63,157 nt of DNA from Candidatus Eiseniibacteriota bacterium (GCA_030609365.1 JAUWCJ010000003.1:1-63157); one strand, 5' to 3'. Positions 1 to 63,157 are shown, numbered from the stretch's first letter. Notes: generated by a model not told the origin, from the letters alone. A program made the numbers and translations.

Positions 1-1399
1 AATCGTCCGGCGTCGGAAGACCGAGTCGCCCGAAGATCGGATGCACCGTCGGGCCTACGTCCATCTCGTTTTCCGGCGAACCGGCCGGAGCGGCGTGATA
101 GGCGCTGCCAAGCTTGTCGATATCGTTGTCGTTCACGAGGCCGTTGTAACCCCAGACGCCCATTTCGGCGGCCACGTCACCGAGCCAGTAGTTCGTCGCG
201 AGGTCGCGAGCCGTCGTCGCAGCAGTACCGTAGTTCCGAGCGATGTCGTAGCAGAATGCCTGGTAGTAGTAGATGTTCCGATCCACTACTACGTCCGTCG
301 TGCTCGTGCCGGTCCCGTTGTACACGTCAGTGCCCGACAACTCACTGCCCGGGTAGAACGCGTCAACGTTCGGCCACGCTCCCTTGAACATCGCATAGAG
401 CGGATAGTCACCGGTGTTGTCGCCTCTCTGCACGACGACTCCCGACGGATAGAGGTCCGTGCCCATTGTCCACGACAGGTCGCACTTCTCGTGTCCCGGC
501 GCGGCGTCGAAGTCCGTGACCGCTGTTGGCGCCGTATTGTCCGCAATGATGGTGTCGGACGCCGCGACTGCCAGGTTCCCGATGGCGTCGGTCGCATTCA
601 CATGGACCGAGACCATGCCGTCCGCAGGGGAGCAGCTCGCCGACGCCACGTTCCAGACAGTCTCTCCCGTCACATCGTCGTAGCCTTCGGGGGTCGCGCT
701 CGCGTCGCCCCCCAGGCCGGAGAGGTCCGCAGTGATGTCAGACGCCCCGAGAGACGGGTCGTCGTCGAGCACAGTAGCTGTCAGCTGCACAGCATCCGTG
801 TTTTTGATGTAGTCGTCGGTGTCAACGAGTGTGTTGTTGTGAATCATGACGTTCGCGATGGTGGGTACCGAGACGTCGACGATCAGCAGACCGTCATCCT
901 CGGAGAAGCCGCCGAGGGGCGTGTTGTACTGGTCACGAACCTCCAGGATCTCAATGTCGATGTCGCTCGTTCCAAAGGCGAGGCCCGTGAAGTTGATCGT
1001 GAACAACGTTCCCGGACCTAGCGCGCCCGCGGTGCTTCCCAGGAGCGCACAATCGACGATGATCTCGTCACCGGTCCCGGGAGCCGCGTAGAAGAACGCG
1101 CCGCCGAGATCGGAGAGCAGGTTTCCTTCGTCGACGTCGTCCGTCGTCGTGCTCACGACCGAACTGTCCCACGAGAACTTGATCGAGTAGCCGAAGACCG
1201 CACCCTCACCGCCGCCGAGATAATTCACGGCAATCGTCTCCGTCACTGCCGCGGCCGTGAGGTACGCGGTGTCCGGATCGCACACGATGTTGCCTATTCT
1301 AGGATTCTCACCACTCACGCTGATCGTCGCTCCCCACGCGGACGTGACGAGTACGAGCAGTAGAGCGACGGCGATGATCGAAGTGGGATTGCCGTGCAT
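1..1399 (-). CDS. Secreted surface protein, 5' part only (C-terminus lies left of the window). Cohesin-like N-terminal module, Fn3/Ig-like middle, dockerin-like Asp/Asn repeat near the window edge.
   Basis: There is no stop inside the window, so it is absent from the ORF track. The minus-strand ATG is at 1399..1397 and the frame stays open to base 1 (in-frame Met codons re-checked at 847 and 64). MHGNPTSIIAVALLLVLVTSAWG is a signal peptide. GAVFGYSIKFSWDSSVV...GTLFTINFTGLAFGTSDIDI is a cohesin-like pattern. DNTAPTAVTDFDAAPGHEKCDLSWT is Fn3-like. GYNGLVNDNDIDKLG is dockerin-like. The plus ORF 41..1021 is its antisense shadow. Confidence 0.7.
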   Translation of the reverse strand, partial: MHGNPTSIIAVALLLVLVTSAWGATISVSGENPRIGNIVCDPDTAYLTAAAVTETIAVNYLGGGEGAVFGYSIKFSWDSSVVSTTTDDVDEGNLLSDLGGAFFYAAPGTGDEIIVDCALLGSTAGALGPGTLFTINFTGLAFGTSDIDIEILEVRDQYNTPLGGFSEDDGLLIVDVSVPTIANVMIHNNTLVDTDDYIKNTDAVQLTATVLDDDPSLGASDITADLSGLGGDASATPEGYDDVTGETVWNVASASCSPADGMVSVHVNATDAIGNLAVAASDTIIADNTAPTAVTDFDAAPGHEKCDLSWTMGTDLYPSGVVVQRGDNTGDYPLYAMFKGAWPNVDAFYPGSELSGTDVYNGTGTSTTDVVVDRNIYYYQAFCYDIARNYGTAATTARDLATNYWLGDVAAEMGVWGYNGLVNDNDIDKLGSAYHAAPAGSPENEMDVGPTVHPIFGRLGLPTPDD

Positions 1400-1548
1400 T
1401 CCCCGGTCCTCCGCTCTCGCAGGTCCATCCTTAAGCCCTGCTCGGACACGCGAGCACACCGCGGGCCTGACTCCCATCTCGTGCTTCCCTATGTTCCGCA
1501 CACACAGGAGTCACCGCCGCGTCTCATGACGCAGCGCTCATCTCTACT

Positions 1549-1828
1549 CGGGTGACTGGATCCCTGCGAATCCATCACCAGTCGCCCGGTTCGTATTGTC
1601 CGCAGATGTACCTGATCGTGCGCTTCACGCAGCACCTCACGAAGCTCTTCGGCCCCGCCCGAATGAGAAGCAGTCATGTGAGGTGTGCATATGCTATTGT
1701 ACCGCCACCCAGCCACTACGTCAACGACCAATCTTGACAATGGTAGTGAAAACGCGCAGTCATGTATCCGATTGACGGCATATACCGGCGGTTACGACAA
1801 GCCGGACACAATCACCGTAACTTGCCAT
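1549..1828 (-). repeat. Copy A of a conserved ~280-nt promoter/leader module (homologous to 11972..12254; core also at 3742..3840).
   Basis: By-eye alignment with copy B is colinear, with a constant offset of 10426 nt at three anchor points and 10423 nt at the distal hairpin. Shared blocks, written on the plus strand: CGGG(T/C)G(A/G)CTGGAT..ATCCATCACCAG(T/C)CGCCCG, TCCGCAGATGT, CACCTCACGA, CGAATGAGAA, GTCATGTGAGGT, TCTTGACAATGGTAG, CGCAGTCATG, CACCGTAACTTGCCAT. Confidence 0.6.
1696..1724 (-). promoter_or_regulatory. Sigma-70-type promoter for the 1..1399 gene.
   Basis: Minus strand reads TTGACG (1724..1719), a 17-nt spacer, then TACAAT (1701..1696). About 290 nt of structured leader lie before the ATG at 1399. 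Confidence 0.55.
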
Positions 1829-1981
1829 AGTGTGAGACATGTCCACTTGTCGCTGGAGAAGGCTTGCTTGGTGGGTTTCTCGATCCCTGGGGCAGCAAGC
1901 GGGCCTGCCTCAGCATGTGCTCTGGGGAGCATAGCCGGTGAGAGGCTCGCCAGCTTCCTGACAGCCTCCAGGAAGGCTCGT

Positions 1982-3604
1982 TTAGTGTGCGGAGCGGATG
2001 TAGACCATCTTGGTCGTGAGTGGTGGAACCTCACCAGTGACAATCACGAAGTAGATGCCTGACGGCACTCGCGCGCCACGTCGGGGCCACGAGACTGACA
2101 CGTGCCGCGCTGCGGCGTCACAGCTCCAGAGCACTCTACCACTTGTGTCGATGACATCGATCCTACGGTGAGGATTCCGATGGGGGAAGTCGGCGACGAC
2201 AGCAGCGGGGCCGATCGAAGGAGATGGGAAGACGGTGAGACTTCCCTGCTTCATGTCCGATGGTAACGCGTCGCCGCCGACCGATGTCGCATGTGCGATG
2301 CCGCACAGTTCATCCGCATGAGTAGCGAGTATCGCCAGAGTCGTGGAGTCGCTATCGTAGATGCTGTACCACCCCTGATGCTCATGAGGCGGGTCACCAA
2401 CCCACTGCTCTCCGGGACTCCAGTAGCCACCGAAGGGAGCGGATGGCCTCCCCTCGCCCGCCCAAGCCCAGACGTTGTCACCGCATGCCGGCCCACCGCC
2501 TTGCGCTGATGCCTCAATGAGGCCGTAGAGTGAAGATAGTAGTGAGTCCCGCCAGACCACGGACACGGATGGATCGTATGAACCCCCGTCCCTGGCGAGT
2601 CCGAACTCCTCGAGGACAAGCGGCTTGCCGAGGCCCCCGGCCTCACCAAGGTGCGCCGAGAGGTAGTCCTCTGCTGTTGCCAAGGCCAACGGGAACGTGC
2701 CCTCTGGGTTCGCCGGGTCGAACCATTCCCAGTTCTGCGGCCAGATGTGGATGGTCGTGTAGTCGATGTCCGGGCCGTCGTGATTGACAGTGAAGTCGAG
2801 CCCGTTCCAGGACGGCCACGGGGTATCGCCTTCGCAGCCGGTCGTCACCAGATGGTTGGGGTCGAGCGACTTGATGTAGGCCGCAGTGTCGTCCAGCCAC
2901 GTGTTGAACGCTGCCGCGTTGTTGTGGAACCCGCGCGGCTCGTTCGCCAGCTCCCACGCCATGATGGTCGGTTCGTCACTGTACAGCCGGCCGGTGTGGG
3001 AGTTGTATCGTCCCAGAAGAAACGCGATGTGGTCCCGGAGATCCTGCATCGCGTCCGCGTTGGAGTAGAAGTCCGACGCGTAGTCCTGGTAGACGTTCCA
3101 GTCACCGCCGGGCTCCGGCGGTGGATAGGGTATCGGACCACCGCCGTTCCAGTTGACGTATTGCGCCATTCCGCCGGACCACTGCCAGAAGTTCGTAAGG
3201 CAGGCGACCGCCCTCATCCCGCGTTGGTCCATTTCTCCGATCAGGTAGTCGAGGCCGTCGAGCACGTCGGCGTCGTACGTCCCGGGGCTTGTCTGCAGCG
3301 ATGGCACGATGCGCCAGGGCTCTGAGTCTGGTCCCTCGCTCCCCACCATGATACGGAGGTTCGTCACGCCGAGCGATCGCAACGCATCGAGCTCGCGGCA
3401 CAGCCGTTCACGATCTCCGCCGGCACCGCTCGAAGCCAGGTTCATGCCGTACCAGTAGTTGACGCCGGCGTAGAGGTAGCGCTGCCCGTTGAGTTCGAAC
3501 TCGAGTCCGCTGACCTCGTTGACCTCGACGAAACCAGTGTTCCGAGGTTGACACTCGTACCACGGGACAGCGAGGACCAGTATCAGGAGGATGACTAACC
3601 GCAT
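1982..3604 (-). CDS. Secreted glycoside hydrolase family 5 (probable endo-beta-1,4-mannanase) with a T9SS type-A-like C-terminal sorting domain.
   Basis: ORF 1982..3799 trimmed to the ATG at 3604 (AAGGAG upstream; MRLVILLILVLAVPW signal peptide). GH5 clan-A motifs: WELANEPRG (acid/base Glu) and PLVLEEFG (nucleophile Glu). FVEVN..FELNGQRYLYAGVNYWY resembles a GH5 mannanase N-terminus. The tail ..VPSGIYFVIVTGEVPPLTTKMVYIRSAH is sorting-domain-like. Confidence 0.75.
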   Translation of the reverse strand: MRLVILLILVLAVPWYECQPRNTGFVEVNEVSGLEFELNGQRYLYAGVNYWYGMNLASSGAGGDRERLCRELDALRSLGVTNLRIMVGSEGPDSEPWRIVPSLQTSPGTYDADVLDGLDYLIGEMDQRGMRAVACLTNFWQWSGGMAQYVNWNGGGPIPYPPPEPGGDWNVYQDYASDFYSNADAMQDLRDHIAFLLGRYNSHTGRLYSDEPTIMAWELANEPRGFHNNAAAFNTWLDDTAAYIKSLDPNHLVTTGCEGDTPWPSWNGLDFTVNHDGPDIDYTTIHIWPQNWEWFDPANPEGTFPLALATAEDYLSAHLGEAGGLGKPLVLEEFGLARDGGSYDPSVSVVWRDSLLSSLYGLIEASAQGGGPACGDNVWAWAGEGRPSAPFGGYWSPGEQWVGDPPHEHQGWYSIYDSDSTTLAILATHADELCGIAHATSVGGDALPSDMKQGSLTVFPSPSIGPAAVVADFPHRNPHRRIDVIDTSGRVLWSCDAAARHVSVSWPRRGARVPSGIYFVIVTGEVPPLTTKMVYIRSAH

Positions 3605-3741
3605 CCGTCCAGGCTCCTTTCCGCGACCCGCGCTCCCCGACCATAGCACCCGCCCCATCCACGACAGGTCGCGCTTCTCGTTCCCCGGCGCCGCCCCCGA
3701 GCGAGCCACGGCTGCCCCCACCGACTGATCAGCGATTGACG

Positions 3742-3840
3742 CGCAGTCGACATGTGAGGTGTACTTCCAGATTCTACAGCCATTCAGTCGCTGCCTCAAT
3801 GACGCATCTTGACAATAATGGCGACACGACGCAGTGTGGC
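3742..3840 (-). repeat. Copy C (core only) of the conserved promoter module.
   Basis: It shares CATGTGAGGTGT, the -10/-35 geometry, TCTTGACAAT exactly 7 nt beyond the -35, and a flanking CGCAGT motif with copies A and B. Confidence 0.5.
3771..3799 (-). promoter_or_regulatory. Sigma-70-type promoter for the GH5 gene.
   Basis: Minus strand reads TTGAGG (3799..3794), a 17-nt spacer, then TAGAAT (3776..3771). About 165 nt of leader lie before the ATG at 3604. Confidence 0.5.
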
Positions 3841-3890
3841 TTGCTCGGTCAGGAGGCTCGGGTCACATATCAGTTCCCCGATGGGCCCAC

Positions 3891-4057
3891 TTAGGCGCTC
3901 GGAGCAGATGCGGACCATCTTGGCACCGAGGCGGAGCCTCACCGGTGGCGATCACAAGGGAGACCCCGAAGGCAGATGCGACCGATTCGGGGCTGGAGCC
4001 GCACGAGGTCGGCCATCCGGGCGCGCCGCCGAAGCACAAGAGCACTATAGGCCACAA
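3891..4057 (-). pseudogene. Decayed relic of a T9SS-type C-terminal sorting domain (3' end of a lost secreted-protein gene).
   Basis: 3891..3985 aligns by eye with the last ~90 nt of the GH5 gene (1982..2070), including the TTA stop complement at the same relative position, at roughly 70 percent identity. It carries 1-nt and 2-nt indels that break the frame. The remnant translation is ..FGVSLVIATGEAPP.. versus GH5 ..SGIYFVIVTGEVPP... No catalytic part or start survives. Confidence 0.45.
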
Positions 4058-4374
4058 CTGACGCCATGCTCAGCAATGAAGTCGTTTCTGTCTTGCCAGG
4101 ACAGCTATTCTGTGGTAGGGTGGCGATACTAATAGGGAGTGCGTCTGAGAATCAGTCTGCGCGCGTTTCCGCATGAGGTTGCTCATGCGTCTGTTGTGCT
4201 ATCGCGCGAGCATCCAACTACCGGCGTATCTGCAATTGAGCCGTACCCGAGATCCATCGGTCCGAGGGGAGGTGATGCGACAGAGCACCACTGATGTCGC
4301 GTCCGCGTAACCAATCGCCATGCCAGCGGTCGATCGGCTGGTTCGGTGCCGCCTGTTGGAAACTGGAGGTCGTC

Positions 4375-5244
4375 ATGAGACGATTCCTATCGGTTTGTGT
4401 AATCCTTGTGCTCATGTTCCCGCTCACGTCTGCTGCTTCGATCCTTTGCACAGCGGACAGCGTTTCAGAGATGATGCTGTACGGGCTCTTGGTCACCCAT
4501 CCAGAGTTGCCTCCGAGTGGTGCTGCCTTCGCATACCTATACACTGCCGATGTCGACTGCGAGAGGCCGACCATGGTGTACTGCGTGGATGCGACAGTCC
4601 CCCTTTGTGTGGGTTGGGAGTATGAACAGGGTCCCGATCTTGAGGTGGGCGAACTGCTCTGGATTGTGAACAGCTACTTCCCCGACGTGCAGGAGATGCC
4701 CAGCGAGCTCGCCACCTATGACGAGCGGGCAGCGGCTGTGGCCATGGCCCTGTGGCACTTCAGCGACGGTCTTGACATTTCCGAACCCGGAAGCGGACTA
4801 CCACTGAATGTATTCGACGCGGCGCGGGCCATCATTGCTCTTGCCGAGGGCCAGACGGCAACCGTACCCCAGACCCCGACGTCTATTGGGTTCGCCACGG
4901 ATTGGAATCCCCCCGTGACGGTCACCGCGACGCTGTACGACCAGAACGGCCTGCCGATACCCAACGTGTTCATCAGCTGGGAAGTCACCAGCGGGAGCAG
5001 CGGAAGTAGCCCAACAAACGGGGACGGCCAGATCGTGATGTCCTGGTTCTGGGTCGAGGAAGACATCCTCACGCTCGACGTCGACTACGCCATCCCGGTC
5101 GGGCTGACGTGGAGTCTACCGGGTTGTCAGGACCTGATTCAGGCTGTGCCGGCCGATGGCCATCTCACGGCGACCTGGGACGAGGAGCCGGCTTCAAGCG
5201 CGGCTCCCACCACTTGGGGAAAGGTCAAGAATCTGTACCGGTGA
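4375..5244 (+). CDS. Secreted adhesin-like protein: thioester (TQXA/TED)-like domain followed by a bacterial Ig-like domain.
   Basis: ORF 4294..5244 trimmed to the ATG at 4375 (GGAGG upstream; MRRFLSVCVILVLMFPLTSAAS signal peptide). PTMVYCVDATVPL and ELLWIVNSYFP...AAAVAMALWHFSDGLD resemble the Cys motif and the TQxA(I/V)W block of thioester domains. VTVTATLYDQNGLPIPNVFISWEVTSG is Big_1-like. The protein ends in TTWGKVKNLYR. Confidence 0.5.
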   Translation: MRRFLSVCVILVLMFPLTSAASILCTADSVSEMMLYGLLVTHPELPPSGAAFAYLYTADVDCERPTMVYCVDATVPLCVGWEYEQGPDLEVGELLWIVNSYFPDVQEMPSELATYDERAAAVAMALWHFSDGLDISEPGSGLPLNVFDAARAIIALAEGQTATVPQTPTSIGFATDWNPPVTVTATLYDQNGLPIPNVFISWEVTSGSSGSSPTNGDGQIVMSWFWVEEDILTLDVDYAIPVGLTWSLPGCQDLIQAVPADGHLTATWDEEPASSAAPTTWGKVKNLYR

Positions 5245-5281
5245 AATCGGACGACCGCTTGTCGACTTGTCGACGGTCATG

Positions 5282-5311
5282 GGCGATCACCTCCTCCGGG
5301 GGGTGGTCGCC
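5282..5311 (+). terminator. Stem-loop downstream of the adhesin-like gene (possible intrinsic terminator in a convergent gap).
   Basis: GGCGATCACC-N10-GGTGGTCGCC forms 10 bp including one G-U pair, and is followed by GCATTTCC. The U-tract is weak. Confidence 0.35.
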
Positions 5312-5631
5312 GCATTTCCAGGGCTGGATGTTCACAACAGGGTGGTGGCAGGGACATGGCCGCTTAGAAGAAAGGCCTCCCCCACCGCTTGGTGTAGGAG
5401 GCTCGGGTCCGTAGACGTCGGACAATCTACTTCAAGAGGATAACCCTCTGCGTTCCGCGCGACACTCAGGCGTTGGCCTGCCAGATGGAGTGCTTGGTAC
5501 GGTCACTGGAAGACGGACCGCTGGAAGACGCCGGGGCAGACAAGGACGTGCCACGATCCTCCCATCCTCGCGCACAGAAGACGTCGAAGGCCGCAACCTC
5601 ATCGTCGGGAATCCGCACGGCTCCCCATCGA

Positions 5632-6210
5632 CTACCGCCCCTCGACCTCCACCATCGGCTCCGTCAGCACCTCGACCCCGAAGGCATCGACGAGGCTATC
5701 GACCTTGAGGAACAGGGTCTGATGGCCGCGTCTCCCGTTGCCCTCGAGGAGTACCTCGCCGTTCTCCACGACCTTCTCGCTGAGCATGCGACCGTCACTG
5801 TCCTGCAGGCGGCATCTCGGAGGCGCGCTGTCCGGGTCCGGCGTCCCTGACTCCGGCAGCGTGAATCGCACCGCCACACTCCAATTCGACCTGTTGGAGA
5901 CGACGCTGACCTCCGCGACATGTGCTTCCGGGGCTACTCCCACTGCCGGCGCCTCGTCGCCGCCTGTCCTGTATTCGGACTCGAAGGGACTGATGAGCTT
6001 GACCATAGTACGCTCTGGGATGGAAACGCCTATGCCGGTTGAAACCGGGACCTCTTCGGCCGACACGTCCATCGGACAGACAAGGAGCACGGCAGCGAAG
6101 GCAATCGAGGACATAGTAAGCCGGAGAGCGAACCGCGAAAGCGCCTGCTCCCCAGGCTGTGGCCGCGACCCCCTGTGCATGCGTAGCGCAACCACTCTCA
6201 TAAGAGCCAC
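5632..6210 (-). CDS. Small secreted beta-rich protein, last gene of the secretin operon (P5).
   Basis: GTG at 6210 with GGAGAAAGGG upstream; an alternative ATG is at 6114. The hydrophobic segment SSIAFAAVLLVCPMDVSA|EE follows an Arg-rich n-region. The motif AEVSVVSNRSNWSVAVRF resembles motifs in P1 and P2. I recognised no known family. Confidence 0.55.
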   Translation of the reverse strand: MALMRVVALRMHRGSRPQPGEQALSRFALRLTMSSIAFAAVLLVCPMDVSAEEVPVSTGIGVSIPERTMVKLISPFESEYRTGGDEAPAVGVAPEAHVAEVSVVSNRSNWSVAVRFTLPESGTPDPDSAPPRCRLQDSDGRMLSEKVVENGEVLLEGNGRRGHQTLFLKVDSLVDAFGVEVLTEPMVEVEGR

Positions 6211-6265
6211 CCCTTTCTCCCGGCCAGTCTTTCCCTCGGTCTCCCCGTCGCCGCGCTCCCGCGCG

Positions 6266-7909
6266 CTACTGGAGGAGCCCCGCCAGCTCGGACTGGTGAA
6301 TCACAATGTGTGGTGTAACAAGGATAACGAGCTCCTTCTGCTGCTTCTCAATGATTGTATGCCCGAACAGCGCTCCCAAGTAGGGGATGCTGCCCAGAAT
6401 CGGTATTCGGCTCTCTTTGGTCCTCTCTACTTCCGACAGAAGGCCCCCTATCACCACAGCCTCACCGTTGCCTACGCACGCTCGCGTCTCAACCTCCCGG
6501 ACGTTTGTCACCGGGAGATCGTTGGTGCCCGATGAGCGGACATCGCTCACTTCCACGAATACGTCCACTGTAATCTCGGACGATTCCCCTACGTACGGGG
6601 TGATCCGGAGCGTTATACCCGTGGCGATCGTCTGTAGCGTGTAGTAGGCGTAGCTCACCGAGCCACTGAGTAGCGAGTAGTACGCCTCGGTTCCCACGCG
6701 AATGCGCGCCTCGTGTCCGTCCAGCGTCGCGACCCTTGGGTTGGCCAGCACCTTGGCTACGCCACCCGCCTCAAGGGCTCTTACGGCAAGGGTGACGTCG
6801 GTTACGGAACCGAGACCCACGCCCGATTTGACTAGCTTCGCAATGAACGAGGAATCCGCAAGCGCCGGCACCAGCTTGGCCAACCGGAACGTGCCACCAT
6901 CTCCGTCGCTGCCGAGGATCTCCCAGTCTATCCCCCACTCTCTTAACAGCTCATTGTTCAGTTCGACAACAAGGGCCTCGATCACAACCTGGCGAGCGGG
7001 CAGGTCGATGGCCGCGAGGTGTTCCAAGAACGCGCTCAGAATGCCAGGTGGTCCGGTGACCGTCAGGGCGTTCCCGCCGTCAGGGTCCTTGCGCACATAC
7101 TGGCCGTACGATTCCGGGAGCAGGTCAAGCACGCTGCCTGCAAGGAGGTGCTTGGGCCGTACTTCGACCGTTTCCACTGTGAGCATCGACCCGGGGTCGC
7201 GTTCGTCGTCCACTGCGCCGATGAGGTAGTAGCCGTCCATCCACCGATATCCCAGGCCCAGAGGCACTGTCAATCGGTCCAAGCACTCCTCGAGCGGGAG
7301 ATCGTGGAACTCCGCAGTGACCAGCCCGCGGACACTCCTCGTGACCAATATGGGGACCCCTGTCTGGGCTGAAACGTCCAGCACCACCTGCTGGATGCCG
7401 GTCTCGTAGAACAGGTTCGTGACCCGCGCCCCCACGGGGGGACCGCCCCCGCTCATCTCGGCCAGCCAGTCCGGCGCTAAGCTAGCCGGTGCGTCGACCG
7501 CGACGCGCGGGGATTTCGGCGCATACGTGTCGGCGATAGCTCCAAGTTCCGCGCGCTCCGGAAGAACTGCCCACTCCCTCGGGTAGTACTTCCGGAGCAG
7601 GTGGAAGCTCAGGGCCGCCTTGTCCGTGTTCCCCGCGCCCAGCTCGGCGCGGCCGAGCAGGTAGAGAACGTCAGGCATGACCCTGTAGGAGGTGTTGCTC
7701 CCTAGAATCCCGCGCAGCAGCCTAGAAGCCTCCGCATAGTCACCGTCGCGGAATACCGACGCTGCCGTCGCCAGATTTTCCTCGACGGTCTCGCGCTCCC
7801 CCAGAACACCGTCAGCCGTCTGGAACGACTGCTGAGAGGCGCAGCCGCTCAGAATGAGCACAGCGACCAGCGCAGAGGTGAGGCTAAGCCATGCACGAAC
7901 GTTACTCAT
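6266..7909 (-). CDS. Outer-membrane secretin lipoprotein with a fused N-terminal TPR (pilotin/BamD-YbgF-like) and STN-like domains (P4).
   Basis: Lipobox LILSGC. TPR-like: FRDGDYAEASRLL...LYLLGRAELGAGNTDKAALSFHLLRKYYPRE. STN-like: GIQQVVLDVSAQTGVPILV..LEECLDRLTVPLGLGYRWMDGYYLIG. Secretin core: ANPRVATLDGHEARIRVG, AVVIGGLL, RIPILGSIPYLGALFG, ELVILVTPHIV. Its ATG overlaps the P3 stop (ATGA at 7906..7909). Confidence 0.85.
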   Translation of the reverse strand: MSNVRAWLSLTSALVAVLILSGCASQQSFQTADGVLGERETVEENLATAASVFRDGDYAEASRLLRGILGSNTSYRVMPDVLYLLGRAELGAGNTDKAALSFHLLRKYYPREWAVLPERAELGAIADTYAPKSPRVAVDAPASLAPDWLAEMSGGGPPVGARVTNLFYETGIQQVVLDVSAQTGVPILVTRSVRGLVTAEFHDLPLEECLDRLTVPLGLGYRWMDGYYLIGAVDDERDPGSMLTVETVEVRPKHLLAGSVLDLLPESYGQYVRKDPDGGNALTVTGPPGILSAFLEHLAAIDLPARQVVIEALVVELNNELLREWGIDWEILGSDGDGGTFRLAKLVPALADSSFIAKLVKSGVGLGSVTDVTLAVRALEAGGVAKVLANPRVATLDGHEARIRVGTEAYYSLLSGSVSYAYYTLQTIATGITLRITPYVGESSEITVDVFVEVSDVRSSGTNDLPVTNVREVETRACVGNGEAVVIGGLLSEVERTKESRIPILGSIPYLGALFGHTIIEKQQKELVILVTPHIVIHQSELAGLLQ

Positions 7910-9519
7910 CGAAGTCCCTCCGGGACGGCGTCCGTGCTCGTGAATGAGGCGTCAGCAGTCAGAAGCTCGCCCCCGGCGCTCTTCTGCTCGAGCTCGACCT
8001 CGACGACGAATACGCCGCTGTCAACCAGTGGCAGAGGCATCCGGAACTTCCTTCGACTGCCCGGCATGATGCGTTCCCAGTTTCTGCTCCCGATGGCCAA
8101 CTCGGCGAGTACATCACCAGGGTCGGCACGGAGACGCACGTGCCCCTTGATCTCCCCGATTCCCTTTCCGGTGTTGGCCACCGTGAGAATCGCGCTCCCG
8201 GGGTTGGATTGCGGGTGAACTCGCACCAGTTCCAGATCCTCTATCTTGAGCGAGGCGCCACCGCGGTTCGTCGCTTCGACGATGATGATGGCACCCGCGT
8301 CGTAGACCGTTTTGAAATCGCCGTCCTCCCGGCTCGTGAGGCCCACGAATCTCACTGCCTTCGCAGCCGGCTCGCTCAGAGCCGAGTTCTCATCAAGCCT
8401 GACTCTCGCTCTGACTGCAGCACTGGACTTAGGCCCGATCACGACAGTGTCTGGAGTCACCTCGACGGTGAGCCCTGCCACTGGAATCTCGGAAGCTGCG
8501 TAGGTCCAGCGCCCGTCTGACTCCAGGCGCGCATCCTCCACGCTCACCTTCAGGGTCAGGGTCTCCTCGCCCAGGTTGCTCAGCCGAACGGCAACGCTTC
8601 GCTCACCGCCCGGCGGGACAGTGATCTCCTGGGGCTGCTGCTCAATCCAGAGATCTGTGGCAACTTCCATCTTCGAATCAGTGGAGGAAGCCACCCTCGC
8701 AGAGCTTCCGATCGCAAGCATGAATTCGCTTCGTGACTCGCGTCTCTGCCCCAGATCGAGCCGCGACACCACCCTCCACGTACCAGGCGGGACTCCCTCG
8801 GCCGCAACCTGCAACTGGATCATCTCTTCGGGATAAATCTCGTACGCGTGCCCGTCCCTTCGGTAGGGCAGCTCCACGCGCCGGGGGAATCCCCCTGTTT
8901 CCGGGTAGAAGAGGACGTCACCGCGCACCTCGCTCACCCATACCCCCGTGTTCCGGATATCAACGAGGAGCTGATTGCCCGCAGACTGGTACTCGATCCT
9001 CTCGACACCGACCTCAAGAGGCCCACTCGAGATGACACGAACGAGGACTTCGACAGCAGCTCCGGGGATGATCGCCGCCGCCACCTGAGCGTCCGGCCGC
9101 GGCGCGCGCATGTTGACCGTAAGGTACGCCGAGTAGGCTCCGTAGGCGTTGCTGGGAACCCTGATGGAAACAGGAACGTCGTGCGCCTCCTTCCCACTGA
9201 TCGTCACCTGTGACTCGACCTCGATCCAGTCGCTCGCCGAGCGAGCGCCTCCGCCTCTGTCGACCTGCTCCTTCTGGCCATTCAGCAGCTGCGTGAGGTC
9301 CCGCACCTCTATGTCGAAAGTGGAGCGCTGGCCCGACACAACGCCAACAATACGGAAGCTGCCGTTCCACATCTCGCCCGGGGTCGCGTCAACCACGAGC
9401 TTCAGGGGTCCTATGCCGATTCCCCCCTTGACGTCCTCGGCCTCCTGGCTCTGAACGCCCGGGACAAGAATACAGGTCAAGACGACGCCAACGCACACAC
9501 CGAGGCGAAGCGATGTCAC
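7906..9519 (-). CDS. Secreted four-module Ig-like/beta-sandwich protein (P3), possibly a periplasmic chaperone or scaffold.
   Basis: GTG at 9519 with AAGGAGAG upstream; signal peptide ..CILVPGVQS|QE. There are four ~120-aa modules arranged as two A-B pairs. A-type modules: ..SASDWIEVESQVTISGKEAHDVPVSIRVPSNAYGAYSAYLTV and LWIEQQPQEITVPPGGERSVAVRLSNLGEETLTLKV. B-type modules: LEVGVERIEY..NQLLVDIRNTGVW..PGTWRVVSRLDLG and LKIEDLELVRV..AILTVANTGKG..GVFVVEVELE. It is translationally coupled to the secretin. Confidence 0.65.
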   Translation of the reverse strand: MTSLRLGVCVGVVLTCILVPGVQSQEAEDVKGGIGIGPLKLVVDATPGEMWNGSFRIVGVVSGQRSTFDIEVRDLTQLLNGQKEQVDRGGGARSASDWIEVESQVTISGKEAHDVPVSIRVPSNAYGAYSAYLTVNMRAPRPDAQVAAAIIPGAAVEVLVRVISSGPLEVGVERIEYQSAGNQLLVDIRNTGVWVSEVRGDVLFYPETGGFPRRVELPYRRDGHAYEIYPEEMIQLQVAAEGVPPGTWRVVSRLDLGQRRESRSEFMLAIGSSARVASSTDSKMEVATDLWIEQQPQEITVPPGGERSVAVRLSNLGEETLTLKVSVEDARLESDGRWTYAASEIPVAGLTVEVTPDTVVIGPKSSAAVRARVRLDENSALSEPAAKAVRFVGLTSREDGDFKTVYDAGAIIIVEATNRGGASLKIEDLELVRVHPQSNPGSAILTVANTGKGIGEIKGHVRLRADPGDVLAELAIGSRNWERIMPGSRRKFRMPLPLVDSGVFVVEVELEQKSAGGELLTADASFTSTDAVPEGLR

Positions 9520-9557
9520 AGGCTCTCTCCTTGCTTTCGAACACAGATGACCATGAC

Positions 9558-9587
9558 GGTGCCGGGGGACATGAATCCCCCGGCACC
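9558..9587 (-). terminator. Perfect 12-bp GC-rich hairpin between P2 and P3 (attenuator or partial terminator, or a stability element).
   Basis: GGTGCCGGGGGA-catgaa-TCCCCCGGCACC lies 15 nt after the P2 stop. On the minus strand it is followed by GTCATGGTCATCTGTGTT. Confidence 0.45.
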
Positions 9588-9601
9588 TCTGCCTACTCAG
9601 G

Positions 9602-10360
9602 CTACGGGCTGCTGAACGTCACGTCCAAGTGCGTGGCGTAGTCGCCGCCCTGATCCAGCATGCCGAAACGCTGGATGCGGGCCAGCCACTGTATCGTACC
9701 CTCGACGCCCGGGACAAGAGGTCCCCACGTATAAGTGTTGGACGCGGGGGCGCAAGGGAAGGCCCACTCGTTCGGGAAAAAGTACGTCGGGTTGCTGTCG
9801 CCGATCACGAAGCCTCCGGTGTCGTACAGGTAGCTACCCCACAGTAGTGGGACGCCACTCTCGGGGACCTGGCCGTCGGCGAACCACGAGCCCCCGACCA
9901 TGAACGGACACGCGCACATGGTGAACCACGTGGGGATATACAGGTCCGTGCTGGTATCAGGATCGTAGTAGTGGAGATCGCCGTTCGTGTGGACAGCCAT
10001 CGACAGCGGGTTGTTGGACCTGACGAAGATCCGCGCGCCGTCGTTGGTCATGTAGTACATCCCGTCCGTGCCGCAGTAGTACTCCGAGCCGGCCCACGCG
10101 TCCGAGGGAGTCTTGCCGTCGGGGTCAGGGCAGTGCAGGTACGCTGTCCCCATGAGCTCATTGCAGTAGTAATCCTCGGCCGTGTCACCGTCGTAGTCGA
10201 ACACCATATCCGTATCCTGCCACTGGATCTGGATGTAGCAACCGAGACCGAGGGTGATCGTGAGATCACCATCCGCAGCGCCATCCCACTGCGTGGGGTA
10301 GGCTCCGGCAGACACGGTCAGTGCTGCGACGGCCAGTACTACCAAGATTAGCCTAAACAT
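9602..10360 (-). CDS. Secreted Cys/Trp/Tyr/Asp-rich beta protein (P2), a putative exported structural subunit.
   Basis: ORF trimmed to the ATG at 10360 (AGGAAGGAAG upstream; MFRLILVVLAVAALTVSAGA|YP signal peptide). The mature part has seven Cys. Motifs: DLTITLGLGCYIQIQW, ARIFVRSNNPLSMAVHTNGDL, and the C-terminal strand GGDYATHLDVTFSSP. I recognised no known family. Confidence 0.6.
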   Translation of the reverse strand: MFRLILVVLAVAALTVSAGAYPTQWDGAADGDLTITLGLGCYIQIQWQDTDMVFDYDGDTAEDYYCNELMGTAYLHCPDPDGKTPSDAWAGSEYYCGTDGMYYMTNDGARIFVRSNNPLSMAVHTNGDLHYYDPDTSTDLYIPTWFTMCACPFMVGGSWFADGQVPESGVPLLWGSYLYDTGGFVIGDSNPTYFFPNEWAFPCAPASNTYTWGPLVPGVEGTIQWLARIQRFGMLDQGGDYATHLDVTFSSP

Positions 10361-10380
10361 GGTAGGCTTCCTTCCTATAT

Positions 10381-10547
10381 TAGGTTGCTGCATGCAACCT
10401 ACCGGTCCGCCTCTGCATCAATACAGGTAGAGGGACTGACGTCTCAAGTGCTGGTCCCTCGCCGGGGCTGGCGGATCACCCCGGACTCCCTGCCCGGCCC
10501 GCGTTCCTCGGGGAGCCGGAACGCGTCTCTGCGGCCTGAGGCCGCAG
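10381..10547 (-). promoter_or_regulatory. Cluster of three GC-rich stem-loops in the 300-nt P1-P2 intergenic region.
   Basis: 10381..10401 is TAGGTTGC-tgcat-GCAACCTA, directly 5' of the P2 Shine-Dalgarno and followed by AUAUA on the mRNA. 10501..10524 is GCGTTCC-N10-GGAACGC. 10529..10547 is CTGCGGCC-tga-GGCCGCAG. Confidence 0.45.
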
Positions 10548-10664
10548 GTCACCAGACCACCTCCTTTCTGCTAACGCATCTCGCTTCCGCGGAGGCTCTG
10601 CTTGCCGACAGTCTCCGCCTCGCGCTCGCGAGACGATTCCGTTTCAACGTGCGACGCCGACCGA

Positions 10665-11699
10665 TTACCGTGGCGTCCCGGACAAGTGCATCTCCGATAC
10701 GTAGACACCGGAGGTGTCCGTCTCGTAAACCTCGAGTGCCAATCGGAAGCTCGCAATGAACACGCCGCCCTCGTCGTATCCGACCAAGAGGCAGTTGTCG
10801 TCACCGATGGAAATCCATTCGCCCGGCTCGCCGCCTTCGTCCAGCATCGACCACTCCACGCGTGCCAGCGGAATGACCAAGCCACTGCCGGACACGAAGT
10901 CTGTTCCATCAAGGACCAACTCCCACTGCGTCTCGTTGGTAGCTACGAGCGCGTCAAGATCTGGCTCAACGAAGTAACGACCGGGCATCGGAGTGCTGAT
11001 CGTAAACACCGACTCGCCCGTCAGGACCAACGTTAGAGGCTGAGTGATCAGCTGCACGGGGATCACCGCCCGCCCAAAGAACACGCGCCCGATGGCGCTG
11101 TCCCCCACAGGACCTGTCTGGTCAGCCGTCACTTCGCTGCCGGGCGCCCTCCGGAAATCGCCTCCGCCAGGCTGCTCGATCTCGTCCTCGACGATTATCA
11201 GACCGCCTGTTGACACAAGATGGAGAAGACCCCCATACGGCCCCGGAGCTTCCGTCCATCCGGGCTGCACCTGGATCTCGAGCCAGAGGTCTGGGGCCGG
11301 CACAGGCCCGTGCCCTCGTGCAATGATCGGATTCCCCGCTATGGGAACGAACTCTTCACCCGTCGCCGCTGACCTGACCAGCACCTGGCCGTCTTCCATC
11401 GGTCCTTCTGGCCCCGTGGTCCACTCGAACTGGGCTCTCACCTCCCAGTTCGGCAGCGGCGATGCTACGCCGAAGGCAAGCGTCCCTTGCATGCCGGGAA
11501 GCACTGGCACTCCATTCCCGTCGGGCGGCAGAGCGACTTCCTCGTCCAGCACCATGAAGTCGTCATTGATGGTTATCCAGACACCGCCCGCCGAGCGGAG
11601 AGCGACATCGTCCAGGGATGTAGGATGCTCCTCCACGTTTCGCTTTGCGCTCGACGCAGAGCACGCAATCAGCACGAGTGCGAGCGTAAGAACGCGCAT
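10665..11699 (-). CDS. Secreted lipoprotein with two beta-rich halves (P1), first gene of the secretin operon.
   Basis: ORF 10665..11807 trimmed to the ATG at 11699 (AGAGAGGA upstream; MRVLTLALVLIAC lipobox). Motifs: GTLAFGVASPLPNWEVRAQFEW, ATNETQWELVLDGTDF, and the C-terminal strand SGVYVSEMHLSGTPR. I recognised no known family. Confidence 0.6.
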   Translation of the reverse strand: MRVLTLALVLIACSASSAKRNVEEHPTSLDDVALRSAGGVWITINDDFMVLDEEVALPPDGNGVPVLPGMQGTLAFGVASPLPNWEVRAQFEWTTGPEGPMEDGQVLVRSAATGEEFVPIAGNPIIARGHGPVPAPDLWLEIQVQPGWTEAPGPYGGLLHLVSTGGLIIVEDEIEQPGGGDFRRAPGSEVTADQTGPVGDSAIGRVFFGRAVIPVQLITQPLTLVLTGESVFTISTPMPGRYFVEPDLDALVATNETQWELVLDGTDFVSGSGLVIPLARVEWSMLDEGGEPGEWISIGDDNCLLVGYDEGGVFIASFRLALEVYETDTSGVYVSEMHLSGTPR

Positions 11700-11971
11700 G
11701 CACAATCCTCTCTTCGCACGTGGGCCGCTTCGAAGGGCGTCGACCTCTCCCGTCTCGTTCACAACAGCGTCGCGGTTCATCGCCATCACCCTCTCTCCCA
11801 GTGTCACCTGCTCTGCGGGCGGTGGCGTTCTACTGGAGTCGAACGGCGCCGCGTGTCACCCCTGTCCTTGTCCGTCAGCTGCGAGGCTTGACTTTCCGGC
11901 TCGCGTGGCTATCGTGTAGAAGATAGAGCCGGGCCCTGATCCTCATGGATCGGGCGAGTCTCGGTTCCACC

Positions 11972-12254
11972 CGGGCGGCTGGATGGCAGCGAATCCATCA
12001 CCAGCCGCCCGATTTCTATTCTCCGCAGATGTCGTTGATCAGTCGTGCGCTTCGTGCTACACCTCACGAGGACACTCGCCCCGCAACGAATGAGAACAAG
12101 TCATGTGAGGTATGTGCGACTAGCATACCGACGTGCCGCCACCATGTCAACAGGTTATCTTGACAATGGTAGCGAAAACTCGCAGTCATGCAGGTAGTCA
12201 AAGGTATATACTTCGGTGTCCGGGGAATCGGTCCTACTCACCGTAACTTGCCAT
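11972..12254 (-). repeat. Copy B of the conserved ~280-nt promoter/leader module.
   Basis: See copy A. The shared hairpin arms CGGGCGGCTGG/CCAGCCGCCCG form a perfect 11-bp stem here. Confidence 0.6.
12122..12150 (-). promoter_or_regulatory. Sigma-70-type promoter of the secretin operon.
   Basis: Minus strand reads TTGACA (12150..12145), a 17-nt spacer, then TATGCT (12127..12122). About 410 nt of leader lie before the ATG at 11699. Confidence 0.55.
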
Positions 12255-12375
12255 TCTCTGTAGGATAGCCATTACAGCAATGCCGCCCGACCTCGGCCGG
12301 GCTGCCCTGCGCTCCAAGCACGTGTCAGACAAGTGCTTGCGCGACGTCGCTCGAATGCCTGTGACTCTTGCCTCG

Positions 12376-13614
12376 CTAATCCTCCCTCGGCGCCATGCTC
12401 ATGCAGCCGTTCACAGGGCACACAGAGACGCAGAAGCCGCAACCGATGCACTTCTCATCATCCACTTCCGGCACCCTCGCCAGCTCGCCCGCGTCCTCTC
12501 CCCTGAACTCCAGCGCCTGGTGACCCCCGTCCCTACACGCGATCACACAGGCTCCGCACCCGATGCAGAGATCCTCGTCGATCGCGCTCACGACCTTGTA
12601 CTCCCGGGAGAGCGCCTCATGCGACACGAGCCCAACCAGCCCCTTCCCGACGAGTTCCATTGGCGAGGTCAGACCCTTGTCTTCCAGATAGAGCGCGAGC
12701 CCTTCGTTGAGTTCCTCAACGATGTCGTAGCCGTATCGCATCACGGTCGTACAGACCTGCACGATCCCCGCACCCGCGAGCAGGAACTCCACAGCGTCCT
12801 TCCACGTGACCACACCACCCACACCGGCGACGGGGATCTGTACGTCCTTCGCGACATCCGCCACGAACCGTAGCGCGATAGGCTTGATGGCCGGACCCGA
12901 GTAGCCGCCCGCGGTAGATTGTTCGTTGACCGAAGGAAGGGGCGCGAACGTGTCTAGGTCGAACCCGATGAGCCCCTTCACCGTGTTGATGCACGTGATG
13001 CCCGCCGCGCCCGCCTCTTTCACCCTGGCCGCGATAGGACGCATGTCCGCAACGTTCGGCGTCAGCTTGATGAGGACCGGGATGTCGACGGCGTCGACGA
13101 CCCACTTCGCCCGCTCGAACGTCAGGTCGGCATCCTGCCCCACGGCCGAGCCCATGCCTCGCTCGGGCATGCCGTGCGGGCATGAGAAGCTGCACTCGAT
13201 CATGTCGGCGCCTGCGTCCTGCACGCGGCGCGCAATCTCCTGCCACTCGGCCTCGGTGGCGGCCATCATGCTGACTATCACGACGTTGTCAGGATAGTCC
13301 CGCTTGAGGTCGCCCACTTCCGCCAGGGCCTCGTTGATATCGCGGTCCGAGATGAGGTCAATGTTCTCAAGCCCGATGAGATTCTTGTCCTCGTATGACA
13401 GTCCGGCCATCATCGGGGAGACCAGGTTGACCTCGACGTGCTCGAGGCCGAGGGTCTTGACCACCGCGCCGCCCCAGCCTGCCTCGAAGCCGCGAGCTAT
13501 CATCTCACCCTTGTCAGTCGGCGGGGCCGCGGCCAGCACGAACGGATTCGGGAAGCGCACGCCGCAGAATTTGACAGACAGATCCACCTTCTTCTTGAGA
13601 TCCACTCGGACCAT
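12376..13614 (-). CDS. preA: NAD-dependent dihydropyrimidine dehydrogenase subunit PreA (DHODH-like TIM barrel plus two 4Fe-4S clusters).
   Basis: 412 aa. FPNPFVLAAAPPT..., a GGYSGPAIKPIAL FMN-barrel pattern, and C-terminal CIGCGACVIACRDGG and CIGCGFCVSVCP. Its ATG overlaps the preT stop (ATGA at 13614). Confidence 0.85.
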   Translation of the reverse strand: MVRVDLKKKVDLSVKFCGVRFPNPFVLAAAPPTDKGEMIARGFEAGWGGAVVKTLGLEHVEVNLVSPMMAGLSYEDKNLIGLENIDLISDRDINEALAEVGDLKRDYPDNVVIVSMMAATEAEWQEIARRVQDAGADMIECSFSCPHGMPERGMGSAVGQDADLTFERAKWVVDAVDIPVLIKLTPNVADMRPIAARVKEAGAAGITCINTVKGLIGFDLDTFAPLPSVNEQSTAGGYSGPAIKPIALRFVADVAKDVQIPVAGVGGVVTWKDAVEFLLAGAGIVQVCTTVMRYGYDIVEELNEGLALYLEDKGLTSPMELVGKGLVGLVSHEALSREYKVVSAIDEDLCIGCGACVIACRDGGHQALEFRGEDAGELARVPEVDDEKCIGCGFCVSVCPVNGCMSMAPRED

Positions 13615-14957
13615 CAGCGCCCACCTCCTTCCGTGGAGGCCGCGTCCCCGGTGGCCGCCTCATTCAGATAGGCCGCGACGCCGGTGGCCGCCCGCTTCCC
13701 CTCCGCGAAGGCCTGCACGGCCGTCGCACCACCACTGACCACGTCGCCCGCGGCGAACACGCCCGGCATCGATGTCACCATCGTCTCCTGATCAACGCGG
13801 ATTAGCCCGCGCTCGTCGGCGTCTACACCCTCGTAGCAATCCAACACTCCCTGCCCGATGGCCTCGATGACGGCCGTCGCGGCCAGCCGAAACTCGGTCC
13901 CGGGGATCTCCTCAGCGTTGGAGGGCACGAGAAGACCGGGCGTCTTCCATCTGATACCTACACCCTCGTAGCCGGAGACCTTTCCGTCAGTACCGACGAT
14001 CTTCACGGGCTTCGTCTGAGTGTGGAACTCGATGCCCTCGCTCTGTGCAATCTCGACCTCCGAACGGAAGGCGGGCAGCTCGTCATAGGATTCGAGGCTG
14101 CACAGGTCGACTCTCTCGGCGCCCAGATGCTGTGCCGTCATTGCCGCGTCGATGGCCACGTTGCCTCCACCGATGACAACAACGCGCTTGCCGAGGTCGG
14201 GCTGCTCTCCTCGCGCCACCGCGGCAAGGAGGTCCGCCGCCACGAACACGCCCTCGAGATCCTCGCCGGGCAGCCCTATGGTGTACGGCCGGTAGAGCCC
14301 CACACCGATCACGACCGCGTCGAACCCGCTCTTGAGAAGCGCGGCCACGTCCTTCTCGTCTCGCCCGAGGTGGACGTCGGCGCCCAACCGCCCGATGTAG
14401 TCGAGCTCGCTCTCGACGAACCTGCGGTCGAGCCGGAACGGTGGGATGCCCTGCGTCAGAACGCCGCCCATCGAATCGGCGCGCTCGAAGATCTCCACGC
14501 CGAAGCCCAGCTTCCTGAGTTCCGCAGCCGCGGCCAGCCCGGCCGGACCCGCGCCCAGGACAGCGACCTTCTCTCCCCTTCCTTCGGCCCGCACAGGCAA
14601 AGGCGCGAGCGTTCCCAGCTCGATGTCGCCCGCGAACCTCTGTAGACCCGCGATGTCGATGGGCGTGTCCAGGTTGCCGCGCGTGCAGTTCTCCATGCAA
14701 AGGATCTCCTGCGGGCAGACGCGCCCGCAGATCCCGACGAGCAGATTCGCCTCACGGATCAGGCGCGCCGCACCCCGGAAGTTCCCGAATCGTATCTTCC
14801 TTACGAACCTGCGGACGTCGACCCCGGCCGGGCAGCCGTCCAGACACGGAGCCTCGTCGCACATGAGGCAGCGCGATGCCTCCAGCACCGCCTCGTGTGG
14901 CGAGTAGGTCCGTCCCGACTCGCTCAATTCCTCGACCTTCTGCGCGTAACCCGTCAT
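13614..14957 (-). CDS. preT: Dihydropyrimidine dehydrogenase subunit PreT / GltD-like NAD(P)H-dependent oxidoreductase.
   Basis: ORF trimmed to MTGYAQKVEEL (the start at 14957 is computed from ORF coordinates and lies 4 nt after the upstream stop). Fe-S motifs: CLMCDEAPC and CGRVCPQEILCMENC. Two Rossmann motifs: VAVLGAGPAGLAAA and VVVIGGGNVAIDAA. Confidence 0.8.
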   Translation of the reverse strand: MTGYAQKVEELSESGRTYSPHEAVLEASRCLMCDEAPCLDGCPAGVDVRRFVRKIRFGNFRGAARLIREANLLVGICGRVCPQEILCMENCTRGNLDTPIDIAGLQRFAGDIELGTLAPLPVRAEGRGEKVAVLGAGPAGLAAAAELRKLGFGVEIFERADSMGGVLTQGIPPFRLDRRFVESELDYIGRLGADVHLGRDEKDVAALLKSGFDAVVIGVGLYRPYTIGLPGEDLEGVFVAADLLAAVARGEQPDLGKRVVVIGGGNVAIDAAMTAQHLGAERVDLCSLESYDELPAFRSEVEIAQSEGIEFHTQTKPVKIVGTDGKVSGYEGVGIRWKTPGLLVPSNAEEIPGTEFRLAATAVIEAIGQGVLDCYEGVDADERGLIRVDQETMVTSMPGVFAAGDVVSGGATAVQAFAEGKRAATGVAAYLNEAATGDAASTEGGGR

Positions 14958-14961
14958 GTCG

Positions 14962-17067
14962 TCAGCCCCTTGCATCCAGCCCCAGGCCAAATTGCGTCTG
15001 TCCTCGTTCCGGGCCACCGCTGAGCCTGACCGACAGACCCAGCCCAGCGGGCAACCCCGTCTTGAGGCGAATATACCACCTCGCTCCCGGCACATTCAAG
15101 GAGGCGAGCCCGAACTCGCCCGGGAGACGGGGCTCGTACTGGACGAACGAGGCCACGGCTCCCTGTGAGATCATCGATGTCAGGCCCGCCGTGTAGGAGC
15201 TTGTGCCCGCGATGCTGCCGTCTATCCTCAGGGCGACTGCCAGAGATGACCCCTCCTCCCATCCCTCAGAGAAAGATGTGACTCGCCACGCCGAGACCGT
15301 CACCGGCACGGACCCCTCCGTCCGCAGTGACACTCGCGTTCGGCGCACAATGCCCTCGCGGGTCACCGGCGGATCCCCCTCGCTGTCACTGCGCGCACGG
15401 ACCTTCGATTCCACCGCGATGCGCCAGTTCCGCTTCGTTCTGAGCTCGCCGCCGAGGGTCACTGCTATCGAGTTGTTGGGCAGCTCGGAGTGGTAGGAAC
15501 GCCACGGTCTCTTCGTCACGCGGCTTGCGGCCCAGATCTTCCAGTCGGCGCCGGAGCGGTACTCGGCGCCCACCCACCCGACGGCGCCGTTCGACCCACC
15601 GGAGAAGCCTGGGACACCTCCACCCAGCGGTGACCAGTAATCTCGGGACAGGTACGCCGCGCCGGCACTCACGCGGCAGCCTCCGTGCCGCAACCGGCCG
15701 GCGGCCAAGGCAGCGATGCCGCCCGCCGAGGTTGTCGCCACCTCGCACCCGGCGCTGAACCCGCCAATCGAGGTCCGAACATCGAAGCCGCCCGCCGTCA
15801 GCTCGTCGCCGAAGAACCTGAAGCGCTGCCTCACCGGGTCACCGGTCGCCAGCTCCGGTGAGAAGCCGAAGCGAAGCAGCGAGGCCGAGAGCTCCAGCCC
15901 GGGACTTCGTTCGATGCTGACGCGGACGCCCATGAGGGACTCATCCAGCGAGAGCGCGCCTTCCCTCTCTCCCTCGGTGCGATGGTACCCGGTCGTCCTT
16001 ATAGAGGTGGCCAGACCATCCTCCCCGATGGCCGCGTCCAACCCAGTTCTGGCGAGGATCGCTCTGACGCGGACCTCCCCTCGCGATGCGATAACGAACG
16101 CACCCCGCCTGCTCGTGGCCTCTCCGGCCCCGTCGTAACGCCTGACGGAATCGCGCCGGCGCGGGTAAGCGGCCTCCGACGGGAACCCTCCGCTCCGCAG
16201 TAGCAGTCCCTGGCCCCAGCTCCCGGTGAAGTCGCCGAGTCCGATGGAGAGCGCCGGCCCATCCCCGGGTGCGTCCTCATCTCCCCGCCACACGAGGGAG
16301 ACCGCCGAGTGATCAGCGAGGTTCTCCTCGCCAATGTCTTTCTCGCACGCCACCGAGAGATCGAGCAGGTCCGCGTACGACACTCGCAGCCGCACGTAGG
16401 ACGCGAAGCCGGTGGCGGCGTGACGTCCACCCCAGGCGTCCTCCCAGCGCTCCTGCGTAGCCGCGCGAAGACGCAGCTCCCAGGTGACAGGGAACCGTGA
16501 GTCGCCGCCCGGCGCGGGACCGGCCTCGCCGACGGCGGTAGCACCCTCCAACCGCGCCGTCGCGACCGCGGATTCAGGGATCGCTCCCGGCCGCCGGGAC
16601 GCGCCTCCGGTCGTCAGCCGCGCGACAAGATATGGCCGCACCGCCACGAAGGTCTCACGGCTGAGACACCCCCGCGTCACCAGTTCGTCCAGGGACTCTG
16701 CCGGGCCAAGAGCATCGCGCCGCACTACGATGCGCACGGCCGATGCAGGATCGAGAAACGGCACACGCAGAAGTTCCGTGAGCGCGGCGGTGTTGACGTC
16801 CGTGGGGTTCTCTCTGAAGGCCGCGGCCTCGCGCAGGAGCTCGTCCAACCCATCGACGGCGGCGCTCTCGTCATCAAGCCCCGCGAGCAGCTCCCGGAGA
16901 AAGGGACCGTCCAGATCCGAAAGAGCTTCGCTGACGGTCGAGTCGTCCGCCGCGAGATCGTCGAACCCCGAGGTAACGTCGTCAGCTCGGGAGTGTGTGG
17001 GGAGAGCTGCCACGAGGACTGCGAACAGGAGAACCGCGATGTCACAACTGCATAGTAAGCGACACAA
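14962..17067 (-). CDS. Outer-membrane beta-barrel protein with an N-terminal ComEA-like helix-hairpin-helix domain.
   Basis: TTG start at 17067 (GGGAGTGAG upstream) and signal peptide MCRLLCSCDIAVLLFAVLVAALPTHSRA|DD. DVNTAALTELLRVPFLDPASAVRIVVRRDALGPAESLDELVTRGCLSRETFVAVRPYLV matches the ComEA HhH pattern with a degenerate GIG. The remaining ~550 aa are alternating Gly/Arg/aromatic beta-strand-like sequence. Confidence 0.6.
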   Translation of the reverse strand: MCRLLCSCDIAVLLFAVLVAALPTHSRADDVTSGFDDLAADDSTVSEALSDLDGPFLRELLAGLDDESAAVDGLDELLREAAAFRENPTDVNTAALTELLRVPFLDPASAVRIVVRRDALGPAESLDELVTRGCLSRETFVAVRPYLVARLTTGGASRRPGAIPESAVATARLEGATAVGEAGPAPGGDSRFPVTWELRLRAATQERWEDAWGGRHAATGFASYVRLRVSYADLLDLSVACEKDIGEENLADHSAVSLVWRGDEDAPGDGPALSIGLGDFTGSWGQGLLLRSGGFPSEAAYPRRRDSVRRYDGAGEATSRRGAFVIASRGEVRVRAILARTGLDAAIGEDGLATSIRTTGYHRTEGEREGALSLDESLMGVRVSIERSPGLELSASLLRFGFSPELATGDPVRQRFRFFGDELTAGGFDVRTSIGGFSAGCEVATTSAGGIAALAAGRLRHGGCRVSAGAAYLSRDYWSPLGGGVPGFSGGSNGAVGWVGAEYRSGADWKIWAASRVTKRPWRSYHSELPNNSIAVTLGGELRTKRNWRIAVESKVRARSDSEGDPPVTREGIVRRTRVSLRTEGSVPVTVSAWRVTSFSEGWEEGSSLAVALRIDGSIAGTSSYTAGLTSMISQGAVASFVQYEPRLPGEFGLASLNVPGARWYIRLKTGLPAGLGLSVRLSGGPERGQTQFGLGLDARG

Positions 17068-17914
17068 ATGAACTCACTCCCAGCTCGGGGTGCCATTGCC
17101 ACGCGAGATCGATGAGAGGCCAAGGCCGTACGCCGGGGCGGCCGACACCTATCCCGAAACCGAGCTTCCCTGGCGCGTCCCTGGCGCCCGCCCTGACACG
17201 GAGCCAGTCCGTCAACGCGGCCTCGAAACCCAGTGCCGCCGATGCAGCGAACGACTCCTCGAACGAGAGCGTCCACCGGAGCGTCACTGAGGGCAGCAGC
17301 AAGGCCGCCCCGAACCGGGCCCGCGCGGCCACCGGCGAACCTCCGATCCGCGAGCGCGTCAGGTTCTCGCACCCGGCGCCCAGGAAGACCCGACCGATCA
17401 GGCGCCTCGTCACACTCGCATCCACGGCCGCCGCCCAGCGGTCGTCAACGCCTCGCGCCCCGAGGCCGAGGACCCTCGCCCGCGCGACCAGGCGGAGATC
17501 GGGGTCCGGGTCCAACCCGACCTCCAGACCAAGCGAACGCTCCTGATAGAGCTCTCCCCCCAGAGTGGCCAGCTCGACGCCGACGGCCACACCGCGGAAC
17601 TTGGCAGCGGCGTGCACGCCCCAACCCGCCGCCTCACGAACACCGTAGAGCTCGCCGGCCGATACCGTGACGCTGGACCCGGCGTCCGGGGGTGGGAAGA
17701 GGTCCGCGCCGCGCACGAGCATTCCCGCCAAACGGGCGTCCGGCCACGAGATATCGAACGCCGCCGGCGCGGGACTCGCGCACAGCAGAACAGCAAGGAA
17801 CTGGACCGCGCAGAGGCACGCTGCAGAACGCCGGGCCCGCCCCGCGCAGAGGCACGCTGCAGAACGCCGGGCCGATCTCACGCCTTCGGAGGCCGCGCTA
17901 GCGGAAGTCTTCAT
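17042..17914 (-). CDS. Small outer-membrane beta-barrel protein, possibly PorP/SprF-like and cognate to the upstream type-B-CTD cargo.
   Basis: ORF 17042..18052 trimmed to the ATG at 17914 (TAGGAG upstream, 9 nt after the LTD gene stop). It has a long Arg-rich n-region, then AVQFLAVLLCASPAPAA|FD. The body has alternating beta-strand character and ends ..GVSSFVSLTMQL. Confidence 0.5.
   Translation of the reverse strand: MKTSASAASEGVRSARRSAACLCAGRARRSAACLCAVQFLAVLLCASPAPAAFDISWPDARLAGMLVRGADLFPPPDAGSSVTVSAGELYGVREAAGWGVHAAAKFRGVAVGVELATLGGELYQERSLGLEVGLDPDPDLRLVARARVLGLGARGVDDRWAAAVDASVTRRLIGRVFLGAGCENLTRSRIGGSPVAARARFGAALLLPSVTLRWTLSFEESFAASAALGFEAALTDWLRVRAGARDAPGKLGFGIGVGRPGVRPWPLIDLAWQWHPELGVSSFVSLTMQL
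17806..17873 (-). repeat. Tandem duplication with a 36-bp period (32 nt identical) inside the signal-peptide n-region of the 17042..17914 gene.
   Basis: CCGCGCAGAGGCACGCTGCAGAACGCCGGGCC occurs at 17806 and again at 17842. It encodes RSAACLCAGRAR then RSAACLCAV. Confidence 0.85.
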
Positions 17915-17925
17915 CAAGAGCGCTC

Positions 17926-19599
17926 CTACCGGACGATCGCGACGGCCGTCTTCGCCGTGACGAAGAGACCGGCGCGTGCGTCTATTGCTTCCAGATAGAT
18001 GATGTAGAGCCCGGACGGAAGCGGCGCTCCGTCCGACCCCGCGCCGTCCCACAGAAACTCGCTCTCAGATGAGAGCGCCGTGTGGTCCGCGAGCACCGCC
18101 CTGACGCGTCCCTCCAGATCGAACACCGTCAGCCTCGCCGTCGCCCTCGCCACTGGCAGCTCCACGCGCACCACGGCGCGGTCGTCGGTCCCATCGCCAT
18201 TCGGCGTGAACGGGTTCGGCGCCACGGTCAGCCGGCCCGCGGTCGGCACGGCTCCGAGATGGATGCTGTTGACGCGTCCCGGCGTACTTCCCTCGGGAGC
18301 CACCGAGCTGCCCCAGTTCCCCGCGTCCTGAGGCGGCATGTCCGGCCGCACGCGCTCGAGCGACACGCCCCGCTCGCCACCCCAACCTCTCTCGTACGTG
18401 AGCCGGTCCATCGGGGTCCCGAACTCGTCCAGGAGCACCACGGTGTCGTCGGCCGAAAGCGCCTCCCAGCCGTCGGTCTCGACGACCGGGCACGACGCGA
18501 GCCCGTCCATCAACTCCGCATCTTTGGCGACCAGCAGAAACGCCCCGTCCGCCAGGAGAGCGAGCGACTCTGACCAGGCGATCCGGGCCTCATCCGCGTC
18601 GTCACCGAGCGCCCACCCTGAGAGTCCGACGGTGTCCCCGGAGACGTTGAGCAACTCCACCCACTCCGTCTCTCCCTCGTCGGGCGAGTGCATGACCTCG
18701 TTGAGCGCCACGAGCCCGCCCACCCCGCCGACCGTGAAGGACGTCGCCGCGGTGTTGTTGGAGAGCTCACAGTCCGGTGGGAACGTGAGGATCACGCTGC
18801 CGCGGTGATATCCGTCAGAGGGAGTTGTCCACCGGAGCAGGACCTCGACTGAATCCCGTGGCGCCAGGTCGTCAGAGAGCGTGGACGAGCCGACTGGAGT
18901 TCCTGACCCATCCTCGAAGAACTCCAGTGCGAGTTCCTGTCCGCCCGTCGCAAGGGCTCCGACGTTTCTGACGAGGCACGTGAGCTCCACTGGTTCCCCG
19001 TGACCGAAGACGACCCGACCGGGATGACGAACCGTGAGGCAGAGGTCGTGGGAGAGCGAGTTCCGCGCCCCGGGAGTCGGCGGTCCTGCAACGAAGTCGA
19101 GGGCGTTGTCGCCGTGGTCGAAGCAGTCGGGCGAGCGCGCGAGCGACAGGCCCGACGGCGCATCAACAGCCGGCTGGCCCTCGTAGTACTCTTGGAAGAG
19201 CGGCTCTCCCCATCCGACAACGTCGACCGGATCAGTGCCGTCGGTGAGTCGGACACCGTCCGGTCCGTTCTGAAGGTCCAGCGGTGTCGCGTAGTCGGGA
19301 GCGGGCAGAACGTCGACCTCCCCGATGAGGAATATCTGTCCCGGCTCGAGGTAGTCGAGGTCGCCCCCGATCCACTCGACGGTCCAGTCGCCGGGGTTCG
19401 CACCGTTTCCGGTCTCGAGCACCCAGCCGGTCAGGAGCACACCGTGCCGCCCGCAGTTCATGAGCTCCACGAACTCGAGACCGGTGTCGGGACCCTCAGG
19501 GTCGTACAGCACCTCGTTGATGACGACCTGCGCCGCGGCGGAGCTGGCGAACAGCGCGAACACGGCGGCCCACAGGACGCGAAGGCAGAGCTTGCGCAT
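17926..19599 (-). CDS. Secreted protein with two lamin-tail domains (LTD), a CARDB-like module and a T9SS type-B/FlgD-Ig-like C-terminal domain.
   Basis: Signal peptide MRKLCLRVLWAAVFALFASSAAA|Q. LTD signatures: VVINEVLYDPEGPDTGLEFVELMNCG and LVALNEVMHSPDEGETEWVELLNVSG. C-terminal domain: NPFTPNGDGTDDRAVVRV..LTVFDLEGRVRAVL..FLWDGAGSDGAPLPSGLYIIYLEA..AVAIVR. Confidence 0.75.
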   Translation of the reverse strand: MRKLCLRVLWAAVFALFASSAAAQVVINEVLYDPEGPDTGLEFVELMNCGRHGVLLTGWVLETGNGANPGDWTVEWIGGDLDYLEPGQIFLIGEVDVLPAPDYATPLDLQNGPDGVRLTDGTDPVDVVGWGEPLFQEYYEGQPAVDAPSGLSLARSPDCFDHGDNALDFVAGPPTPGARNSLSHDLCLTVRHPGRVVFGHGEPVELTCLVRNVGALATGGQELALEFFEDGSGTPVGSSTLSDDLAPRDSVEVLLRWTTPSDGYHRGSVILTFPPDCELSNNTAATSFTVGGVGGLVALNEVMHSPDEGETEWVELLNVSGDTVGLSGWALGDDADEARIAWSESLALLADGAFLLVAKDAELMDGLASCPVVETDGWEALSADDTVVLLDEFGTPMDRLTYERGWGGERGVSLERVRPDMPPQDAGNWGSSVAPEGSTPGRVNSIHLGAVPTAGRLTVAPNPFTPNGDGTDDRAVVRVELPVARATARLTVFDLEGRVRAVLADHTALSSESEFLWDGAGSDGAPLPSGLYIIYLEAIDARAGLFVTAKTAVAIVR

Positions 19600-19715
19600 T
19601 CGGATGGTTCCCTCAGGGGGAGTCGGGATGTGATGGATGTGCTGTCAGGGGATGATTCGTGAGATGCCGGAAACAGGGCAACCGGGCGCGGAACCCGCAC
19701 CGGACACAGCGGCTG

Positions 19716-21884
19716 CTACGGCAGCCCCTGCTTCCTTCTCAACGCCCACTCGGCAGACATCAGTCCGACGAAGCCGAGGAGCAGCCACGGTGAGTTCCAC
19801 AGTTCGAACTCGCTCTTGGTCGTACGCTCTGTCCACGCCATCGGGACGTCCTCGGGGAAACCGTCAAGCGTCTCCGGCGTGTAGTAGCCACCTCCGGTCT
19901 CGTCGGCGATCCTCCGCAGGAGTGCGGACCGACGCCTGGTCTCTGCGTCCTCCAGGCTGAACCGCTCGACGATGAACTCGCCCGCCGCCGTGCCCACCTC
20001 CTCCCCGCCCAGGGACGCGGTCGCCCGCAGAACATAGGGCCCGGGGGGGAGGTTCCGGACGGAGCCTCTATAATAGTCTCCCACGGCCTCGAGGTCGATC
20101 GTGGCAACGGGCGCGGCGCCCTCGCCGCTCGCGATGGCCACACTTACCTCCGCGTCGCTCGCGAGGCGATAGTCGCTCCCGTAGACCTGCGCCGAGAACC
20201 CAATGTCCTCTCCCGCCTGGTAGACGTCCTTGTCGGGCGTCACCACGACGCGCTCCAGCTCTCCGCGCGCCGTCAGCCACCTGGCGGCGTTCGTCACGAA
20301 CCTGTCGTAGACATCGACCTCTCCGTCGCCCATCATCTTCCAGCGCCAGATACCGTCGGCCAGTATCGCCATGACGCCTCCGGTCCCGGTCCGCACGCCC
20401 GCGACGATCGGAACCGCGCTGCCCTCGGGCCCGTGGCCCTCCACGAGAACACTGGCATCGGCGCGGACCGACCACGGAGATGAGGTGAACGTGCGAACGG
20501 GAGGCAGCGCCTTCCACACGTCAACGTTCACAAATCTGTCCTCTGCGACGCGCGTCGCGGGCGCCGACTCGCCCTCTTCAGTCAGACGGACACGCACCTC
20601 CCGGAAGCTCGAGGGCAGGTCGGCGTCAAAGACGAACGGCAGAATGGCAGCGACGTCGTCCGGAGGACGTTCACGGGGAATACCGGCGAACAGCAGCCCT
20701 CCGCCCCTGTCCCGTGCGAACGCTCGGAGCCACTCCGGGGACACCAGCGGGTCGGACCAGTCCGGCTCGAACAGAACCACGAGGTCGTACTCGAAGAGTT
20801 CCGCCCTGGACGCCGGCGGCGACCCTTCGACGGCGGATATGGGAGAACCACTTCTTCTCATGACCGACTCGACATCGACGTTGCGGTCGGTCGCGAGCTC
20901 TCGGCCGAGGAAGGCGAAGTCCCACGAGGGGCGTCCCGCCAGCAGGAGCACCCGGATCTTGCCCTTCATCGCGGTGGTGACGACCACACGTGAGTTGTTC
21001 GCCGTCGACAGCTCGCCGGCGGCCGGCGGCACGGACACCGAGTAGCGGTGCACGCCCGGCGTCGGTGGTGTCACGCGGAACGTCACGCGCACTTCCTCTC
21101 CAGTGCCGGAGAGGTCTATCTGCTTCGAATCGAGCGTCGTTCCTCCTTCGGAGAGTTCGACGACGGTCTCCGCACCCGCAAAGCCGGCGCTCGAGACAGT
21201 GACCTCGATAGGCACACTCTCCCCGGCATACGAGATGCGATTCGTCACGGCGTCCTCGATGCCGATGTCGGTTCCCGCCTCCGGGCTGCCGACACCGAGC
21301 ACGAACACGGGGACACCCAGAGCGCGGGCGGCTTCGTAGGGACCTGCGCCGCGGTTGTCAGCGCCGTCTGTTGCGATGACCACGGACCCCAGGTTCCGGC
21401 TCGCGAGCAGATCGCCCAGCGCCTCGAGACCATGAGCGATGTCCGTCACGCCGCCGTCGAAGGCCGGCGGGCGTGTGAGAACGCCCCGATCGACGTCCAG
21501 CTCGCGCGACCCGGAGGAAAAGGCGAGCGCCACCAACTCGGCGTCGCGCGCCATACGGGGGAGCATCAGCTCGTTCAGGAGAGACACGGCCTCGTCGCCG
21601 CGTCGGACGCCCCCCGTCCCGTCGCTGACGGCCATGCTCCTGGACGCATCCAGCAGCAGCCCGACGACGGGCCGGTCGGTGACCGTTCTCGAGAACGCAA
21701 GAACAGGTTCGAGCAGGACCACACAGAGCAGCACCAGCCCCGCCGATCTGAGGGTTATCAAAAGGGGTCTGAAACGTCCGGCGGCAGGCGGTACTCTGCG
21801 GTAGAACCAGACGACCGAAGCGACGGCCACCGCGCCGAGCACCAGGAAGACCCACGCGTGTGTCTGATTGAACAGAATGGTCAC
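19716..21884 (-). CDS. Membrane-anchored VWA-domain protein (BatA-like N-terminal double-TM family) with a C-terminal TM anchor.
   Basis: The N-terminus HAWVFLVLGAVAVASVVWFYRR..LLITLRSAGLVLLCVVLLEP has two TM helices. LLLDASRSMAV..VVIATDGADN is a VWA/MIDAS-like pattern. The C-terminus is PWLLLGFVGLMSAEWALRRKQGLP. Its ATG overlaps the stop of the debranching-enzyme gene (21881..21884). Confidence 0.65.
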   Translation of the reverse strand: MTILFNQTHAWVFLVLGAVAVASVVWFYRRVPPAAGRFRPLLITLRSAGLVLLCVVLLEPVLAFSRTVTDRPVVGLLLDASRSMAVSDGTGGVRRGDEAVSLLNELMLPRMARDAELVALAFSSGSRELDVDRGVLTRPPAFDGGVTDIAHGLEALGDLLASRNLGSVVIATDGADNRGAGPYEAARALGVPVFVLGVGSPEAGTDIGIEDAVTNRISYAGESVPIEVTVSSAGFAGAETVVELSEGGTTLDSKQIDLSGTGEEVRVTFRVTPPTPGVHRYSVSVPPAAGELSTANNSRVVVTTAMKGKIRVLLLAGRPSWDFAFLGRELATDRNVDVESVMRRSGSPISAVEGSPPASRAELFEYDLVVLFEPDWSDPLVSPEWLRAFARDRGGGLLFAGIPRERPPDDVAAILPFVFDADLPSSFREVRVRLTEEGESAPATRVAEDRFVNVDVWKALPPVRTFTSSPWSVRADASVLVEGHGPEGSAVPIVAGVRTGTGGVMAILADGIWRWKMMGDGEVDVYDRFVTNAARWLTARGELERVVVTPDKDVYQAGEDIGFSAQVYGSDYRLASDAEVSVAIASGEGAAPVATIDLEAVGDYYRGSVRNLPPGPYVLRATASLGGEEVGTAAGEFIVERFSLEDAETRRRSALLRRIADETGGGYYTPETLDGFPEDVPMAWTERTTKSEFELWNSPWLLLGFVGLMSAEWALRRKQGLP

Positions 21885-24331
21885 GGTAACTCACCCGCGC
21901 ACACGGAACCGTCGTCCGGATCGGTCAGTCTCGTCTCCCACTTCCCGGCGCGCTTCTCGACGGTGAACCTGACCCGGCCACCTGGTTTCAGGACTGCCTC
22001 GATGGTCTCTCCGTCTTCCTGGACGTCGGCCCCGGGGGGAACGCGGGGAGTGAACCGAACAGTAAGAGGTGGCGCATCGCCGTCAGCGACGACCCTCGTG
22101 CAGGCTCGCCCGCTTTCAGCGTCCGTGCGATGCAGCACGAAGATGGTCCCGTCGCCCACCCGGGCGGGGGCGGCCAGCCAGCTGCAGGATGGCGGGAGGG
22201 TGGGCCTGATATCGACCGTGCCCTCCAGGACGTTGGGGCGCACGCCAAGATAGTCCTGATAGAAATTTCTGAGGAACTCGGAGAGGCTCCATGCCTGCGA
22301 CACGGCGCCGGCCACGTTCTCTCCGTGCTCCGGGGGCACGCCGTTTCGAAGCTCGGGGAGCGTGCCGGCCGCGCCCTCGTCGAACACGAGATCCGTCAGC
22401 ATGGTCGTCTGTTCCCATGCAGCGGCGACCAGTCCGTGCTTCACCATCGCGGACACGACAGGTCCGCTCAGCCACACCCACACGTCGCCGTTGTGATAGG
22501 CCTCGTCGAAGTGATACCGCTCCAGGTTAAGGTGGCACGGGTGGAAGTTGGGGTCCTCCGTGTGCAGGGACGTGACACCGTGTCTCAGCACACAGGTCTC
22601 CCGGACGAGTTCGAGCATTGCCCTTTCGTTCTCGCGCGGAAGCAGGTCGTTCCACGGCACGGTTGCTGCGAATACCTGGTTGGGTCGGATCTGCCGGTCG
22701 GGCGTGCCGTCCGGGTCGAGGTGGTCGAAAAGGCCACCCGTATCCAGATCTGAAAACTCGCGAGCGAACGCGTCTCCGAGGCGCCCGGCGACCTCACGCC
22801 ACTTTGTGGCCGGCTCCTCCCTGCCCAGTGCGTCCGCAATGGCCGCTCCGGAAAGAAGAGCCGTGTGCCACAAGACCTCTACTTCGACCGCCCGGTTGCC
22901 GCGAGGCGAGAACGGATTCTCTTCCCCGCCGGCGTCCATCCAGGTCTCCGCCTGGCCGTGGAGCAGGAACCCTGCGTCATCCGTCCGAAGCGAAAGCGCG
23001 CCGTCGATTGCCCGCTCTATAACAGGAAAGAAACGCTCCGCGAAATCCAGATCGCCGGTGTACCTGAGGTACTCGTACGCCTCGCGGACGAACCACCATG
23101 TCCCGTCGGCCGTGTTGTAGTAGACCTCTCCGGGCATTGCGAGATTGGGAATGCGCCCGAACAACAGACTGCTCTCGTCCGCTTCCTGGAACGCGGCGAA
23201 AGACTCCAGTATCTCTCTGGCGGTGTCGAACTCACCGCGCACGAGACACGCTCCGGGAAGGGCGATGAACGTGTCTCGCCCCCAGTAGTTCGGGAACCAG
23301 TGCAGTCCAGCGAAGATGCCGCGGCCGAGCTGGTTCATGATGAGCGCGTCCACCGACGCCGCGGCCCACTGAAGCGCCAGCCGGTAGTCGTTGTCGTGCG
23401 CGGCGATGCCGACACGGTCAAGGAGGTCGGCCGTCCTCCTCATCTTGTCGTCGTAGAGCGTGAACTCGTCCAGAAGACCTCTGAGCGCCAGCTCCGTGGC
23501 CTCGGCTAGCGTGTCCCCAATGGCCACGCAGAAGGTGACGCTCCCGGCGAAGCCCCCGTCGCTCTCGAACGCGAACTCGAGGCGCCCCGGCGAATAGGGG
23601 ATCGCGGAAGCCATGGCCCTTCGCGCCGCGTCCTTGGTGTAGGTGGTCTTCTTGTACGCCTCTCGAGGGACGAACTCCGCCGGGCGATCGCACGCGACGG
23701 CGATCCATACGGGGTAGTTCCGCTCCTCGGTCCGCTCGAGATGATCGGTCCGTCTCAGGGCGAGCACGCGCCTGTCATCGTCCCAGCGGGTCTCGTACTC
23801 GGGCTGGCCCTCTTCCCAGATGCTCCTGATATCGATCCTGGGCTCGAAGGCCGCGCGCCCGGAGTGGTTGGTGTTGTAAGACACCAGGAGGATGTTCTCC
23901 CGGTCCGCCAGGAAGACGGTCTCTGTCGTCTGTTCGATGACGTACTCGCGCGTGACGCTCTGGGGCAGAACGCAGGCACTCTTCAGGCCCCAGGAAGAGA
24001 GCGGCACGTCGCCCAGCACAAGGTCCCAACCCTCCAGGTACTTGTGAAGCTCGACGATGAGGCCCTCATAGCTCCTCGTGTTCGTCGTGCCCGTCTCGCC
24101 GGCGAAGTATCCCTTTTCTTTGTTGGTCAGGATGTACTCGCGCGTCTCACGGGCGCCGACGACTATCTGCAGTCCCCGGCGGCATCCCTTCAGCGGAAGT
24201 TTCTCAGAACCTGATGTCTCCTTCGGATCTCTGATCGTGGCTTCTCCTGTGAAACGTCTGCAACTTCCCTGCCATGCCGGCCGTTGGCAGTGAGGCGGGC
24301 CTTCCGGCTCGGCGCCGATCTCGGGCGTCAA
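21881..24331 (-). CDS. Amylo-alpha-1,6-glucosidase / glycogen debranching enzyme family (GDE_C type), cytoplasmic.
   Basis: Motifs: GLHWFPNYWGRDTFIALPG, TADGTWWFV and YHNGDVWVWLSGP. I saw no signal peptide. The first in-frame start is the TTG at 24331, directly after a stop. There is no ATG for about 300 codons, so the true start is uncertain. Confidence 0.75.
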   Translation of the reverse strand: MTPEIGAEPEGPPHCQRPAWQGSCRRFTGEATIRDPKETSGSEKLPLKGCRRGLQIVVGARETREYILTNKEKGYFAGETGTTNTRSYEGLIVELHKYLEGWDLVLGDVPLSSWGLKSACVLPQSVTREYVIEQTTETVFLADRENILLVSYNTNHSGRAAFEPRIDIRSIWEEGQPEYETRWDDDRRVLALRRTDHLERTEERNYPVWIAVACDRPAEFVPREAYKKTTYTKDAARRAMASAIPYSPGRLEFAFESDGGFAGSVTFCVAIGDTLAEATELALRGLLDEFTLYDDKMRRTADLLDRVGIAAHDNDYRLALQWAAASVDALIMNQLGRGIFAGLHWFPNYWGRDTFIALPGACLVRGEFDTAREILESFAAFQEADESSLLFGRIPNLAMPGEVYYNTADGTWWFVREAYEYLRYTGDLDFAERFFPVIERAIDGALSLRTDDAGFLLHGQAETWMDAGGEENPFSPRGNRAVEVEVLWHTALLSGAAIADALGREEPATKWREVAGRLGDAFAREFSDLDTGGLFDHLDPDGTPDRQIRPNQVFAATVPWNDLLPRENERAMLELVRETCVLRHGVTSLHTEDPNFHPCHLNLERYHFDEAYHNGDVWVWLSGPVVSAMVKHGLVAAAWEQTTMLTDLVFDEGAAGTLPELRNGVPPEHGENVAGAVSQAWSLSEFLRNFYQDYLGVRPNVLEGTVDIRPTLPPSCSWLAAPARVGDGTIFVLHRTDAESGRACTRVVADGDAPPLTVRFTPRVPPGADVQEDGETIEAVLKPGGRVRFTVEKRAGKWETRLTDPDDGSVCAGELP

Positions 24332-24400
24332 TCACGTTGACGATGCTCGCCGCGCCGCGGGCCACCGGTGCTCCCGGAGTTGCTCCCGCCGCGACCCCAC

Positions 24401-26938
24401 CTACTCTACTATAAGGACGGAGTTCTCGCCGCCATGGTTGTCGCCCACGCGCTCGGGATTGCCGGCGTCCGGCTCCCAAGAGCCGCCTGGGTCCACTACG
24501 AACTTGTACTCGTATCGGCCGGGCGCAAGCTCAAGCGTGACCGTCCACACGCCGTCGCCGTCCTCGTCGGCCATTGTCACCGCCGCGGGATCCCAGCCGT
24601 TGAATTCTCCGGCCAGGTGCACGGTCGTCGCGGAAGCGGGCGCGTGGCTGAAAAGCACGCCCGCGGGTGTCATAACGGGGCCCGCGAGAAGCTCGGCGTC
24701 CTCGACCGTCTCGGCCCGAGCCATGGCGCCTCCCCCACCGCCGGTGGCTGCGTCCGGCGTCGGCGCCGAATCGAGCACGCTCACGGACAGGAACGCCGGC
24801 GGCGTCTCGCCGACCAGCGTGTAGACGTTCGTCAGCGTGCCGCGGAATATCTCGTCGAAGGCGCCGTCGTTTGCCGAGTCCTGATCGTTGCCATACCACC
24901 AGAACCAGTCGCTCCCCTCCGCCGCATACATCTCGTCGAACGCGCGCGCCAGAGCGTCAGCGTCCACCCCGTCCCGGTAAGCGAAGTCCGCGAGGTCCGC
25001 GCGCACGCGCGCCAGGTAGTCCCAGGCCGTGTTCTCTTCGCTCTCTCCGATCCATGTCGAGAAGTCAGAGTTGATCCACGAGCCCGCCCACAGCCGCGGC
25101 AGGGTCTCGGTGGGAGGGTGCTCTGCGAGGTAGTCCTCGACGGTCACGGTCTCGAGGAAGGAGGCCCGGCTCATCTGGTCGTACCACGAGTGGAAGAATT
25201 CCTTGCCGTCGTGCTTGAACCACTCCCAGGCGTTCTCGCCGTCCAGGATGATGGGCACGACGTACGACCGCTCGTCGTCCGCCAGCTGCTTGTGTATGGA
25301 GTAGAGGCTCATCATCATCGAGTTGGCGGCGTCCACGCCGTCCATCTTCCCGAAGTTGAAGCCGATGTCGTCCGAAAGGCGATGGTCCCTGAAGATCATC
25401 GCGACGCGCCTGTCGCCGTCCTCTGCCCAGTACATCTGATACCGGTCCCTCGCCGACAGGTACGGCGCGCCCAGCGAGCGCTGAAGGACCTGGTCGTCCG
25501 AGGCCATCCATGCGAATCCCGCGTCCGCGACGGTCCCCACTATCTCCTGAGCGACGGAGCCCTCTGCGGGCCACAGTCCCGCTGGCCTCGCCCCGAAGAG
25601 CTCCTCGTAGTAGTCCGCGGCCATCTCGACGTGCCGCGATGCGTCTTCCGGATAGCTGAAGCGGTGCTCCGGCAACTGCGTGCCCGGCATGGCGACGCGC
25701 GCCAGATCGGTATCGAAGATGAGCGGCAGGATCGGGTGGTAGAACGGAGTCGTGATGACCTCGAGCTGCCCCCGCTCCCGTGCATCGCGGTGAACGGCCA
25801 CGACGTTCTTCATGATGGCCATCTGCGTGTCGATGATCTCGCGCTTGTCGTCTTCGGTGAAGCCCTCCGCCTTCTCTATAAGATGGCTGACCGTTACGAC
25901 GCTTCCGTCCGGCAGTGTGACCTCGCCCTCCTGGAAGTCCGGGTCGAACCACGCGAGGTTGAACCAGGCCTGCAGGTCACGCCAGTCCTGCTGAGTGAAT
26001 GTCGCTGCGGCGGCTTCGAGCTCCGCCCTCGTGTCGCCACCCTTCATATCCTTGAGCGCCCGGTAGCGCGGCCAGATGTGGATCTTGTTGTCCCACTGCG
26101 CATTGAAGAAGTGCGTGAGGAGATAGACCTGGTCGTTGAGCGTCAGCTCGGCGGTGTCCTTGAGCGTCATCCGCAGGTACTTGTCGGCGCCGCCCCCGGT
26201 CTCGTAGCCACGCACTACGTCGTCGAGCTGCATCAGAAGGATGGGCGTCAGGTTCACCGTGAAGCGCATGTCCGGGTAGTCGTTCAGGATCGACACCATG
26301 TCGTAGTAGTCCTTGATGGCGTGCATCCGAACCCACGGCTCCGCGTACTCCCCCGTCTCGAGATCCTTGAGGTACTTCGGCTGGTGCTGGTGCCAGACGA
26401 TGGCGACGTAGAGCTTCGTGCCGAGAAGCTCGAGCTCGTCGACCACCGGCTCGAAGGTCGAGGCCTCAGCGCCTCCGATATGCCCCAGCACGACGGACCC
26501 GTCCTCCACGATGGAGAGCACGGTGTTGACGCCGCCGTGGTTGTCGTCGACCGTGTTCGGGTTCAGAGGGTCCTCGCGCCACGACACTCCGCCGTCGACG
26601 ACGAACTTGTACTCGTACGAGCGCCCCGCCTGCAGCTCGGTTACGATCTCCCAGACGCCGTCACCGTCCTCGTCGGCCATTGGAAGCGACGCCGGGTCCC
26701 AGCTGTTGAACTCCCCCGCCAGGTGCACGGTCGTGGCCGACGGAGCATCGTAGCTGAACTTCACTCCGCCATCGACGGCCACGGGTGGCGCGGCCGCAGC
26801 GGCGCACACGGCGGGCCACATCAGGGCAACAGCCAGTGAGATGGCTGCGATCGCCGTCCGCCTCGCTCCAGCGCCGGCCGTCCGCCTCGCTCCAACCCCG
26901 GCCGTCCGCCCGATACCGATCCCGAATGTTCGCTTCAT
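24401..26938 (-). CDS. Secreted GH57 alpha-glucan-active enzyme (alpha-amylase/amylopullulanase type) flanked by N- and C-terminal CBM48 modules.
   Basis: GH57 regions: VWHQHQPKY, EVITTPFYHPILPL, GLWPAEGSV and PIILDGENAWEW. CBM48/AMPK-beta-like modules occur at both ends: VHLAGEFNSWDP..DGDGVWEI..YEYKFVVDG and VHLAGEFNGWDP..DGDGVWTV..YEYKFVVDP. The signal peptide has an Arg-rich repeated n-region. Confidence 0.85.
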   Translation of the reverse strand: MKRTFGIGIGRTAGVGARRTAGAGARRTAIAAISLAVALMWPAVCAAAAAPPVAVDGGVKFSYDAPSATTVHLAGEFNSWDPASLPMADEDGDGVWEIVTELQAGRSYEYKFVVDGGVSWREDPLNPNTVDDNHGGVNTVLSIVEDGSVVLGHIGGAEASTFEPVVDELELLGTKLYVAIVWHQHQPKYLKDLETGEYAEPWVRMHAIKDYYDMVSILNDYPDMRFTVNLTPILLMQLDDVVRGYETGGGADKYLRMTLKDTAELTLNDQVYLLTHFFNAQWDNKIHIWPRYRALKDMKGGDTRAELEAAAATFTQQDWRDLQAWFNLAWFDPDFQEGEVTLPDGSVVTVSHLIEKAEGFTEDDKREIIDTQMAIMKNVVAVHRDARERGQLEVITTPFYHPILPLIFDTDLARVAMPGTQLPEHRFSYPEDASRHVEMAADYYEELFGARPAGLWPAEGSVAQEIVGTVADAGFAWMASDDQVLQRSLGAPYLSARDRYQMYWAEDGDRRVAMIFRDHRLSDDIGFNFGKMDGVDAANSMMMSLYSIHKQLADDERSYVVPIILDGENAWEWFKHDGKEFFHSWYDQMSRASFLETVTVEDYLAEHPPTETLPRLWAGSWINSDFSTWIGESEENTAWDYLARVRADLADFAYRDGVDADALARAFDEMYAAEGSDWFWWYGNDQDSANDGAFDEIFRGTLTNVYTLVGETPPAFLSVSVLDSAPTPDAATGGGGGAMARAETVEDAELLAGPVMTPAGVLFSHAPASATTVHLAGEFNGWDPAAVTMADEDGDGVWTVTLELAPGRYEYKFVVDPGGSWEPDAGNPERVGDNHGGENSVLIVE
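26853..26911 (-). repeat. 24-bp tandem repeat (about 2.4 units) in the signal-peptide n-region of the GH57 gene.
   Basis: GCCGTCCGCCTCGCTCCA recurs at 26853 and 26877, and partially at 26901. It encodes RTAGVGAR / RTAGAGAR / RTA. Confidence 0.85.
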
Positions 26939-27020
26939 GCCAGCTCCCCCAGATGCACCGCTCGCCCGGCCGTGCAGCCGCCGGGCGACCGATGGAATGC
27001 CCTGCGAGTCTTCGTCCGCT

Positions 27021-27797
27021 CTACTCCAGCGCCAGAGCCGGGAGTATCACCAGCTGACCCGTCTCCAAACTGCAGTCGCCCAGTATCTCCTCCTGCGACC
27101 TCTGCCCCCCGCCGAAGAGGAAGAGGATCTTCTTCGGCTCGGGCACAATGATGTCATACAGGTTCGCATCGATCGACAGGTCGTCACCCCCGCCGCCCCG
27201 CCACTCCTCCTCGACCTTCTTGACCTCGCGGAAGTCGCCCAACCCCCCGGCGCCGTAGTCGTCCTGAAGCCCGACCGCCGCCGTGAAGCGCCAGTCGGCC
27301 GCGGCGCCGTCGATGGCGTCGATCGGGACATTTATCCTGATGGTACCCTTCTCCATGTTCGTTTCGACACTCGCGCCGATGTCAACACGCTCGGCGTTCA
27401 TGTCTATGACCTCCACGGTCTCTCCGGCCACGAAGATCTGATACTCGGACGGCTCGGCCAGAAGCGCGTTCGCGTTGCGCCGGAGCTCTCCGTCGCCACC
27501 TTCCTCCGTGTCGATGGCGACCGCGACCATGGTCAGTCGGTTGCCGACGTTCCACGGATCGACAAGGTTGCGTATCGTGAACTCGAAGATCAGCGAGCCG
27601 TTCTCCTTCTCGATCGCAAACGACAGGATGTCCGCCTGCCCACCCTCTCCAAACGCCTCGTTCAGAGGATACGTGTAGTCCCCGTCACCGGTGTCGTCCC
27701 CGACCGGGTCGTCCCATCTAGCCAGTTCCTCGGCCACCGCCGGAATCGCGACAGCAAGAATCGCAAGGAGCACAACAGCCCCGCGCAACAGCTTCAC
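27021..27797 (-). CDS. Secreted protein with a glucodextranase C-terminal (Glucodextran_C)-like glucan/surface-binding module.
   Basis: ORF trimmed to the GTG at 27797 (AAGGGGG upstream; VKLLRGAVVLLAILAVAIPAVA|EE). WDDPVGDDTGDGDYTYPLNEAF..ADILSFAIEKENGSLIFEFTIRNL is paralogous to FDDPEGDDHG..LYYKYPTNLVF..FDITEVEIFADGDRIVFRTHIRDL in the 1797-aa protein. The family name is recalled from memory. Confidence 0.5.
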   Translation of the reverse strand: MKLLRGAVVLLAILAVAIPAVAEELARWDDPVGDDTGDGDYTYPLNEAFGEGGQADILSFAIEKENGSLIFEFTIRNLVDPWNVGNRLTMVAVAIDTEEGGDGELRRNANALLAEPSEYQIFVAGETVEVIDMNAERVDIGASVETNMEKGTIRINVPIDAIDGAAADWRFTAAVGLQDDYGAGGLGDFREVKKVEEEWRGGGGDDLSIDANLYDIIVPEPKKILFLFGGGQRSQEEILGDCSLETGQLVILPALALE

Positions 27798-27943
27798 ATC
27801 TGCCCCCTTGAATGCAGCAACGCCTGAGCGTCCCCCAGGCTTCGACTCAGTTCCGTCCGCTCGCGTGCATCTGTCCACCCGTGTACGTCCGTCCGGCCCC
27901 GGCCGCGCTCTGCCCGAGGTCGGACGGTCTCACCGCTCACAAT

Positions 27944-29176
27944 CTAATCGCCCGCGAGCAGTTTGTCTATCTCTGCCGCGGCGGAGTTGAGCGCCGCCTC
28001 AACCGACTTCGTGCCGTCCAGAGCAGCCTGCATCTCCGGATTCATCAGATTCTCGATCTCAGGGTAGCCCATCACCTGTGGGCGCGGGATCGCTGTCTTC
28101 ATCTGCTCGACGAAGACGGCGAGGTATGGGTGCTCCTTGGACGTGATAGCGTCCGACGCCTTGACGTTCACGGGGATCTGGCCCAGTCTCGACGCCCACA
28201 TACGCTGCGTCTCCTCGCTGGCCACGAACCGCAGAAACTCCGAGGCAAGCTCGGGCTGACCAGTATTCCTGAACACGACCAGGTTGTTCCCCCCGACGTT
28301 GGTCGCCGTGCCGGCCGGTCCCGCGGGAATCAGACCGACCCCGAAATCTATCCCCGTGCGCTTGAGACTCTCTACCGCCCACGGCCCGTTCAGGATCATC
28401 GAGTATCGTCCGTTCTGGAAACCCAGGTCGTGGACGATGCCGCCCGCGCGCCACGCGCCACCCTCGATGCTGTACCTCTGGTGCAGATCCACCTTGAGCT
28501 GGAACGCGGCGACACCCTCGGGACTGTTCAGCACGCACCGCGTGCCGTCATCCGAGAGAAACTGTGCGCCGTGCGTGTAGAAGAACGGGAGCGTCCACCA
28601 GAGCGAGTTGGAAAGACCTATGCCGAAGACACCCTCGTCCCTGTTCGTCAGCTTCTTCCCGTAGGATATCAGCTCGTCCCACGTTGCCGGCGGACGTTCG
28701 GGGTCCAGCCCGGCGGCGCGGAAGTGCTCTCTATTATAGAAGAGGCAGAGACCGTTGGTCTGGTCCGGCAGCCCCCACAGCGTGTCCTCGTAGTAGCAGC
28801 TCGAGAGCGCCACTGGGAGAATCTCGTCGCGGAACTCAGAGGAAACGTACGGACCGAGGTCGAGAAGCGCGTTCTTGCCCGCGAGCTTCGCGAGGAACGA
28901 GACATCCACCCTTGCGATGTCGGGCTCGGTGCGCGTTGTGAGAGCCGTCTGGATCTTGGGCTCGGCGCCGGCGAAGGGGAGCCTGATCACATCGATCGTA
29001 ATGTCAGGATGCGCCACCTTGAAGCTCTCGACGATCTCCTTGAAGACCGGGTACTCCTCGTCGTTGTAGGTCTGCCAGATCGTGAGCGTCGCCGCATCGT
29101 CCTGCCCGCCCCCACAGCCTGCCGAGAGCGCGACCGCTACCAGAAGCGCCCCTCCTATAGACAGTGTTCTTCTCAT
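27944..29176 (-). CDS. Sugar ABC transporter substrate-binding lipoprotein (MalE/family-1 SBP-like).
   Basis: Lipobox ALSAGCGGG. It has a typical SBP_bac_1 layout (TIWQTYNDEE.., PDIARVD.., WGLPDQTNGL.., GGNNLVVF). It lies adjacent to two permease genes. Confidence 0.8.
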   Translation of the reverse strand: MRRTLSIGGALLVAVALSAGCGGGQDDAATLTIWQTYNDEEYPVFKEIVESFKVAHPDITIDVIRLPFAGAEPKIQTALTTRTEPDIARVDVSFLAKLAGKNALLDLGPYVSSEFRDEILPVALSSCYYEDTLWGLPDQTNGLCLFYNREHFRAAGLDPERPPATWDELISYGKKLTNRDEGVFGIGLSNSLWWTLPFFYTHGAQFLSDDGTRCVLNSPEGVAAFQLKVDLHQRYSIEGGAWRAGGIVHDLGFQNGRYSMILNGPWAVESLKRTGIDFGVGLIPAGPAGTATNVGGNNLVVFRNTGQPELASEFLRFVASEETQRMWASRLGQIPVNVKASDAITSKEHPYLAVFVEQMKTAIPRPQVMGYPEIENLMNPEMQAALDGTKSVEAALNSAAAEIDKLLAGD

Positions 29177-29251
29177 GTCTGTTCCCTTTCGTATCGAGTT
29201 TACGCTAGTGTGGCCGAGCCCCGTGCCATCCGGCCCGCCATGCTCCGCCGC

Positions 29252-30079
29252 CTAGCCCTTGAGCGCCCCCATCGTCATTCCCTCAATGAAGTACCTCTGA
29301 GCAAAGAAGAAGAGCGCGGCGATCGGTAGCACAGAGATACACGACCCCGCCATCTTCAGCGTGTACAACTCCTCGTGCGCGCTCTTGAACATCGCGAGCC
29401 CCACCGGAACGGTGTAGAGGCGCTCGACGTTCGTCACTATGAGCTGCCAGAGAAAGTTGTTCCAGTGGAACTGGAACGTCAGGAGAAAGAGCGTCGCGAT
29501 GATCGGGATGGACAGCGGCACCATGATGGTCCTGAAGACCTGCCACTCCCCCGCGCCGTCGATCTTGGCCGCCTCCAGAAGCTCCGATGGGATGGTCATC
29601 ATGTACTGTCTCATCAGGAAGAGGCCGAAGACGTTCGCGAGGTGCGGGATGATCATCGCCTTGTAACTGTTCATCCACCCGAGCCAGTTGATGATCGCGA
29701 ACTGCGGCACCACGTACATCATCCCGGGGATCATGAGCGACGCGAGCAGAAATCCGAACACCTTGTCCTTCCCGACGAACTCCTTCTTAGCGAAGACGTA
29801 GCCCGCCATCGTGGCAAAGAACGTCGCGAAGAGCGCGGCCGAGCTCGCCACGACGACGCTGTTCACGAAGTAGCGCGCGAACCCGTAGTCGGTGAGGACT
29901 CGCCTGAAGTTCTCGAGCGTCGGGTCGGAGGGGAAGATCTCCTGGCTGAAGGCCTGACCGGGTTCCTTGAACGCCGTCACGACCATCCAGAAGAACGGGA
30001 ACAGCACCACGATCGCCGCGACCGTCAGACCGGTGTAGAGAAGTGTCCTTCTGAGAACCGCCGCGCGCGTCCGTACCAC
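29252..30079 (-). CDS. Carbohydrate ABC transporter permease (MalG-like).
   Basis: 275 aa with six predicted TM helices. The EAA loop is LLEAAKIDGAGEWQVFRTIMVPLS. Confidence 0.85.
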   Translation of the reverse strand: MVRTRAAVLRRTLLYTGLTVAAIVVLFPFFWMVVTAFKEPGQAFSQEIFPSDPTLENFRRVLTDYGFARYFVNSVVVASSAALFATFFATMAGYVFAKKEFVGKDKVFGFLLASLMIPGMMYVVPQFAIINWLGWMNSYKAMIIPHLANVFGLFLMRQYMMTIPSELLEAAKIDGAGEWQVFRTIMVPLSIPIIATLFLLTFQFHWNNFLWQLIVTNVERLYTVPVGLAMFKSAHEELYTLKMAGSCISVLPIAALFFFAQRYFIEGMTMGALKG

Positions 30080-30081
30080 CT

Positions 30082-31080
30082 CTACACCTCCGACCTGAGG
30101 AAGCGCCTGTTGACGAGCGAAATGATGAGCGTGAGCGCCAGGAGCACGTACGACATCGCAGCGGCGTATCCGAGCTTGAACTGCGTGTAGAACGTGTCAA
30201 AGACGTAGTAACCCGTCACCCACGTCGCCCCGAGCGCGCGGCCGCCGACGTCGATGTTCGGCCCGCCGCCCGTCATTGCGTAGACCTCGGCGAACGCGTT
30301 CAGAGCGCCGATGGTCCCTATGATGACCATGAAGAGTGTGATGGGCTTCACCAGCGGGAGCGTTATTGCGGTGAAGCGCTTCCACGGCGTGGCCCCGTCG
30401 ATCTCGGCGGCCTCGTAGAGCGACTGCGGGATGTTCTGGATCGCCGACAGGTACAGGATCATCCCGAATCCCGCGCCCTTGAGCACGTTCGCGAATACGA
30501 CCGACGGCATCGCGGAGGCGGGCATCCCCAGGAACCCGCGCTCCGAGAACGTAGTGATGCCTATCGACTCGAAGATGCGCGTGAGGATTCCCACGTGCGG
30601 GCTGTATATCAGCGTCCACACGATGCCCACGACCAGCATGTCCAGCACGTAGGGCATGAAGAACGCGCTGCGGTAGGCCGCGACCAGCCGGAGCCTGTTG
30701 TTGAGAAGGAGCGCGAGCGCGAGCGACGCCACTATCCCTGCCGGAATGATGAGAGCCGCGTAGTAGAGAGTCATGAGCACCGACCACCAGAACTTGGTGT
30801 CGGCGAAGAGCTTCGCGAAGTTCCTGAAGGCGACGAACTCCAGCCCCCCGAATATGTCGAAGGAGTCAGCGGGCACCTGGTGCAGCGCCAGGTAGAGCGA
30901 GTAGAAGACCGGGAAGGCCAGGAAGACGGCGAAGGTTATGAGGAACGGCGCGAGAAACGCGTAGGAGGTGGCCGAGTCGCGCGCTCGCCTGGAGGGACGC
31001 GGCCTGGGTCCCGGGTTCACACCGGGCCCGTCCGGTCCAGGACGTTCGTGCCTGCGCATCCGACCATCGTGGCGTGGCAT
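30082..31080 (-). CDS. Carbohydrate ABC transporter permease (MalF-like).
   Basis: The EAA loop is LYEAAEIDGATPWKRFTAITLPLV. The start is uncertain: the ORF opens at the GTG at 31113, the ATG at 31080 follows AGGAGG, and another ATG is at 31059. No ATPase gene is present in the locus. Confidence 0.8.
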   Translation of the reverse strand: MPRHDGRMRRHERPGPDGPGVNPGPRPRPSRRARDSATSYAFLAPFLITFAVFLAFPVFYSLYLALHQVPADSFDIFGGLEFVAFRNFAKLFADTKFWWSVLMTLYYAALIIPAGIVASLALALLLNNRLRLVAAYRSAFFMPYVLDMLVVGIVWTLIYSPHVGILTRIFESIGITTFSERGFLGMPASAMPSVVFANVLKGAGFGMILYLSAIQNIPQSLYEAAEIDGATPWKRFTAITLPLVKPITLFMVIIGTIGALNAFAEVYAMTGGGPNIDVGGRALGATWVTGYYVFDTFYTQFKLGYAAAMSYVLLALTLIISLVNRRFLRSEV

Positions 31081-31182
31081 CGGCGGAAAGGGCCTCCTGT
31101 CACCGACCCCCACGCGAGATCACGGGGCCGCGTCCGACCGAGGGGTCTCGCTCAACGGTCAGGGCTGATCCGACCGGGGCTC

Positions 31183-31998
31183 TTACTCAACGGTCAGGAT
31201 TGAATTGACACCGCCGTAGCCATCATCGACGCTCTCCGGATTGCCCGGATCCTCAACCCACGTGCCGTCGACGACGAACTTGTAGAGGTACTCTCCCGGT
31301 TCGAGCTCGATGCTCGCCCGCCACAGGCCATCGTCACCCTTCGTCAGCGGCCGCGCCTCCGGGTTCCAGTCGTTGAACGTTCCCGCGAGATAGACCGCGC
31401 CGGCATCGGGGAAATCGACCTCGAACGCAACGCCTTCCGCAGTCACGGTCGGCTCGGATGCAGTGGGCACATCGCCCTTCCCCTTCACCAGTCCGGACTT
31501 GATGCTCTCACCAATGACCGTGCCGGTGATGTGTTCGTAGTCGTACGAGACCGTCGGAGGAACCACGACGAGCGAGTTCTCGAACCCGGCCTCCATCGCC
31601 TTGTCGGGGTTGCTGGGGTCCTGCTCCCACCGCACACCACCGTCGATCACGAACTTGTACTGATAGCGCCCGGGAGGAAGCGGAAGAACGAGGGTCCACG
31701 TACCGTCGCCGTCCGGGTCGCTCATCGGATTGATACTCGGGTCGTAGCGTCCACCGCCCTGCGTGCCGCCCCAGTTGTTGAAGTCGCCCGCCAGCGTCAC
31801 CAGGCGCGCCGACGGCGCGTGGTAGCGGAACATGATCCCGCCTTCCACCTCCGACGGCGGTGGCAGTCGGTCCTGTATCCAGTCCAGTGTGCCCGCACAC
31901 GAGCTGAGCGCTATTGCTACCGCCAGCGTCACGACCAGAAGCGCCCCAAGTCGGATTCGTCCGTTGGTGGTCTCTCTCACGGTCTTCCGAACCTCCAT
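31183..31998 (-). CDS. Lipoprotein made of two CBM48 (AMPK-beta-like glycogen-binding) modules.
   Basis: Lipobox AIALSSC. Module motifs: VTLAGDFNNW..DGDGTWTL..YQYKFVIDGG and VYLAGTFNDWNP..DDGLWRA..YLYKFVVDG. Confidence 0.75.
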   Translation of the reverse strand: MEVRKTVRETTNGRIRLGALLVVTLAVAIALSSCAGTLDWIQDRLPPPSEVEGGIMFRYHAPSARLVTLAGDFNNWGGTQGGGRYDPSINPMSDPDGDGTWTLVLPLPPGRYQYKFVIDGGVRWEQDPSNPDKAMEAGFENSLVVVPPTVSYDYEHITGTVIGESIKSGLVKGKGDVPTASEPTVTAEGVAFEVDFPDAGAVYLAGTFNDWNPEARPLTKGDDGLWRASIELEPGEYLYKFVVDGTWVEDPGNPESVDDGYGGVNSILTVE

Positions 31999-32000
31999 CG

Positions 32001-34082
32001 CTAGAACGTTATGACCGCCATGACACCGATCGTCTTAGCATCCGCCAGCGCCTTCTCGGCGTCCAAGACGTCGTGGTCGCTGTGGTTCCACAGGTAGTTG
32101 GATAGCCACCGCCCGCGCCCGTCTCCTCTGCCCTCGACCGGCGTGTCCACGTAGTTGGTCGGGTCGACCCCATAGCCCACTCTCACCTCGATGTTTTCCC
32201 TCGGGCTATAGACCAGGGCGACGTACGGAGCCAGGAAGCCGTCGTCGTCGAAGTGGATCGAGTCGGGCGTCGACTGCGCCAGTCGTGGGATGTCCGTGTA
32301 CGAGATGCTCCTGATGTCGAGCAGCACGTTCCAGTCCTGCCAGAACCCGACGTCCGCGGTCAAGATGGTCTCGAGCCTGCTCGCGTCCTTAAGGTAGTCG
32401 ACATCGTAATAGCCTGAGAGCAGCTCGGTGGCAAAACCGACGCGAATTCTCTCGGCCACATCGGCTCCGCCGGTCACCGAGAGCCTGGAGATGCGTTCCT
32501 TCCAGGTGTCGAACGAACCGAAGCTGCCCTCGACCTCCTCGTGGTAGCGCCACTCGAAGTCGGCGCGGTCGTACTCGAATCCCGCATCGAAGATCCCGAA
32601 CCCAAAGTCGGCGTCGAACTTGAACTCCAGCTCGTCCCGCTCTGGCGCCTGCCCAAAAACGTTCACCGAGAGCGGCGAACTGGTGCCCGTGACCTCGGTG
32701 AACTCGCCTTCCGGTATGGCCAGCCAGTAAGGGGAACCGAAGGCCACGTACTGCTCGCCAGGGCTCATGGAGTCAATCGCGGCCTTCGTGACCTGCAGTC
32801 TCAGGTCCAGGTACGGGAGCGGTGAGCTTTCCAGGACGCCCGTCGCGGCCCAGCCGTCCATGTTGCCGACGGGGACATCGATCGCGCCATTCGAGTAGTC
32901 CTCGCCCTCGATCTTCGCTTTGTTGGCCACGTCGAAGAGACTGTCGTAGCTGTAGAGCGAGTACTCGGCCTTTGCGTAGAGCAGGTCGCTCACGACGGGT
33001 ATGTCGGCGTCGAAGCCGATCCAGGTCTCGGTGTTGGAGAGCTCGAACCAGCTGCTCAGAGAGTCTGGACCGCTCGCGAGGTACTCGTCGATGTGCGGGC
33101 TGGTGTTCGTGCCCTCGAAGCCTATCCACCAGCCGTCTCTCCGGCTCGTGTACGTCGCCCCAAGCGTCACGGGACCGACGGTCCGCTTGAGACGCGCCGC
33201 CAGGAGGTCGGTCCCTGTGTTGTCGTAAACGCTTGGGTCGTTCATGATGTAGTAGTCGTAGATGTTCGCGTATGCGGCGTCCAGCGTGAAGTCCCAGAAC
33301 TCCGTGTCGATCATGATGCCCTGTGCGCCCCTGCCGAACGGAATGTGCTCCTCAGGGATAGTGCCGTCGAGGTCGATGTGCCCCACGGTCTCGAGGGGGT
33401 TGTCGTACTGCAGCCGTTCCTCGTTGTAGAACCCCGTCACGGAGAACAGGCCGCCCTCAAGCGTGAGGTGGCCGCTGTAGATGTCGGCCGATATCTCCTT
33501 GATGTCGCCCGCGCCCGTCGAAAGGCGCACGGTGGCATTTCCGGAAGCCATGGACGTCACGGTCGGATTGACGGCGATGTAGAACTCGTGCGCCGGCCTG
33601 TTGAGCCGCCACCGGGGATCGCTCGGCACGCTCGCCTGCCAGTCATACGTCGCCCGATACCAGCCGTTCAGCTGCACCCGGGAGTTCACAGACGTGTTCG
33701 AAATGGGATCAGCGTCCTCTTCCGACACCAGATCGCCGTCGTCGTTGATCGTGATCCCTGAGTTACCGAAGTCGCCGACCACCCTCGGATTCTCGGGGTC
33801 GGCAACCCACTCAGAGCCGTTGACGACGAACTTGTACCCATACTCACCGGGCCCCAGGTCAACGACCACTCTCCAGACCCCGTCCTCATCCTGAGTGAGT
33901 GGTTCGGCGTTCATGTTCCAGCTGTTGAAGTCGCCCGCCAGGCTCACACTGCCCGCGCTCGGGTGGTCGAAGGTGAACTCTATGCCACCGTCCACTCTGG
34001 ACACACCGGCCTGCGCGGGAGCGGTTGCGAGAAGAGCAACGGCTGCCATTAGTGCCACACCTGAGATGCCTCTATGCTTCAT
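32001..34082 (-). CDS. Outer-membrane beta-barrel protein with an N-terminal CBM48 module.
   Basis: ORF trimmed to the ATG at 34082 (GGAGAAG upstream; MKHRGISGVALMAAVALLATAPAQA|G). The CBM48 module is VSLAGDFNSWNM..EDGVWRVV..YGYKFVVNG. The remaining ~600 aa are rich in alternating aromatic/Gly/Asp strands, and the protein ends ..IGVMAVITF (C-terminal Phe, an OMP signature). Confidence 0.6.
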   Translation of the reverse strand: MKHRGISGVALMAAVALLATAPAQAGVSRVDGGIEFTFDHPSAGSVSLAGDFNSWNMNAEPLTQDEDGVWRVVVDLGPGEYGYKFVVNGSEWVADPENPRVVGDFGNSGITINDDGDLVSEEDADPISNTSVNSRVQLNGWYRATYDWQASVPSDPRWRLNRPAHEFYIAVNPTVTSMASGNATVRLSTGAGDIKEISADIYSGHLTLEGGLFSVTGFYNEERLQYDNPLETVGHIDLDGTIPEEHIPFGRGAQGIMIDTEFWDFTLDAAYANIYDYYIMNDPSVYDNTGTDLLAARLKRTVGPVTLGATYTSRRDGWWIGFEGTNTSPHIDEYLASGPDSLSSWFELSNTETWIGFDADIPVVSDLLYAKAEYSLYSYDSLFDVANKAKIEGEDYSNGAIDVPVGNMDGWAATGVLESSPLPYLDLRLQVTKAAIDSMSPGEQYVAFGSPYWLAIPEGEFTEVTGTSSPLSVNVFGQAPERDELEFKFDADFGFGIFDAGFEYDRADFEWRYHEEVEGSFGSFDTWKERISRLSVTGGADVAERIRVGFATELLSGYYDVDYLKDASRLETILTADVGFWQDWNVLLDIRSISYTDIPRLAQSTPDSIHFDDDGFLAPYVALVYSPRENIEVRVGYGVDPTNYVDTPVEGRGDGRGRWLSNYLWNHSDHDVLDAEKALADAKTIGVMAVITF

Positions 34083-34166
34083 CGATTCTTCTCCGGATGG
34101 GGCGCTCAGCGCGCCTCCCTCAAACGATTCCAAGGGACCGGGTCACCCCGCCCCAGCTTTCTTCCG

Positions 34167-35756
34167 TTAGTAGTAGATCCTCACGAACGCCTTGAACACC
34201 GGCTGCGTGATCGAGTTCGAGCCGTGTGTTGCGAAGTCGTCATCGTTCACCAAGTCGTTGCTGTGATCCGGGTTGCCGAACTCTACGAAGAACTCGGCGC
34301 TCTGCCACCCCAGGTATCTGAGCTGCGCGAACGCGGTCTGCCTGGACTCGGTGGCCTCGTCGATGTTCATCACTCGCGCGTAGAACTTCCAGACATCGCT
34401 CAGGTTGACGTTGGCCTCGAAGCCATACGCGGTCACCTCGTAGTCCGTGCTGATGTCCTTGACGCGGAACTGCGTGCGAAGCTTGACCAGCCGGTTCTCG
34501 CCGGTCAGCTCGAAGAAGAGGTTCGGCCAGGTGCCGCTCTTGTTCTGGTAGACCCTGTACTCCGTCTTGCTCGTGAATCCGTTGAGGAACTCTATGTAGG
34601 CCTCGCTGCCCCACTCGTCGATGGTGCCCGTCGACTTGGCGTAACTGGTGGACACGGAACTCCGGGGCTCGGCGTGTTTGACCCAGCCCTTGAGATTGAC
34701 GGCCTTGGCGGGGACGCGGTAGTGACCCTCAGCGTAGTACTGCGTGTAGTCGTTGAGGTTCTGCTGGTCGCCGTGCGCCAGACCCTGATTGTAGAAGTCC
34801 TTCCCGTACGCCTCCCAGGAACCCATGAAGCTCAAGGGCCCCACGCGGACATCCCTGAGCTCCGTCTTGAAACCGTTGACGCCCGGATCCTCGACGGTCC
34901 ACAGGTGCCCGGACAGCGTCCGGCCGTACTCGGAGACCCACGTGACACGTCCGAAACGCGTCAGCGCGGGCACGATATCGCCCAGGGCCATCTCGATATC
35001 GAAAGCGATGCTCTCGTCGAAGAAACTACGGTCGCCCCAGTAGGGCGAGTCGAAGTCCTCGTAGTCCTTCCGCGCGTAGGTCGTCCCAACGTGCAGCTGA
35101 TCGGAGAGCAGCGCTCTGTTGACCCTGAAGCCGCGATAGTCGGACGTGCTGCTCGTGATCGTGTCGCCCTCCGCCGAACCCGGATAGTGCTCCTCGCCTG
35201 TGGGAATGTCCGCCCAGTCCCTGAACTTGTAGTCGCTCCTCTCGCTCAGGAAGGCCGCGCCCGAGAACCCGTAGAGGTCCCAGAAATCGAGCCTGATCCC
35301 CTGCGCTCTGGGCCCCCAGTCGTCGTGCTTCACCTGGTCCGAGTGCACGATCTGCAGCAGCGGCTCGTTTAGCCAGAACCTGTCCTGCCCCGCGAAGAGG
35401 TGCGTCTCGAACTTGCTCGCATGGAACCGGACGTGCGCCTCTTGGAAGAAGAACTTCGTCTCTTTGACCTTATCCTCGTCCCGATCCACCCATCTGTCCG
35501 ATTCCCCCACGACCTTCAGGAAGCTGTCGATGTCCCGCCACGGGCTCGACTTGAGACGAAACTCGACAAAGAGCTCCGGATTGCCGAGCTCCCAGCTCGG
35601 GTCTCCACCGCCGCTGTTCTGAAGCTCGGCCATGAACGAGGAGTAGCCCTCCAGGGTCGTCACACCTGAGGCGGGAGCGACCCACGACGCGAGCATCAGG
35701 CCCGCGAGCAGGAGGACCGAGAGGTGGCGGCTTCGTTTTCTCTTGGTTCGAACCAA
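34167..35756 (-). CDS. Outer-membrane beta-barrel (porin-like) protein of unknown family.
   Basis: Signal peptide ..LLLAGLMLASWVAPASG. The body is aromatic/Asp/Gly-rich with an alternating pattern throughout and ends ..FKAFVRIYY (aromatic C-terminus). Confidence 0.55.
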   Translation of the reverse strand: MVRTKRKRSRHLSVLLLAGLMLASWVAPASGVTTLEGYSSFMAELQNSGGGDPSWELGNPELFVEFRLKSSPWRDIDSFLKVVGESDRWVDRDEDKVKETKFFFQEAHVRFHASKFETHLFAGQDRFWLNEPLLQIVHSDQVKHDDWGPRAQGIRLDFWDLYGFSGAAFLSERSDYKFRDWADIPTGEEHYPGSAEGDTITSSTSDYRGFRVNRALLSDQLHVGTTYARKDYEDFDSPYWGDRSFFDESIAFDIEMALGDIVPALTRFGRVTWVSEYGRTLSGHLWTVEDPGVNGFKTELRDVRVGPLSFMGSWEAYGKDFYNQGLAHGDQQNLNDYTQYYAEGHYRVPAKAVNLKGWVKHAEPRSSVSTSYAKSTGTIDEWGSEAYIEFLNGFTSKTEYRVYQNKSGTWPNLFFELTGENRLVKLRTQFRVKDISTDYEVTAYGFEANVNLSDVWKFYARVMNIDEATESRQTAFAQLRYLGWQSAEFFVEFGNPDHSNDLVNDDDFATHGSNSITQPVFKAFVRIYY

Positions 35757-35836
35757 CGGAAGCTCCTTCGGAATCTGTAACGCCGGTCAGTGCGCGGCAG
35801 CGGCGCCCCTCGCGGGACCCCCCTGCCACAATCCTT

Positions 35837-36715
35837 CTACCACAGGAAGATCGCCGACAGCCTGTAGAGGCTCCCGATCCTCCGCTCCGACAGCAGGGCG
35901 ACGTCTATCTGAACGTGCTTCGTCCTCATGCCCAGCCCCGCGGTGATCCTGTCGCGGTTCATGCCCGCTCGCAGTGCGAAGGCGTCGTAGAACCAGACCT
36001 CGCTCCCAAAGTTGATGACGTACTGGTCCTCGTAGTACTCGGGGACCTCCCTCGGCGCGCGCCACTCCACCGTCATCAACATGACGTCGCGGAACAGGTA
36101 CGTCCCGCCGAGGCGAAGCTCGCTCACTATCGGGTCGAGGTCCTCATCCGCGGTCGTCTCAATCAGCTGCAGCTCGGGCTCTCCGAGATTTCTGACCGTG
36201 GCGCCGACGCTCCACTTCCCGCGCCGATAGAGCGCGCCCAGGTCCGCGGCGTAGGCGTCGTCGCCACCGGTGTACGCCGGGTCGTTGTAGTACTCGTATC
36301 CAGGCGCCTCTACCGAGAAGCGCTTCAGAGTGACGCCCGCAGCCAGACCGTCGATCGGCGTGTCGGCCCCGTAGCCCGCCAGGAGCGTGTTCTCGCTGTA
36401 GAGGTCCGCCGCTCCCGTCCTCATCCACCCCAGCCCGTACCCCATACTTCCCGTTCCGTACGACGTCAGAACCGCGTCCTCCGACAGACCGTCGACGCTG
36501 TAGACGCTGGTCCGCATGCCGAAGACCTGAACTCCAGGCAGTCCTGCCAGCCCCGCCGGATTCCAGTGGAGCGCAGTGACATCGTCCGCGACGGCCACGA
36601 AGGCGCCGCCCATGCCCATCGCTCTCGCACCCAGCTCTGTCTCGAGGAAGTTCGCCTGAGCCGCCCCGGCGAGAAGAAGGAGTGCGATGACCGTGCTTGC
36701 CGTGATTCTCAACAT
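35837..36715 (-). CDS. PorP/SprF- or PorQ/PorV-like T9SS-associated outer-membrane barrel.
   Basis: ORF trimmed to the ATG at 36715, 13 nt after the stop of the 1797-aa gene. Signal peptide MLRITASTVIALLLLAGAAQA|N. GARAMGMGGAFVAVADDVTALHWNPAGLAGL is the motif recalled for this barrel family. The protein ends ..YRLSAIFLW. Confidence 0.55.
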   Translation of the reverse strand: MLRITASTVIALLLLAGAAQANFLETELGARAMGMGGAFVAVADDVTALHWNPAGLAGLPGVQVFGMRTSVYSVDGLSEDAVLTSYGTGSMGYGLGWMRTGAADLYSENTLLAGYGADTPIDGLAAGVTLKRFSVEAPGYEYYNDPAYTGGDDAYAADLGALYRRGKWSVGATVRNLGEPELQLIETTADEDLDPIVSELRLGGTYLFRDVMLMTVEWRAPREVPEYYEDQYVINFGSEVWFYDAFALRAGMNRDRITAGLGMRTKHVQIDVALLSERRIGSLYRLSAIFLW

Positions 36716-36728
36716 AGACAGGTCCTTG

Positions 36729-39700
36729 CTACTTGATGATAACGACGGGTCGGTTGACTCGCTCGAACGTCGGTTCGGTCTTGAACCTCGCCTCAACACG
36801 CATCACGTATATGCCGTATGGCACGACGTTGCCTTCCACGTCCGTTCCGTCCCAAGTCATGGTGTGCTGGGATCGTCCCGTGTAGTCGGTCGGTCCCTTG
36901 AACACGAGCCTGCGGGCCAGCCGGCCCTCGAGGTCGTAGAACTCTATGTTGACGTAGTCGGCCTCGCGGCCGAGGTAGAACGTGATAATGGTCTCATCGT
37001 ACAACCCGTCACCATTGGGCGAGAACGGATTCGGCTCGGTCAGCACGCCCGACAGTCCTCTCGCCGAACCCACGTCCAGCGTCTCCCAGTAGAAGACGCC
37101 GTAGGTGCCGAAGTCGAGTATCTCCCCGGTCACGGTGTTGCCGGAAGGATTGCCTGCGCCGCCCTTGAGAACCCACCGATCCGTCGCCGGAATCCACTCG
37201 AACAGGCCGAAGTCCTCCTCGTCGAGCCCGCCCGTCTCGTATTCCGGGTAGTGCAGTGTCAGGCTCGGCTTCCCGACGAGCGACACGGTCGTCGTGTCCG
37301 CGTACTGCGCCGTCAGATCTCTGGCTACGCCGATGAACTCCATGTCGTCACGGATGTTCGATACGTCCACCAGGCTCTCAGGTATGGGAGTGACGGTGAA
37401 CTCTATGTCGCCGCCCGCGCCCGGCAGGTCGCCGCCATTCACCGTCAGCACGCTTCCATCCTGGAAGACGAGGTAGCGCTCCTCGTCCCTATGCAGTGTG
37501 TCGGGCAACGAGAGCGTCTGCGAGCCCGCCCAGGGCTCCAGCACGCCGAACGTCACTGGTGCCGCAGCTATAGCGTTCGCGCGGTTGGATGAATCGACCG
37601 CGTAGACGTGCGCCTCGAGGATGCGCCCGTCGCCGACCTTGTTGAGCGCGACGACGTTCGTGTTGGCAGTGATGTCCTCACGCGGGATGTCCGCGGCCCA
37701 GATGTCACCAGTCAGGTTGACCATGTCAACCGAGTCCCGCAAGGCCGGAAGTCCCACTGGCTGCCAGCGCAGGCGCGCGGTCTTAATGCCGGTGACGTCG
37801 GTGATGGTCGTCCACATCACGGCCGGCGCGCCGTCCAGAGCCACCCACGGGATGTGCTGCAGCTCGGGATCGCTCGCGAAGTCGTGGATAACCGGCGGCG
37901 CAGTGTCGACGGCGAAGCTGGCTTCGAGCACGCACGCTATCTGGTTGTTATCGAACCTGGCCTCCGCCTCCGTGGTTGTGTAGTCGAGCATCTCCTCCTG
38001 GGTTCGCCCATCCTGGTGTCCTTCGCCTGGCGAGGTCGCGACGTCGATGATGTTGGGGTCCCTGTCCCTCCCCCCTTCGCCGTCCAGACCTCCGCCGATC
38101 TGCCACTCGCTGGTGATGCCGTTGACCCAGCGGATCCCCCCAAGGTTCTGGTCGTTGGTCTCGCCGTCGTGCGACGACAGACAGACGATGATGTCCCACA
38201 ATAGAATGTCGTCGTTGTCGTCCGTGTTGTCGGGGTCCAGCCCGAGCAGCTCGCGGTTGACGCTGACGTCGATGTAGTTCTCAACGTGGTCGTCACACAT
38301 TGAGATGTCGCTGTCGTTCTTGTAGAGGTCCCAGCTCGCCGTGGAATTCGAGTTGTTCGAGACCACGAACCACTTGCCCCAGCCCTCGGCAGAGATGCCG
38401 TAGTCCCAGGCGTCGACGGTTGCGATGTCGACGTACCTGTTCGGGAAACCGCTGGTCGCGCCCTCACCTTCATGCGCGTCTATATAGATGTCGAGCTTCT
38501 GCAGGTTGAGGTCGGTCCGATTGGGGTTGTCGCACGTCTGCTGGCTCGGCTGAGGCGCGCCCCAGTCCGCGGCCGACGGGTCCTGGTGATAGACCAGGTC
38601 GCGAATGTGCGTGCGGAAGACGATGCGGTCACCGTCCGCGAATATTTCCACCTCGGTGATGTCGAACGACCCCGGAAGGAACACGAGATTCGTCGGGTAC
38701 TTGTAGTAGAGACCCTCGATCTGTTCGCCGGGATTATCGGAGCCTCCGTTCGGCCCGTGGTCGTCGCCTTCGGGATCATCGAACTGACGGATGGCAGTCG
38801 CTGGGTTCTCCACGTTAATGGTGATGCCCAGCGTCGCGGAGGTCTCGTTGGTGGCGTCGCTTGCCGTCACGGTCACGGTGTGTTCTCCGTCCGACGCCGA
38901 GGCCGTCAGCTCGTCCTCGGCCGTGTAGGTGCCGTCGCGGGCGTACTCGTCCGCGCGGGCGCCGTCGTCCGTCATCCGCACGAACCTGTCGCCGCCAATG
39001 TCCAACAGATTGAGGAACACATCGCCTATGCCGCCGCCCGTGTCTGTGACCTGGACCTCGTATACAACCAGGTCTCCCGGCTGCGCTGGGGTGCCGGACG
39101 GTTGTCCAGTGGGGTGTGCGTCTCCATCAGACAGCACGGGCGCAAACCCCTCCTCACGAAGGACGTAGGTCCCGTAGTTCGCGAGGGTGACAGGCGTCGC
39201 CGCCGTCTCCCACCAATCGCCCGTCTCGGGCAGCATGTCGTGAGTCGCGTCATGAGGGCAGGAGTCCAGAGCGGCGCGTTTCTCGCCGTCGGTCTCCTGT
39301 GTGAGATAGGCTTGAACACGTACGGTGTCTCCGATGGCCGCCTCGATCGCGGAGAACGGCAACCGGAACGAGACCTTCCCGGCCTCCTTCACTACGTAGC
39401 CCTGTTCGACGGCGTTCACGCCCTCGATCCAGCCGATTCTCCAGTCCTCTACCACGAAGTCGTAGTGCTCCCACTCGGTCCCCAGGTTCCGCCTGAGATC
39501 GCCGTAGTCCTCCGCCGCATACTTGTATGTGAAGGCATAGTCGGGCCTGAGAGCATGACCGTAGTCGACGGGAAATTCGAAGGGGTCGGCCGCCCCACCG
39601 ACTGCGTCCCCGTGGGTCTCGATAAGAAGCACAAGGTGCACGCCATCCCAATTCGAATCGAAGTCCAGCCACACAACCAACTCGTCGCCGTCGTTCGCGG

Positions 39701-42122
39701 CGTGCAGGAGTGTCAGGTCGACTCCCGGGTCACTGTTGTGGTCGGGGTCGCTCTCCGGAGCGACCTCGTCCATCGAGGCGATCGTGGCCTCGATCGGCAC
39801 GTAGAAGGTCTCGACCTCCATGCCGCCCGCGATTCCCGTGATCTCGACGATGCCGTACTCGCTCCCGGCAACGATCTCCCCGGTTGCCTGGCCGAATGCG
39901 TCCGTCACGATGGGCGACTCGATCGACGCCAGAAGCGAAGCCGGCGAGGCGGAAAGCGCTATCGAGAGGTCGTCAAGCGCGACGTCGTTGCCCCAAGCGT
40001 CGACGACCTGTGCCGTGACCGTGACCAGGCCACCGGTGCTGAGCGCGCGTGGCGCAGGTTCCATCTCGACAAAGGCGGCGTCGCCGGGGGTGATGACGAT
40101 GGTCAGTGTGTCGACCGCGAGGTAAGGGAATGACGATTCCGGATCGATGGCCGCACTCACGTAGGCGGTGCCCGCGACCGTTCCGGAGAACCCGGGGTCC
40201 CCTGGGTCGTCCACGAACTTCCCGTCCGCGCCAGTCTCCGGCGAGGGCACGGTGAATTCTCCTCCCACGCCCCACGCGGTCATGTTGGCGATGACGCCCG
40301 ATATCTCCGCAGTGTCGCCGCTCGCGTAGAACAACTGCCCCGAGATGCGCGCGGTTTCCGCGCCCGCGGCGATGATCGTGATGTCGGGCCAGAGCGCCAG
40401 CAGAACCGGAGCGAGCGGGTCGACGCCCACATCGAACACGCCCTCGAGCGTGTCGCGGAGCGCGGCGTTCGTTGCGAAGACCCTCGCGACCTCGACCGCG
40501 TCATCCGCCGTCAGGAACGGCGCCCTGCCGTCCACGAACATTTCGGCGGTCAGGGTGGCGTCTGCGAGGGGTTCCTCGTCGGGATCCGCGAAGAGGACCG
40601 TGCCGGACGTCGGGTACGCGGGGTCCAGCTTCGTCGCACTGAGCACAACACCGCCCTGCGCCTCGTAGTCCCAGTAGGCCACGCGGTCGCCGCCGTCGCG
40701 CGGCTCCACCCACGCGCGCGCGTAGTAGTAGATCGCAGGGTCCGAATCCGGCAGGCTGACCATCGTCCCGGCACCGTAGATGTTGTTCCCAAGAGAGTCG
40801 GAGAATCCGTACTTCGTGGCCATCACGGCCGGAAGGGTGAGAAGACCGACGTTGGTCGTGTCGCCGTCTGCGATCGTGATCATGCTGTCGGCCTCGACGT
40901 AGCCCTTCCCCTCGGCCACCAGGAGCCAGTCACCGTCGAAGACCATCCCTATGGAGAAAGCGCCCGTTCCATCTTCGATGAGGACCTCGCCGTCACCGCC
41001 GACCTCGCCCGTCACAGCGTCGTAGACACCCACGGTGACATCGACGTCCGGCCCACCGCTGATGGCAACCTCGCCCTCGATGCGGCCGGTGACCCTGGTA
41101 AGCGCGAAGTCGATCCCCGGGGTCTCGCCGGTGTTGGCGACCACAACGCCCTCGATCGTTACCGGCAGGTATGAGAAGGCGTCACTCGTTACGTCGTAGA
41201 TTCCGTCCGCAAGACGCTCTATCTCGTATTCGCCTCCGCCGGCCGGCGTCTTGTCGCTCCAGATAACCTCTCCGCCCTGATAGGCCGTCATCGTAACGAC
41301 TGTATCCAGGTCGGTTGTGTCGCCCAGCGCCACGGTACCGGAGATGCTCCCTCCCGGCGGGTAGTTGGTGTCGGGCACGCCGTCCGCGTCGGCGTCCACC
41401 GGAAACTCCACGTAGAGGTCGAGATTCGTATAGGCGTCCCACGGGGTCGACGAGTTCGACTCGGCACCGGTGCTCGATGTCGGAAGCGCGTCGTACGCAC
41501 CCGAGCCGGGGCCGCCCGTGACCGCGCATATGACCCTGACGGTCGTGCCAGGCGGTACGGCGGCGCGGCCGAGTCCGTAGATCCCATTCCAGTCGATCCC
41601 GAACTCTATGTGCTGGAAACCCGGGTTGATCTGCGTGTAGGTCTCATCGACGACAGTCATGCTGGTCGGGTCGCTGCAGTGCCAGATGCCGAAGTCCTCT
41701 ATTCCCATGTTGAGGTCCTTCACGCCCATCATCACGTCGGCGCCCATCGTACTGAACCTAATCTTGCGCGCGTTGAAGTCGGCCGAACCCATGTCTGTCG
41801 CGCCCGTGATGCCGTTCTGGGCATCCGTGTCGATGAAGACCAGATACCAGTTCCCGTAACCGCTCGGCCCGTTCGTGGTCTTCACACCCACGTAGAGGCT
41901 GTCCGCGTCCCACGTCACGTAAAGATCCACCAGATCGCCGTCCCAGGGGGAGTAGCGGTTGTCGTTGTTGGGGTCCCGCCACGCCAGCTCGTCGCTCTTC
42001 CAGTCGCCGAGCTCGGTGGTCACGCGCCCGTCGATCGTCGGCGTGTTGTAGCTGTTCGACAGGGCGGATGCGGCCACCAGCAGCACAAGAACGGCGACGG
42101 CAGCAGCAGCGTATCTTCGCAT
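36729..42122 (-). CDS. Giant (1797-aa) secreted multidomain surface protein: CBM9/DOMON-like N-terminus, carboxypeptidase-regulatory-like and Ig-like repeats, Glucodextran_C-like module, T9SS type-B/FlgD-Ig-like C-terminal domain.
   Basis: ORF 36729..42170 trimmed to the ATG at 42122 (MRRYAAAAVAVLVLLVAASA signal peptide). N-terminus: TPTIDGRVTTELGDWKSDE..DLYVTWDADSLYVGV. Repeats: GSISGTVALGD and GRIEGEVAISGG. Glucodextran_C-like: DDPEGDDHGPNGG..YYKYPT. C-terminal domain: NPFSPNGDGLYDETIITF..IEFYDLEGRLARRL..TWDGTDVEGNVVPYGIYVMRVEA..PVVIIK. Confidence 0.75.
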   Translation of the reverse strand: MRRYAAAAVAVLVLLVAASALSNSYNTPTIDGRVTTELGDWKSDELAWRDPNNDNRYSPWDGDLVDLYVTWDADSLYVGVKTTNGPSGYGNWYLVFIDTDAQNGITGATDMGSADFNARKIRFSTMGADVMMGVKDLNMGIEDFGIWHCSDPTSMTVVDETYTQINPGFQHIEFGIDWNGIYGLGRAAVPPGTTVRVICAVTGGPGSGAYDALPTSSTGAESNSSTPWDAYTNLDLYVEFPVDADADGVPDTNYPPGGSISGTVALGDTTDLDTVVTMTAYQGGEVIWSDKTPAGGGEYEIERLADGIYDVTSDAFSYLPVTIEGVVVANTGETPGIDFALTRVTGRIEGEVAISGGPDVDVTVGVYDAVTGEVGGDGEVLIEDGTGAFSIGMVFDGDWLLVAEGKGYVEADSMITIADGDTTNVGLLTLPAVMATKYGFSDSLGNNIYGAGTMVSLPDSDPAIYYYARAWVEPRDGGDRVAYWDYEAQGGVVLSATKLDPAYPTSGTVLFADPDEEPLADATLTAEMFVDGRAPFLTADDAVEVARVFATNAALRDTLEGVFDVGVDPLAPVLLALWPDITIIAAGAETARISGQLFYASGDTAEISGVIANMTAWGVGGEFTVPSPETGADGKFVDDPGDPGFSGTVAGTAYVSAAIDPESSFPYLAVDTLTIVITPGDAAFVEMEPAPRALSTGGLVTVTAQVVDAWGNDVALDDLSIALSASPASLLASIESPIVTDAFGQATGEIVAGSEYGIVEITGIAGGMEVETFYVPIEATIASMDEVAPESDPDHNSDPGVDLTLLHAANDGDELVVWLDFDSNWDGVHLVLLIETHGDAVGGAADPFEFPVDYGHALRPDYAFTYKYAAEDYGDLRRNLGTEWEHYDFVVEDWRIGWIEGVNAVEQGYVVKEAGKVSFRLPFSAIEAAIGDTVRVQAYLTQETDGEKRAALDSCPHDATHDMLPETGDWWETAATPVTLANYGTYVLREEGFAPVLSDGDAHPTGQPSGTPAQPGDLVVYEVQVTDTGGGIGDVFLNLLDIGGDRFVRMTDDGARADEYARDGTYTAEDELTASASDGEHTVTVTASDATNETSATLGITINVENPATAIRQFDDPEGDDHGPNGGSDNPGEQIEGLYYKYPTNLVFLPGSFDITEVEIFADGDRIVFRTHIRDLVYHQDPSAADWGAPQPSQQTCDNPNRTDLNLQKLDIYIDAHEGEGATSGFPNRYVDIATVDAWDYGISAEGWGKWFVVSNNSNSTASWDLYKNDSDISMCDDHVENYIDVSVNRELLGLDPDNTDDNDDILLWDIIVCLSSHDGETNDQNLGGIRWVNGITSEWQIGGGLDGEGGRDRDPNIIDVATSPGEGHQDGRTQEEMLDYTTTEAEARFDNNQIACVLEASFAVDTAPPVIHDFASDPELQHIPWVALDGAPAVMWTTITDVTGIKTARLRWQPVGLPALRDSVDMVNLTGDIWAADIPREDITANTNVVALNKVGDGRILEAHVYAVDSSNRANAIAAAPVTFGVLEPWAGSQTLSLPDTLHRDEERYLVFQDGSVLTVNGGDLPGAGGDIEFTVTPIPESLVDVSNIRDDMEFIGVARDLTAQYADTTTVSLVGKPSLTLHYPEYETGGLDEEDFGLFEWIPATDRWVLKGGAGNPSGNTVTGEILDFGTYGVFYWETLDVGSARGLSGVLTEPNPFSPNGDGLYDETIITFYLGREADYVNIEFYDLEGRLARRLVFKGPTDYTGRSQHTMTWDGTDVEGNVVPYGIYVMRVEARFKTEPTFERVNRPVVIIK

Positions 42123-42204
42123 GTCGATTTCCTTGGGAATGGTGTTCAGTGCCTGGGTACGGGAATCCACGGCCGGTTCTCCACATGACCGTGACGCATG
42201 CTAG

Positions 42205-42233
42205 AGGCTATCAGAGCGTGAGGGACCGGTCAA
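42205..42233 (-). promoter_or_regulatory. Possible promoter of the alpha-glucan mega-locus.
   Basis: Minus strand reads TTGACC (42233..42228), a 17-nt spacer, then TAGCCT (42210..42205). The -10 is weak, and the element overlaps the cobB stop codon. Confidence 0.3.
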
Positions 42234-43033
42234 GCGGGCGAGGTCTCGCTGACGGGGTTCGCGACCCCGCTGCCGTGGTTCCCCACGGCTTCCAGGACCC
42301 GGCGAGCGATCTCGGGCAGGAGGTCGCCGGCCTTCCCGAGCAAGGTGGCATCGACGAGAGCCGATATGGGCGTGTATGCGGTGTTTATCTCAACCACGAA
42401 GGCGCCGTTGTGCTTGGCAACCAGCGGCAACGACGCCGCCGGATGGACCACGGCCGACGTGCCGACGACCAGCATGGCGTCACAACGCGCCGCGATCTGG
42501 TGGGAGCGCTCGTACGCCTCCATCGGAAGCGGCTCCCCGTACCACACGACGTCCGGGCGGAGGAGCGCTCCGCATGTAGGGCAGTGCGGCGGCACTTCGG
42601 GCAGCGGGCTCTCCAGCAGCTCGCAGACCGTCTGCTCCAGCGTGCAGCGCGCTCTCCAGATGCTGCCGTGAAGCTCGACCGGGGCCGAGTTGCCGGCCCT
42701 GTCGTGAAATCCATCGGTGTTCTGAGTAATGAGAGAGAAGTGGGGGTAGCCCTTTTCCAGCTCGGCGATGGCCATGTGGGCCGGATTGGGCTCGGCGTCC
42801 GAGACGAGCTGACGCCTGTAGTCGTACCAACTCCAGACCAGCCCGGGGTCACTCTCGAACGCCCTCCACGTCGCGAGTTCCTCGGCCCGGTGCTGCTTCC
42901 ACAACCCTTCCTCGCCCCTGAACGTCGGGACGCCGCTCTCCTGAGACACTCCCGCGCCGGTGAGAACAGCCAGGTCCGTAGCCTTGCTCAGCCGCTCCAC
43001 CAACATCTTCGTCACGCCACTGGCGGGTTCCAT
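42230..43033 (-). CDS. cobB: NAD-dependent protein deacylase (Sir2/CobB family).
   Basis: ORF trimmed to MEPASGV.. (ATG at 43033). Motifs: LTGAGVSQESGVPTFRG, TQNTDGFHDRAGN, ELHGSIWRARC, and the Zn ribbon CPTCGALLRPDVVWYGE. Confidence 0.85.
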   Translation of the reverse strand: MEPASGVTKMLVERLSKATDLAVLTGAGVSQESGVPTFRGEEGLWKQHRAEELATWRAFESDPGLVWSWYDYRRQLVSDAEPNPAHMAIAELEKGYPHFSLITQNTDGFHDRAGNSAPVELHGSIWRARCTLEQTVCELLESPLPEVPPHCPTCGALLRPDVVWYGEPLPMEAYERSHQIAARCDAMLVVGTSAVVHPAASLPLVAKHNGAFVVEINTAYTPISALVDATLLGKAGDLLPEIARRVLEAVGNHGSGVANPVSETSPA

Positions 43034-43063
43034 TGCTTCCCCCCTTCCAGGGCAATCCAACCC

Positions 43064-44020
43064 TCAACTCGAGTCGGGCGCTTCCGGCCTCTCGACAGTC
43101 TCGGCGGCTATCGCCGCCTCCCGGGCCGCTCCCCGGGCAGCAGCCGCTTCCGCCCTGCCTCTGTCAGTTCCTCTGCCTCCCTGTCCGAGGCTCATCTTCC
43201 AGTAGACAGAGCCGTAACTCGTGCAGTTCATGCAGCGAATGCAGTCCACGCTGCCTATCTCCTCCGGCACCTTGAGCCCCATCGGACAGTCTTTCGAACA
43301 GTACATGCAGGAGGCGCAGTTCTTGACATCTGAGCCCTGGGCATAGGCGATGGCGCAGTCGTCGAGATGCGTGTCCATCTGAAGCAGGCTGAACTTGTTC
43401 GTCAGCCCCAGAAGAGCGCCCAGAGGACAGATGAAACGGCAGAACGGTCGCTTCATCATGCCCATCAAGAGCACCAGAGCAGCCAGTATGACGACCTTGA
43501 ACCCGAACACCCAGGTGAGGAAGTTCATCCCCTCCGCGCCGTCGGAGCCACGCGCCTGCCACAGCAGCCAGGGAAGACCACCCTCAAGCGTCCCCGCGGG
43601 ACATATCTTGCAGAACCAGGGCTCGTCGGTCCACCAGGCGATCAGCCCGCACACGACCACGAGCACGACGTACTTCATGTGCCTGAGCCAGTTCGGAGCG
43701 GAGAACTTCGGTAGCTTGAGCTTGTAGACGATATCCTGAAACCAGCCGAACGGGCAGAGCCATCCGCATGGGAACCGTCCGACGAAGACCCCGATGAGAC
43801 CCAGAATACCAAGCACGTAGAACGGGAACTGCCGGACGATGATGAAGTGCTGAAGCGCGCCTATCGGGCACGAGCCCCACGCGAGGGGGCAGGCATAGCA
43901 GTTGAGCACGGGGACGCAGACACCCTTGAGCGAACCCTGATAGAACGACGCCCTCGGGATGGAAACGAAGTAGGAGTTAGTGGAGAGGAGCGCGATGAAC
44001 TGGACGATCCGCCGTTTCAA
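43064..44020 (-). CDS. Membrane-bound polyferredoxin (NapH/MauN-like 4Fe-4S binding protein).
   Basis: Repeated CxxCP-type motifs in TM segments: CYACPLAWGSCPIG, CGWLCPFG, CKICPAG and CRFICPLG. C-terminal ferredoxin motifs: CASCMYCSKDCP and CIRCMNC. Confidence 0.7.
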   Translation of the reverse strand: MKRRIVQFIALLSTNSYFVSIPRASFYQGSLKGVCVPVLNCYACPLAWGSCPIGALQHFIIVRQFPFYVLGILGLIGVFVGRFPCGWLCPFGWFQDIVYKLKLPKFSAPNWLRHMKYVVLVVVCGLIAWWTDEPWFCKICPAGTLEGGLPWLLWQARGSDGAEGMNFLTWVFGFKVVILAALVLLMGMMKRPFCRFICPLGALLGLTNKFSLLQMDTHLDDCAIAYAQGSDVKNCASCMYCSKDCPMGLKVPEEIGSVDCIRCMNCTSYGSVYWKMSLGQGGRGTDRGRAEAAAARGAAREAAIAAETVERPEAPDSS

Positions 44021-44101
44021 GTAGGTCTCCCGTCCCTCGTTCCGAACCCCGCCTCGCGCATCCGCCGACGGCCGCGAGCGCGGACGACATCAGCAACAGA
44101 A

Positions 44102-44287
44102 TCAGCCTACGCCGATGCAAGACAGACAGATCATGGCGCCGTTCGACAGCGTCTCCCAAAAGTGCTCGGTCACGAGCCCAACGATGAGAAACGCCTCGAC
44201 TGTCACGAGCGCAACGACGAAGAACATCGTGGTCCGCGCGGGACTTGGCCTGGCCAGGAAATCGATTGTCTTGCTCAATGGACACAC
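44102..44287 (-). CDS. Hypothetical small single-TM protein with a C-terminal CxxC.
   Basis: GTG at 44287 (GGGAG upstream) or the internal ATG at 44227. The TM helix is MFFVVALVTVEAFLIVGLV and the tail is AMICLSCIGVG. It lies 80 nt upstream of the polyferredoxin gene. Coding status is unproven. Confidence 0.3.
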   Translation of the reverse strand: MCPLSKTIDFLARPSPARTTMFFVVALVTVEAFLIVGLVTEHFWETLSNGAMICLSCIGVG

Positions 44288-44392
44288 CTGCTCGCGGCTC
44301 CCTTCAGAAGCCGCTCGACGCGGGTTTCAAGTAGTCCTTGGTACATCTGGATTCTAGCGGCCCGACGGCGCCACCGTCAAGCGTCAACACCG

Positions 44393-47077
44393 CTACATGA
44401 TACCCCTGATGCGGGCTCTCAGAACCGCGTGAGCGGCCGCCAGACGTGCCACCGGTACGCGGTAGGGTGAACAGCTCACGTAGTCCAGCCCCACGCGATG
44501 GCAGAAGTAGATGGACTCCGGATCGCCCCCGTGCTCCCCGCATATGCCCATGTGAAGGTCGGGCTTGGCCAGCCTGCCCTTGTCGACGGCCATCTGCACC
44601 AGAGCGCCGACGCCGCGCCTGTCGAGAGACTGGAAGGGGTCCTTCCTGAGGATTCCCTTCTTCAGGTACTCCTTGATGAACGAACCGGCGTCGTCACGGC
44701 TGAAGCCGTACGCCATCTGGGTCAGATCGTTCGTCCCGAACGAGAAGAAATCGGCGTGCTCAGCGATCTCGTCCGCCACTATGGCCGCACGCGGTATCTC
44801 TATCATGGTACCGATGTGGAAGGGGACGGTGTCCGAGTCGTCGCCCAGGACCTCGGCCGCCACCTTCTCGACGAGCTCCCGCAGAATCAACAGCTCCTTG
44901 GGCTCTCCCACGAGCGGTATCATCACCTCGGGCCGGGCGTCGACACCGCGTTCCGCGAGCGCCTTCGCCGCCTCGAAGATGGCACGGGCCTGCATCTCGT
45001 AGACCTCAGGGTAAGTGATACCAAGCCTGCAGCCCCGATGTCCCAGCATCGGGTTCGTCTCGCGAAGCGCCGCGGCCCTCTCCTTCATCTCGTCGGGGTC
45101 CTTGCCGAGCTCCGCGGCCAGCTCCTCGAGCTCTTTGTCGGTCGCCGGAATGAACTCGTGAAGCGGCGGATCCAGCAGCCGGATGGTGACCGGACGGCCC
45201 TCCATCGCCTTGAGTATGCCCTCGAAGTCCTCGCGCTGGAACGGCAGGAGTTTCTCGAGAGCCAGCCGCCGCTCGTCTTCGTCGGCCGCCATGATCATCC
45301 CGCGGATGTATTTGATGCGTTCCTCTCCGAAGAACATGTGCTCGGTGCGGCAGAGCCCTATGCCTTCGGCGCCGAATGCCCTCGCGCGCGCCGCGTCCTC
45401 GGGCGTGTCGGCGTTCGTGCGGACGCCCAGCTGCCGGAACTCGTCGGCCCACTCCATCAGCGTGGCGAAGTTGCCGGAGAGCTCCGGATCGACCGTCGGC
45501 ATCTGGCCGACGATGACCTCTCCCGACGAGCCGTCGAGCGTCATCCAGTCGCCCTCTTTGACCGTTGTCCCCTTGACGCTGAACGTCCGGGAAGCGTAGT
45601 CGATCTTGATGTGTCCAGCGCCGGCGACGCAGCACTTGCCCATCCCGCGCGCGACGACGGCCGCGTGTGAGGTCATGCCGCCACGAGCGGTCAGGAAACC
45701 CTGCGACGCGTTCATCCCGTCGATATCCTCGGGTGAGGTCTCCTCGCGGACGAGGATCGTGCGGTGCTTCTCTTCGTCGCTGTCTTCCGACCAGTCCACG
45801 GCGTCCTCGGCGGTGAAGACGACCCGGCCGACCGCCGCGCCCGGCGACGCCGGCAGTCCCATAGTCAGTGCTTCGTAGCTCGCGCTCGGGTCGAGCTTCT
45901 GGTGGAGCTGCTGCTCGAGCTGGTCCGGGTCCACACGAAGGATGGCCGTCTTGCGGTCGATCAAGCCCTCTGCTTCCATCTCGACGGCGATACGAATGGC
46001 CGCCTCGGCGGTGCGCTTCCCGGTCCGCGTCTGGAGCATCCAGAGCTTGCCGGCCTGAATGGTGAACTCGAGGTCCTGGGTGTCAGTGTAGTGCAGCTCG
46101 AGCCTCTCACGAATGGAGTCGAGCTCCCCGTATATCTCGGGCATGGCTTCCTCGAGCGAGTCCCCGTCGCCTTCCTTCTTCTGTGCGATGTTTATGGGCT
46201 GGGGCGTCCTGACGCCCGACACGACGTCCTCGCCCTGAGCATTGGGCAACCACTCGCCGTAGAAGACCTTCTCCCCGGTCGCCGGGTCTCGCGTGAACGC
46301 GACGCCGGTGGCACTGCCCTTGCCCATGTTGCCGAAGACCATCGCCTGCACGTTGACCGCCGTGCCCCAGTCGTGCGGGATGTCGTTGAGCTTCCGGTAG
46401 GCGATCGCACGCGGGATGTTCCACGAGTCGAACACCGCGCGTATGGCGCCCCAGAGCTGCTCGTGCGGGTCGTCCGGGAAGTCCTTACCTGACAGCTCCT
46501 TCACCTTCTCCTTGAACTTGCCCGCGAGGTCCCTGAGGTCCTCGGCGGTGAGGTCTGTGTCGTGCCAGACGCCCTTCTCCTTCTTGCGCCCGTCGAGGAG
46601 TGCGTTGAACTCCCCTATCGGAAGGTCCATGACGACATCGGAGTACATCTGGATGAGTCGACGGTAGCTGTCGTAGACGAAGCGGTCTGTCCCCGTCTTC
46701 GCGACGATGCTGGCCGCCGTCGTGTCGTTCATACCTATGTTGAGCACGGAGTCCATCATCCCCGGCATCGACACGCGCGCTCCCGAGCGCACGGAGAGCA
46801 GCAGCGGGCTGACGGAGCCGCCAAACTCCCTCCTCATCTCACTTCCCACCTTCGCGATGGCGGCTTCGACTTCCTCGACCAGTCCGTCGGGGAACGTCGA
46901 GTCGTGCTCCATGTAGTACGTGCACACGCGTGTCGAGATGGTGAACCCGGCCGGCACGGGCACGCCGAGGTTGGTCATCTCGGCGAGGTTTGCGCCCTTT
47001 CCCCCGAGGATGTCCTTCATCTCCCCGCGGCCGTCGGCCTTCCCGCCGCCGAAGTTGTATACGTGTCTCTGTGGCAT
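44393..47077 (-). CDS. ppdK: Pyruvate, phosphate dikinase.
   Basis: ORF trimmed to MPQRHVYNFGGGKADG (ATG at 47077, AAGGAG upstream). Motifs: GGKGANLAEM, GGMTSHAAVVARGMG (phospho-His loop) and the C-terminal PEP-utilising ..FFSFGTNDLTQM..GICGEHGGDP. Confidence 0.9.
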   Translation of the reverse strand: MPQRHVYNFGGGKADGRGEMKDILGGKGANLAEMTNLGVPVPAGFTISTRVCTYYMEHDSTFPDGLVEEVEAAIAKVGSEMRREFGGSVSPLLLSVRSGARVSMPGMMDSVLNIGMNDTTAASIVAKTGTDRFVYDSYRRLIQMYSDVVMDLPIGEFNALLDGRKKEKGVWHDTDLTAEDLRDLAGKFKEKVKELSGKDFPDDPHEQLWGAIRAVFDSWNIPRAIAYRKLNDIPHDWGTAVNVQAMVFGNMGKGSATGVAFTRDPATGEKVFYGEWLPNAQGEDVVSGVRTPQPINIAQKKEGDGDSLEEAMPEIYGELDSIRERLELHYTDTQDLEFTIQAGKLWMLQTRTGKRTAEAAIRIAVEMEAEGLIDRKTAILRVDPDQLEQQLHQKLDPSASYEALTMGLPASPGAAVGRVVFTAEDAVDWSEDSDEEKHRTILVREETSPEDIDGMNASQGFLTARGGMTSHAAVVARGMGKCCVAGAGHIKIDYASRTFSVKGTTVKEGDWMTLDGSSGEVIVGQMPTVDPELSGNFATLMEWADEFRQLGVRTNADTPEDAARARAFGAEGIGLCRTEHMFFGEERIKYIRGMIMAADEDERRLALEKLLPFQREDFEGILKAMEGRPVTIRLLDPPLHEFIPATDKELEELAAELGKDPDEMKERAAALRETNPMLGHRGCRLGITYPEVYEMQARAIFEAAKALAERGVDARPEVMIPLVGEPKELLILRELVEKVAAEVLGDDSDTVPFHIGTMIEIPRAAIVADEIAEHADFFSFGTNDLTQMAYGFSRDDAGSFIKEYLKKGILRKDPFQSLDRRGVGALVQMAVDKGRLAKPDLHMGICGEHGGDPESIYFCHRVGLDYVSCSPYRVPVARLAAAHAVLRARIRGIM

Positions 47078-47180
47078 TACTCTGCTCCTTGCGCCTGTCT
47101 GTGGCGTCGGCGCGCTCTCGCGTGCCGACCTGGCTTGCGGGTCGCTCCCGCGCGGTTCCTGCTTGATTCCCGAATTCACT

Positions 47181-47209
47181 AACATATCACTACGGGGCCG
47201 CCGAGGCAA
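47181..47209 (-). promoter_or_regulatory. Possible ppdK promoter.
   Basis: Minus strand reads TTGCCT (47209..47204), a 17-nt spacer, then TATGTT (47186..47181), in a locally AT-richer stretch. Confidence 0.35.
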
Positions 47210-47336
47210 TCACGACCGGCCGCGCAGGTGCTGTTTCGGGTCTGGGAACGGGTTTTCTGTTGTGGACCTGGTGGAGAATGCCGGGGAATACCGGAACGCG
47301 GGAAGTGAGATGGCGGCGCCTCGAACGTCTTCCGCC

Positions 47337-48596
47337 CTAGACACGCAGTTCGTCGGCGCTCTCTTTCTTTTCGACGGGAATGGCGGCTTCCGGAGTGCGC
47401 CCGGTGGCCTCGTCCCTCACGATCCTCCGGTAGAGGGCCTCGCGACGGATCTGAGCGACGATTATCTCCCGCAGCGAGGAGGCGCTCTCGGCCTCGTCGC
47501 GGTCACGCAGCCCCACGAGGTCGGATATCTCTTCCTTGAGGTCGCTCTGTACGGTTCTGAGGTTCTTCCTCCGCTGCTCCATCAGCACGTTCGCCACACC
47601 GAAGGCAACGATGTAGCTCCCCAGCAGATAGATCAACCCGTAGGGCGCGATGAGCCCGAGCATCTGCCAGCCGAAGAAGACAGTGACTCCCCACACCACG
47701 ATCACTGCCGCCTTCGGGTTGAGTCCGAAGCGGATGAGGCGGTGATGGATGTGGGACTGATCCGGTGTCATCACTCCCCCGTGCGACCGGGACCGACGGA
47801 CGATGGTCGTCACGACATCGAACACCGGCACTATCATGCAGGCGCCGACGACGAGCACGGCGTTGCTGGCGAGGTCGCTCCGCCCGCCAATGACGGTGCC
47901 TCCCGCAAGGAAGAACCCCAGCGCCATACTGCCCGCATCGCCCAGGTAGACGTTGCCCCGACGGAAGTTGTGGAGAAGGAACCCGATGCCGCTGCCGAAT
48001 ATGCCCGCTATCATCATATACAGCAGCGGATTGTCATTCACGAGACCCACGAGAAAGAGGCCCGAAGCGGCGATAACGGCTATCCCGCCCGCAAGTCCGT
48101 CCAGACCGTCAATGAGATTGAGGGCGTTCATGAAGCCGACGATCCAGAAGACGGTGATCGGGTAGCTGAGCCACCCAAGCTCGAGGGCTGGGCCGAAGAA
48201 GAAACCGACTTTCTCAAATGCGACGCCGCTCGCGACCATTGCGACGGCAACGGCCACCTGGACGATGAGCTTCACGCGGGGTTTGAGGTTGATGCGGTCG
48301 TCGATCATGCCGAGGATGATGATGACGGTCCCGCCGGCCAGAAGCGCAGAGAGCTTGAACGCCACGTTCGGAGCCACGTAGCTGAAGAACCTCAGCGCCA
48401 ATACCAGCGACGCGGCGGTGGTCAGGAATATGACGATACCACCGGTAGTGGGAACCGGCCTGGCGCGCGTGCGGCGCGAGCTTGGAAGGTCCACGAGACC
48501 TACCCGCAGCCCGAGCCTGGCGACCGGCTTCATGAGCAGCCACGACAGCGCCGCGGCTGAGCCCAGTATGATGAGTGACCAGCTGACCAGATCCAC
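47337..48596 (-). CDS. Polyprenyl-phosphate N-acetylhexosamine-1-phosphate transferase (MraY/WecA, glycosyltransferase family 4).
   Basis: A polytopic protein. Motifs: PVPTTGGIVIFL, LGMIDDRINL, NALNLIDGLDGLAGG and GDAGSMALGF. Confidence 0.8.
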   Translation of the reverse strand: MDLVSWSLIILGSAAALSWLLMKPVARLGLRVGLVDLPSSRRTRARPVPTTGGIVIFLTTAASLVLALRFFSYVAPNVAFKLSALLAGGTVIIILGMIDDRINLKPRVKLIVQVAVAVAMVASGVAFEKVGFFFGPALELGWLSYPITVFWIVGFMNALNLIDGLDGLAGGIAVIAASGLFLVGLVNDNPLLYMMIAGIFGSGIGFLLHNFRRGNVYLGDAGSMALGFFLAGGTVIGGRSDLASNAVLVVGACMIVPVFDVVTTIVRRSRSHGGVMTPDQSHIHHRLIRFGLNPKAAVIVVWGVTVFFGWQMLGLIAPYGLIYLLGSYIVAFGVANVLMEQRRKNLRTVQSDLKEEISDLVGLRDRDEAESASSLREIIVAQIRREALYRRIVRDEATGRTPEAAIPVEKKESADELRV

Positions 48597-48746
48597 GCAC
48601 TACCTCGTTCGGGCGAGCACGCCCCTTGCCATCCGCTTCCGCAACCCAAACCTGTTCTGCAGCCTGAATACTCAATATAGCACCAACCGCCACAGAACTT
48701 AAGACGCAACGTGTCATGAATCGGGTGTTCCGGTCCACCCACGCCC

Positions 48747-49688
48747 CTACTCCGGAGCCACAGAGCCCCCCGCGTTGGCGAGTGCCGCTCGCGCGCGCTC
48801 CAGCAACGCCTGCGCCCTGTTGCCTGAGTTCCGCGCGTAGCCGCCCCACCGCCGTGCAGATTCCACGAACACGTCATCACCGGTCATCTGGTGGAGAACG
48901 TCCATCATCAGGATATGAGTTCTGTGACGTTGGGAGCTGGCGGGGCGGATGCGACGACCGTCCAGACTGGTGCTGGTCCAGTAGCCCAGATCAAACCTGT
49001 CGAGGACGAAGGTGAGCCCGCCCACGCACCGATTGAGGAGGATGCGCGCCCCCGGGTCCTCATCGACGTTCAGGTAGTCGAACATCGTCCAGATACACTT
49101 GATGTGGCTGCCCAGCACCATGCGGGGCGCGTCCGGAAGCGGGAACTCCTCGATGAAGGCGAGCGACTCCACGCCGCCCTCGTCGCCGGCCTCGCCTATC
49201 TCGCGGAGGAATCCGCCGTCGTCAACGCTCGTGTAGAAGGCGCCCATGGCCCGCCTGGCCGCCTCAATGGCGCCCTCCTGACGCAGGAGCGAGACCGCCC
49301 GGACCAGGACGGCGATGCACTCCGCGTGCGCGGAGGCCGAAAACCATCCCTGCGGCAACTCTCCCCGAAGCGCGCGAGGAACTTTGGGCATCGACCAGCC
49401 GCCGAAGCTGCCCGGCAGGATCTCCATGCTATCGACGAGCCAGCGGGCGAGACTGCTGAAGCGCTCTCGTCGTTGGGAGTTTCCGTTCTCGAGGTAGACC
49501 TCAAGGTTGCCGAGCGCGGCGCGCGCCGCGAGCAGAGGGGAGCATACTCTGCCACCGCCTTTGACGCGGACGACCGGCACTCCCCTGTCGTCGCACTCGG
49601 GCTCAGACCCGACCAGGTGCGAGTAGTCGAGGTAGTATCCCCTCGGGGATGATACGTCGATGTGCCTGCCGAGCTTCTCCCCGGCCAT
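48747..49688 (-). CDS. D-glucuronyl C5-epimerase-like protein.
   Basis: PQGWFSASAHAECIAVLVRAV and AFIEEFPLPDAPRMVLGSHIKCIWTMFDYL parallel the animal GLCE C-terminal blocks PKGWFSAMAQGQAISTLVRAY and [27 protein letters not shown], which I recalled from memory. I prefer the start at 49688 (GGAGGA upstream); the ORF opens at 49730. Confidence 0.6.
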   Translation of the reverse strand: MAGEKLGRHIDVSSPRGYYLDYSHLVGSEPECDDRGVPVVRVKGGGRVCSPLLAARAALGNLEVYLENGNSQRRERFSSLARWLVDSMEILPGSFGGWSMPKVPRALRGELPQGWFSASAHAECIAVLVRAVSLLRQEGAIEAARRAMGAFYTSVDDGGFLREIGEAGDEGGVESLAFIEEFPLPDAPRMVLGSHIKCIWTMFDYLNVDEDPGARILLNRCVGGLTFVLDRFDLGYWTSTSLDGRRIRPASSQRHRTHILMMDVLHQMTGDDVFVESARRWGGYARNSGNRAQALLERARAALANAGGSVAPE

Positions 49689-49716
49689 CTCGTCCGTCCT
49701 CCGTAGGCGGTGCTCT

Positions 49717-50832
49717 CTAGGCGTTGCCATCCGTTAGCTCGAGAACCGTGTCCGCCACGTGTGTCTTCTCCTCATGCGTGAGAAGCGAGAACACCGGGAT
49801 GGAGATGGTCTCGAGCGCCGCCCTCTCCGCCTCCGGCAGATCCCCCTCGGTGTGGCCGAGCGTCTTGAAGCACTCCTGGAGATGCAGCGGCACGGGGTAG
49901 TAGATCGCGCAGCCGATGCCCCTCTCTCGGAGCGAAGCCAGAACCGCGTCACGATCGGGGACGCGGACGATGCACTGGTTGTAGATGTGGCGGCTCCACT
50001 CCTCGCGCCAGGGCGCGGTCACCGGCGTTCCCTCGAACCTCGAGACGTAGTAGTCCGCGTTGGCGGACCTGCCGTCGCTCCACGCGTCCAGGTGCTTGAG
50101 CTTCACACTGAGGACGGCGGCCTGCAGGGCGTCCAGCCTGCTGTTGGTCCCGATGGTCCAGTGGTGATAGGCCTCGGTCTGTCCGTGCTCGCGCAGGCTT
50201 ATCAGGAGGTCGGCCAGCTCATCGCTGTCGGTCGTTATCATGCCGCCGTCGCCGTAGCCGCCGAGGTTCTTGCTCGGGAAGAAGCTGAAGCAGCCCGCCC
50301 GGCCCATCGACCCCGCCCGGCGCCCCTTGTACTCCGATCCGATGGCCTGCGCCGCGTCCTCGACTACCGGGATGCCGCGCCTGTCCACCACCTCCAGAAT
50401 GGGGTCCATGTCGGCGCACTGGCCGTAGAGATGGACGGGCAAGATGGCCTTCGTCTTCTCCGTGATGGCTGCCTCGATCTTCGCTGGGTCCATGTTGTAG
50501 GTCTTGGGCTCGATGTCGATGAAGACGGGAATCGCACCCACTCTCGTGACGGCGCCCGCCGTCGCGAAGAACGTGTACGGGGTCGTGATCACCTCGTCGC
50601 CCGGCCCGACGCCGACGGCCATGAGAGCCAGCAGAATGGCGTCGGTCCCCGACGCTACACCGACCGCGCGCTTCGTACCACAGTAGTCGGCGATCTCGCC
50701 CTCGAACGCGACGACCTTTGGGCCGAGCTTGAAGCCCTGGGACTCCACGACCTCCGCGATCGCCGCGTTGATCTCATCCTTGATGGTCTGGTACTGCCTT
50801 TTCAGGTCGAGCAGCGGTACGTTCATTGGCAC
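49717..50832 (-). CDS. DegT/DnrJ/EryC1/StrS-family PLP-dependent sugar aminotransferase.
   Basis: The N-terminus VPLLDLKRQYQTIKDEINAAI.., then GTDAILLAL, and SFFPSKNLGGYGDGG carrying the PLP lysine. Confidence 0.85.
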   Translation of the reverse strand: MPMNVPLLDLKRQYQTIKDEINAAIAEVVESQGFKLGPKVVAFEGEIADYCGTKRAVGVASGTDAILLALMAVGVGPGDEVITTPYTFFATAGAVTRVGAIPVFIDIEPKTYNMDPAKIEAAITEKTKAILPVHLYGQCADMDPILEVVDRRGIPVVEDAAQAIGSEYKGRRAGSMGRAGCFSFFPSKNLGGYGDGGMITTDSDELADLLISLREHGQTEAYHHWTIGTNSRLDALQAAVLSVKLKHLDAWSDGRSANADYYVSRFEGTPVTAPWREEWSRHIYNQCIVRVPDRDAVLASLRERGIGCAIYYPVPLHLQECFKTLGHTEGDLPEAERAALETISIPVFSLLTHEEKTHVADTVLELTDGNA

Positions 50833-50895
50833 CTGCTTTCTGTTAGTGGTGAATTCCGCACCGGTCGCGCGAGATGTTCCAGCCTCGCGCCCGTC

Positions 50896-51999
50896 TCACG
50901 GCCGGCCTCCGTAGTCCTCTATGATATCCGCGATCCGTTCGGACGCGCGCCCGTCCCATAACTCGGGGAGACGTCCGGGGAGCTCACGATCTTCGTCGAG
51001 TATGCGCGCGGCGGCCTCCGTGATGGCGTCCGAGTTCGTGCCGACCAGCGTGTTCGTTCCCTCTGTGATAGTCACCGGGCGCTCGGTGTTCGGCCTGAGC
51101 GTCAGACATGGCACGCCCAGCACCGTCGTCTCCTCCTGAACGCCGCCGGAGTCCGTCATGACGAGCCTGGCCCGCGCCTCAAGCTCGATGAAGTCGAGGT
51201 AGCCGAGAGGGCCCGTCATCATTAGACCCGATATCGCCTCCGCGCGTTCCAGCAACCCGGCCTCGGTGAGCGTCTTCCTGCTGCGCGGATGCATCGGGTA
51301 GACGATGGGTATGCGCCCGGCAATCTCGGCGAACGCATCCAGCAAGCCTACGAACGCCTCGCGCGTATCGACGTTCCGCGGCCTGTGCAGCGTCAGGACC
51401 GCGTACTCGCCGGCGGCGACACCCAACCGGCCCAGCACGTTCGACTGCGCCGCCTTGTCACGGAACCTCAGCAGCGTATCGACCATGACGTTACCAACGA
51501 AGTGGATGGCCTCGGCCGGCCTTCCCTCCTTCTTGAGGTTCTCGTCACCGTCGCGGGAGGGCGTGAACAGAAGCGACGAGAGCCTGTCGGTCACGAGCCG
51601 GTTGATCTCCTCCGGCATCTCCCAGTCGAAGCTCCTCAGCCCCGCTTCCACGTGCGCCACCGGAATGCCGCGCTTGACCGCCGTCAGTGAACACGCGACC
51701 GTCGAGTTGACGTCCCCGACGACAACCACCATGTCGGTCGCGACCTCGTCCAGGAAGGCGTCGAATCTGGTCATGACCCCCGCCGTCTGCACGGCATGCG
51801 TACCTGAGCCCACGCCCAGGTTCCACTCGGGCTCATCCATCTCAAGGTCCCTGAAGAAAGCGGCAGACATCTCGTCATCGTAGTGCTGCCCCGTATGGAC
51901 GGTGAGCACCTCCACGCCGCTTCGCCCCGACAGAGCTCTTCTCAGAAGCGCTATCTTGACGAAATTCGGCCGTGCCCCGGCTATCAGCGCAACTCGCAT
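50896..51999 (-). CDS. wecB: UDP-N-acetylglucosamine 2-epimerase (non-hydrolysing).
   Basis: ORF trimmed to MRVALIAGARPNFVKIA (ATG at 51999). Motifs: HTGQHYD, VVGDVNST, HVEAGLRSFD and MTDSGGVQEE. Confidence 0.85.
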   Translation of the reverse strand: MRVALIAGARPNFVKIALLRRALSGRSGVEVLTVHTGQHYDDEMSAAFFRDLEMDEPEWNLGVGSGTHAVQTAGVMTRFDAFLDEVATDMVVVVGDVNSTVACSLTAVKRGIPVAHVEAGLRSFDWEMPEEINRLVTDRLSSLLFTPSRDGDENLKKEGRPAEAIHFVGNVMVDTLLRFRDKAAQSNVLGRLGVAAGEYAVLTLHRPRNVDTREAFVGLLDAFAEIAGRIPIVYPMHPRSRKTLTEAGLLERAEAISGLMMTGPLGYLDFIELEARARLVMTDSGGVQEETTVLGVPCLTLRPNTERPVTITEGTNTLVGTNSDAITEAAARILDEDRELPGRLPELWDGRASERIADIIEDYGGRP

Positions 52000-52043
52000 C
52001 CGCAAACCCCTTAGGATCCCGCTCTTCCAGCGGCAAACGCCTA

Positions 52044-52072
52044 TTTTTAGCAGGTGTTCCCTGCCTTCGCAA
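52044..52072 (-). promoter_or_regulatory. Possible wecB promoter in an AT-richer divergent gap.
   Basis: Minus strand reads TTGCGA (52072..52067), a 17-nt spacer, then TAAAAA(T) (52049..52043). Confidence 0.3.
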
Positions 52073-52105
52073 CCGCATTCGCAGTGCCAGCGGGCGGCTG
52101 CACTA

Positions 52106-52139
52106 TTGACTAGGAACTCTAATTGGAGTATCATTAGAG
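52106..52139 (+). promoter_or_regulatory. Promoter of the PiT gene with an inverted repeat overlapping the -10.
   Basis: TTGACT (52106..52111), a 17-nt spacer, then TATCAT (52129..52134). The inverted repeat is CTCTAAT (52117..52123) / ATTAGAG (52133..52139). Confidence 0.45.
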
Positions 52140-52194
52140 TGTGTTTGCGTTTTCTGGCGGGCCTTATGCAACCGACCTCCGTAAGGAGGAAGCC

Positions 52195-53235
52195 ATGTTC
52201 TCACCGATGTTCTCTATCCTACTGATCCCATTCCTGGCGGCCATGTTCCTGGCCATCAACATGGGCGCAAGCGGTACCGCTCCCTCGTTCTCAGCCGCTT
52301 ACGGGGCCAACCTCATCCGCCGGCAACGCATCGCCGGCGTGTTCGGCATCTGCGTCCTCGCGGGCGCTCTCATCGCGGGCAAGAAGGTCGCCATGACAAT
52401 CAGCCGGGGTATCCTCCCCGAGGACGTCATGGGACTCACGCTGACGACCATCGTCCTCCTGTCGGTCGCGCTGTCCCTGCTGATGGCCAACCTGCTGAGA
52501 GTTCCGCAGTCCACGAGCCAGGCAACCATCGCCGCCCTTGTGGGACCGGCGGTCTACTACGACGTTCTCAAGGCCCACAGGCTCGTGTTCGAGGTCATCC
52601 CCACATGGCTCATACTACCGATCGTCTCGTTCTTCCTGACACTCGCAATAGGGAAGCTCTTCTACACACCATTGAACAAGCGGTTGACGAACGGGTTCTC
52701 ACGCGTTGCCGCCCACCCGTCTATCAGGATCGCCGTCATCGCGGCGTCGTGCTACGTGGCGTTCGCGATTGGCTCGAACAACGTGGCGAACGCGGCGGGA
52801 CCGATCATCGCCATGGCCATGAAGAGCATGGGCACGGTTTCCGAGGCCACGGCTCTCATGATCATGATATTCGCCACGCTTCTCATTGCCCCCTGCTTCG
52901 CGATAGGCAGCTCGATCATGGGCTCCCGCGTGCTGAAAACGACGGGCCGTGAGATCGTCGAGTTCGGTCCGCTCGGGGCCGTGCTCGTGGCGGTCGTAAC
53001 CGCGACGCTCCTTCTGGTTGCGTCGGTGTCCCGAGGCATCCCGACGTCGCTCGTCCAGATGAACACCGCGGCCATCATGGCGCTCGGTGTGACGAAGGAA
53101 GGGTGGCGGTTCGTGGCGTCGCGGACATCCGTCCGCAAGCTGCTCGTCGTCTGGATAGTCTCGCCGCTGATGGCGCTCGGGATCTCCTTCGGCCTGACCG
53201 CCCTGGCGGAGGCGCTCGGACTTATGACATATTAG
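52195..53235 (+). CDS. Inorganic phosphate (or sulfate) transporter, PiT/PHO4 family.
   Basis: ORF trimmed to the ATG at 52195 (AAGGAGG upstream). A polytopic protein. The two halves carry INMGASGTAPSFSAAYGA and AIGSNNVANAAGPI (the GANDVAN-type signature). Confidence 0.75.
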   Translation: MFSPMFSILLIPFLAAMFLAINMGASGTAPSFSAAYGANLIRRQRIAGVFGICVLAGALIAGKKVAMTISRGILPEDVMGLTLTTIVLLSVALSLLMANLLRVPQSTSQATIAALVGPAVYYDVLKAHRLVFEVIPTWLILPIVSFFLTLAIGKLFYTPLNKRLTNGFSRVAAHPSIRIAVIAASCYVAFAIGSNNVANAAGPIIAMAMKSMGTVSEATALMIMIFATLLIAPCFAIGSSIMGSRVLKTTGREIVEFGPLGAVLVAVVTATLLLVASVSRGIPTSLVQMNTAAIMALGVTKEGWRFVASRTSVRKLLVVWIVSPLMALGISFGLTALAEALGLMTY

Positions 53236-53244
53236 ACGCGCGGC

Positions 53245-54930
53245 TCAGATCCAGTCGATGGTCGTGTGGAACTCGAAGGGAAGACTCACCCGCAGCACCA
53301 CGTGCACGAACGTGTTGTGAACGGAGGTGTTGAACCCCGGGTGCCAGCTGCCGTCCACGATGGCCGCGGACGCCCCGAAGGGGAACGTCATCGTGGCCAC
53401 GGGACGTCCGTCGAGCGACAGCTCCACACTTCTGTCGCAGACGCGCGCGATCGCTTCCGGGTGGATATGGAAGAACCACTCCAGCAGGTGCTCGCCTTCA
53501 CCGGTTATACTATCGAGAATCTCAACGCTCCCGTCGGTCACACGCATCTTGCGATGGTGACGCGGCCTGCCCGGAAGGAATCGGTAGCCCGTGTGCTCCG
53601 CGTACGCCCAACCATCGCGTTCGCCCGCCTGTAACACGCGTGCGCGCCGGCCGCAGCGGTGCGACGCCCACAGTTCGCTCTGCTCTTCCTCGTCGATGCG
53701 CACCGTGTTGTGCGCGGCGGTCTGGCGCTGCCACAGGCGCTCGGGTCCAGGTTCGTAGGTCGACACGCCGGAGTTGACGAAGACCCTCCCGCCATCTCGA
53801 GACAGCTCGAAGCTGAGCGACTCGCTGTGAGCGTGCCCGGGCTGATAGGCAGGCTCCGGTGCGCCGGCATCGAACAGGACGACCGTGCGACCGTCGTCCG
53901 ACATGATCCGGAAGAAGTCGGTGTCCACGAGCCAGTGCATGCCCCTGAACTCCCTGCGCTCTGAAGTGAGCCCCAGCGTCTCGACGTAGTCGATGAGCGC
54001 ATCGAGCGTCGGCGCGGCACCGAACGTCGTGTCGTTGAAGAAGGCGGGGCCCCCGTCCGGATGGGTCATCGCGTCGAGCCATTCCAGCATCGCGAGAGCC
54101 CTGTCCTCCAGCCGAGGACGCGAATCACGCCACTTGCGCGGTACTCCCTCGGGGAAGACATCCCACAGGTTCAGCACATCCAGAAGCTGCTCGAGCACGA
54201 CCGCGTGGTACGTAGGAGTTCGCTCGTAGTGCCCACCGTCGTCGCGCACCTGCTCCCGAAACTCGCGGAAGAGAAGCGCGAACCCCCTGTCCGCCCACCG
54301 GTCTCCCTCCGCCCCACCGAAGAAGAGGCCACCTGCGGTCAGCGCCACGGCGTTCGCCATCAGGTGATTGGCGGCGATGTCGAACTCGATGCGGCGTTCA
54401 AGATAGCGAAGTTGGACGGCGAGGCTGTCGAGGATGCGGTCGGACGCGGCGCCTGGGCCCGACGACGCGGCTTTCGGCGCGCCGCCGCTCTCAAGCAGCA
54501 GCATCCACTTGATCCAGTTGACCACGCGGATGGAGATGGGATACGGATCCCACGTGTCCCGCGTGCCCGGCGGGTTGGCGTCGATCCAGGAGTCGACGAT
54601 CCCGGACATCCACTCGCGGCCGGGGTCCACCGCGCTCCGTGGAAGATCCGCGAAGTAGCTGAGTTCGTAGACCCAGAGTCGAGGCATGTCGGGAGGGGCC
54701 CAGTCGATCGCGCGGGGGAAGTCCTTTTCGAGGTTGAGAAGACCCACGCGGTCCGGCGCCGACCAGCGGTCCCTGCGGGCGATCGGCCGGTGAAGGAACC
54801 CGGAAGCCGCGCGCCTGTCGGGAGGCGGCCCCGTGCGGATGCGAGGCCGTACGACGCGCCGCACCACGCGCGTCCATATCTGGCGCGGCTTGAGGTAACG
54901 GAGAGTGCGCACGTAGAGCCCCATGTTCAT
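53245..54930 (-). CDS. Heparinase II/III-like (alginate-lyase-fold) protein of polysaccharide-biosynthesis clusters.
   Basis: The N-terminus is YVRTLRYLKPRQIWTRVVRR. It also has ..WDPYPISIRVVNWIKW.., ..NHLMANAVAL.. and a C-terminal HAHSESLSFEL.. block. Confidence 0.65.
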   Translation of the reverse strand: MNMGLYVRTLRYLKPRQIWTRVVRRVVRPRIRTGPPPDRRAASGFLHRPIARRDRWSAPDRVGLLNLEKDFPRAIDWAPPDMPRLWVYELSYFADLPRSAVDPGREWMSGIVDSWIDANPPGTRDTWDPYPISIRVVNWIKWMLLLESGGAPKAASSGPGAASDRILDSLAVQLRYLERRIEFDIAANHLMANAVALTAGGLFFGGAEGDRWADRGFALLFREFREQVRDDGGHYERTPTYHAVVLEQLLDVLNLWDVFPEGVPRKWRDSRPRLEDRALAMLEWLDAMTHPDGGPAFFNDTTFGAAPTLDALIDYVETLGLTSERREFRGMHWLVDTDFFRIMSDDGRTVVLFDAGAPEPAYQPGHAHSESLSFELSRDGGRVFVNSGVSTYEPGPERLWQRQTAAHNTVRIDEEEQSELWASHRCGRRARVLQAGERDGWAYAEHTGYRFLPGRPRHHRKMRVTDGSVEILDSITGEGEHLLEWFFHIHPEAIARVCDRSVELSLDGRPVATMTFPFGASAAIVDGSWHPGFNTSVHNTFVHVVLRVSLPFEFHTTIDWI

Positions 54931-54994
54931 CGCAACTCTGCTCCCCTTGCCCGGCCGGGCCTCAGTCGCCGAATCCCAAGCCGGACCGCCCTGG

Positions 54995-55900
54995 TCAACG
55001 CAGCTTGCACGCGTTGACGATCATTTTGTTCCGGACCCTGACGACCGGACGCACGAGCCGGACGAGCGGAGTCAGCACCTTCACGATCGCGTCGCTCGAC
55101 ACAGCTCTGCGCAGGTACGACTCTAGCGGGAAACTCAGTTCGGCAACGTTACGAATGCTCCGAATGGTCAGGCCAGCCGCTTCGATCACACTCCGTATGT
55201 CACCGTGGCTGAGTATTTGCTTGTGAGCGAAGTCCGCGCCCGAATAGAGCGAACTCAGCAGAACATGTCGCCGTCCCCAAGTCGCGCGGTACTCCGCCAC
55301 ACCGAGCTGGTGAAACAGGCTCTCTCGACAGGGGGTATCCATCAGGAGGAACCCACCGGGCCGAAGTAGCCTGGAGATAGCTCCGATCGTCTCGACGGGG
55401 AAATTCACGTGCTCGATGACATCCCACAACGTGACGGCATCAAACTCCTCTCTGTGGTGTAGCTGCCAGAAATCGTGCTCGACAGGGTAGTTATCGACGG
55501 ACACCCCCAGTCTGGACCTGGCGTACGCGACCCTGAAGTCACTGAGTTCGATGCCCCGCGAATTCGCTCCTGCGGAGGCGAGAAGCGAGAGGAACTTCCC
55601 TCCACCGCAGCCGACATCCAGGACCCTGGCACCTTCCAGCTGAAGAACGGAGTTCAGTTCGGAGACATGTGCGTCGAATCTGTCGACGTTCGCATGCAGG
55701 CCGTTCTCGATGTACTCCACGACTTCTTCGGTCAGAATCGACGAATCCACGGGACGGCCTGCGGTTTCTGCGGAGTCCAGGTGGTCGGTGTAGTGGAACC
55801 TGCACTCGGCGCAGACGTAGATACTGCAGTCGGCCAAGAAGTACGTGACGCGCCCGGACGGGCGGCCGCAGAGCTTGCATACGTTGAAATCGTAGTCCAC
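54995..55900 (-). CDS. Class I SAM-dependent methyltransferase with an N-terminal Cys4 zinc ribbon.
   Basis: CKLCGRPS...CAECRFHY, then the SAM motif I RVLDVGCGGGKFL and DAVTLWDVIEHV. Confidence 0.8.
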   Translation of the reverse strand: MDYDFNVCKLCGRPSGRVTYFLADCSIYVCAECRFHYTDHLDSAETAGRPVDSSILTEEVVEYIENGLHANVDRFDAHVSELNSVLQLEGARVLDVGCGGGKFLSLLASAGANSRGIELSDFRVAYARSRLGVSVDNYPVEHDFWQLHHREEFDAVTLWDVIEHVNFPVETIGAISRLLRPGGFLLMDTPCRESLFHQLGVAEYRATWGRRHVLLSSLYSGADFAHKQILSHGDIRSVIEAAGLTIRSIRNVAELSFPLESYLRRAVSSDAIVKVLTPLVRLVRPVVRVRNKMIVNACKLR

Positions 55901-56067
55901 CTTTGGACTCCCTTGACGCGGGCGGGCACTCCGAGTCGGTCAGTCTCCTCCCGCCGCTGCGTCCGGGCAGTAGGCCACGAACCCCGCGCGGCCCAAGCGG
56001 AGGAGTCGCCGTGCCGTAGAATGGTGGACGGTGCGGCAGTAGCGTCCGGTTTCTGTCCAGAGGCTCA

Positions 56068-58227
56068 CTACTCCTCCGTCTCTCCGCGCAGCTTGTCTGC
56101 CAGGTCGATCGTGACCTTGGAGACCTCCATCAGTTCTTCGAACGCTATGGGCGCGGGGCCGCCGGCTCGCACCGACTCGACGAACGCGGCCGCGCAGTCC
56201 CGCTGCCCCTTGTCCTGGCGCCGCAGGTTCATCGATCGGAAGCCCGGACAACCATAACCCGTGAGCCTCCTGAAGTTGTCCAGAACGAGAACTGCCCCGC
56301 CGCAGAACACTTCCAACCTCTCCTTGGGGAACGATCTGCTGCCGTTGGACAGGTAGTGAATGGTCCCTATCGAGCCGTCTTCGAATCCCAAGGTGAGTGA
56401 CGCACTGTCGCGGGTGTTACAAGCTCCGCCGGCGCCCCCCAGGCCACTCGCGTGGACGGACGAGATCCTGGCCCCCGCCAGGAACCTCAACAGGTCGACG
56501 AAGTGGCAACCCTCACCGACGATGCGCCCCCCGCCGATCTTCGGATCCTGCGTCCAGTGATCGGGAGGAATGGCCCCCGCGTTCACAGTCATTACGAATG
56601 ATCTGGGGCCCGGGAGTTTGGTGAGGATGTCCGCGATCTTCCTGACGTGAGGCGCGAAGCGCCTGTTGAAGCCGACCATGAGGAGCGGCCGGGACTCCAG
56701 ACCGAGGTAGACGGATTCGATCTCATCCAGCTCCTCGCGCGTAATCGCCAGCGGCTTCTCGACGAAGACATGCTTGCCGGCTTCGAGCGCCTCGCAGACC
56801 AGGGCGGCGTGGCTGTCGTGTCGCGTCGCCACGACCAGGGTGTCGACCCGCCCGTCGTTGATGAGAGATGATGTGTCGGTCGTGGCGTCGTCGAATCCGA
56901 ATTTCTTCGCCGCGTGCACGGCGCTCGCGCCGCCCCTGGACGCGACGGACACGAGTTCGGCGCCGGCTGACTTGAAGGCCGGGATGAGTACGCCGGTGGC
57001 GTAATTACCCGAACCGACGAAGCCCACCGCGCCGCGCCCCGCGGGAGGCCGTGCCGAATCCCCGCGTTCTCCAATGCGGACGGTGCGTTCCAGCACCGCC
57101 TCGTTCGATGACTCATCGACGGAGGCGTACTCCAGGATGATTCCGAGCGACGGCTCCCCCGATCCAAGCAGGCCGTAGGCGTCGAGCGCACGGACGACGG
57201 GGAATCGGTGCGACACGAGAGACTCTGTCTCCAGACGCCCGGAGGCCAGCATGTCGAGAACAGCCTCGAAGTTCCTGCGCTCGGTCCACCGAACGAATCC
57301 GAAGGGGTAGTCCTGCCCGCTCTCCTCGTAGTGAGGGTCGTAGCGTCCCGGGCCGTAGGAACACGACACCTGGAAAGTCAGTTCCTTCTCGTAGAAATCC
57401 GAACGCCGGAGCTCAAGCCCTGCCACGCCGACCAGCACTATCCGCCCTCTCTTCCGGCACATCTCGGCGGCCTGATGCATGGGCTCGCTGCTCTTGGTGG
57501 AGGCGGTGAAGAGCACACCGTCAACACCGCGACCTCCGGAGAAAGACATCGCGTGCGCCACCGGATCTCCTCCGTCCGATATGTCGACTACGTCCGCGCC
57601 GAGCGTCCGGGCGAGCTTGATCCGCGCGGGATCGGTGTCTATGCCGAGCACTCGGCACCCGCTGCCCCGCAGAAGCTGCACGGTCATAAGACCCACAAGG
57701 CCCAGGCCCACAACGGCGAACGACTCACCCAGCGTCGGTTCCGCCAGCCGAATGCCCTGCAGGGCGATCGCACCCACCACGGTGAAGGCGGCCGCTTCAT
57801 CAGAGACGCCGTCGGGCACTCGCGCGCACAGGTTCTCGGGAATGCACACGATCTCCGCGTGCGGTCCGTTGGACGCGACCCTGTCGCCGACGTCGATCGA
57901 GGTCACCCCTTCACCGACGGCCAGCACCACACCGGCGTTGCTGTAGCCCAGCGGTATCGGCTGATCCAGCTTGTTCCTGACGGTCGACAGCGTCGCGGAG
58001 AGTCCGTCCGTTCTTATCTTGTCCAGAACCTGTCGCACCTTCTCCGGCTGGCTTCTGGCCTTGTCCAACAGGTTGGCCTTGCCGAACTCGAGCAGCATTC
58101 GCTCTGTGCCGGCTGAGATCAAGCTGTGGCCGGTGCGAATCAGCACGCGACCCGGACCCGCCTGCGGACTGGGAACATCGGCAAGCTGTGTCTCTCCGGT
58201 CCCCAGATTCTGTAGTATCTGTCTCAT
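56068..58227 (-). CDS. Bi-domain oxidoreductase: N-terminal Zn-dependent MDR dehydrogenase fused to a Gfo/Idh/MocA oxidoreductase.
   Basis: ORF trimmed to MRQILQNLGTGE (the start at 58227 overlaps the upstream stop, ATGA). The MDR half has FAVVGLGLVGL. The Gfo/Idh/MocA half has VGFVGSGNYATGVLIPAF..VFVEKPLA. Confidence 0.8.
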   Translation of the reverse strand: MRQILQNLGTGETQLADVPSPQAGPGRVLIRTGHSLISAGTERMLLEFGKANLLDKARSQPEKVRQVLDKIRTDGLSATLSTVRNKLDQPIPLGYSNAGVVLAVGEGVTSIDVGDRVASNGPHAEIVCIPENLCARVPDGVSDEAAAFTVVGAIALQGIRLAEPTLGESFAVVGLGLVGLMTVQLLRGSGCRVLGIDTDPARIKLARTLGADVVDISDGGDPVAHAMSFSGGRGVDGVLFTASTKSSEPMHQAAEMCRKRGRIVLVGVAGLELRRSDFYEKELTFQVSCSYGPGRYDPHYEESGQDYPFGFVRWTERRNFEAVLDMLASGRLETESLVSHRFPVVRALDAYGLLGSGEPSLGIILEYASVDESSNEAVLERTVRIGERGDSARPPAGRGAVGFVGSGNYATGVLIPAFKSAGAELVSVASRGGASAVHAAKKFGFDDATTDTSSLINDGRVDTLVVATRHDSHAALVCEALEAGKHVFVEKPLAITREELDEIESVYLGLESRPLLMVGFNRRFAPHVRKIADILTKLPGPRSFVMTVNAGAIPPDHWTQDPKIGGGRIVGEGCHFVDLLRFLAGARISSVHASGLGGAGGACNTRDSASLTLGFEDGSIGTIHYLSNGSRSFPKERLEVFCGGAVLVLDNFRRLTGYGCPGFRSMNLRRQDKGQRDCAAAFVESVRAGGPAPIAFEELMEVSKVTIDLADKLRGETEE

Positions 58228-59333
58228 CTCTGTGCTCTCCGGACTCGTGTGTCTGTGTCGGATCTCGATACGGGAGATCCCGCGATCTCGCGACAGTACT
58301 CGAGGAAACGATCTGCCCATAACTCGGAATCGAACTCGCGACGGCGTTCCCGCACGCCCGCACGCAGCCGGCGGAACAGGACCGGGTCCTCGCGAAGTCG
58401 CCTCATAGCGGCGTAGAGCGAATCAGCGCTTCGGGGCTCTACAAGAATGCCCGTCGACTCGTCCACCATCTCGGGCAACTGTCTCCAGTTCGTACAGATG
58501 ACGGGCAGACCCGCGCTGTACGCCTCAGGAATGACGCCCGGATATCCCTCGGTCGGGAGGTAGGTCGGAAGGAGCAGGACATCGTAACCAGAGAGCACGG
58601 AGCGGACGTCGTCCGGGTCCACCGAGCCACGGTACGCGACGTGATCGAGCCTGTCAAAGATCGAAACAGGGACATCGTATCCGGACGTCCCGTAGACGTC
58701 GACCACGACGTCACCCCCGAATCGTTCGCCGGCCTCAATCACCTCGGCCAGCCCCTTGCCCTTGCGCAACTGCCCCAGGCACACGAACCTCCGACACTCG
58801 CGATCCACGGAGTCGTCCTCGGGCAACTCCGGCATCGGACGGCTGTTCGAATACCACCTGACGTGCTCGATGCCGTCGTGCCTGGCGCCCTCGACAAGTG
58901 CCTTCGTCTCAACCAGATAGAGATTGGCGTTCTTCACGCTCCAGTGGATGAGCGCTCTGAGCGGAGCCGGATAGACGCTGTAGTCGGTGCCGCCAAACTT
59001 GCGAATCAGATACGGCCTCCAGAACAACCTTGAGAGAACCGAAACGAACGGAGCCAGTGAATGCAGCCCCCATCTTACAGCGTGCAGCGAAACGACATCG
59101 TTTCTGGGGATCTCACGCGCGATCGCCGCGAGAACGCGCAGATAGCGCAGCGGCGCGCGCACGCCGTCGCCTCTGATCCCCTGGGTGTTGACCACGGACA
59201 CCTCCACGCCGTCCCGCCCCACAAGCGATGCGACGAGGAGCTTGAACGGTATGGTCGTGCCTCCGACGGCCGGTCCGTGCAGGCTCTTCGGGTGCGGTCC
59301 TATGAGGAGTACTCGCAACCGCTTCTCAGTCAA
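58224..59333 (-). CDS. Glycosyltransferase family 4 (GT-B fold).
   Basis: LRVLLIGPHP.. and the C-terminal EGYPGVIPEAYSAGLPVICTN (EX7E-like). The start is uncertain: the TTG at 59333 overlaps the upstream stop by 8 nt, and an alternative TTG is at 59318. Confidence 0.75.
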   Translation of the reverse strand: MTEKRLRVLLIGPHPKSLHGPAVGGTTIPFKLLVASLVGRDGVEVSVVNTQGIRGDGVRAPLRYLRVLAAIAREIPRNDVVSLHAVRWGLHSLAPFVSVLSRLFWRPYLIRKFGGTDYSVYPAPLRALIHWSVKNANLYLVETKALVEGARHDGIEHVRWYSNSRPMPELPEDDSVDRECRRFVCLGQLRKGKGLAEVIEAGERFGGDVVVDVYGTSGYDVPVSIFDRLDHVAYRGSVDPDDVRSVLSGYDVLLLPTYLPTEGYPGVIPEAYSAGLPVICTNWRQLPEMVDESTGILVEPRSADSLYAAMRRLREDPVLFRRLRAGVRERRREFDSELWADRFLEYCREIAGSPVSRSDTDTRVRRAQR

Positions 59334-61815
59334 GGTCCCTCCGGTCGGCAGAGATCTCCCGCGAATCAAGGACACGACGATACACTGACAGCGTGCGCTC
59401 CGCCAGACGCTCGGCCGAGTACTTGTCCAGAACAAAAGCGGATCCGGCCTTCCCCATCTCGGCCCTGCGCGACGCGGGCAACGACAGCAGCTCCGCTATC
59501 GCCGCGGAAAGCGACTTCGCGTCCCCCGGAGGCACTACCCACCCACTCTCACCGGGGCGAACGATCTCGGAGATGTCACCGACGTCGGTGGCGACCACGG
59601 GCGTGCCGTGCGCCAGCGCTTCCAGCACGACGTTGGGAAACCCTTCCCAGCGCGAGCACAGGAGGATGCCGTCCACGCCCAGGTAGACGCTCCGCGTGTC
59701 GCGCGTCTCTCCGAGAAACACCACTCGACCGGCCAGAACAGAGCCTGCCAGCCTCAACTCGACCGACGATGCCAGCTTCGTGTCGATGCGCAAACCGATC
59801 CACACGATCCTGAGCTTCCGCAGTATCTCTTCAGGAAGCCGCTCGAGCGCGTCGACCAGAAGATCGGGCGCCTTCTCATACCCAACCCTACCGATGACAC
59901 CGAGTAGATGATCGGCGTCACCGACCTGTCTCGCCCGGAAGCCCCGCCCCGCGGCGCGCTCGTCGTCGGTCGGATCCCGGAAGTCGACGCCGTTCGGGAC
60001 GACGTGTATCCGCCCGGTCCATGAGGGCACCAGCCGCTCGACCTCGCGTGCGACCGCCTGCGCGTTCGCGATCATCGCAACAGCACGCCCGCTCAGGAGC
60101 CGCTCCAGCATCAGCCGCCATCGCGAGTGACCGAGGTCAACGCTGCGCTCGGAGACCACGACGCGAGTTCCTCGGGAGAACGGGGCCGCGAGACGTGCGA
60201 GCGTGCCTGGAGTCTTGAGATAGCTGTGGACAATGTCGTATCTACCGCGCGCCAAGAGGCGCGCGAGCCCGATGAAAACGCGCGGGTCGCGCCCCCCCGA
60301 GCCCTTAAGAAGATGGACCGGCACACCTGCATCGTCCAGCTCCGGGCGGAAGTGATACAGTGGATGGTACACTGCGACCTCGGGTGTGACCAGCGTCCGG
60401 TCCAGCGACTTCACCAGCGTGACCAGCTGCCTCTGGGCGCCCCCGGAGCCGAGCGAGTCTATCAGATAGAGTACGCGAAGCGGCGTCACTGGCGCTCCTC
60501 GACCTTGTTCACAACACATATGCTTGCCCGTCGGTGTCGGGTCTGTGCGGGTCCGCTCGAGCCACCCAGCACTCATGATCAGAAGCATGGTGGAGAGCTT
60601 GGAGGTGTACGAGACGGCAGCAATGTCAAGAAGCAACAGTGTCGGCACAGCGATCACGATGAATCGCCACACGAAGTCATCAGTTCGCCTCAGGCGTGCC
60701 GCTGCTCTCAGAATGGAGACGTGGAAGCCGTAGTAGAGCACAACACCCACAAGACCAAGCGCGACCCCCAGCTCAATCATGTTGTTGTGCGCGTAGGTCC
60801 CCTCGCTGGAGAGCCATCGGAAGGTGTCCAGTCCCCGTCCGAAGAGGGGAGCGTCCGCTATGAGACCCAGCCCCTTCTTGATAAACCTGGCCCGCTCAAC
60901 GGTACTCTGATTGACGCCGACGGACATCCCGATGGTCGCTATCTCGAACCTGTAGAGCGCATGCTCCCAGACCAGCCTCAGCGGCTCTACAAAGGCCACC
61001 AGTGCGGCTCCGACGCCCGCAGCGACACCTACGAAGGTGACGGAACGAATACGGCTGGCACTGAAGGCCACGCCCAGGCCACATACGAGCGACAGCCCCA
61101 GCATGCCCTTCAACGACGAAGAGGCCACGATCCCGACCAGCAGAACAAGGGCCGCGACGTACGAACCGATGCTTGCCACCACGCGTCGTCGTCTTGCCGC
61201 GACGGAGATGAAGGCCGCCAGCCCGATCACGCAGATTATCCCAAGCGTGTTGGGGTTCGCGTACAAACCCGCCAACCTCTCGACAACGGTAGGATCCTCG
61301 GTCGTCAGGGCGTGGACAGCCGCGATCACGGCACACCCGAACAGGCAGTTCAGGATCCACCTCGACAATCCGAGGTTCCTCGCCGCGTCGTAGAACACGA
61401 GACCGACGACCTGTATCTCGACGAGCGTAACCGCACGAACGGCGCTCAGGGGGCCCCTCGTGGTCCACAGCAGCGAGAGGATCGCCCACACGACGAAGGC
61501 CCATCGCCAGAGGACCTTGCCCGATGTCAGGTAGTCGAGAAACGCCCCGACCAGCTCCTCGCCCCGAGCCAGCAGATAGACGACGAGGCTCACGCTGATG
61601 AGCGCATAGAAGGCGATCTGCGTCTCCGTAATGTACCCCAGGAGAACGACACTCGCCACCATCCCGAGCAGGGAACCCTTCAGAGCAACCCTGAGACACC
61701 AGGGCAGCGACGCAAACTCGTGCTGGACAGCCGTCGACGTCAACCACGCGTCCGCCAGAGCAGCGCACCGACTTCTCAGAAGGTGGACCAACCGCTCGAG
61801 GGTCCCGCGTCTCAC
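59326..61815 (-). CDS. Fusion protein: O-antigen polymerase/ligase-like (Wzy_C) polytopic domain plus a C-terminal GT4 glycosyltransferase.
   Basis: The N-terminal ~430 aa are polytopic and carry YAHNNMIELGVALGLVGVVLYYGF (Wzy_C-type). The rest is a GT4 domain: LRVLYLIDSLGSGGAQRQL.. and WEGFPNVVLEALAHGTPVVATDVGD. Confidence 0.7.
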   Translation of the reverse strand: MRRGTLERLVHLLRSRCAALADAWLTSTAVQHEFASLPWCLRVALKGSLLGMVASVVLLGYITETQIAFYALISVSLVVYLLARGEELVGAFLDYLTSGKVLWRWAFVVWAILSLLWTTRGPLSAVRAVTLVEIQVVGLVFYDAARNLGLSRWILNCLFGCAVIAAVHALTTEDPTVVERLAGLYANPNTLGIICVIGLAAFISVAARRRRVVASIGSYVAALVLLVGIVASSSLKGMLGLSLVCGLGVAFSASRIRSVTFVGVAAGVGAALVAFVEPLRLVWEHALYRFEIATIGMSVGVNQSTVERARFIKKGLGLIADAPLFGRGLDTFRWLSSEGTYAHNNMIELGVALGLVGVVLYYGFHVSILRAAARLRRTDDFVWRFIVIAVPTLLLLDIAAVSYTSKLSTMLLIMSAGWLERTRTDPTPTGKHMCCEQGRGAPVTPLRVLYLIDSLGSGGAQRQLVTLVKSLDRTLVTPEVAVYHPLYHFRPELDDAGVPVHLLKGSGGRDPRVFIGLARLLARGRYDIVHSYLKTPGTLARLAAPFSRGTRVVVSERSVDLGHSRWRLMLERLLSGRAVAMIANAQAVAREVERLVPSWTGRIHVVPNGVDFRDPTDDERAAGRGFRARQVGDADHLLGVIGRVGYEKAPDLLVDALERLPEEILRKLRIVWIGLRIDTKLASSVELRLAGSVLAGRVVFLGETRDTRSVYLGVDGILLCSRWEGFPNVVLEALAHGTPVVATDVGDISEIVRPGESGWVVPPGDAKSLSAAIAELLSLPASRRAEMGKAGSAFVLDKYSAERLAERTLSVYRRVLDSREISADRRDLD

Positions 61816-61977
61816 GTCGTCCTCCGTTCGAGCATCTCCAGCAGACCCTCTACTCTCAGGTTGCGGCGGGCGTTCTCGCAGACTGTGCCCTCTTCCGATC
61901 CACCCAACGACGCCTCCCTCGCCCGAGCTGCGTCAGCCCGGTGCGCTCCTCTCGCCCTGAGATACCGGCGCGACCTT

Positions 61978-63157
61978 TCAGGCGGCGCGCTTCATCCACT
62001 TCCTGCTCCGCGCCAAGTCTTTGAGAAGCGCGATATCAGTTCTTCTAAGCAGCCATGTCTCCCGGAACGTCTGTTGCGTCGTGGCGCGGAACGACAGAAC
62101 AAGCACGATGGTCCTGACCAGATACCCGATGCTCATGGCCCACGCGGCACCGGGCAAGCCGATGGCAGGTAGGAGGATCATCAGCGCCCCGAAGTTGGCC
62201 AGCACAGCCAACACCACCGACCACGAACAGACCGAGGGGCGATTGATGCCCATGAAGTACGCCCCCAGGACCTTTGACCCTGCGTGCACGAGCATCCCAA
62301 CGGCGATCATCCAGATGAGGGGCACCGCCGGCAGGAAGTCACGTGAGAATAGGAGGGCGATCAGCGGCCTGCTCACGACGACCAGGACAGCAAGAACGAC
62401 GCCACAGACGATCAGCGACAGCCGGGCAACCTGCGCGACAAGCTCCGACCGCCCTGCGGGATCACGGGCAACGCGTGGGAGCAACGCGGACCCTATGGCG
62501 TCTGGTATCAGCTGGACCCTCGATACGAGGCTGGCCGCCGCCGCGAAGATGCCGATCTCAGGAGTGGTGACGAACCACGCCAGAACCACAGTTCCGATCC
62601 TGAAGTTCATCTGGCTGCCAAGGTTGGCCATCCAGTAGCGGACCCCGAATGAGAGCAGTGCTGCGAAGTCGCGCCGCCGAAGTCGCCTTGGGGCCAATCG
62701 ATACCGGAACCTCAGAAAGCCCAATCCGACGACTATCGAGACAGCGTTTCCTACCATCAGCGCCACGAGAGCCCCGTTGACGCCGAGGTCCAGACCCCAG
62801 ACCAGAAGCAGCGTGGCGCCCAGATGCGTAATCACGCGGGCGACCGCGATGCGACTCATCCAGGCGAACTGCCGTGTTCCCATCAGAAGTAGGATCAGCG
62901 ACTCGGACATGACGTTGAGCGGAACGAGGACAAGAGACAACTTGAAGGAAAGAACCGTGGCCTTCGTGAAGAACTCCGCGCCGGACTGTATCAGGACGTA
63001 TCCTACGGCGACGCCGAGTGCCGAGCCGGCCAGGCCCGCGGTGAGTGTCACCAGTACTCCATCCACGACCTTGGCCCGGCCGGACGCGATGAGGTACTGC
63101 CCCGCCCTGTCCACGCTGAACGTGAACACGACCCCGAGGAACATGGCAAAGAGGATG
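61978..63157 (-). CDS. Wzx-like polysaccharide flippase (MOP superfamily), probably 5'-truncated by the window edge.
   Basis: A polytopic sequence throughout. The frame is open upstream of the listed Met at 63144 to the window end (..ILFAMFLGVV..). The 388 aa visible is shorter than typical Wzx proteins. Confidence 0.65.
   Translation of the reverse strand, partial: ILFAMFLGVVFTFSVDRAGQYLIASGRAKVVDGVLVTLTAGLAGSALGVAVGYVLIQSGAEFFTKATVLSFKLSLVLVPLNVMSESLILLLMGTRQFAWMSRIAVARVITHLGATLLLVWGLDLGVNGALVALMVGNAVSIVVGLGFLRFRYRLAPRRLRRRDFAALLSFGVRYWMANLGSQMNFRIGTVVLAWFVTTPEIGIFAAAASLVSRVQLIPDAIGSALLPRVARDPAGRSELVAQVARLSLIVCGVVLAVLVVVSRPLIALLFSRDFLPAVPLIWMIAVGMLVHAGSKVLGAYFMGINRPSVCSWSVVLAVLANFGALMILLPAIGLPGAAWAMSIGYLVRTIVLVLSFRATTQQTFRETWLLRRTDIALLKDLARSRKWMKRAA

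Follow-up and report, generated by a model that had tools for sequence, protein, structure and literature searches.

A five-gene operon, P1-P2-P3-secretin-P5, on the minus strand of a 63,157-nt stretch of Candidatus Eiseniibacteriota DNA (the window) raises the question whether a surface-complex module of the Gram-positive type can be coupled to an outer-membrane secretin. In Gram-positive bacteria, WxL/Csc clusters encode a small WxL protein, a large WxL protein, a WxLIP built from DUF916, DUF3324 and a transmembrane helix, and often a small LPXTG protein. The membrane-anchored WxLIP binds WxL-domain proteins and keeps them at the cell wall. Structures have been solved for EfmWxLIP1 (9i1y) and for its complex with a long WxL protein (9i25), which represents the bound state. 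The genes of the operon and a candidate promoter are the following.

12122..12150, minus strand: sigma-70-like promoter match (TTGACA-17-TATGCT) 5' of P1; a putative promoter, weak evidence from a consensus match
10665..11699, minus strand: P1, 344 aa; two ~130-residue beta-rich domains in tandem, no assigned family; Sec signal peptide, perhaps with a lipobox (LIAC)
9602..10360, minus strand: P2, 252 aa; beta protein rich in Cys, Trp and Tyr, Sec signal peptide with its cleavage site behind AGA
7906..9519, minus strand: P3, 537 aa; signal peptide, two tandem WxLIP-like units, conserved C-terminal tail ...PEGLR
6266..7909, minus strand: secretin, 547 aa; N3-plus-secretin core preceded by a TPR region at the N-terminus, lipoprotein signal LSGC
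5632..6210, minus strand: P5, ORF of 192 aa; likely start M33 at 6114, giving 160 aa with signal peptide; one P1-type domain

What kind of protein is P3? We show that it is a Sec-exported, anchor-less protein in which the WxLIP ectodomain occurs twice in tandem, DUF916/PGBD being followed each time by DUF3324/HBD. Its four modules were aligned by hhalign with the corresponding parts of WxLIP.

9031..9420, minus strand: module A1 (residues 34-163), DUF916/PGBD-like beta-sandwich; against the PGBD part, E 3.4e-11
8710..9018, minus strand: module B1 (residues 168-270), DUF3324/HBD-like beta-sandwich; against the HBD part, E 1.5e-6
8278..8673, minus strand: module A2 (residues 283-414), DUF916/PGBD-like; against the PGBD part, E 2.8e-11
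7936..8250, minus strand: module B2 (residues 424-528), DUF3324/HBD-like; against the HBD, E 2.3e-6

The AF2 model of P3 (mean pLDDT 83, pTM 0.80) contains four separate beta-sandwiches. Inside them lie the A-type strings (residues 94-135 and 289-317) and B-type strings (168-256 and 424-511) from which the original prediction had read two tandem A+B pairs, and every peptide quoted there was recovered on the minus strand at its given place. The repeat is evident in wider-family profiles (A1 against A2, E 1e-30; B1 against B2, E 2.1e-25; AB1 against AB2, E 2.5e-45), which confirms the two pairs; with 20 close homologues only, B1/B2 gave E 4.8e-5 and A1/A2 was not significant. The proposed likeness to the DUF916 and DUF3324 pair was equally borne out. 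When compared by hhalign to seven Gram-positive WxLIPs, the two halves of P3 scored E 7.7e-16 and 1.4e-15, the A modules aligning on PGBD and the B modules on HBD, and the family profile matched EfmWxLIP1 in the PDB over both domains (9i1y_A, E 2.8e-15, residues 24-272; 9i25_C, E 4.3e-15). A Foldseek search with the P3 model likewise retrieved 9i1y_A (E 3.6e-9, TMt 0.46). PF06030 was matched by 61 of 90 family members (best E 1.7e-11) and PF11797 by five of the 90. No transmembrane helix was found in P3, the C-terminus of which (...SFTSTDAVPEGLR) is without a hydrophobic stretch. Matches of the P3 profile to the fimbrial chaperones EcpB (E 0.19), a pili chaperone and CfaA were not significant (E 0.19-1.4), and PapD_N was matched by a single one of the 90 members. 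At E <= 1e-3 the family comprises 1738 representative clusters, with lengths mostly of ~510-600 aa and typically about 540 aa; the relatives of P3 belong to MAGs of uncultured bacteria under the labels Candidatus Eisenbacteria and Krumholzibacteriota.

The original prediction had further placed this module beside a secretin, and the coupling is indeed tight: the stop codon of P3 and the start codon of the secretin gene overlap by 4 nt (ATGA). Identity of the latter is evident from its Pfam matches (PF00263, E 7e-42, and TPR), and its best PDB matches are PilQ and GspD, both at ~E 1e-27. The linkage recurs in distant relatives: of the nine separate lineages compared, seven have a secretin adjoining a P3-like gene, at P3 identities as low as 15-20%. 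A distance of at most 25 nt between the two genes was found in the window clade, L004, L007, L008, L009, L024 and L025; the order differs in L006, where the P3-like gene has the secretin on its upstream side. The set of small secreted beta proteins, P3-like protein and secretin is thereby found repeatedly across very divergent lineages. In one subtype (L026, L034, L035), P2 and P3 are duplicated together as a pair and no secretin was found within the available 1.4-7 kb on either side; in this subtype, with its two P2-P3 pairs, the WxLIP-like/P2 pair can therefore exist without an adjacent secretin.

These data bear on the reading of P3 as an ordinary multi-Ig protein of the COG1470/CARDB type, at the surface or in the periplasm, whose WxLIP likeness would reflect a generic Ig-like fold and whose place beside the secretin would be incidental. 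The Pfam matches of the window P3 itself fall below threshold (PF06030: E 1e-4, residues 299-375, 22.8 bits against a cut-off of 27.3 bits) and are shared with fn3_5 and FixG_C, the top Foldseek matches include many unrelated multi-Ig proteins, and a member of the family is annotated as 'COG1470 family protein'. However, independent WxLIP sets and a solved structure match both domains in unchanged order at E ~1e-15, and overlapping or closely spaced secretin genes persist at the low P3 identities given above. The generic reading is largely refuted by the profile matches together with the recurrent linkage, and we regard it as highly improbable.

If P3 and the secretin belong together, does the secretin serve a known machine? 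To our knowledge, all characterised secretins work with an inner-membrane machine, and the genes for such a partner could lie at another genomic site. The secretin would then be the outer-membrane part of a T2SS/T4P-like machine, P3 a periplasmic accessory, and P1, P2 and P5, perhaps with the GH5 enzyme conserved beside the cassette, its cargo. Its core is equally close to GspD and PilQ, and in L007, the sole other locus with an ATPase within reach, a T2SSE-type gene is found ~6 kb away from that of P3, on the other strand. Against this stand the scores of the secretin, which reach the cut-off of no NCBIfam secretin subtype (GspD, 181 bits against 351; PilQ, 158 against 284), and the lack of conserved ATPase, platform or pilin genes beside the cassette in related loci other than L007. 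In none of the scanned window ORFs was a T2SS/T4P ATPase, platform protein or pilin recognised; P1, P2 and P5, all of them without an anchor, carry ordinary Sec signal peptides and no prepilin leaders. Moreover, the close, conserved coupling of P3 and secretin, taken together with the WxLIP homology, suggests a dedicated partnership. We therefore consider service to a machine encoded elsewhere unlikely. An usher (PF00577) was found neither in the operon nor in any related locus, the secretin being the only outer-membrane channel of the operon.

Which proteins would this partnership handle? According to the original prediction, P1, P2 and P5 share one motif, and the terminal strands of P1 and P2 recall WxL-domain proteins or SCPU/DUF4402 subunits. 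The first claim stood for two of the three. By profile comparison, P1 (two copies) and P5 (one copy) carry one new ~130-residue beta domain: the N- and C-terminal halves of P1 align by hhalign at E 5.5e-7, P5 and the C-terminal half (P1-C) at E 2.4e-5, and the N-terminal half and the P1-C/P5 domain, with more sequences, at E 6.6e-11; a jackhmmer search started from P1 recovers P5. P1 has no Pfam, NCBIfam or PDB sequence match; an alternative start is GTG 11807 (ORF 10665-11807). Every locus of the window clade has a P1 orthologue, as do L007, L026 and L034, and P5 is conserved 3' of the secretin gene within the clade. P2 is a beta-rich family separate from P1/P5, its best match to their domain (E 0.06) covering the last 18 residues only. 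The peptides quoted as examples of the motif do not follow the order P1, P2, P5: VRSNNPLSMAV lies in ORF 9602-10393, VVSNRSNWSVAV in 5632-6210 and ATNETQWELVL in 10665-11807.

Significant similarity to these known families was found in none of the three proteins. Neither P1, P2 and P5 nor their orthologues matched PF13731 at E <= 10, and no Pfam match to SCPU or DUF4402 was found. Alignment of the three with small WxL proteins by hhalign gave E >= 0.2 and with long WxL proteins a best value of E 0.047 (P1/P5 domain; co-linear, not significant), whereas small and long WxL proteins, the positive control, aligned at E 1.3e-15. P1-C does show W-x-L ... G-x-Y-x-x-x-h-x-L-x-x-x-P in the order seen in long WxL proteins, a likeness without statistical support. 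By the definition of Hassan et al., a WxL gene cluster encodes at least two WxL-domain (PF13731) proteins; the present operon, with none in P1, P2 or P5, falls outside it.

P2 is the candidate for an abundant main subunit. The homologue set begins at M12 of ORF 9602-10393, and the C-terminus is conserved as ...GDYxTxLDVTF(T/S)SP. P2 has no Pfam or PDB sequence match. Its AF2 model is moderately confident (mean pLDDT 70; 74-91 over residues 101-230 and 241-252; 57 at 231-240) and yielded no Foldseek match at E <= 1e-3; the best matches, not significant, are chaperone-usher pilins (CfaB, E 3.8e-3, TM 0.23-0.36; CsuA/B; FimA), and the solved WxL chain 9i25_A is absent from the best 50 PDB matches. 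Between P2 and P3 lies a further feature.

9558..9587, minus strand: GC-rich RNA hairpin with a 13-bp stem and 4-nt loop, just 3' of the P2 stop and 5' of the P3 ribosome-binding site

Folding of the 82-nt P2-P3 spacer gave -38.2 kcal/mol (z -4.5). Perfect stems of 12-17 bp, differing in sequence, occupy the same place 3' of P2 in each of the nine loci checked, the distant L007, L026 and L034 among them, and in five of eight Gram-positive loci a small WxL gene is followed by a comparable hairpin and then by the WxLIP gene. The hairpin is probably an intra-operon attenuator or mRNA stabiliser, and it implies high P2 expression.

This arrangement has to be weighed against a purely structural role, in which P3 would be a cell-wall tether and not an export chaperone, comparable to the AMIN domains of PilQ or to GspA/B. 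Its DUF916 units would attach to peptidoglycan and fix the secretin and the small proteins, or keep them at a distance, within the envelope, the small proteins staying in the periplasm as structural partners. In favour are the solubility of P3, the overlap of its gene with the start of the secretin, and the naming of DUF916 as a peptidoglycan-binding domain from docking predictions (PMC10599100). This binding is itself only predicted, however, and a tether leaves unexplained three conserved secreted beta proteins, the duplication of P2 and P3 as a pair and the hairpin that implies high P2 expression. We judge it distinctly unlikely.

Our preferred reading, which we hold tentatively, is that the operon, as a diderm relative of WxL/Csc loci, encodes a module for secretin-dependent display or assembly, from which small proteins bound to P3 would be exported to the surface. 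By analogy with the Gram-positive WxLIP, each WxLIP unit of periplasmic P3 may bind one small beta protein, probably by insertion of a beta-strand. P3 would dock under the secretin and deliver or hold the small proteins there, and these might cross the outer membrane to form a surface complex or short fibre, in which P2 would be the main, abundant constituent, P1 and P5 serving as minor or adaptor components; export, location and fibre would all follow from the analogy. Since no ATPase is conserved nearby, export would draw on the energy of binding or folding, as chaperone-usher and curli systems do, the secretin replacing the usher. Counting against this reading are the missing WxL, SCPU or DUF4402 similarity of the small proteins, the moderate confidence of the P2 model, the inner-membrane machines of characterised secretins and the cassettes of L026, L034 and L035, where no adjacent secretin was found. 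A bolder version, which we consider doubtful, is an unrecognised and widespread 'chaperone-secretin' pathway, in which the soluble double WxLIP captures beta-sandwich subunits in the periplasm by strand complementation and feeds them, ATPase-free, through a dedicated secretin, so that a surface fibre or complex is built. If this route were true, the Gram-positive WxL/WxLIP system would be a single-membrane relative of the same ancestral machinery.

How does the operon compare to known systems? With secretin machines (T2SS GspD, T4P PilQ, Tad RcpA, T3SS SctC, filamentous-phage pIV) it shares a typical core with an N3 domain, and the lipoprotein signal and TPR N-terminus of its secretin are reminiscent of pilotin or PilW/PilF functions. 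Unlike these, it belongs to no NCBIfam subtype by score and lacks adjacent genes for an ATPase, a platform or pilins, and the protein conserved alongside its secretin is WxLIP-like. A WxLIP-like partner of any secretin system is not described in the literature searched, nor did we find a paper on this module.

Chaperone-usher pili, including the archaic Csu/SCPU systems, combine a PapD-like two-Ig chaperone, donor-strand-complemented subunits and an usher. Likewise, the present operon has a periplasmic protein of paired Ig-like domains, several small secreted beta subunits, one outer-membrane channel and no ATPase, and the gene of its candidate main subunit carries a hairpin at the 3' side. 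It differs in that the channel is a secretin, the chaperone-like P3 is of WxLIP type with four domains, and no SCPU, DUF4402 or fimbrial Pfam match is present.

The closest parallels are with WxL/Csc loci: the PGBD-then-HBD unit (E ~1e-15), Sec export of all products, several partner proteins per operon, and a gene for a small secreted beta protein immediately 5' of the WxLIP or WxLIP-like gene, with a hairpin between the two. Carbohydrate-active enzymes are also nearby in both; a role in carbohydrate utilisation has been proposed for csc clusters (PMC1534035). On the other hand, P3 unites two PGBD-HBD pairs in one polypeptide of 537 aa, where WxLIP has one pair in ~340-365 aa, and is without the C-terminal hydrophobic helix and basic tail with which all seven Gram-positive WxLIPs end. 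The operon has no detectable WxL domain, LPXTG protein or sortase, and it includes a secretin whose start codon overlaps the P3 stop, in a host with an outer membrane. Given the P3 match, the secretin linkage and the lack of a significant WxL match in P1, P2 and P5, the idea of a diderm analogue of WxL/Csc loci stands for the WxLIP component and the operon layout, the partner proteins being unproven. The combination of a secretin with a duplicated WxLIP, a scaffold so far described only in Gram-positives, points to an undescribed form of surface display of protein complexes.

The cassette comprises five co-directional genes on the minus strand of the window, for three small secreted beta proteins (P1, P2 and P5), a larger protein (P3) and a secretin:

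10665-11699 (-): P1, 344 aa, signal peptide and possible lipobox LIAC
9602-10360 (-): P2, 252 aa, start set from homologues
7906-9519 (-): P3, 537 aa
6266-7909 (-): secretin, 547 aa, Pfam Secretin E 7e-42, lipoprotein signal LSGC, N-terminal TPR
5632-6210 (-): P5, 192-aa ORF, likely start 6114

N-terminal export signals are present on all five products, and neither a membrane anchor nor a known C-terminal sorting domain was found in any of them. The P3 stop codon and the secretin start codon overlap as ATGA.

The AlphaFold2 model of P3, built with 20 homologues (pLDDT 83, pTM 0.80), consists of four beta-sandwiches (residues 34-163, 168-270, 283-414 and 424-528). These are the modules A1, B1, A2 and B2 of the original prediction, every quoted peptide of which is present in the window. 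The tandem nature of the two A+B pairs was borne out by a 90-member family alignment (A1/A2 E 1e-30, B1/B2 E 2.1e-25, AB1/AB2 E 2.5e-45); with close homologues only, the repeat signal is weak. An exhaustive HMM search places 1738 representative clusters in the P3 family at E <= 1e-3, most of them about 510-600 aa long, and more than 1000 clusters at 50% identity. A word-indexed profile search with a diverse P3 alignment returned the close family alone. Annotations in the family read only hypothetical or 'COG1470 family protein'.

P3 is related to the WxL-interacting proteins (WxLIPs) of Gram-positive bacteria, which combine DUF916 (PGBD) and DUF3324 (HBD). Pfam WxLIP_PGBD matches 61 of the 90 family members (best E 1.7e-11) and WxLIP_HBD five, and the module that is matched varies between A1 and A2 from member to member. 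The family profile aligns to both domains of the solved Enterococcus faecium WxLIP (9i1y_A, 9i25_C) with E 2.8e-15, and the two halves of P3 align to seven plasmid-derived Gram-positive WxLIPs with E 7.7e-16 and 1.4e-15, the A modules pairing with PGBD and the B modules with HBD, as had been predicted. A role of P3 as a peptidoglycan tether for the secretin would concern the PGBD-like modules, two of the four, and appears to us quite unlikely. In Foldseek, 9i1y_A is the best two-domain bacterial match of the P3 model (E 3.6e-9, TMt 0.46), amid many generic multi-Ig matches. Judged from profiles and model together, the link between P3 and WxLIP is one of true homology, beyond a common fold.

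Two differences, both in defining features, separate P3 from WxLIP. The A+B unit is single in WxLIP and double in P3, and the C-terminal transmembrane helix of WxLIP is replaced in P3 by a conserved tail. This tail (window 7906-7945, F-T-S-T-x-x-x-P-E-G-L-R) is nearly invariant in the clade and disordered in the model (pLDDT < 50); it might serve as a short peptide for docking, to the secretin for instance. WxLIP-like proteins of half the size, anchor-less and with only one A+B unit, also occur: in some distant cassettes their genes adjoin a full four-domain P3-like gene (L008, 377-1213, 278 aa; L024, 5174-5938, 254 aa).

Close relatives of the cassette lie in MAGs labelled Candidatus Eisenbacteria and Krumholzibacteriota and maintain the order P1-P2-P3-secretin-P5 despite differences in the flanks. 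A secretin also stands beside distant P3-family genes with 15-20% identity to P3, and wherever the secretin gene is the downstream one, the P3-like gene overlaps it or is separated from it by at most 25 nt. T9SS-type tail domains in neighbouring genes suggest that these distant loci may belong to the Bacteroidota/FCB group.

Gene order at distant P3-family loci
L006: secretin, 230-aa protein, P3-like, 214-aa protein
L007: P2-like, P3-like, secretin, P1-like
L008: half-size WxLIP-like, 237-aa protein, P3-like, secretin
L009: P3-like, secretin
L024: P3-like, secretin
L025: P3-like, secretin, jackhmmer-confirmed
L026 (4936-11318), L034 (394-7001), L035 (4735-11117): second cassette type, P1-P2-P3-P2'-P3', P2/P3 pair duplicated

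The predicted coupling of a WxLIP-type module to a secretin is therefore upheld, by the ATGA overlap and by a linkage that recurs at this low P3 identity. The reading of P3 as a generic Ig protein next to a secretin by chance, to which the multi-Ig matches would speak, is largely refuted and in our judgement highly improbable. The second cassette type forms an exception, with no secretin within the available 1.4-7 kb on either side. In L026 the cassette is followed by a gene for a secreted protein of 994 aa, rich in Cys, whose two repeats bear CGPxAxANCxWW. In L006 two paralogous secreted proteins of ~220 aa (9106-9798 and 11697-12341; mutual E 6.9e-11) flank the P3-like gene; both end in D-[DE]-G-Y-Y-x-L-x-[IL]-...-P-x-L, a terminal pattern similar to those of P2 and P1/P5, to neither of which they are related in sequence.

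The cassette secretin is generic, being as similar to GspD as to PilQ, and remains below every cut-off of the NCBIfam secretin subtypes. It might serve a T2SS or T4P machine encoded elsewhere, of which the cassette would be an accessory module and the small proteins the cargo. We consider this unlikely: no T2SS/T4P ATPase, platform or pilin genes were found among the window ORFs scanned, neither ATPase nor pilin genes are conserved around the window-type or distant cassettes examined, and the only T2SSE-type ATPase, at L007, lies on the opposite strand about 6 kb from the P3 gene.

Among the small proteins, a ~130-residue domain occurs twice in tandem in P1 and once in P5. Jackhmmer started from P1 recovers P5, and hhalign gives E 5.5e-7 for the two halves of P1, 2.4e-5 for P5 against the C-terminal half and 6.6e-11 with broader profiles. 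The strands predicted to be common to P1, P2 and P5 thus hold for P1 and P5 and fail for P2, whose kinship was rejected: the likeness is confined to the last ~18 residues (E 0.06), and P2 and P1 have in common only a terminal D-x-x-G-x-Y-x-x-x-h-x-h pattern. By its sequence, P2 is a separate family; a metagenome scan with it yielded nine loci. The proposed resemblance of the three proteins to WxL, SCPU or DUF4402 domains found no support in sequence comparison. None of them matches Pfam or NCBIfam, these domains included, or has a significant PDB sequence match. Against small-WxL and long-WxL alignments that we built from annotated Gram-positive plasmid loci, and which detect each other at E 1.3e-15, the N-terminal half of P1, the P1-C/P5 domain and P2 scored E 0.047-0.75, which does not exceed the negative controls; the P1-C/P5 domain is co-linear with long WxL across both motif positions, in keeping with the original impression though without statistical support. 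The model of P2 reaches moderate confidence (mean pLDDT 70; 74-91 over residues 101-230 and 241-252) and has no Foldseek match at E <= 1e-3. Its best matches are donor-strand filament subunits (CfaB, CsuA/B, FimA, archaeal bundling pili; TM 0.23-0.36), and the WxL chain bound to WxLIP, 9i25_A, is absent from the best 50.

The operon itself offers parallels. Gram-positive plasmid loci usually read small LPXTG protein, small WxL, WxLIP, large WxL; therefore, in both they and the diderm loci the gene directly 5' of the WxLIP or WxLIP-like gene encodes a secreted protein of ~180-275 aa. Directly 3' of the P2 stop codon lies a perfect GC-rich hairpin (window 9558-9587; spacer z -4.5), seen by RNA folding and unlisted in the repeat search, probably owing to a G-run. 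A hairpin of different sequence occupies the same position in 9/9 diderm loci examined, including L007, L026 and L034, and five of eight Gram-positive loci have a comparable one between the small WxL gene and the WxLIP gene. A hairpin after the first structural gene is typical of operons that make far more main subunit than assembly factors, and P2 may accordingly be an excess main subunit. Duplication of P2 and P3 as a pair suggests that their partnership is specific.

Several neighbouring genes deserve mention. PreA/PreT-like dihydropyrimidine dehydrogenase (oxidoreductase) genes lie directly 5' of the cassette (window 12376-15095, -), likewise upstream in L001 and L003, and are absent there in L004; this looks like clade-level synteny, not a system component. 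Downstream and convergent (4294-5244, +) is a gene whose secreted product combines a thioester domain (TED, E 4.3e-6) with a Big_1 domain and ends in ...TTWGKVKNLYR*. At the equivalent position in relatives, a gene termed P5b (L001 14015-14626, also L003, L012 and L014) encodes a product ending in ...TWSQIKAMYR*. The motif W-[GS]-x-[IV]-K-x-x-Y-R is present a single time in the 63 kb and may be a C-terminal sorting or cargo tag tied to the cassette. A GH5 (mannosidase/cellulase-like) gene lies beside the cassette (downstream in the window, 1982-3799, -; L001 14717-16327; L003 14697-16307; L007 3119-4306), even in distant L007, where it adjoins a P5b-like gene; its conservation hints at a role in polysaccharide binding or degradation.

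From the observed homology, architecture, linkage and export signals we infer, tentatively and with somewhat less than even confidence, that P3 binds the small proteins and couples them to the secretin, so that they reach the cell surface or are displayed there. P3 would reside in the periplasm, each WxLIP unit binding one small beta protein by analogy with the WxLIP-WxL complex in 9i25. The abundant component would be P2, whereas P5 and P1, the latter possibly lipid-anchored, would be minor. Because no ATPase is conserved nearby, the energy would then need to come from binding or folding, by analogy with chaperone-usher or curli systems.

The papers found to mention DUF916 all deal with monoderms: Firmicutes, apart from one on Actinomycetota. 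Most of them treat lactic acid bacteria, enterococci and Listeria, whose WxLIP/WxL loci have been investigated as factors in adhesion and virulence. No paper linking DUF916 with a secretin was found in the literature searched; the Actinomycetota paper, which reports that DUF916 often neighbours Ang-2 metal-binding proteins, has no bearing on the cassette. By the definition of Hassan et al. (PMC10599100) the cassette is not a WxL cluster: it lacks WxL domains and a membrane anchor, and its unit is duplicated. Nor is it a chaperone-usher system, since there is no usher, or a T2SS/T4P locus, since neither ATPase nor pilins were found at the locus. The most fitting description is a new variation on the theme of WxLIP-based surface complexes, one coupled to a secretin, and the cassette could represent a new assembly pathway. 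The WxLIP scaffold now extends to outer-membrane-bearing bacteria, duplicated, anchor-less and genetically tied to a secretin, and secretins gain a conserved partner of a new kind and perhaps a way of working that is independent of ATP. P1, P2 and P5 are candidate diderm equivalents of WxL proteins. The cassette also connects the WxL surface complexes of Gram-positive bacteria with a diderm counterpart, which has a bearing on the evolution of the system.
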